A stretch of DNA of 63,470 nucleotides, the filler included, from Reticulomyxa filosa (taxonomy: Eukaryota > Protista > Foraminifera), in the NCBI GenBank assembly GCA_000512085.1. It is 22 parts of 22 records of this genome, joined end to end, with 100 filler letters (N's around TTAATTAATTAA, not from the genome) between each part and the next. Parts side by side here need not be neighbours in the genome. Positions count along the whole stretch, not along the records: positions 47,049 to 51,334 come from ASPP01019793.1; 21 more parts are not named here. One strand, written 5' to 3'. Shown piece by piece: positions 1 through 63,470 of this stretch (position 1 is the stretch's first letter; each line of letters begins with the position of its first letter). A model generated the notes under the pieces. The model did not search any database and had not been told where the DNA came from. It saw nothing but the letters and a program-made list of their open reading frames with translations. The position numbers and the translations under genes were made by a program.

Positions 1-12868: not shown

Positions 12869-14606
12869 NNNNNNNNNNNNNNNNNNNNNNNNNNNNNNNN
12901 NNNNNNNNNNNNTTAATTAATTAANNNNNNNNNNNNNNNNNNNNNNNNNNNNNNNNNNNNNNNNNNNNACTATTTTTTCTTGAAGTTTCAACGTTATTGA
13001 CCCCAGTGCAAAGATTGATTCATTCAATACCTTAACAACTGTCGGATAATGAACGACGCAAATTACTATTGCAATCATTTCACTAGTTCAATTAAAGGAG
13101 GGAATATCCACACGTCGCTGTCTCTTTGACGACGTACTACTCCAAAAAAACGTGAAAGCTGTGAATTTTATCGAAGTGCCATGCATTTGCAAATTAGACA
13201 TGAAAAATGTGTTATTATCAAAGCGAGTAAATTAACATAATATATACTGTACTTAACAATATTGTTAATTTTATTGTAGTTCCATGTTATTGTTTTGTCC
13301 AAACAAATATTTCGCACTAATTGCAGGATTTGTCGGATATCAAACTTGTTAATTCGTTAATTCTGCACAAGTACGGAATTCAACATTTGCAAGAGTCTGG
13401 GATTGGAAAACACAATCCTGGACAGCTACATGATGCATCCGCGTACTGCTGACAGACAACAATGCAACCGAATTGTGTTTACTCCATTGGCAACTTGATG
13501 ATATCAAAACTTTTGGAAGTGGTTTGTGAAAAAAATTTTTGCAATAAAACTAAAAATATTGTCCGAATTCAAAGTGGGGATTTATGGGATGAATATGTTC
13601 AGCACCCTTTTGGCGCAAAAGTATATTGAAAAGAATCTCCTGTCACTACTTGATGTAATTTATGAAAATATTTAAACAATCTCTTGCTTACTCAATTTGT
13701 ATCTATGATTACTATGTTATGCAACGATTGCCACACTTCAATGACTATTAAACTACTCCAGTGTACAAAATGATCGCTACAAGTATTATAAAGTTGGTAA
13801 AAAATCAATTTGATAATTATGTGCAATGCACATTGAATTTATAAAATTCATAGAATCATTTTTGGAATGGTCAAAGTCGTGGGCAATGTCATGTTTGCAC
13901 TGTCATGTTACAATTTTGCTTCTGATGCTATCGAAAAGTGACACAACTAGCACAATGGCAAAGACTACACAAGTGGAAACATCTTTCACGGTTCGAATGG
14001 AAAAGAGGAAAATTACAGTTATTGAAAATAGCAAGAATAAGCATGAGACATGAACGCTTTTCACAATTTTTCAAAAAAAACCATTTTTGCTTTGTTAATG
14101 GATATTTTTGTTTTTTTGTTATTTATCCTATTTTGTTGCACTTTGCTGTATTTGGTGCACATTTTATTTTAGCTGTAACACTAGCACTAGCATTAGCGTC
14201 AGCACACCAAGCGTAAGCAGTTGCAAAAATTTTTCTCTTCTTAATTTTTTCAATTGCATTTCTTTTTTTTATAATGCATTTGTGTCTTTTTCATTTCTCC
14301 CTGATGACACTTAATTTAATTTTTAACTTTGAGCCAATAAGTTGTCAAAGCTATTCTAATTTCAAGCAATATCTCACATTGTTTGTTGGATGATCTTATC
14401 TCGCACACCTTTTGCGATGAAATTTGTCTTAGGAAGATAAAACAAAAAACCTAATGTTAAAAGGAAAAAAAAGAGAAATTACACCTAAGGAATACAAATG
14501 AAGGAACCCAAATGAATAAAGAAAATGCTGCACAAGGAAACAATGCATGGGCATTCAAAAGCACTCATTCCTTGACAAAAAACAGAATTGAATCAAACAT
14601 ATGAAA

Positions 14607-17087
14607 TCACGCGAAAGTGCAGCTCTTGACCATTTGCATTATTTTTTCGCTTGATATTTTTTCAATTCGAGTCCATTCTTTCAACAACAGCGCTTGATAA
14701 TCGTATTTGATCGGAAAGCCATAACTCTTCTGAATACACCGTGATGGAGATGAAAAAGAGAGGGAGGTAAAAAAAAAAAAAAGCTGTAACAGCAGATTAA
14801 AATAACGTATTAAAGGACAGAAGAAGGAGAGCAGAACAAAACGTTCTTATAGCACGCCAAACGATCCGCCTGTTTGATGAGATGAACCAATTTTCTTCGA
14901 TTGATAGACCCATTTGGCTTGATGTACTCCCATTGCTCCTCAATTCTGAAAAAAAGTTTTGCAAAACAATCCCATAAAAGGAATCGCAGGTGACTCCACA
15001 GCTTCTTGTAATTTACGTAAGTAAGATTGGTTGCTATCGAATCGATTGCGAAATTCTTCTAAGCGTTTTTTGTCTCTTTTGGCCAATCCATTCCAAGGCA
15101 TATCGAGAATTACAGTTGAGTTCAATGCAGAATGCAATGCACTGCAAGTTTGAAAGTTACCATATTTTTCACAAATCTAAAAAAAAAAAAAATGCATGTA
15201 AGTAAATCAGCGTATAAAAAAAAAAACAACAAAGAAAAGCGAAACATCAGCAAGGTCCATAAACCTGACTAGCCAGGCATTTCGCTTGGAAGGCTTTGGA
15301 GCTTCCATTAAAGTGATTTGGGCCCATTTGACCTCACCTCATGCTGTTGAATCATATGACAGACATGAGGCGCTTTTTGCCATCGATCTTCTCGTTTCCA
15401 TGCTTTTTTGAAGAGTTCTCTTGGTGATAGCCGTTTAAAGATCTCGTTGTTCATCAGAGTTAGCTGTTGTGCCAATTGTTCGGTGTTAAGTTCGATACTA
15501 ACGAAATTCTTTGGAAACAAGGATTCATAGCAAACCAAATATGGCCAACAATACAGCATTGTATTGGGCTCAATGCCGATTATAATGAGTCCAGTCTTGT
15601 GTTTTTCTTCTTCGTCCCTTTCTTGCTCAGCTCTCCAATCCACAGATGTGGAGCCCTCGGTACGAAGCAAAGGTACAACGTTCAGTCTTTTACGCACAGT
15701 GATTACCTTTGCACTCCGTTGGAGCCTTACCAAAGTCAGTTTTTTCGTGAGAGAATTGCTCTTGTCAATTGTTCCATTACTTTCCAACTCTCTTATCATA
15801 TACTTAAAGTATCTTTCCTTATCTTTTTCATGATCCAAATACGTTAATTCTTTCGTCGTTTTCGCCAGGTCTTCTTGTCCGTCTCCATTCGATGAAGATA
15901 TTTGTTTTGTCTCTATGGATTTGTACATGTCCAAATGTGCGCACGTATACGTGGTGAACACATTTTTCTTCAACAACAAAACAAATTTTTTTTTTTTACC
16001 ACGCCACGCTGTGGGAACAGAGTTGTAGTTTTTATATCGGGCGATGAAACTGGAGCTAATAGTACGTGAATGTTTGCCAGATTTGTCCCTTTTTTGTTCA
16101 TCATTCTTTTCTTTGTGTTGAAGTGATTGCCACCAACTTTTGGAAGCATGATGTTTCGTGCCTGTCCAATCCTCATTTCTAATTTTCTCATCAGTATTCA
16201 GATCGACTGGGAGGCTATGAGACAAGTGTTCTGATGACTTTCTCTTTTTGATATCACTGGCTTCAGTAGCGGAGTCCATCGGCACTGGCAATGTTGCTGA
16301 CGCAGCTGCAGTGTTGTTGTTGTTGTTGCTGTTTGCATTCCCACTGCTGTTAAAGCAAGGACTTGAACGCACATTCGTCGCACCATCGATCTCGGTGGAA
16401 TCTACAGACGTCATAGTCATGTTTGTTCGATCCAGATTGACTGCAAACGAATTACGTTTATTTATCGAGGATAAACGATCAGTACAACAAAAATCAGAGG
16501 GGGATGCACTTGTTGTTGGCCGAATAGTCCTTGTTGGCTCATCGAATGTATATAGTTCACTTGCCTTCACCTTTGATGTGTCTTCTATTGTATAAATGTA
16601 GGTATAATATTTTTTCACTCCCCTCTTTCTCCAAAAAAAAAAAAACTTGGGATTATATCATCAAATCGAAATTGATATTGTGTCGGTTTTGCAAACGGGG
16701 TTAATAAACTGGCAACACTTTGACTAGCTCTGGGAGTACTGTATTTTGCTTTGGACGTGTCCAGGCAATAAGAGATTTGTTCGGATGAGAATGGCAGCTG
16801 CGCTGTTCGAAGCGATTGAATTTCTTCATGTTCCCATGCATTGACTAATTTGTTGTACAGCGTCGATCGTATCCTCTCGTGTGAATGCTCAAGGATACTC
16901 GCTTTCAAAGATTCCAACTCTTCCATCACTTCCTCAACATCATAAAAGTCCTCTCTCCAAGCCGATCGAATCCATTCCACCACTGTTTGCACCAATCGTG
17001 ACTGAAAGTTTATCGTTTTGTCCATATCGCCTTTGTGATTTTCACTTGCAGAAACGAACAGTAAATGGATATCTCTTAACACTTGCC
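14607..17087 (-). CDS. RasGEF (REM + CDC25 domain) guanine nucleotide exchange factor, 5'-truncated
   Basis: REM-like QSRLVQTVVEWIRSAWREDF; CDC25 start EQLAQQLTLMNNEIFKRLSPRELFKKAW..APHV; SALNS..; PAIPFMGLF; EEQWEYIKPNGSINRRK; last exon ends KSCTFA* at 14607. Introns and at least one homopolymer frameshift. Confidence 0.88.
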
Positions 17088-17157
17088 TTTATAAAATTAA
17101 GTCAGCATAAAAAAATTGTACGTATATATTTTTTTAATAAAAAAACGGACCCATTCA

Positions 17158-17195
<38 letters not shown>

Positions 17196-17295
17196 NNNNN
17201 NNNNNNNNNNNNNNNNNNNNNNNNNNNNNNNNNNNNNNNTTAATTAATTAANNNNNNNNNNNNNNNNNNNNNNNNNNNNNNNNNNNNNNNNNNNN

Positions 17296-17327
<32 letters not shown>

Positions 17328-17339
17328 TGCAACTGATGT

Positions 17340-17959
17340 GGACTAAATCACATGTGAAAATCTCCAAAGAGATAATGTTTGGAAACGACTCGCTGTTGTT
17401 TGTGGAGTGCATCATAGCAATAGTGATACCGTTGATTTGCTGGTTTTTTAGCTCTTCGATTTTGTGAGTTAATATTGGGATCAGCGATGACGGAATAGCC
17501 ATCTGGTGAAAATCAACATGAGTGAGCTCGTTTAGCAACTGACTCCCTGTTACCTCTTCAACCCAAAAGGCCGGCGCACATTCACTTAAATGATTTTGAA
17601 CCAACCATGAGACCACTTGATGAACCCCCCATTGATATGCAATTTTCTTTTGTACAATTTCGTTTTTTTGTTTTTTGTTTTTGTTTTTGTTTTTTCTTTT
17701 GATTTATGTTGTTTCGTTATTTGTGCATATATGTTGATCAACATAGACGTCTCAAACTGTTTGAAATGATTGCGGGTCTTTGGCAAGAGTATTGTGCACT
17801 TCGTCTAAGAAGGTCTGTTTCGTATAGTGGAACCAGTCTCCAAGGACGTTAGAAACAAGAAATACAAGATAAGGAAATATAGCAGTTTACGTGCAATTCT
17901 GGCAACACTTGTTCATCTTTCACATCTTCTTCATTGAATCTTACTTTGCGGGTAGTCAT
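17340..17959 (-). CDS. 5' part of a SAM-domain-containing protein (3'-truncated)
   Basis: QWGVHQVVSWLVQNHLSECAPAFWVEEVTGSQLLNELTHVDFHQMAI..ILTHKIEELK fits the SAM pattern W..V..WL...L...F..E.I.G..LL..L. Putative ATG at 17959; exon structure uncertain. Confidence 0.7.
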
Positions 17960-18972
17960 AATTATATGTATTCGTAAATAGTTGATATTGAACTTTTTTC
18001 CGTTTTTTAAGCCTACAACTCTTTGTGAGACACTTTTAAATAACAAAGATAAAATCGGCTTCAAAGTACTAGTCCAAAGAATACTGTTTGTTAGTGTAGC
18101 ATTAGAAGACAAAGTAATTCAAAATCAAAAAGAAACAACTTAAAATCAACGTTACAAAAACAACTATATTTTGAACAAACACAAAAACTATACAATATAT
18201 GCAAAAAGGCAGCAAAAGTTAAATTTCTTGACCTAAATCAATAAAAAGATTTGTCAATCATTAACAGTTAATTACTAAAAATATAATAGTGACAACAGCA
18301 TACAAAAAACATACCAAAACATTTACAATTTTTTAAAAATTTTTACTGCAAAAAAAAACTTGTACTCAAAAAAACAATGCTCGTTTGCGACCAACCATAC
18401 AGCAATTTTAATTCACGACAAAAATTCCAATTTCAAACTTAATGAAAAGTAACAAAAAAATGACGGCACGTGCCTTTGGATTTTGTAAGTGGTTAGTTTA
18501 ACCACCAAAAAAATACATTTTTTATTAATTTTGCGAAGTCATTAGTTGAAAATGTGTTTGATCGATACTTTGGTTTGTTTTTTTTTAACAGACCATAAAC
18601 TACTTTTATTTAAAACTATTGGTAATATATAACGTGTTAAACGCACGACTGAACTGTATAATCAATTGTCTTTACTTACTTTTTAGTGCTTAGATTGAAT
18701 GAACAAAATATTAGAAGATAGGTTTGGAATGAAATAAAATCGTTGCATGAGGCATTGTATACTAATGCCTTTTTTACAAAAGAAAAAAAATTGAGGACAG
18801 GAAAAAAAAAGGGAAATTGGAGATTGATGATCTTGTTTTTTTCAAAAATTGTCGCTATTTTACTATTTATTCACGATGTACCTGCCGGCATACTTACAAT
18901 CCCTACATTACAATTTTTTCCCCTTTCAAACATGTTGTCGCAACAAAAAAAAAATTACTTTTGTATTTCTTT

Positions 18973-19909
18973 TTAGAGATTTTGTTGAAGTTCAATCGAG
19001 CCATTAGATTCTGAGGGATCCAAGCAACAACAAATCCACTTTCCAAATTGAAACGATGCGATCATTAACAAGCCGTTGATAAAAGCATCAATTGTGACAA
19101 AAAATATCCCAACGAATAAAAAGGACCACAAACCCAAGCCCAAAAGAGAGCTGACGCCACTAATCACAGCAATAGTAGTGACGTGTCTTAAATGGCGATG
19201 AGTGCGAAAATTTACATGTTGTGCAATGGCATCGGGTTCCATACTTGTTACAAGTGACGAAAATTTCTTGATATACGTATACGATAAGGCTATATTGAAG
19301 AAGATTGTTAGTCCACAAGCAATGACATTTGAGATAATTTCTATCATATCTTGTCCGTTTGAGCAAAGTAAAAACGATGATGATTTGTGAAAGGGATAAA
19401 ATCTAAGACTTCGATTCCATATAAACAAAAATCACGTTTTATCACAAATCGGATAAGCCACCATAGCATCAGTCCAATCCCTATAGCAACGGACACACGA
19501 ATCACTCGATTGCAGGGAGTGCTCAGTTGCTGCGTTTCTTGCGTGTTGAACACAATGTTCAGCCGAAGCAACCAAAATAACAGAATTAGTACATACAGTA
19601 GCATCACAATGAACACTCCGAAATGTTCTACCAAACAGCTTGCATATGAACGATCTTTACCGTTTGTGCCTTGTGACAACATTGGAGAGTAAAGGCTTAT
19701 TATTATCACGCAATATACAAGCAACACCAAATGAAAGGACAACAATGGGACACGTAAAACTGTCTGAGGGCTGTCACGACGACACCAGAATTGTCGAAAT
19801 AAGTATATCAAAATACCACTTTCAAGAAACAACAATAGCACAAGAAAAAAGTACCATACCCCAAATAGATTTTTTGTGGGTCGAGATCTTCACACACTCT
19901 CACCGACAT
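18973..19909 (-). CDS. Intronless 7TM (GPCR-like) membrane protein, two apparent frameshifts
   Basis: MSVRVCEDLDPQKIYLGYGTF, then ORFs 19344-19841 and 18973-19428, giving about seven hydrophobic segments, LFWLLRLNIVF, IDAFINGLL and a Cys-cluster tail (WICCC). Confidence 0.65.
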
Positions 19910-20809
19910 TACTGGCTAGTCGGGGCCTACTAAAATTTTTTAGCTTTTTCAAACCGTACTAAACAAGGCTGTTGCAAAAATTTCGCCAAAAAAAGAGGTA
20001 TATGTTTTTACTACATCTTTGTTTTAACTAAAGCAACATAAACAAAACATACATTCTTCCTGGAAATCAAGCATTTCTAAAATTTTTAAAAAGTTTCTAC
20101 ATATTTTGGGACAAAGCTTTAACAGTGGAAGCAATATTCAAGTAATCCAGATGTCTTTTAAAGCTTCCTTTTTCTTCTTGCCTATACCGGCGAGCAAATT
20201 ATCATGTAGTAGCTGGCCCACTCTAAAATTTTTCTTTAGTTTCAATATCAAAAATATTATGTATTCTCCAAATATCTTTTTGGGGCAATCTAACATTGTT
20301 TTAGTTGTATTCGAACATACTAAAAATTAAATCAAAGTTATTAAGCAAATTGAATGACAAATCCATTATGTATATAATGTAAGATCAAGAAAAGAGTTGA
20401 ATAAAAACTTGACAGGTAAAATAATATTTTAAAAAATAACCTTTTCCATGAAAGTCAGCACTTGATCGACTTTTTTAAAAACATCCACAATGATTACTTT
20501 TTTCATTATTTTAGTTTTTATTACTCCAAAAAAAGTATTTAAAATGAGTAATTTGTTCTTGGAACAATTTAACAGTTTTTCTGATTAACAATTATTGTGG
20601 TATGATGATTTTAAGTAATTTACTCAAAGTTTTGCTAAAACAAGACAAAATTGTAATGTAAAGTATTATTTTTTCGGTTAGCACAAGATTTTTTTTTCCT
20701 CCCTTCTTCCCCTCGTGTGGAGGGAAAGAGTTCGGCAACAATAATAAAAGTATCAAGTCCATTCCGAGTCGCAACAAAAAGGGAAAAGTAGCAAAAGAGA
20801 CAAAATAGG

Positions 20810-21510
20810 ATGCAAAAGCAATTTCCATCCTGTAACGACAACTTATTTTGTAACTCTTCTTGCTGTTACGTTTCAGCCTCCTCCCATCAAGGCCACAATC
20901 CAAATGAGTATATGTTTCCGGATTGCGTCCCAAAGACTGGTGGGGTTTGGAACAGTAATGATTCAGTGAGACATATGGATTATGTGAATCAGCTGAGTCA
21001 CATGAACCCAATGGAAGAGACGATAGGGGAAAGAAGCTGGCGAACGAACAATGAAAGCGGGCAACATGGAATGTACAACACAACAAACCATATGAACTGT
21101 GTGTCCCATCCAGTGCCCCTCTCGTTACCGTTGCCATTGCCACTGCCACTTCCGCTGCCACTCTCGCTGCCATTGCCATTGTCACTGCCATTGCCATTGC
21201 CATTGCCATTACCATTGCCGCTGTCATTGCCATGGATGTTCCCAAAAACGCCAAGTTGTTGCGGTGAAAAAGTAAGTAATGGGTGCGAAAGGTGTATACG
21301 TAGAAATGTCGCAAGAAGAAGCGGATCGAATGAAACAAACGAGTTGGCCATGACTGAGACAAGGGGTGAAAGCAGAATAGAGAATTCTGGACCCTTTGTG
21401 AGCGTGGGGTCACTCCAAGAGCAAAAGAAGCATTATTCCTTTGTGTCACAAAAGATGGCATCGCAAATGAGGTTTCCTAAAGAATATTCTTTCTTCCACG
21501 AGCAATGTCC

Positions 21511-21541
<31 letters not shown>

Positions 21542-21920
21542 CTACAACAACAACAACTACAACAACTACAACTACAACCATTTCCTTCCTCTTCCTCCTC
21601 TTCCTCCTCCTCCTCCTCCTCCTCCTCGAACAACGACGAAAAAAGTCACACCTTTGAACCATCCAGCTATTGCTCAACAACTGTCGACGAAAAGAGCTGC
21701 GGTGGTGCAAATGGCGGCCATGTCAATGTCAGTGTGAATGTCAATGTCAATGGTTCGTATGGCCCTTACGGCCCCTACGGCCCCTTTGGTTCCCACGCCA
21801 TGGATGGCAATGCAATGAATGACCACTATCGACTAAAGTGCTACCCCTCCAGTAACCACGTTCATGTTGACAACGACCGCATTTCTAATTTCAATTTCAA
21901 TTCCAATTTCAATTCCAATT
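20810..21920 (+). CDS. Low-complexity protein with (PL)n, poly-Q, poly-S, (NV)n and YGP repeats; 3'-truncated
   Basis: Open frame of about 370 codons with higher GC than its flanks, built from microsatellite-type repeats. No globular domain recognised. Confidence 0.5.
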
Positions 21921-22020
21921 NNNNNNNNNNNNNNNNNNNNNNNNNNNNNNNNNNNNNNNNNNNNTTAATTAATTAANNNNNNNNNNNNNNNNNNNNNNNN
22001 NNNNNNNNNNNNNNNNNNNN

Positions 22021-23564
22021 TCCATATGTATATAGGTCTTCAGGAGTTGAAGAGCAAGTACGGCCCTCGAGTGAAATCACAAGGTCGATTGCGATTGTTT
22101 ATAGCTGCCGGAGCTGTGCTATTTTTAGCATTGATTTTTTCGGTAATCCGATTGACCATGGCATTATATTCGGGTACATTCCACGAAGGCTTATGTAATC
22201 TATATTTCCAGTCTCCAATTCCGTATTCGTTTTTCAAATGTTGTTGCGTCTTATTCTTCATTCTGAGAATTCGAGAGTCGTTTCGACGCTGCAGTTTTGG
22301 CTTGCAAGAAAGACAAATCAAGATACTTGCTATTTGTGTCGTCTGCTTTTACTTATTCGTTAACATCAATTTGATTGCCGAAAGTGTCATTTGTTATGTT
22401 TCATTTTCATAATAATCATAATTATTATGTAAACGTTTTTTTTATCTCTTTTATTCTCCCAAAAGAGAAGAGGAGAGAAAGTATATACACTTTATTCATA
22501 CATTAAAATCAGGTAAGCATGGATGCACATTGTTCATTTATTTTGTTTTTTTTTTAAAAAAAAAAAAAAAAGGGGGTCGTGATCAAATCCGAAAGAAAGA
22601 CTTTGAAAGTTTTGCGGATTGCATCGAAGCGACCTTGAAGGACCATACAACACCTTATTTCCGAGCGTTCATTGCGCTTCACTTCATTGGTATGTATGTA
22701 TACATTTTTTTTGTAATCGTTTGAGTGATGTACTGTAAACACATTTTAACTGTTTGATTTAATAACAACAATAACAATAATAATAAAAGGCGAGTTTGTA
22801 ATAACGGTGGTATTGTTGCGCATCTATGTAAGGAACTTGTTGATAGTGACCGTGCAGTATGAGGAGACATGGACACGCCAACAAGGTACATTGGACACAC
22901 AAACGAAGTCGAAAGACAATTCCAAGCACTCAACATCACCTCTTGGCAATTCCAATGCCCCAACCGAACATGATGTGAAAAAGTCGGAAAATGTTCCTGA
23001 AAGTTTGAATACTGCTCCTGTTCAGTCCGATCCTAATGACAAGTTTTCCATCTCTTTTTTGTTTACATTTTATCAAATAACTTAAAAAAAAAAAAAAAAT
23101 TACAATAAATAAATGAAAATAGCACGACCCAAATAAGACAAAAATTGCAAATCCATGGATTGTCGGAAGATTATGTGCATTTGATTGCACGCAACGCAAA
23201 CCTGGCAATAATTGTGATGATTGGCAATATGATGACTGGAGTGATCATGTTAGAGGTTGGACGGTGGCTCATGTTGGTGGACACTTTTGTGAATTTGCTT
23301 TGCATTTACTTATGCTTTGCTTTCTCCCAACCCGTATATCGCTGTCTGTGCAAACTGTTTCATTACTGCTGTGCACGCTATTGTGTTGGAATGTTCCTCC
23401 AGTGCTGCTCTTGGAAATGCTGTGACTGCGATGCTTGTGTCATCTCTTGCTGGGTTGTCGAAGATGAGCCTTCTTGGGAAACCGCGCCGAGCAATAAAAG
23501 TGGCACAGATATCAGTGTTAAGAAAGATAACGAACGTGAAGAGTCCTATGATATTGAAATTTAA
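22021..23564 (+). CDS. Multi-exon 7TM (GPCR-like) membrane protein, 5'-truncated
   Basis: Hydrophobic exons (22026-, 22575-, 22790-, 23122-) with LFFILRIRESF, a long third intracellular loop, VDTFVNLLCIYLCFAFSQPVYRCLC and a Cys-rich tail. Same motif pattern as the 18973-19909 protein. Confidence 0.7.
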
Positions 23565-25089
23565 ATACTCTTGTTGTTTTGTTTCATTTGTGAGTCAATG
23601 CATTAAGGTGCAAGTGCAGCCATTTTTTTCTCGTTCATTTTATTTTTTTCTTTTTTTGCTATTGTTGCTTGTTTTTGTTCCTCAGGAATGTTTTGGTTTA
23701 AAAAAAATTTTTTTGCTGCCAATTTTTTAAATGTTCAACTTTCTTAAACAAGCTCATAATTTTTAAGTTAGAACCAAAAGAAGTGGATAATGAAGATAAC
23801 GGATTTAGTTTTGTTTATCCTATAAATCGAACAATCATCTTTTTGCTTTGCAGAATTGAAAGATTTAGTTTAGACAAGACATAAGTGCGCCGAGACACCA
23901 GAAGTGCTTGGGCCAGCAGAAGGTAGATCGACGCAGACTGGAACAAAGATAATATTTCGAAGAGACTGCCAGTCAATCAAAAAACAGACTATTCTATTAT
24001 CAAGTGGTAATACGATTGCTAACAAAAGTGTGTGAAAGCTACAATAGACTATAAAAATCCGTTGACTCAATAATGAAGCAAGAGCTCGTAATAATCAAAA
24101 AGTACAGCTCTACCGACAACAATTAAAAGTATTGAAACATCTTTAAAAGTTATTGAACGTATTCTCTTTTGCCATTTAATGGTAGTATATATTATATTAT
24201 GTTTATAACAATACAATTTGTTTCTGTGATGTTCAAATATTCAAAGTATTACACATTTCATAGACATAAAAATATTGTAAAATGCATATATGTCACTATT
24301 GCAAAATAAAAGTAATAATATTAGTGTAATTAGTGGTAATTGATATAAAATTTATTCTGGATCAAGTGATATGAGTATTCGAATATGTTATATTGAAAAG
24401 AAGAATTAATTATGCATAAAAAACTGAACACATAAAATGTCACATTATGAAGATTATTGATTTTCTATGAAAAGCAGCATTTAATCATAATTTTTTTAAA
24501 ATGACATCTCGACGTCGTGTGAAATCTAAAAATACCTTTGATCTTTAATAAAAGTGCAGTAAATCAGATAGTGATATACAGCATTACCACTAAAATTGTA
24601 CATGTTTATACGGTACATTTTGGCGAGTCTTTTCTTTTTTGAGGCCGGTTTTGTACTAATTTTCAATAGAAAGATGATGATATATCTCACTATCTGCGAA
24701 AGGTAGAAAGATAATTTTTTTAAAAGTATCTACTTGATGTGAAGGTTCTGATAAAAGCAACAAAACAATTTGAAATTTTCATGGTGTCAATATAAGTGTA
24801 GTAGGTTGCAAAGAAAACTGAACGCCTAAAACATATCTTATGATGATAATTGATTTTCTCAATGAAAAATCAACATTTAGACCNNNNNNNNNNNNNNNNN
24901 NNNNNNNNNNNNNNNNNNNNNNNNNNNTTAATTAATTAANNNNNNNNNNNNNNNNNNNNNNNNNNNNNNNNNNNNNNNNNNNNTTTTTGGAGATTAGAAA
25001 AAGGAAGCAAAAACTCTCAAATGAACGAACAAACAAACAAACAAAAATGTTTCCCTCCTTCCATTGAGCAAGGGAGATGGTCAACACTA

Positions 25090-26135
25090 ACTAACTCTCG
25101 TGTGATTCATGGCCAGCCAAGTGCTTGAACTCGTTCGTGTTGGGTCTTGACGCGCGTTGCTACCATCGCCAACCAGCGATGGACTCAAATAGCGACTGGC
25201 GACATTGATCATATGTTGCGCTTCAAATTCGCTCACAAAGTTTTTCACATGAAATATTTTGGGGTGGTCGCCATGTACCATTTCAATTTCCAGTTCTAGC
25301 ATTTCCTTTGCTCGACAATCTGTGGGATCTATTTACACACACACACACATACACATTTATATACATTTATGAATTTTTTTTTTTAGGGTCCCCGAAAAAA
25401 TATAAATTAACAACATAAAAAAAAAAAAAGAATGGTCTCCCTCTCCGTTGACAATAAAAGTACTTTTCGTAGTTGAAGGATCGCATAACCAAAACCGTTC
25501 TTTACTTTGCACTAAAGCGCTTTCCACTTGTCTCGGAAATGGCAATACTGGCGATGGACGACGGTAAGGAGATAACCAATGCTTGTTATATCTTTTGTAA
25601 TACATGTCATACCATTCCATTTCTTCTTGTATTTGTTTTTTCTCTTCCGCAGTTGTGCTTTCGTCTTCGTATATGTAGAGAATCTTTTTGTTGTTTTAGT
25701 TTGTAGGATTCTTATGTTGGTTTGGTTAGTTTCGAGTTTATAGTTTTTGTTTTTTAGTTATTGCCATTATTGTCATTATCAATTATTATCATTATTATTA
25801 TTATTGTCTTTTGTATATATTTTTTCTGGACAAAACAAAACTTGATCAGATCGAATGAAAAAGGGTGCCAAACGCACATTATCTTCTTCGTCGACTGGGC
25901 TCCAAAAGAACTCATGTCCGACATATGTTGTAAATGAAGTACTTCCTCCGTGTGGGGGAAGGTTGCCAAAGAAACGAATGTCTTCGTCGTCGTTGCCTTG
26001 CGTTATCCACCACAAGTTCAGGTCCCGTCCAGAGAGGTTGCGAAATCTTGCCAACAAACTTCCATCACTAAATGTCGCACTCTTTCCAACTAAAGCGAAG
26101 CACAAGTGCCACCATAAATAATAAACAAGCATCAT
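25090..26135 (-). CDS. Secreted/ER prolyl 4-hydroxylase-like protein with an N-terminal VHL-beta-like domain; 3'-truncated
   Basis: Hydrophobic N-terminus; FRNLSGRDLNLWW..GNLPPHGGSTSFTTYVGHEF (VHL-beta-like); PKIFHVKNFVSEFEAQHMINVASRYLSPSLVG..RTSSSTWL, the typical start of a P4H catalytic domain. Confidence 0.78.
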
Positions 26136-26359
26136 CGTACAATGAAAAATGTCTAATGTTCTTTTTTTTTTTCTTTTGCCTTTCAAAATTTGGAAAAACG
26201 CTTCAGAGGAACATTTCTATCATTTTGATTTGAAAGATTAAAAACTTTTTTTTTTTTTGNNNNNNNNNNNNNNNNNNNNNNNNNNNNNNNNNNNNNNNNN
26301 NNNTTAATTAATTAANNNNNNNNNNNNNNNNNNNNNNNNNNNNNNNNNNNNNNNNNNNN

Positions 26360-26774
26360 GCCTTCGGTCAGCAGCGGCAGCTTGGCGTTTTCCTCGTCTT
26401 CGGCGTCATCGACGTCTTCTTCGTACACCGACAGGAAGCCGGCAAACACCAGTACCTGGCCGCTGGCGCGGAAGACGCCCTGGCCGACGTGGATGTCGAT
26501 GCTGGTAGTGTCGAACTTGGCCGGCGCCATCTGGCAGGCCAGCGTACGTTTCCAGATCATGTCGTACAGCTTGAACTGGTCGGTGGTCAGGAACGGCTTT
26601 ACCGACTCCGGCGTGCGCAGGATGGACGTGGGGCGGATTGCCTCGTGCGCTTCCTGGGCATTCTTGGATTTGTTCTTGTAGCTGACGGCGTTCTTCGGCA
26701 GGTGCTCGGCGTCAAAGCGTTCGCCGATATAGCCGCGGATTTCTTCTACCGCTTCATTGGCCAGCGCCACCGAG

Positions 26775-26805
<31 letters not shown>

Positions 26806-27457
26806 TACCCTGCCCGATATCGATACCTTCGTACAGTTGCTGCGCGGTACGCATGGTGCGGTCGGTGGTCATGCCCAGCTTGCGCACGGCTTCCTGTTGC
26901 AGCGTCGAGGTGGTGAACGGCGCGGCAGGGCTGCGCGATTTCTTTTTCTTCTCGATGCTGGCGACGCTGGCGTCGTGGCCGGCCAGCAAGCCCAGGATGC
27001 GGCTTTGTTCCGCCTCGTTGGGGATGTCGAACTGCTCCAGCTTTTTGCCGGCAAACTGGGTCAGCTTGGCGCTGAACTTGGTGCGGCTCTTGTGGCTGTC
27101 CAGGTGGACGGTCCAGTACTCCTGCTCGACGAAGGCCTTGATCTCGTTTTCACGTTCGCAGATCAGGCGCAGCGCCGGGCTTTGTACGCGGCCGGCGGAC
27201 AGGCCGCGGCGGATCTTCTTCCACAGCAGCGGCGACAGATTGAAGCCCACCAGGTAGTCCAGCGCGCGGCGTGCCTGCTGCGCGTCTACCAGGTCTTGTG
27301 CGATGGCACGCGGGTTGGCAATGGCTTCCAGTACCGCGTTTTTGGTGATCTCGTGGAACACCACGCGCTGTGCGGTACGGTCCTTCAACAGCTTTTTCTT
27401 GTTGAGGATTTCCACCAGGTGCCAGGAAATGGCTTCGCCTTCGCGGTCCGGGTCAGT
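26360..27457 (-). CDS. topA: Bacterial DNA topoisomerase I, internal fragment (GC-rich contig)
   Basis: TDPDREGEAISWHL (Toprim), RRALDYLVG, SAGRVQSPAL, PFTTSTLQQEA, catalytic-Tyr motif ITYMRTDS, AQEAHEAIRPT. The VHLDSHK..KLEQFD segment resembles Neisseriales TopA. Confidence 0.97.
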
Positions 27458-27564
27458 NNNNNNNNNNNNNNNNNNNNNNNNNNNNNNNNNNNNNNNNNNN
27501 NTTAATTAATTAANNNNNNNNNNNNNNNNNNNNNNNNNNNNNNNNNNNNNNNNNNNNAAAATTT

Positions 27565-27599
<35 letters not shown>

Positions 27600-27603
<4 letters not shown>

Positions 27604-27886
27604 AGCCATCTTCGTGTACGCAATCACCAAAGAAGGTGTCAAAAAAGATGAACAATTGGCCAAAGCTGTCAAGCAGACAGTAAGAGAAAAATTGGGGGCT
27701 TTCTGTACTCCTGATTTTGTTCTGCTTGTGGACAATGTCCCAAAGACCAGGTCCGGAAAAATTATGCGTCGTATTTTGCGCAAAATTGCGTGCGAAGAAT
27801 ATGATAATTTAGGTGACATCACCACTTTAGGAAATTCAGAATGTGTTTCCCAACTTATTGATTTGAGAAAGCAACTCAAATCTTAA
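27600..27886 (+). CDS. ACS: Last exon of acetyl-CoA synthetase
   Basis: PKTRSGKIMRRILRKIA..LGDITTL C-terminal signature, after an A-rich acceptor. Confidence 0.9.
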
Positions 27887-28330
27887 AAAAGAAAACGGAT
27901 ATATGTTGGAAGAAATTGGAAAAGTTGATGTTTGTTTTAAACATAATTCTGGCTTGTTTAAAATCTCTGTCATAAATATCATTTTTTCCCTTGTTGAGTC
28001 TCTTCAAAACAATGATACGTGAGTTTTATTCAATTTCATCCCATTTTTTAATTACAACTACTTTAACAAGGTACTATCATTTTCTCTAACAATTTACTCA
28101 AAAAAATTCAACTTAAAATTGCACCACTAAGTTAAATACGAACAATATTTATGGTCATTTTTCATTTATATTTAAAGATTTTATTGGACTGCTCTAGTTT
28201 TGATGTGTGGATATTTTTCATTGGAATTGATTATTCGTTTTGATACGGCTTTTTTTGAAACTTGTTACATTTGATGAGAAAAATATGTTGGCAGCAAGTT
28301 TTTTGAATTGTCATTATATTTACATAATTT

Positions 28331-28363
28331 AGCTTTATCCAATTGTTACAATTGGATAAAGCT
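28331..28363. repeat. Perfect 16-bp inverted repeat with a 1-nt spacer
   Basis: agctttatccaattgt-t-acaattggataaagct. Confidence 0.9.
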
Positions 28364-29431
28364 TTTCTTTCTTGATATTGTACAATTACATGGTTCTCTT
28401 GTGACATTTAGGCGCATAAAAATAATATGAATTTAACACATTTTCGTTTATTCTTTATAGTTTTTGGTATATCTCGTTTGTTTTACAATAACTACAAATT
28501 ACTACAAATATTTTTATGAAATTACTATATTTCATAGTGTAATTACTCAGCAAACTAAACAACATGTTTTTTTAAAACTAGTTTGTAAGAATTATTGACG
28601 AAAATTTTTTTATAATGAAGAGTGCACATATTATGACAATTGTACTATTTTTGTTTCACTTTAGTATCATATTAAATAATGATTAAATACAATTACATTA
28701 TTTTAAATATTTAGTCATATTCTTAAGTTTCAAATTAACATATATGAGTCTACAAAAATTAATACGTACATCACTTTTTAAAATTTCCTTTTTAAAAATG
28801 TAATTCATATTTGCATTGAAAAACTTATGTTTATTTGGATTAAACGCTTGTCACAAGTACTTTTGAGATTTTTCTTACAACACATTAACAATTTCGACTT
28901 ATTAGTCCACTCAGCATAATTTTTGCTATGAAAGTTGCATTCTTTGTCCAGCTTTTTTCAAAAGTTAATGTGTACCACTACAATACGTACACTCAGTACG
29001 CATACTTATTACAACTACTGTGATAGAAATTATTTTGGGAGTAGTTTTTTAGACGAAAAACAAGTTTTGCTATAAAACTGACTAAAAGCAACAACTGACA
29101 AATAAACAAAATCAAATGGCGTCAAAAAACGTGCACACGATATCCAAAATATAAATGTGTTCACCCATGACCTTGAAAAACGGTTTACAACATTTACTTT
29201 GAATGAGTTATTCCAATACTCCTGGTTTTAACAAAGGCCCTAACACAAAATATTTTTAGCTGAACAAAACAACAAAAAAGATATCTCAAAATTATTGTCC
29301 GCGAACAAAACTTTAACGGGTTGAGCCCAAAGCAAAAATTACAAAAAAAAAAAACGAAAGTGACGAACCTGTTTGTAAATTTTTTTTTTTTTTTTTTGGT
29401 AAGGTATTTGTACAGCAAAATGTTTATTACA

Positions 29432-29907
29432 TTACGTCATAACACCAACTTTTCTCAAATTGGAACGAATGACCATTTTTTGAACATGCCAAAATGCGAG
29501 CTTGACGTTGTTAACATCAGTCGCGCAAGTGACATGCGCGAAAAGAGAACGACCAGGGACCGCGTTTCTGACTTCGAACAATCGGGTAATAAAACTAACA
29601 GCTTGTTCATAGCATGATTCAAAGTGGATTTTGTCTGCTTCTTTATTGTCATCAATGTATTTATAATTTTCTCCTTCCCATTGCTCTTCTTCCCTATGAA
29701 TTTGTGTGTTATTACAATCACAACTTTTTATTACAATTAAATGATGAGAAAAAAAAAAAAGAAATCACATTAAACAACAAGGAAAATGCAAAGCAAATGC
29801 ATACCATCCAGCAGCCGCAGTGAAGCACACACTCAAAGGGGTAACTCGCAACTGCTCTTCAAATAAATCTCTTTTGTTCAAAAAAAGGATTAGTTCTGTG
29901 GTTTTCA
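29432..29907 (-). CDS. 3' exons of a heterotrimeric G-protein alpha subunit (not in the ORF track)
   Basis: Exon about 29907-29805: KTTELILFLNKRDLFEEQLRVTPLSVCF (G4 NKxD motif). GT..AG intron 29804-29694. Exon 29693-29432: ..CYEQAVSFITRLFEVRN..LFAHVTCATDVNNVKLAFWHVQKMVIRSNLRKVGVMT* (G5 TCAT motif and C-terminal helix). Confidence 0.92.
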
Positions 29908-30193
29908 TTTTTCAAATTCAAAGACTTTTTTTTAAATTCTTAACTTTGAGAAACTCACTTTNNNNNNNNNNNNNNNNNNNNNNNNNNNNNNNNNNNNNNN
30001 NNNNNTTAATTAATTAANNNNNNNNNNNNNNNNNNNNNNNNNNNNNNNNNNNNNNNNNNNNTTTTTTTTTTTTTTTTTTTTTTTTTTTCCTCTCACAAAA
30101 TCTTTGAAAATTGATATATACAAATATGAATGTATATACATATGACGCATGTATATATGATGCATGTATATACGTATACGTCCACAACATATG

Positions 30194-32262
30194 AGAAAGG
30201 AACAAACGAGAAGAAATACCGAGCAGCAACGTCGCCGCGAGTAATCGCAAGATGTCGTTTACAAACGAAGCAGCACAGCGATTTGCCTCTCAGGTAAATC
30301 GCAAGCTGAGCGCGGCGCGACAAACGCCGACGCTGAGCGGACTGAGCGGCCCGGCAAACGGCGGGAAGCTGAAAATGGAGACATTGGAGGAGCTAAGCGA
30401 CAATAGCAAAGCAGTGGAGAACGCAAAGGAGACATTGGACATTGAGCACAGTGAAGAGATTACACTGTTGGACACGCCGTCGCCCAAGTCGTCGAAGCAC
30501 AGGCCTAAGGCGAGTTATAGCAATCACACGAAGAGCAACAGTCTGAGTCACAGTGGCAAGAAAAGCCAACAGTACCCACCGTACGAAGAGGAGCATGGAC
30601 ATCATGATCATGATCATGATCATGATCACGACCACGACACGACCACGATCACGACCACGATCATGATCACGACCACGATCACGATCACGACCGCGACCAC
30701 GACCACCACGACCACAACCACGACCACGACCACGATCGCGAAGACGACGAGATGGCAGTGGTGGTGGACGATGACGATGACGAGGATCTACGCATTGCCT
30801 CTACCGTCACCGTCGTCGCCGCTGCTACTGCTGCTGCTGCTTCTTCTTCCTCTCCTTCTTCCATCGACAAGATCAAACAAACAAATACACATAAAAAATC
30901 TCGCAAGCCTGACCAACACCTTCAAAAACATTCCCGAGGACATAGTGCTGAACAAAGAGATTCCGATGAAAACCTACCTCCAGTTGCCAAAGTCGAATTT
31001 GTTCGAAGGCATCGAAGTTCTCAAAATCATAGATCTCATTACGACGTACCATTGCGGTATTAACAAATTATATACATATGTACATACATTTTTATATATA
31101 CGTATACCTTTTTTTTTAATTTGTGCATGTTTTTTTAAAGGATATTACATATACATATATATATATATGCTATGTGATGATGTATAACAAAGGTCATTAT
31201 ATAAATCCGCTCCAACGTCTCCCGAACCAGGCATGTCGAGTCCGATGGAATTGGCCGACCACTTGCTGTATAACGGGTCTGCGCTGAACTTTTCATTGGG
31301 CAGAGACGATGGGAGGTATTCGAACCCGGTGAGCGTGAGTGCAGTGGGACACCACACGATTGCATTGAAAGAAGGGGGCAGCAAATCCAACCCGACATGG
31401 AATATCGGTGGGAAGACAGTTCCGTCATTGAGCGTTGGAAGCAGTGGCAATGGCAATGGCAATGGCAATGGCAATGGTGGCGGAGATATGCATCCGCATT
31501 CGAACCCTCACCCTTACTCTCACCCTCACTCCCACCCTTATCCTTATCCCTATCCTACGTCAGCCGTCACCACCATGACGACCACTTTGTCGTCGAAAAA
31601 GTCGGAAGAGCTGAAGAAAAAGAAGGAGTTCTCTGTCGACGAAGCAGAGGAGAAATCCGCGACAGTCTTGCCCAAAAATGTGTTGAAAAAGCTAGAGTTG
31701 GCCAATCCTCGAGAACATTATGGTATTACCAGTGTCAACGCTAATGTTAATGCTAATATTAATGCGAATGTTAATGCTAATGTTAATGCTAATGTTAATA
31801 CCAACACCAATGCCAATATCAATATCAATATCAATACCAATACCAATACCAATGCCAATATCAATACCAATACCAATACCAATGCCAATACTAACACTAC
31901 ATATCCTTTAATTGACAACACCAGTCCCGAATTTGGGGCCTTGGATGTCCCCCAAGCCCCGATCTTCTCTCAACCCTCCATCACGCAACGCGCGACGGTT
32001 GGATACGAAGAGGAAAAGGTCGAGTTGGACAACGAGAGCAATCCAGCCAGCGATTTGGAGAGACCCGACTACGACGAAACCGACCCCGCCAATAATGAAA
32101 CCCAAGAGTATCTGCACGAAATCAAAAACGAACTCGCCACTTTGCTTGTGGGCGGAGAGCGCTATCGAGAGGAGGTCGATGTTGTCATCGACGAAGACAT
32201 TGGGCAAGTCCAGCAAGAAGAAGAAGAAGAGGAGCAAAAGTCGTCCAGACCTACTCAACAGG
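30194..32262 (+). CDS. Internal part of a large low-complexity protein with a (His-Asp)n tract and (NX)n repeats
   Basis: ORF 30252- joins 30752-31063 through a 1-nt shift within the CACGAC/CATGAT repeat near 30637. Intron about 31057-31192, then ORF 31233- runs to the contig end. Confidence 0.6.
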
Positions 32263-32362
32263 NNNNNNNNNNNNNNNNNNNNNNNNNNNNNNNNNNNNNN
32301 NNNNNNTTAATTAATTAANNNNNNNNNNNNNNNNNNNNNNNNNNNNNNNNNNNNNNNNNNNN

Positions 32363-33434
32363 AAGGACATGGCCATGCAGTTTCTGGGCAACCTGTTCGA
32401 GTACGTGCTGGCCAAGAAGGGCGAACAGCTGAACATCGTGGGCGCCACCTCCGGCGATACCGGCTCGGCGGCCGAGTACGCGATGCGTGGCAAGCAGGGC
32501 ATCAACGGTTCATGCTGAGTCCGGACGGCCTGATGAGCCCGTTCCAGCGGGCGCAGATGTACAGCCTGCAGGACGCCAACATCCACAATATCGCCATCAA
32601 GGGCATGTTCGACGATTGCCAGGATATCGTGAAGGCGGTGCAGAACGACCACGCCTTCAAAAGCCAGTACAAGATCGGCACCGTCAACTCCATCAACTGG
32701 GCGCGTGTGGTGGCGCAGGTGGTGTACTACTTCAAGGGCTACTTCAATGCCACCAGTAGCAACGACGAGCAGGTCAGCTTCTGCGTGCCGTCCGGCAACT
32801 TCGGCAACGTCTGCGCCGGCCACATCGCCCGCCAGATGGGTCTGCCGGTGCAACGCCTGATCGTGGCCACCAACGAGAACGACGTGCTGGACGAGTTCTT
32901 CAAGACCGGCCGCTACCAGCCGCGTGGCACCGCTAATACCTGGGTAACGTCCAGCCCGTCGATGGACATCTCCAAGGCGTCCAACTTCGAGCGTTTCGTG
33001 TTCGACCTGCTGGGCCGTGATGGCGCTGCCGTGGCCGCGCTGTGGGCCGAAGTGGACGCCGGCCGCGGTTTCGACCTGGGCGACAAGCTGGCGCAGATCC
33101 GCGAGCAGTTCGGTTTTGTGTCCGGCAAGAGCAGCCACGCCGACCGCCTGGCTACCATCCGCACCGTGGACGCCGAAGACCAGGTGGTGGTGGACACCCC
33201 GACACCAGCCGACGGCATCAAGGTGGCGCGCGAAGTGCGCCTGCCGGGTGAAACCATCGTCTGCCTGGAAACCGCGCTGCCGGCCAAGTTGCCGACACCA
33301 TCCGCGAGGCGCTGACCGCGACGCACCGCGTCCGGCCGGCTTCGAGGGGCCTGGAAGACCTGCCGCAAAAGGTAACGGTGTTCGACGCCGACGCCGACGC
33401 GGTGAAAGCCTACGTGCGCCAGGCCTTGGCTTGA
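32363..33434 (+). CDS. thrC: Bacterial threonine synthase, 5'-truncated, with several indel errors (GC-rich contig)
   Basis: KDMAMQFLGNLFEY (PLP-Lys region), GATSGDTGSAAEYA, GTVNSINWARV, VPSGNFGN, ATNENDVL, SPSMDISKASNFER, LETALPAK; ends AYVRQALA* at 33434. Confidence 0.96.
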
Positions 33435-33457
33435 GGCGATAACCGTCTTGCATGACG

Positions 33458-33491
33458 AACAAGGCCCGCCATCTGGCGGGCCTTGTTGTTT
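33458..33491 (+). terminator. Rho-independent terminator after thrC
   Basis: aacaaggcccgcca-tc-tggcgggccttgtt GC-rich hairpin followed by a T-rich tail, about 25 nt after the stop codon. Confidence 0.85.
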
Positions 33492-36026
33492 GCGGCCAAC
33501 CCGGGGCGCTGACGGCGGCAAGGTTGGCCGCAAGCTGTGGGCCGGCAACAAANNNNNNNNNNNNNNNNNNNNNNNNNNNNNNNNNNNNNNNNNNNNTTAA
33601 TTAATTAANNNNNNNNNNNNNNNNNNNNNNNNNNNNNNNNNNNNNNNNNNNNCAATAGTAAAATAATGCATTTCAATATCACACATATTAAAAAAAAAAA
33701 TACAATAGACAAAAATAGTGCTGGACGTACCAACACAACACAATGTCCATCTACGGAGCCACTAGCACTGTTTGGAAAAGTGGCGTTGACATATGGGATC
33801 ATTCAGTGTGGAATATTGGCGTGTTGTCCCCCACAATGGCTCGCAAGTGGCGGAGGACACAGGCGGATAAATCACAACAGTGATTACACCTTGTGTACTA
33901 CGCAAACGATCGAGCCAAAGGAAATGTCGGCCGATAAATATAACTAAGGTACAAATGATTATTTTTTTTATTTTTCGAACATGTCATCAATTATTATAAA
34001 ACGTATAATTAAATAAATAAATGTACATAATCTTTTTTTTGATCCACAAGAACAGTTTGGCATTAAAGTGTTTATATATACTTTATGTGATGCATATTTT
34101 TTGAAAAAAAAAATAGGCAAATGACAACGACGACGCAAAGGTGTAATTGGTGCCGAAATATCAAAGCTAATGTAAAAGTTGTTTTATTTATTTTGTATTT
34201 ACATACATAGTCAATTGTTTGTGTGTTTTGAAGACAGGCACAACTGGTGATGAAAAAAAAAAATAAGGGGTGAAATCCAACCCCGTCTCCGAAAGGAGTG
34301 AAAACGGTTTGTGTTATCTTTTTTTTAAAAAAATTATATCAACATATTGTGTGCATTGTAACACAGGAGTCCCCCTCCAAAGTCAAAATCGTTAATTTAT
34401 TTCCCTGTCCCCTCAACACATACAAAATAAATAAATGGGGTAGAAAGCCAACCCCGTATACATAAAAATAATGAAAGGTTTGTTTTATTTAATATATGTA
34501 TACATTTCTTTTATTAAATAATGTGATTTTATTTGTGTTTTGTGAACATAGGAATTCCCCCTATCAAGAGATACAAATATATTATTTTTTGTTTGTTTGT
34601 TTGTTTCCCCCCTCCCCCCTCATCAATAAACAAAATAAATTTATTTTTTTTAGTGTTTGCACCACAGGAAAGAAATATGGAATTGGATTTTGGACTCCAA
34701 GTACAAAAGGTAATTGTATTTTCTTACGTTATTTTTAAAATATAAAAAATACTTTTTTGTGTGTGTTTGCATAGATCGAAGAGCAACAAGAGAAAATCAA
34801 GGATGTTTTTGAATAAATTGTAGAAAGGGGAAGGGGAAAAAAAGGGATAATAAATTGGGAAAAAAAAGAGCATAAGAGGAGAAAAAAATAGATATAAATG
34901 GGGGGAGAAAATATATAATAAAGGGAATTGAAAAAAGAAAAAAGAAAAAAAAAGATTTTTATAGTTGTTAGGAAGAAAAAATAAATATAAAATAAAAAAG
35001 ATAATAATAATTGGGGAAAAAAAAAGAATTGATAAAAAGAAAAAAAGAAAGAATATTAAAAAAAGAAAAAAAAAATGAAATAACTTATTATTTTTTTTAA
35101 GGTGGAGCTATGACTCCAAGAATTATTTATGTCCAGTGGACATAGTTAAGTACACCTACAAATATATATCTTTTTTTTTGTTTGACTTGTTTAAAATAAA
35201 AAAATATACAGCGTAGAACAACGCAGGCAAAGACAGCGAGTTCCAGTAACAAAAAAAAATTACATACTATTCAACATTATACTTACTTTACATACTGTAC
35301 TTTGTGTTTCCATATTTTTTTTGCAACACTAAAATAAGAATTTTATTTTATATAGACTGCAAGTGAAAGGATATACGTGGCTGTGGATATGTGATAGCGT
35401 GATTAAATGGTGAATACTGAGTGTGAAATGACAAAGATCCTCAGTGACAAGAGAGTGGAACGCATCGAACTGAAGCAGCGAGTAATAAAAATGAAGACAT
35501 TGCGAAGTGAAGTCGGAACGGTCCATGTATATCTGGACAATAATTCCGATATTATGATGCATGGTACACGACATCGTAATTATCAATTGTAGCAGTCTCA
35601 GGTATGGTAGTGTGTGTTATTCTTTATCAACACTTATATTGAATTTGCTCTGTGAATATACCAAATGATGTGATTGCACACAGTATTGATATTTTGATCA
35701 GTATTATCCATTGGATGGAGGGTGGTGCAATTATTCCACTGCGGGCATGAAACAATGGGATTGAATATATATGTATATATTACAGTAGTCAAAGTCTTGG
35801 AGTCGGTGTAATCCTTCGCATGTGGAACCATTGTTTATCGAAGAAATTGGCTACAGCAAGTTCCTGTTTGAATTTGAGATCACGTTATGATGCACCTTTT
35901 NNNNNNNNNNNNNNNNNNNNNNNNNNNNNNNNNNNNNNNNNNNNTTAATTAATTAANNNNNNNNNNNNNNNNNNNNNNNNNNNNNNNNNNNNNNNNNNNN
36001 CCCCCTTTTTTTTTTTTGAGGTTGTG

Positions 36027-36400
36027 GTTCACCTTTGTATGAGCCCTTCCATATCGCTCATCAGCTTAGGCACATTTTTTAAAGTCTCTCGATTTTTTGG
36101 ATTCGATGCCAAAAATTGTAATGTTTGTAATGCTATGATACATGTTTCACTATCCGTTGCCGTTGTCAACACCTCTGCCAATGTTTTCAAACACTCCTTG
36201 TTTTCCATTAGTGCTCCTTGGTGTTTTGGGTCTTTTGCAAACTGTCGTAATTGCATTACCAACTCCTTCTGGCTTATCGACGCTGTCACTCGATCTGGTG
36301 GGGACATTGGCCCAAAACTTGTCAGTGATTGGTCATGAGGGGTATTGAGACCTGCTTGTACTTTTTCTTCTTCTTCTTCGTTGCCTATGGATCCTTTCAT
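36027..36400 (-). CDS. ARMC1: ARMC1-like armadillo protein, first exon (3'-truncated)
   Basis: LVMQLRQFAKDPKHQGALMENKECLKTLAEVL..ALQTLQFLASNPKNRETLK resembles the N-terminus of ARMC1 (VVNQLRDLAADPLNR..GCLPGL..ALRYLAE..NREKMK). Confidence 0.65.
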
Positions 36401-36947
36401 TTGCTCCAGATTTTTTATTCCATGTTCTTCCCTTTTTGTGCCAAAAAACTTGTTTTTTAAAACTCGTAAAACAACAAATAAGTGTCAGTTTTCTTCTCAT
36501 TGGAAAAAATTGATTTTTTTTTTTGCAAGGCTATGCAATTTTAATAGTAAAACTTACTATTTTACTTTAAGAACAAGAAATCAATTTGGTCTAAGCATTG
36601 TGAAAAAAATTTTCAATATACTTTCAAGTTGACTTATAATTTAATATCCATTATGGCAGAAAAGCACTTGCCCTGTGTATGAGACAAACAAAATATTTTT
36701 ACTTGCGTGTTTACTGTTGTAAATCATTCAAAGTGATTTGTTTTTGTGTCATTCCAATTGGCTTTATTGGTGTAGCACACATGAAGTTATTTTGTTGATT
36801 TGTAGTCAAGTTGAATAAAACGGTAACAAGTTATTATTCAAATAGTATAAAAATACAAACGTAACAAATCAAGAAAAAATGCGGGTGGGATTTTTTTTTT
36901 AGACAAGTTGAAAGACTGTGCTAATTTAAAGAAAAAAAAAGGGAAAC

Positions 36948-37581
36948 ATGTTACATTTTTGCCTAGCTTCTTTAGCGCTTGTAGGTGCGTTGGGTGGTAA
37001 AGTATCAGCGGAAAAACCTCCATATTTGTTAGTGGCAGGGGATTCCTGGGGTGCATATGGTGGAACTCCTTTGCAGGAGGTGTTGACACAACACGGTTCC
37101 AACCTGACAGTGAAAAACTATGCAATTGGAGGTTTGCAAAAAGTTTGAGTTTGTGTTGAAGCCCCTTTAGTTCTATCCAACCATAAAAAGAGTGATGATG
37201 ATGGGGGGAAAAAAAAAAAAAAAAAGGGACAACGACAACGTTCTGGGCACGTGATCCAAACATCTTGAGCCAATTGGTAGACGACAACCCAGGAACAGAA
37301 TACATTTGGCTGTCGTTGGGAGGAAATGATGTATTGGATTATATGCCCACTTGTACACTGGACTATCCAGTGGACCAATGCATCAACATGCTCTTGCCTG
37401 AGGTGATTGCGAACACACGAAAAATATTGGACCCATTGTTTTTGAATCACCCCGAAGTGCAAGTGATACAATTTGGTTATGACATAATCAACTTTGCAAA
37501 GAATGCACTTTGTAAACTCATCGGATTTGACGAAGTTCGCGCATGTTTTGACCGACCTGAATGTATGATGTCCCCTCCCCC

Positions 37582-37612
<31 letters not shown>

Positions 37613-37950
37613 TGTATGTACACTTCAATTGGAACCAAAAAATAATAAAAATAAAAATAAATACTTATATAAATAAATAAATAAATAAAGGCTTGAATCC
37701 ACAAATGGTGAAAATCCAATATTTATATGTCGACAACATGACAAGCTATTATCCTGAGTCGCAATACTTTGCTGCAAACATGTTGGGATCCTTACAAGCT
37801 TCTGAAGACATCCCTGGCTCTTCTTTGGAACACCCCAATTTAGACTATTGGTCTCCTGCTGATTTGATCATGGACAACTGCATTCATCCTACCATCGATG
37901 GCGGCTTTCCGGTCATCTTTAACAATTTGTGGGATCAAGTCTTTGCTTAG
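36948..37950 (+). CDS. Secreted SGNH/GDSL-family hydrolase, 3 exons
   Basis: Signal peptide; block I GDSW, block II AIGG, block III LGGND, block V DNCIHP. Introns 37132-37226 and 37563-37690 splice in frame. Confidence 0.88.
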
Positions 37951-38315
37951 ACTGGCCCCTTTTTTTTTTTTAGTTGGTTTTTTTATTGCATTTGACTGTG
38001 CGTTGTTTGTAGCCTTTGTGTAATCATACTCCGTTGAAACGTGGTGAAAATAAAAGTCAACTAACTACTAACTATGACCATTGCTGTTGCGATTTACCGC
38101 ACAAAATAATTTCCTCTTTCTCTGGACACATTATTCTGCATTTTTTTATTGATAGAAAGTATTGTTTCTTTTTTGGTTTTGTTTCAAAAACAATGAGATT
38201 TTCAAAAATCATCACATACTGGTACTATAATTTATTTTTTTTCCCCTCTCTTTCGTGAAAGGGACCTCCCCTTTTCTCTAAATAGAACAAAATAATAATA
38301 ACAATAATAATCGGA

Positions 38316-39707
38316 ATGCAAAAGAAATCATCAACATCCGAGGCGAAAAAAAATGCAAAAAAGAATGCAACTGCTCCTTCCCTAATTCAACCCCAACAGA
38401 AGAAATTTCAGCGTTTTGAGGGCAGTACACTGTTCCGTCACCGGTTGGTGCTTGCGACACTGACGCACAAGAGCATAGAAATAGACAACATACGACTGCA
38501 CGGTTCAGCGGATGAAAGTGGCAGCGACGAAAAGAACGAAGCAGACAAAGAGACAAGAAATAAGCCAGGAATAACCGATTATGAACTAAATTTCTTGCGT
38601 TTGCTCGATCGAATAACAAACGGATCGTATATTGAGATCAACGAGACGGCGACCAATGTGAAATATATCCCCGGGACGCTGACCGGATGTACGAAGCATA
38701 TAATCCACCAATGCAGTTTGAATCGCGGAGTGACCTATTGGTTGGAGCCGTTGTTGTATCTGCTGCCATTCAGCAAAGAGCAAACCAACGTAATCACATT
38801 GCAGGGCACGACGTATCATGAATTGGATGTAAGCATCGACGTCATTCGCGGTGTGTTGCTGCCAATAATTAAGAGGCAATTTGGGATGACGGACATTCGC
38901 ATTCAATTGACTCGCAGAAGCTTGCCACCTTCGGGAGGTAATTCTTACATAGGGACAAAGGGGGGGGGGGGAAAATACATTATATCAATACGATTTGATA
39001 TTGAATTTTTTAAACGAAACGTTAAACATATATAAATACGTATACATATAACATTTAAAAAAAAAAAAAAAGGAGGAGAAGTGACCATTACAATTCCAAT
39101 AGTAAAACAATTACGAACCATTGATATGTTGGATGTCGGAATGATTAAACGTATTCGTGGGCTGTGCTATACAATTGCAATGGCTCCGACATTGGCCAAT
39201 CGTGTTCGAACAGAATGCAACAATGTGCTGTACAATTATATTAGTGACGTTTGGATTTTCAATGACAGCACCAAACGCCATGAACTGCAAAAACATGTAC
39301 CCAAACTTTATAAGGACAAAATTAGCGCGGGCTATGGGCTCTCATTGATCGCCGAAAGTACCAATGGCATTTTGCTTTCTGTGCACGCACAACACAAAAC
39401 GGATGCTGATATGACGGCGGAAGAATTTGGCCAATACGTCAGCAAATTGTTATTGCAAGAGATTTCATACGGTGGCACTGTCGATACCACACTGCAGAGC
39501 ATTATACTCATTTTCATGACATTGTGCACTGAAGACGTCAGTCGCGTCCGTTTGGGACGAATGACCAAACACACAGTCCATATTTTGAGATTACTCAAAG
39601 ACATGCTTGGCGTCACTTTTAAACTGAAAGAAGATTCCGAAACAGGGACCATTTTTGCTTCGTGTATGGGAATCGGCTTTTCCAATGTTTGGAGACAAGC
39701 CTCGTAG
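38316..39707 (+). CDS. RCL1: RNA 3'-terminal phosphate cyclase-like protein Rcl1 (40S biogenesis)
   Basis: FEGSTLFRHRLVLATLT..PGITDYELNFLRLLDRITNGS. Intron 38938-39072 restores PPSGGGEV. C-terminus SCMGIGFSN. Confidence 0.94.
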
Positions 39708-40360
39708 TGCTTGTAACACAAAATTTAATTTGGCTTCCATTCTTTCGTGCTTATCTAATTGCATTTCTGCTTTTGCGGCAATTTAATATACGATCACATG
39801 TATTATTGTTTTTTATTTTTGAAATTATTTGAAACTAATTGAGTAAAACAGACAATTTCACATTCCTTTTTTTTAAGAAACATTACACTTTCTAATGTCA
39901 ACAAACTTTTATTTGTCAAACACATTATGGCTAAGCAAAATTTAAGCTTTAAGGCTTCCGTCTCAGTAAAATTTAAAATTGTATTTATAATATGTTTTTC
40001 AATAACAAAAATTTCTTGTTTATAACATTACCATTTACACTATACATAGGCAAAAGGCATGAATATTTTATCAAAAGGGTAGCTTTTTTTAGTCTTAGCC
40101 ACTCGCTCTTGTAATATTTTTTGTGAAAAAGATAAATTCGAATTTTGCAGTAGTAAACAATAACAAAATTGCAACCATCTGAAGATGAAAGCAAGTTTGT
40201 AAACGTTTGTTTTGAGGTCAATAAAAGTAAACCATGTTGCCATGTTGATTTTGGCAATAATTGTAAATAGTGACGATAAAAAAAACATCAACTTGTTTTT
40301 CTTCTATTTGCTTCTCCCTTCTCCCCCCCTTCCATACAAAATGTAATTAGTTTATTTTAA

Positions 40361-42028
40361 TTAGCCGAAAGAATAGTCACCAAAGTGGCTCCATTGACCT
40401 TTTTCTCGGAAGTGTTTGTTTAACATGGACAAATCAAATAGATGTCTCATAGTTGGGCGTCTGTACAAAAACAAAAAAAAGCGATTTCTCTGATAGTAAC
40501 AAAAAAAGAGTAAAAAAGAAATATAAAGTTGTAAGAAAACCCGTGGGGACAGTGCCATGGTTCGTCTAATGCACTCATATGCTCGACAATTTGTTTCATC
40601 TGTTTGTGTGTCAGCGCAGTTCCGATCATTATAGCAGTTCGACAAGCCTTTGAAGCAAAAATTTGCCGAGTCTTCGATGGTCGAATCATATGTTCGCGAT
40701 TGAAGCGATTTTTTTTAATTTTTTTTTTAAGGGATGGGTCATTTGTCGCAGAGACGACAGGATCGACATCTCCTTCATCAGGCGTTGTTGTGGCCATCTG
40801 TGTATGTATGGAGTCTTCGCACAATAAACTGGCCAATTCATGCACATCATCCACGGTGAAGTTGTTATGGTTTAAGGAAAGGGGGATGGAAGCGAGTTGG
40901 ACTCGTTTCATGGTTGGTCGATCCAAATCGATTTTGAATTGAAAGCCATTGGCCTCAAAAATGTCTTTGTTTTCAATTATTGCAAGTTCTTCTTGAACAG
41001 TCAACTCCAATGATTTTGGCTTTTTTTGTATATTATAACAATAATGGAATCAGTAATGGATTGTCAATAAAAAAAAAAAAAAAAAAGCATACATAAGCAG
41101 TGCTTGCGATTGAATGACGTGATATTTAACAAATTGTTCAAAGCGATACTTTTCATCAGTAGCATGTTGGTCAATGATAAACACGTTATTTTTCAACTTT
41201 GCAATGATGAATCTGTACAAACAAAGTATGACCACATAAAAATTAAACAGTATATGAGACGACAAAATATTTTTTTGTTGTTGTTGTTGTTGCTCTTTTA
41301 ACCCAAGATTAAATTGGCCGATAATGTCCATATTCACAGCATCCTTCTTATCAAATATGACCATTAACTTTTGTTCCGCATCGGCGTCAGCATTTGGATC
41401 ATCATTGGAGTCAGTCCATTCATTGATTTCGTGAACAACATCTTTTTTACATGACTCATCAAAAGATAATTTGACATTGTTATTAATATTATTAATATTA
41501 TTATTATTATTATTAATATTATTATTATCGTCGTTGTCGAAATAATCCTCTTTCATAACATATGTAGCTCTCATTTGAATCAAGTCCTTGAAGGCATTTT
41601 GAAATGCGTCCATATCGAAATCCAAGTGGACTTGGGTTTGCGTGATTTCCAAGTTGCGTTTTGGAACGGCGGGTTCGTCTTCGCAAAACTTGAGAAACGA
41701 CGGAACCGGGACGTACATATCCTCGTCATCACTTTGCGTATCCGTCGTTTCCGATGGTTGAGTCGTGTGTTCCATTTCGCGGAATGTCCTCTTTCTCGAC
41801 TTTGTGTTTTGGGCGACGCTGCATACACGACTGCTATCCGACTGATTCAGATGGAGTGTTGTTGATTTGGTGGGTGTTGACATCACATTTGAATTGGAAT
41901 TGGAATTGGAATTGGAATTGGAATTGGAATTGGAATTGGAATTGAATTGTAGAAATTGGAAATTGCACTTGTATTTACATTGGTATTTACAATAGGTTTG
42001 GATGGTGTCGACGTCGATAATAATGACA

Positions 42029-42060
<32 letters not shown>

Positions 42061-42064
42061 ATAG
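40361..42064 (-). CDS. PMS2: MutL-family mismatch-repair endonuclease PMS2 (yeast Pms1), C-terminal half
   Basis: IIGQFNLG|FII, DQHATDEKYRFE [DQHA(X)2E(X)4E], ASKACRTAIMIG and PWHCPHG|RPTMRHL, joined across GT..AG introns. Confidence 0.95.
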
Positions 42065-42164
42065 NNNNNNNNNNNNNNNNNNNNNNNNNNNNNNNNNNNN
42101 NNNNNNNNTTAATTAATTAANNNNNNNNNNNNNNNNNNNNNNNNNNNNNNNNNNNNNNNNNNNN

Positions 42165-42652
42165 TGACAAAACGCTGCGATGACAAGAGCAATCAAATGG
42201 AAACAGCGAACAACAATATATCCAAAACGACATCTGAAGCACCCAATTTTCATGTTTGTATTGTTAGTGGACACAATAGCTACCATAGTAGTATTAGCGG
42301 CGGCGGTGGCGGTGGCAATAGCCTTGGGTTGGTCATACCCTCCGAGTTGTTGTACCTCCCCACATCCACATTTCTTCCGCAAGTCGCAAAGGCTACACTG
42401 TTGGCCACGGGTGGTGAGCTTGACTGCAATACAAATGCTCCTCCATTCAAGAAACGAAGAATAGACAATGGATGGGTGGTTACTAAATGCGAAAAGAGGG
42501 ACAAAGTTGAGGAACTTCAGAACCATGACACAAAGGATGATGTCATTGTCACTGGATTATCTGCGTCGCCATTGGTAAATATTGTCCCAATTGATTTGGT
42601 TTCGGGCGTTACTGTCTCTTCACAGTCCTCGTTTCGGCGTTCTTTGATCTAA
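42165..42652 (+). CDS. 3' end of an unknown protein with an NLS-like motif
   Basis: Open frame from the contig start to a stop at 42652, coding-like composition, PPFKKRRI. Confidence 0.4.
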
Positions 42653-43386
42653 GCTTGTCAAGTGTTTTTGTGTAAATGTTTGTTGTTGAAAATAATTCTT
42701 TTCTTTTTAATCATGTTGCAATCAATCCAAACCGAATGCAGGAAAATAAGAGGTACTTTACATCTTTCCTTTGACCGTGCACAAGACCAATTCACAAAGA
42801 CTTTGTGGTTTTATATCCTTTTTTTTTATTACATCTGCAACTTACACTGTTCAACATAGCGAAAAAACAAAAATAAATATTGATCCTTTCATTCACAATG
42901 TTCGTCAAAAAAATTAACCTATTAGATTTTCTTGACAAAAAACCAAGACTTTAAAAATATCGATATTGGAACATTCTACAAATGGACCAAAAAGGACTCA
43001 AAGTTCGGTCGAAATATTCTCTGAAAACACGAGACAAATAACCTAAAAACCAAGTTTTCGTATACTATAAAATTATGAAAAAGCGCAACAATTTACAATT
43101 TTTTGATTAAATTTCTTCTTTGTTGAAAATCATATGACAATGGATCTTTTGTATATTCATATCAATCTGTAATTTCCTGTGTGCACGAATACAACAAATC
43201 AATGCCAGAGAAAATCTTTGTATAATCTGAATTTGGTTAGAAAGTGCAATATTTTGTCTCTATAACCGAAAGCAGTATTTACTGTCAAAAGCGATTAACC
43301 AACTTAGTAAAGACATTGTCTTTCGTGTTGTACAGTTAAAGTACCGAACTTTCTTTTGTTTTTCCCTGAATAATTCTATTATCACG

Positions 43387-46300
43387 ATGAGGCAAAAAGG
43401 GAAAAAGAGACCATTAACCAATTCCTTCAAAAAATCAGATCCACACGCAAAGAAGCAAAGACTATCTCCCCAAGAATTTGCAAAAACACGATATAAGGCC
43501 AAGCATCCTTTTAAGTCCACACTCGAAAAGAAGCAACCATTGATTCTAAGAAAACCGCAGGCTGAAAGCCGAACAAATTCAAGAAAAATTGAAAGGGATG
43601 AGCCAAACAAAACAGGGCGACTCACAAAAAAAGAACGACAAGATCGTAAAAGAGAACAGCAAAAGAAAAAGCCACAAGGAGAGGTTAAGAAAACTTATAA
43701 AAAAAAACAAAAAAGAAAAATTGCGCTTTACCGCAATTTCCTGAAAATATCAAAGTGCACATACAAACTTGACAGATTCGGACACAATTAAATATGATGG
43801 TGGGACAAAAGCGATTAAAAAAATCAGAAAAGAAAAGTACAAATTGAAGAAGTAAAGGAAATATTAGATACTGTGCGTGGGAACGTGTTGAATTTAGTCA
43901 AATCACGCGAGCCAGCCAAGTTTAGTGACACAATAGCCAATTATATATATTTTTTTTGGATAGACATAAGTGAATGAGCAAAAATGAATGGCAATAAACA
44001 ATGTTAGAGCGTTGCAAAGAGTGATAAAATACGGAGCACCAGAGAACTTGCTTGAAATTGCTAAAGAAATGAAAGGACACTATTGCGAATTAGTGTGTGG
44101 CAATTATGCTCGGTTCACTGTACAGAGATTGCTCGAGTTTGGAAGAGAAGTGAAAATGAAGAGTGAGAGAGAGAGGACAAGAGACAAATGAAATAACATA
44201 AGAGATTTTAAAATATTTTTTTGTGTGTATTGGAACATTGTTTGTTTATTCCTGAATCATTGCCACGATTTGTTAATAAATAAATAATAACAAATGAAAA
44301 GGTACGGCAAAGAAGATGTTAAAAAAATAATTGTGGAGGAGTTAATGAAAAATGTTGCACGCTTGATTATTCACCGCTTGGCTTCCACAGTGGTGGATTA
44401 CGCAATTATGACTTCAGATGAAGTGACGCGTAGAAAGGCAATCCAACTTATCGTCTCACGCAAATTTTTGGTGCTGGAAGCAAATGAGACTGAAACTGAG
44501 ACGAAACAACCAACTGTCAAAACGGAAAAGCCAGCGAACCAAGAAAGTAACAACACAACCCAGTCTATAGAGGACTTTTTAAATGATGATGCTTCTGAAG
44601 ACAAACCAGTGAATACTTTGAATGAGATCACAGACGATAGTACAAATAAAACAATTCCACAATCGATTGAAACGATCTTAGTTAATAGTGACACTGTCGA
44701 AAGAAAACATATTATGGCTAATATGTACCGATTTATTATTACAGGTATTGAAAAAGATATGATGTCTACGGGAGTATTTCAAACTATTTTATATCAAGTT
44801 TACCTTCAATTTATATTGTATATATAATATTAAACCCTAGGCTCGTTCTTTTTTTTTTTTTACTTGTAACATATGAAACATCATTTTAATTAGCTAATTA
44901 TTGAAATGACAATCTTTCTTGTATGAATAAACAGTACTTGAATTATTGTACCCGTCATGAGCTGGAAACTATGTTGGAGTTGTGTATAGTTCCAAATGTG
45001 ATGCAATTACAAAATGTGAAAGAGGGATCTTATGCAATAATGCATGCACTTGATCAGTGCTATTACAAAAGTCAACTCCGCAAGCTATTACTCAAGGCCT
45101 GCCATCATTTCATTGTCCCAATGTCTTGTGATAAGGACGGCTATCTTGTCGTCGTTCGCTTCCTGGAAGTCTTTGATGACACTAAGCAACTCGGCCAATT
45201 AATTATCAAAAAACTACTCACAAACCTCGATATCTTATGTTTTCATGATTTTGGAAGATTAGTACTGCTTCATTTGCTGTGTCCGCGAGATGGAAAACAC
45301 TTCAAAGAAGAGTTCAATACGCTTTGTCCAGTTTAGATAAAAAATATCAAACAACAAATACATACACACATAACAATAGCAACAAGAGCAAATCAAGATA
45401 AACATAATAATGATAACTCAGATACCAGTGACTGAAAAAGAATTCCAAATCAAACATCAAAACACGCCTGGAATTGATTTTAATAATCCAACTACTTGGA
45501 TCAAGCTAAAAGTCAGCGAAAGGCCATCATGTAAAAAAGAAGGAGTAGTAAGAAGAAAGGAATTACTCCAAGCGTTTATTCCTGGAATTGTTAAGTATTG
45601 TCGCGAAAATATGAAGAAATTGTTGATCCATGCATTGGGTGGCACAATTGTGATTGAAGTTCTCCATTTATTTTTTTTTTTTCTCTTTTGGGGCTAAAAA
45701 AAAAATCAATATTTTCACATAATAGGTACTGCGCTTGTTGTTACATGGAAGTGATTTGGTTCCAAAATCGAAAGAACTCACGGAACAATTTATCACTTCT
45801 CTTTTGAAAACGACATTATCAGATACAGTTCCCAAAGAAAAAAGCCCTGCTCCTCCTCTTCCTGAAAAGCCAGCTATTCTGCAAAAATCAAGTCAAGGAG
45901 TACAAATTAATGACATAATTCGATCAAGTCTATCAAATCTCAAATCGGGCCCCACGCACCAAGACGACGCCGCAGAAACAAATGAAGAACACCCCCAGGA
46001 CGAAAAAATAAACGAAAACATTGACGAGGAAGGAGACCAAGCAAAACCAAAAAAAACCCCACTTACCGATGAAGAAATGATTGCCAGTGCCCAGTATCAA
46101 ACAGAAATGTTGCAGTACAGTGTTAATATGCATCGTCATAAAACACTCAATTATGATTATGATACTTCGACTCCTGTCATGTTTCACGGGTTGGGACGTC
46201 GAAGGTTAGTAAAGGCTATAGAAATGTTTGAAGAATTACACAGCAAAGTATGCGACTATATCATCCAGATGGACACAAGCAGTATTATATCGTTAGTTGA

Positions 46301-46531
46301 ATCTCCAGGAGTTTATGTGTTTTGTGGATTATTTCAACATTCTGAAAATGAATCCATTAAATCACAACTTCAGGAAAAACTCAAACCCATTTTACAAACT
46401 GTAAGTAAAAAACATAACAAAGAAGATCTGGAGAAGCAAAAGGGATTGGTTACTTTGATTGGGTATGTGCTGCATTAGAAAATTTAATAATGCAGGTCTA
46501 TATAACTTATCTCAGAAGTTTGAAAGGTTGA
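43387..46531 (+). CDS. PUM3: Nucleolar Pumilio-repeat protein PUM3/Puf6 (CPL domain), multi-exon
   Basis: Basic N-terminus; RALQRVIKYG..YARFTVQRLLE|YGKEDVKK..LIIHRLASTVVDYA; EVFDDTK..FGRLVLLHLLCPRD; SCKKEGVVRRKELL (CPL). Last exon uncertain (stop at 46478 or 46531). Confidence 0.88.
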
Positions 46532-49500
46532 CTTAAACATTTTGAGACACTTTAACAAACTTAAAGAAAAGTATCATGAGGTGAATGAGGATCTGTATTA
46601 AAACATAGAATTAATAATTATTGAATTATGAAATGAGAGCGAAAATAACAAAAATTGACCTCAATTGGTTTATTAAAATATTTTCGTGTATTTGAGCATT
46701 GTCAAATCTTATTTTGTTTCTTGGCCACTGATTTTGTCTTTTTGTGTTCTCATTGCAAAAAGCTGTCCAGCGAATTTTTAAAAAGGTTTTGATTGTCAAA
46801 ATTTATTCAGATAAACAATCCATACCATCATTTCCAATTTTTTTTGGGTGAAATTTCATATCTCACTCCAATACCAGTTGTGAAAATAATCAAAATATAT
46901 CTTATTCTTTATCATTAATGCACATGAACATTTAATAACCTACCTGTTNNNNNNNNNNNNNNNNNNNNNNNNNNNNNNNNNNNNNNNNNNNNTTAATTAA
47001 TTAANNNNNNNNNNNNNNNNNNNNNNNNNNNNNNNNNNNNNNNNNNNNCAAAACTAAATGTTATTAACACCTACATAAATAAATATTGGTTGTAGGAGAA
47101 AAGTGCTTGATTTTAGATTTTTGAGCATCATTTGTCCTAAAGGTCTTTGTCAATTTTTGCTTTTTTCAAGATTTCTAGTTTCTAATATTTTGCTCTTTTT
47201 CTTCCATTTTTAGATATTTAAATGTTTGTTTTTTATTTGAAAGACTTTGTTCTTCAGCAAAAGTTCTTTATCAAATACAACGACAAGATTGTAAAAACAA
47301 ATTGTATGTCTATATAAGTTATGTTTCATTGTTGGCTCAGAAATGGTTAAACTTACTATAGTATTCAACATAAACTACAACTCTTTCTCAAGCCCTGCTT
47401 TTTGTACATTCAAATGCATTTTTTAAAATTTTTTAACTTAAACATTAACCTTTAGTTTTTTCATCAGACATTTTTTTATCGAATAATTAAATTGTATTAA
47501 AGCAAAAAAAGCAGATGAATAAACAATGTGCAAATGTACTTGTTTATCTTCAATAGCCCTTATGATTTAACAGACAAAACACTTTTTTTTGTCCATATTA
47601 CTTCACTAAAGTATGTATTCAATGCTTACTGTTATTTTGAAATAACAATTGAAAAACTACATGCCTTGTAAATCTTTTATAAGAAAATACTTTAAATTAA
47701 TCCGTTTTTTTAATGGAAAAAATTTATTATCTTTATAAGAGAGATTGATATCAATGATGTTTGGAAAAGGTTGTCAAATCCTAATTTTTTTTTAAACACT
47801 TTTTTATGCTACACGTTTTATTTTGTATTTTTTTGTAATCTCCAAAAGACGTAGATATGTTTAAAAAAAAAAAATTAGCTTTCTACCTTTCGTAGATAGT
47901 GAGATAAACAGTTGAGAGTTTACAACAAAAACGAAAATTAGTTAAATAAAGACAAAAAACAACAAAAAAGATTGACCCAACATCTTTAATATTAAAATTT
48001 TCAATAGCATTGTTTTGTATGTGGGTTTTCTGCTGCTGAAAAGATTGCACAAAATGTAATACGAAAGATTTGCTCTCGGTTTTAGTTTACAACAACAAAA
48101 CAAGTTAAATTAAATAACAAAAAACAAATGACAAGACAAGACCAAGTAACAAAACAAAGTGAAGTCGCACATTTTAATTTAATTTAATTTTTTGCTAAAA
48201 GGTTTTATCTAATTAATTATTCAACATTGAGAGTAAACAATTGATATGGAGGAAAAAGTGCATAAAAGAGATTGGAAAACAAATACATGTGTTCAAATTT
48301 CAGAAACTAAATTGCATTTATATCTTTCAAGACTTGATTTCTATTTGGAACTGTCACAGATTTGTCATGAAAGAATAGTTTGTTGCTGTTTCTAAAATAA
48401 CATATATATACTTTCAAAGCACTCGAATTATGGAATTATGACAAAGTGAAAATGAAAGACTATTCTCTTTTTCTGTTTTTTTATTTTTTGGTGAAGACTA
48501 CCGGAAACAAAAATAGAAGAAGCAATTGTATTGAGTTTGCAAAGATATGATTTTTGATGTGTGTATTTCTATCAAAAAACTAACTTCAATATACATTTCA
48601 TCAAATTCTTTCATGTAAAAAAGCACATACCAAGCCAAAAACGATTTTTTTTTTGTTGAAAAACATGCTATCCTGAATAATTTTCAAAAAAGAAGTGTGA
48701 TGGCAAGAAAATAATAGAGATATCTAACGAAAGCTTATTCTTATAAAAATAAAAAAAAAATATGCATTGAGATCCCCTTGATCTCGACAATGCGTTTCTC
48801 TACTTCTTATTTTATAAATCCAAGTTTACAAGTCTATTTATACTCTCCAACGTCAACACGTGCATGACACATTTTATAAGATATGAGTTTTGTACTTCTG
48901 TATTTGAAATTAAAAAAGTGTGTTATTGCGTTATTTGCTAACAATACATTGGAAAATTGGAAAAATTTGAGCAACAAAATAGAATATTACATGTGAAATT
49001 GATTGAAATATAAATCTGTTTACTCACTTTTTTTTATACTGTCTTCGAAGAAGAGCGTTTCTCTACACTTTCTTCACTCATGTTAATGAAGATTTAGGAC
49101 AAAAAAGCTAACTTAAACAAACTCATTCTTATTAATGAAGATTTTGGAAAAAAAAGTTAGCTTCAAAGCTTCGGAAAGCTATTTGTGGAAAAGCTACGTT
49201 TATTGGCACAAGTTTTTCGTGTTGAGACTTTGCACAAATTTTGGGACTGCACATTTACAGCCACATCTGTGCTAATACACAAAGCATGAACTCAGAAAAT
49301 GACTTTTTCCATTGTTATGAATACAATTGTTCAATAGATATACAATTATGTGCGTTAAAATATTCACTATTTGCAGTAGATAGTGGAACATTTAGTGAAG
49401 TTCGAATGTAATTTGTTTTGGATCATTAGAAAAAAATTGTTAATTAAATAGACTTTATTGTGCTTTTTCGAAACCAATTAAAAAAATACAAAACATATAT

Positions 49501-49740
49501 TCACTACAGTGCACTAGCTGCGTCAAATAAATTTAAAGATTCTATTCTTAATCATTGTTGCACCTTCTTCAGAAAGAAGCTTCTGTGTTTTTATTTTGAC
49601 ATTTAGAATTGGATTTTTATGTTTTTGAAAGAAAAATTTAAGCAATTTATAAATGAAATCTCAACAACGTATCAAAGGCACCTCTTTAGTAAGGCTCCAT
49701 TTTCAATCTTTTAGAAAGCTCATTGTCCTTCTGTGTAGAA

Positions 49741-50127
49741 ATGGCACGTCAGACTATGCATACATTTTCGTACAAGTCGCGAGAAGGAAAATTTTGTTTG
49801 AACGGAGGTAATACGTACGTAGATCAAGAAGCGTACTCAGGAAATAGTACTTATTACAATGATGAAACAGCTCAACATTTGAAAAATCAAGGACCGATTC
49901 CTGTTAATACTTGGAAAGTCACAGCAATTACAGACAAAAAGGGCAAACATACTCTTGTATTGGCTGAAGAGAATGTGAAAAACAGTTATGGACGAGATGG
50001 TTTTTTGATTCATGGTGATAATCAGAAAAAAAATCACACTGCGTCAGAGGGTTGTATTATTGTTGGCCCTACAATACGAAAACAAATTAAAAAAAATGAC
50101 TTGATAGAGGTTAATAACGACATTTGA
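49741..50127 (+). CDS. Tlde1/DUF2778-family L,D-transpeptidase-like peptidoglycan-modifying protein (128 aa, intronless)
   Basis: Ordered family motifs AYSG..YND..AQHLKNQGPIPVNTW..GKHTLVL..YGRDGFLIHGDN..HTASEGCII, with the catalytic His and the SxGC Cys present. ATG at 49741 (the ORF track starts at an upstream TTG). Confidence 0.88.
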   Translation: MARQTMHTFSYKSREGKFCLNGGNTYVDQEAYSGNSTYYNDETAQHLKNQGPIPVNTWKVTAITDKKGKHTLVLAEENVKNSYGRDGFLIHGDNQKKNHTASEGCIIVGPTIRKQIKKNDLIEVNNDI

Positions 50128-50352
50128 TGGAGTCCTTTTTTTTTATTTTTTAAGCACAGTTCACTCGTTTTTTGTTTTGGACCCACTCCGTGTTTGATGG
50201 CTCTATTTTTATTAGAACTATGTCTTCTCTTATGTCATAATTATCTTAAAAAGTTGTCTGCAAAAGAACATTTTATATACCTCCATATTTAACAAACAAA
50301 AATTTTTTTTTTTGGAGTAATTGCTTTAATGAAAAAAAGCAAATCCAATTGG

Positions 50353-50878
50353 CTTAATTTAAAGCAAAAAAAGATTATTAAATTGTAGTGAAAGCCTCAC
50401 TAATTACAGGAGAAGTTTTACTAGGAATGAAGAAACCTTTTCTCTCAACAACTTTCACTGTTTTTGTCTTTTTTGGCTCATTTAGACATAATATATTCCC
50501 AACTATACATGCTTTTTTTTTGTTAAAAAAAAGAAATGTGCAAAACAAATTTTTCTTTTTCTAAATGAAATAGAACTGAAAATTGCTTTGCCATACCATA
50601 CAATGTTTAGCATAATAACAAAGATTTCAATAGCATTTACAAAGATATTCTTTCACGATTTTGATTTTTTTTACAAATGCTTTTTTTTGTCATCAATATG
50701 TTTACCATTGTAATATGGGCATTTCACTTGTACAATATTTTTAACATTTTTTTATAATTTTTAAATAAAAATTCAATATTAAATATTGTTTACTTAATTT
50801 AAAACAAAAAAAGATTATTAAATTGTACTAGGAATGAGGAAACTTTTTTCTCTCAACAACTTTCACTGTTTTTATCTT
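50353..50878 (+). repeat. Imperfect direct repeat (50353-50470 and 50793-50878)
   Basis: Both copies read cttaatttaaa.caaaaaaagattattaaattgta...ctaggaatga.gaaac.ttttctctcaacaactttcactgttttt; the first has an extra internal segment. Confidence 0.85.
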
Positions 50879-51957
50879 CTTTTTTACTTTTTTGTCGAAA
50901 TCTCATTTAGTAAACACTTTTGTATTACACTTGGCGCTGCTTCCCATTCTTTCTACAAAATCAAAAAGAACAAACATGAATAGAAATTTATGTACACTTT
51001 ATCTGTCTACTTATCCAACTCATCAAAAATCTTTTGTAAATGTTAAAACTAACTAAACGAAAGTAAGAAAGCTTCTTTGTGTCAAAAGACGTTTTGGGGA
51101 GAAAAGGGAGTAGAAAATCATTCTACATATGATACAAGAAAGTAATCAAGTATTTTAATAATATATTCAATATTTATATTTTAATCCAAAAAACTTTGTT
51201 TTCGTTCTTAAAAAACTTGAAAGTGAATTTTTTTTTGCAAACTATTTCAAAAATAGAATATACAAATACTTCATGAGAAAAATTTGTGCCAAATCAATAT
51301 TTTTTCACCGGAATTTCACCTCTGTGCTTGCAATNNNNNNNNNNNNNNNNNNNNNNNNNNNNNNNNNNNNNNNNNNNNTTAATTAATTAANNNNNNNNNN
51401 NNNNNNNNNNNNNNNNNNNNNNNNNNNNNNNNNNTTTAAAAACTACAAGATTAGTAGATTATTTTTTTAAAAAAATTAGGTTTAAATCTTTATTTTTCAT
51501 GGAGAAAATCGATTCTTCATATAGTGCCATTTAGGTATGGCAGTTTTTTGCAATCTACTGTATAATGTTATTTTGGAAAATTTTAAAGGGTAAGAGAAAT
51601 AGTAAAAACAAATTCTATTTGTATATGTCGTCAGAATAATATGTTTCTTATTCTTGTAGCACGCTACCCTTTATCCAACTGTTTTTGAGTCTACATTTTG
51701 TAACATATGGTCCAAACGAATAACTAAAATAAAAAAGCGATATCTAGCTGTTTATCATAATTTTGTTCTTTTGTGTATTGAAAATATATCCATAACGAAC
51801 TCTTTGCAAGAAATCATATACTGTGTTTATTTTACTAATTATTTCTTTGGAGACAGTTTCAATTAAAAATAATAGCAGTACAAAGTTGGAAATTCTCTCA
51901 GTAACAAATTACCTTCAATACAATCATTAATTGTAATTTTCCTTTTAAATATAATCG

Positions 51958-52180
51958 ACAATTGCAAGTATTCAATGGACACATTGATGATGTTTGTAGT
52001 ATTGAAAAAATGATTTGTTTTTGAGATATTCCATCAAATAAGAATGAACTTTATTTGATCAAAGGAGGTCATGTAATATCATGTCTTACATTTTACAATT
52101 AAAAAATAAAGTAATGAAAATGACAACAATGATTATATTGATTGTAGTATTAATTTGTGTTGTGATATTTGTGTGTTGGC
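51958..52180 (+). pseudogene. Degenerate WD40-repeat gene remnant
   Basis: QLQVFNGHIDDVCSIE..F*DIPSNKNELYLIKGG..ISCL is homologous to 2862-3029 but has a stop and frameshifts. Confidence 0.7.
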
Positions 52181-52384
52181 TGTTTTATCGTTTTTCTTGC
52201 AACAAAAATTTTTGAATGATTTAATCTTTTTTTAGTGAGTCAAATCAACTAATTTTTTCGAATAATTAACATAACACTTTTGATTATCTTTTTTATTTCA
52301 ATATTATCATTGAAGATGTAGTCATCGTAATTGTTATCTTGGATATATTCAGAGTTGTATTTGTTGGTTTTGAAATATTCTGAA

Positions 52385-63470: not shown

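Follow-up and report, generated by a model that had tools for sequence, protein, structure and literature searches.

An intact open reading frame (ORF) of the Tlde1/DUF2778 type (P0001) lies on the plus strand at positions 49741..50127 of the window, a 63,470-nucleotide stretch from the Reticulomyxa filosa assembly GCA_000512085.1 that consists of 22 short contigs (1.1-6.1 kb) joined by N/TTAATTAATTAA spacers. The ORF runs from an ATG at 49741 to a TGA at 50125-50127 and holds 128 codons plus the stop. Its 128-amino acid product contains the motifs YSG (residues 32-34), GPIP (51-54), GRDGFLIHGD (84-93) and SEGCI (102-106), and thus every member of the YSG/GPIP/GRxGFLIHGD/SEGCI series named in the original prediction. 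The putative active-site block, R85-x5-H91-G-D ... A101-S-E-G104-C105-I106, is encoded at 49993..50058 (+) and comprises columns that are invariant in both alignments described below. Hereby, the codons of the predicted catalytic residues His91 and Cys105 are located at 50011-50013 and 50053-50055 of the same strand. The ORF has a GC content of 0.36, which blends into that of the flanks, and a GC content at third codon positions (GC3) of 0.28, in keeping with the AT-rich codon usage noticed before. The real stop-to-stop frame spans 144 codons, compared to a mean of 80 for the longest frame in 300 mononucleotide shuffles of the contig, in which 132 was never exceeded; a chance origin of the open frame is irrelevant because of the homology of its product.

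The start codon is preceded by A at -3 and followed by G at +4, a context that may be taken as a weak hint at most, and none of the sequences GGAG, GAGG or AGGA is found in the 20 nt 5' of the ATG, in line with the earlier statement that a clear Shine-Dalgarno site is missing. Likewise, the protein has no classical signal peptide, as had been supposed: the maximal 9-residue hydropathy within the first 40 amino acids is 0.08 and there is no hydrophobic N-terminus. We also enumerated 64 two-exon models for an upstream signal-peptide exon, none of which is credible; the best of them requires a 1.2-kb intron and is the type of match that T-rich DNA yields by chance.

The contig that carries the ORF (47049-51334; 4286 bp, 27.3% GC; hereafter the Tlde1 contig) shows an ORF coverage of 10% and contains, in the standard code, one stop-to-stop frame of at least 80 aa. 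Its upstream flank (47049..49740) is AT-rich and homopolymer-rich, with no recognisable gene and a longest stop-to-stop frame of 67 aa, and its downstream flank (50128..51334) is AT-rich non-coding DNA with a longest frame of 73 aa, in which a stretch of about 120 nt is duplicated locally (50353-50474 and 50793-50882), the repeats being 86-97% identical. Over the contig, the density of A/T runs of at least 6 nt is 12.6 per kb and thereby comparable to that of the remaining AT-rich contigs; the picture of an ORF standing alone in homopolymer-rich DNA holds. None of the 22 small ORFs (40-66 aa) of the contig matches a Pfam family at E <= 0.01, the 14 frames read under genetic codes 4 and 6 contain no family above cutoff, and no further gene is found under code 11 either. 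Two Hcp and six downstream-neighbour ORFs taken from bacterial homologue loci gave no tblastn match on the contig. By tblastn and the Pfam search of the small ORFs we thus found neither a neighbouring Hcp, VgrG, PAAR or RHS gene nor a cognate immunity gene, and the Pfam search of the 22 small ORFs also returned no phage gene; the isolation claimed in the original prediction, including the lack of an operon, is borne out. A prokaryotic gene neighbour is absent across 2.7 kb upstream and 1.2 kb downstream of the ORF. Sigma-70-like promoter sites show no enrichment, with 3 present where 4.2 are expected, intrinsic-terminator-like sites are absent from 49400-50400, and Rfam and tRNA scans of the whole window returned nothing. 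The sole sequence link of the Tlde1 contig to another contig is a 28-nt element at 47879..47906 (+), the partner of which lies at 24683-24710 (-) within a 39-nt match of 95% identity (2 matches, compared to 0 expected from 100 shuffles). The partner contig (22021-24883) is AT-rich and holds no recognised gene.

Family membership and predicted fold

The HMMER search against the Pfam Tlde1 model, which had been proposed as a check, assigns the protein to PF10908 (Tlde1_dom; DUF2778 superfamily) with 56.5 bits against a gathering cutoff of 30.1 (E 4.8e-15), residues 30-116 being placed on profile positions 4-104 of 120. A match to DUF5675 stays below its threshold (26.0 against 26.7 bits). The highest score, 75.3 bits (E 9e-21), is obtained with phrog_24118, a phage family without an assigned function, the match covering positions 2-112 of a profile of 121; NCBIfam contains no family for the protein. 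PF03734 (YkuD) is not among the Pfam families matched at E <= 1 by the Tlde1-type protein; some homologues match it weakly, with 20-27 bits.

Two alignments were used, one of 23 sequences (P0001 and 22 relatives; A1) and one of 25 sequences (A2). In A1 the protein keeps all 15 invariant columns, namely G51, P52, I53, P54, L74, R85, F88, H91, D93, A101, S102, G104, C105, I106 and V124, and departs from the consensus in two of the eight nearly invariant ones, read off the alignment as N56 and E76. Both A1 and A2 show R85, H91, G104 and C105 as invariant columns, so that the catalytic His and Cys motif is indeed intact. The canonical (S/T)HGC motif has a His where the protein carries E103, and Glu is the family consensus at this position of the alignment.

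An AlphaFold2 model built on the 23-sequence alignment is confident (pLDDT 83.9, pTM 0.81). When this model is compared to the PDB with Foldseek, the top three matches are entries of Salmonella Tlde1a (E 6.6e-5 to 2.8e-4, TMq 0.65-0.67), with L,D-transpeptidases ranking next. VIA-align likewise superimposes 111-113 residues on Tlde1a with Z 12.4-12.5 and an rmsd of 2.1 A, the next matches being the L,D-carboxypeptidases Csd6, Bd1075 and Pgp2 (Z 11.1-11.6). Tlde1a is not reached by sequence, neither by phmmer nor by the family profiles A1 and A2 searched against the PDB. The phmmer search produced chance-level matches to nerve growth factor alone (E >= 0.24), which were discarded. Both profiles reach the YkuD enzyme 4lpq weakly (E 0.13-0.24), and in this weak match H91 and C105 align on the catalytic His and Cys of 4lpq with an equal spacing of 14 residues. 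Judged by its profile match and its predicted structure, the 128-aa protein is a true member of the Tlde1/DUF2778 family with an L,D-transpeptidase fold, the YkuD-type fold expected beforehand having been recovered by profile and structure searches.

Salmonella Typhimurium Tlde1a (Tae5; PDB 7UMA, 7UO3, 7UO8), an antibacterial T6SS (type VI secretion system) effector, shares PF10908 with the ORF protein and is its best solved structural match. According to passages of the Tlde1a reports, H121 and C131 are the catalytic residues, R115 and G130 are conserved across subfamilies, and an insert forming a capping subdomain above the active site (beta6-7, alpha1) is found in Tlde1a only (10.1101/2020.02.18.954545; PMC9638812). 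Going by these passages, the R-x5-H and G-C spacings of the ORF protein are the same as those of R115/H121 and G130/C131. The two proteins differ in that they share 19% identity in the structural alignment, that the ORF protein has 128 aa compared to 172-174, with an alignment that spans chain residues 2-163 and leaves about 50 unmatched, and that the His-to-Cys spacing is 14 instead of 10, with SEGC in place of (S/T)HGC. Moreover, the ORF is embedded in eukaryote-type DNA without a T6SS, Hcp or immunity neighbour. Since 128 aa leave no room for the capping insert, we do not file the protein under Tlde1a; it is a minimal, core-only form of the Tlde1 family.

Relatives, host setting and origin

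A word-indexed protein search returned 23 proteins, one of which is the ORF's own product (a cluster of one member on one contig). The remaining 22 have identities of 31-44% and lengths of about 120 aa and derive from metagenome-type sources alone. A profile search retrieved 2878 proteins at E <= 1e-5, with identities of at most 43% among the 120 listed. No eukaryote-labelled source occurs among the 22 non-self matches or the 120 listed of the 2878 profile matches, the searched protein collection including foraminiferan transcriptomes. At the DNA level, scanning prokaryote contigs with one genome per species yielded 241 relatives, the best 80 of which are all bacterial (Acidobacteriota, Burkholderiales, Enterobacterales and other groups; best-segment identity 29-58%), while metagenome contigs yielded at least 562 and IMG/VR viral contigs 261 relatives. 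Among the matches listed, the closest relative (46% identity over 90 aa) resides on a viral contig of 41% GC.

The bacterial relatives are toxin genes. In three of seven bacterial loci scanned, Hcp is found directly upstream and a small family-less ORF downstream, in one of the seven the Tlde1 part forms the C-terminal domain of an RHS protein 1659 aa in length, and 21 of the 240 matches taken for comparison have an open frame of more than 150 aa upstream. These small Hcp-linked or RHS-fused Tlde1 proteins of Enterobacterales, Burkholderiales, Acidobacteriota and others resemble the ORF protein at 29-43% identity over most of its length and share the same invariant residues. However, they are organised as cassettes of Hcp, Tlde1 and a small ORF or as RHS C-terminal toxin domains, and no such partners are present near the ORF.

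The second group of relatives is encoded by phages. Six of eight viral loci contain hallmark genes (terminase, head-tail adaptor, tail fibre, DNA polymerase, HNH) within 4 kb, and the phage members score 75-125 bits on phrog_24118. Named phage records with a small Tlde1 protein number 58 (48 Erwinia, 8 Dickeya, 1 Yersinia, 1 Citromicrobium), the Citromicrobium phage vB_Cib_ssDNA_P1 being a microvirus of 4360 nt and six genes in which the protein is gpB. In a passage on the Burkholderia podovirus JC1, the 136-aa DUF2778 protein gp41 is placed one gene upstream of the large subunit of the terminase. Members of phrog_24118 (about 120 aa; JC1 gp41, Citromicrobium microvirus gpB) are like the ORF protein in length and domain-only architecture, and the closest listed relative belongs to the same type; they differ in being phage genes of dense phage genomes, whereas the ORF has no phage neighbour. 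Neighbours in the ESM Atlas are Tlde1 clusters from Pseudomonadota and Uroviricota, with no eukaryotic ones. In BFVD, small phage Tlde1 proteins rank first (TMq 0.82-0.85), and the same fold is found inside phage tail-lysozyme and endolysin proteins.

As an observation in its own right, the Tlde1 form of about 120 aa constitutes a large, functionally uncharacterised phage family that is present even in a six-gene microvirus. The passages of the microvirus literature that were searched do not mention a function of the small Tlde1 gene, and a passage on a related amoyvirus lists an M15 peptidase-related protein among four predicted genes. Because of the presence in the six-gene microvirus and this M15 peptidase-related protein, a role in lysis or wall remodelling may be proposed for the phage proteins.

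To place the protein among its bacterial and phage homologues, as had been suggested earlier, we built a FastTree phylogeny of 217 sequences and 127 columns, 24 of the 240 matches having been dropped (duplicates, <90 aa or X-containing). Here, the ORF protein sits on a long branch (1.06, compared to a median of 0.2) and has no supported clade or sister, and its join with another sequence of the tree (L166_V) is flagged as a possible long-branch artefact. Since there is no supported clade, either a bacterium or a phage could have served as donor, a phage being no less plausible than a bacterium equipped with a T6SS. An origin from a T6SS effector specifically, as proposed originally, is not supported: the form of about 120 aa is equally a phage family, the closest listed relative is phage-borne and a supported sister is lacking.

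The setting of the gene was evaluated against 240 comparison loci, i.e. the best 80 each from the genome, metagenome and viral matches. All of them show a GC content of at least 0.40 and an ORF coverage of at least 0.69, the 80 viral loci reaching at least 0.85, compared to 0.10 for the Tlde1 contig. GC-normalised tetranucleotide frequencies of the ORF-masked Tlde1 contig, a comparison also proposed at the outset, give r values of 0.29-0.54 for 18 contigs out of the other 21 and of 0.14-0.18 for the remaining three, which are contig 30062-32262 and two GC-rich bacterial contigs. The latter, at 26360-27457 (61% GC; Topoisom_bac, 299.8 bits) and 32363-33552 (64% GC), are unlike the Tlde1 contig, as had been stated. 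Relative synonymous codon usage of the ORF correlates with that of the pooled host genes at r 0.57, within the range of the host genes themselves (0.41-0.59), while ORFs of the GC-rich contigs reach -0.04 and -0.11 and six bacterial homologues 0.03-0.42. Among the 217 family members, the protein ranks first in FYMINK fraction (0.359) and last in GARP fraction (0.188), both values lying within the range of the host proteins measured. In GC3, the ORF falls short of every host gene measured (0.38-0.55) and comes near the non-coding background, the homologue median being 0.67. In conclusion, the Tlde1 contig looks like eukaryotic non-coding DNA and not like bacterial or phage DNA, and the codon usage and amino-acid composition of the gene are shifted towards, and resemble, those of host genes.

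Eukaryotic genes on other contigs of the window include XPB/ERCC3 (325 bits), RasGEF, MutL_C and, divided between two frames, RNA 3'-phosphate cyclase (RTC). Among the best non-self relatives of the XPB protein, at 60-61% identity, is a transcriptome-derived protein with the label of the foraminiferan Ammonia; a protein of Spongospora (Rhizaria) is 51% identical. On the basis of these XPB relatives the host is foraminiferan-like, in agreement with the original prediction. Taken together, the low GC content and ORF coverage of the contig, the host-like composition and the XPB lineage make horizontal transfer into eukaryotic DNA the best reading, and horizontal transfer is the likely source of the Tlde1 gene. 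Coding density, composition, codon usage and the 28-nt element shared with contig 22021-24883 point towards a putative nuclear location, no recognised host gene being linked to the ORF. Hence, the idea of an acquired and ameliorated gene stands as far as the host-shifted composition and the eukaryote-type contig are concerned, but not with regard to a T6SS effector as its particular source.

The same assembly does contain the two bacterial contigs mentioned above, the Tlde1 contig carries no host gene and the family is, among the matches listed, otherwise seen here in bacteria and phages only. One may therefore ask whether the contig belongs to an AT-rich bacterium, a symbiont, a phage or a giant virus, or is a chimera of a prokaryotic gene and host DNA. 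We consider this improbable in view of the gap in ORF coverage that separates the contig from all 240 prokaryotic and phage loci, the lack of anything coding under codes 4 or 6, the way in which the GC content and GC3 of the ORF blend with flanks devoid of prokaryotic neighbours, and the homopolymer density and tetranucleotide pattern, which match those of the eukaryotic contigs. The giant-virus route was dropped, as BFVD gave no giant-virus structural match with E below 0.7.

The gene could also stem from a different AT-rich eukaryote present in the culture or sample, such as a food organism or co-isolate. The lack of physical linkage to a recognised host gene, the linked contig 22021-24883 being gene-less too, and the moderate size of the tetranucleotide correlations would fit such a source. 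Yet the tetranucleotide pattern, homopolymer density and codon usage lie within what is seen for the XPB, RTC, RasGEF and MutL contigs and no second eukaryotic composition class is apparent in the window, so that we regard this origin as very improbable.

Possible maintenance and function of the gene

Within foraminiferan-like eukaryotic DNA, the gene could be a maintained one or a neutral passenger. The extreme FYMINK and GARP fractions, together with a GC3 of 0.28 compared to the homologue median of 0.67, point to a long period of AT pressure during which the open frame and the invariant residues were kept. The frame stays open although the flanks hold no frame longer than 73 aa. Judged from the sequence, an open frame with all invariant residues retained under AT pressure is what selection would be expected to produce. 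We therefore give about even credence to a maintained, functional, acquired Tlde1 gene of bacterial or phage ancestry. Several points speak against this reading. No recognised host gene is present on the Tlde1 contig, with the 28-nt link leading to another gene-less AT-rich contig, and the gene is a singleton, the best non-self match of the word-indexed search being 44% identical. Moreover, eukaryote-labelled sources are missing from the matches listed, a signal peptide and a convincing upstream exon are lacking, the low GC3 would fit an unexpressed insert or an AT-rich donor, and E103 departs from the His of the canonical motif.

A neutral, probably unexpressed insert in the eukaryote ('dead on arrival'), which would owe its intactness solely to its young age and its AT-rich composition to an AT-rich phage or bacterial donor, would account for the singleton status, with no orthologue found among the 22 non-self matches or the 120 listed of 2878, and for the lack of a signal peptide and of a convincing upstream exon. 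Since GC3 lies below that of the host genes and fits the non-coding background better, it would also be compatible with an insert that is expressed weakly or not at all. An AT-rich donor could explain this composition: such donors exist, as 8 of the 240 homologue matches have a GC3 below 0.30 and the closest listed relative sits on a viral contig of 41% GC. Nevertheless, none of the 240 related loci has a GC content below 0.40, and the protein with the most AT-shifted amino-acid composition of 217 still retains 15 of 15 invariant residues and an intact frame. Moreover, flanking genes of a donor are untraceable on both sides, which suggests either age or a very clean insertion. In our judgement, a neutral insert is thus rather unlikely.

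If the gene is maintained, its activity may be outlined by analogy to Salmonella Tlde1a, for which reason an L,D-carboxypeptidase and D-amino-acid exchange chemistry is predicted. In the tetrapeptide stems of peptidoglycan, the mDAP3-D-Ala4 bond would be the point of attack for Cys105, which His91 would activate, and D-Ala would be either removed (L,D-carboxypeptidase activity) or exchanged for another D-amino acid. This would deplete the donors for cross-linking and thereby weaken the wall, the presumed targets being ingested or intracellular bacteria. As the capping subdomain is absent, the balance of activities may differ from that of Tlde1a, and the protein may come closer in its behaviour to Tlde1b/c or the phage forms, which are uncharacterised. 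Eukaryotes have no peptidoglycan, and hence no immunity protein would be needed. Along these lines, the foraminiferan may have captured a Tlde1 L,D-carboxypeptidase/transpeptidase from a phage or bacterium and retained it as an antibacterial weapon of its own, which would require no immunity protein and would be used against prey in food vacuoles or for the policing of endobionts; we put this forward as a tentative possibility.

The borrowing of bacterial cell-wall enzymes by eukaryotes is an already known phenomenon. The dae genes of ticks and other eukaryotes, which are derived from Tae, are domesticated bacterial peptidoglycan-degrading enzymes, and passages of the literature on Trichomonas vaginalis describe laterally acquired NlpC/P60 hydrolases. 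The case presented here resembles both in that a cell-wall enzyme gene of bacterial origin would reside in a eukaryote that needs no immunity protein. It differs in fold, i.e. a papain-like amidase or NlpC/P60 fold compared to the L,D-transpeptidase fold of the ORF protein, and in bond specificity. For the dae and Trichomonas NlpC/P60 proteins expression, secretion and activity have been demonstrated, whereas the ORF protein is a predicted one and lacks a signal peptide. A full-text literature search, the incomplete coverage of which does not allow absence to be proven, returned no report of a eukaryotic Tlde1/DUF2778 gene in the passages searched.

If the reading as an antibacterial weapon holds true, it would be the first case in which a eukaryote has domesticated the L,D-transpeptidase fold, and it would add a second family, chemically distinct, to the interbacterial or phage cell-wall toxins that eukaryotes have acquired. 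Foraminifera are major bacterivores and harbour many endobionts. Provided that the gene is nuclear and its product active, the borrowing of cell-wall weapons would extend to a new fold and to the mDAP-D-Ala stem-peptide bond as well as to Foraminifera, with the phages of prey bacteria as a possible source of such genes.

Contigs and genes of differing composition

Two contigs of the window are GC-rich, namely 26360-27457 (61% GC), which carries a fragment of a bacterial-type DNA topoisomerase (Topoisom_bac, 299.8 bits), and 32363-33552 (64% GC). The codon usage and tetranucleotide pattern of the host are unlike those of both contigs. They are bacterial, present in the assembly as contamination or as associates. 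Contig 30062-32262 has a GC content of 46%, and its tetranucleotide pattern correlates only with r = 0.18 with that of the AT-rich contigs. It carries two long ORFs, of 311 and 361 aa, one of them host-like in codon usage (r = 0.58) and the other host-unlike (r = 0.05); a Pfam scan of both yielded no family above the gathering score. No Pfam family above its gathering score was found for two further long ORFs with host-like codon usage, at 60379-62244 (-; 621 aa) and 9447-10646 (+; 399 aa), which may represent lineage-specific genes of the host.

The RNA 3'-phosphate cyclase gene is found in two reading frames, 38316-39035 and 39081-39707. Within or beside the gene, at the gap between the frames, lie homopolymer stretches of 12 G and 15 A (38960-39080). 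This gap could correspond to a short AT-rich intron, to homopolymer sequencing errors, or to both.

Repeats on the Tlde1 contig

A 28-nt element, contained in a 39-nt match of 95% identity, is common to two otherwise unrelated AT-rich contigs (47879-47906, +, and 24683-24710, -), although the chance expectation is zero. The element follows an A-run, and the host may use it as a regulatory element or contain it as a dispersed repeat. About 120 nt of sequence are locally duplicated downstream of the Tlde1 ORF (50353-50474 and 50793-50882); the copies are 86-97% identical and about 410-440 nt apart.

Tlde1 domains in a bacterium and a microvirus

In a bacterial locus of a Geobacteraceae MAG (L002, 336-5312), the Tlde1 domain is located at the end of a 1659-aa RHS-repeat protein, which is a polymorphic-toxin form of the domain found in the window protein. 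The next ORF (206 aa, without family) is a candidate immunity gene. In the six-gene Citromicrobium microvirus vB_Cib_ssDNA_P1 (MG214764.1), the Tlde1-domain protein gpB (1328-1738) is 30.8% identical to the window protein at a length coverage of 88%. Annotated as hypothetical, gpB may be the lysis enzyme of this phage.
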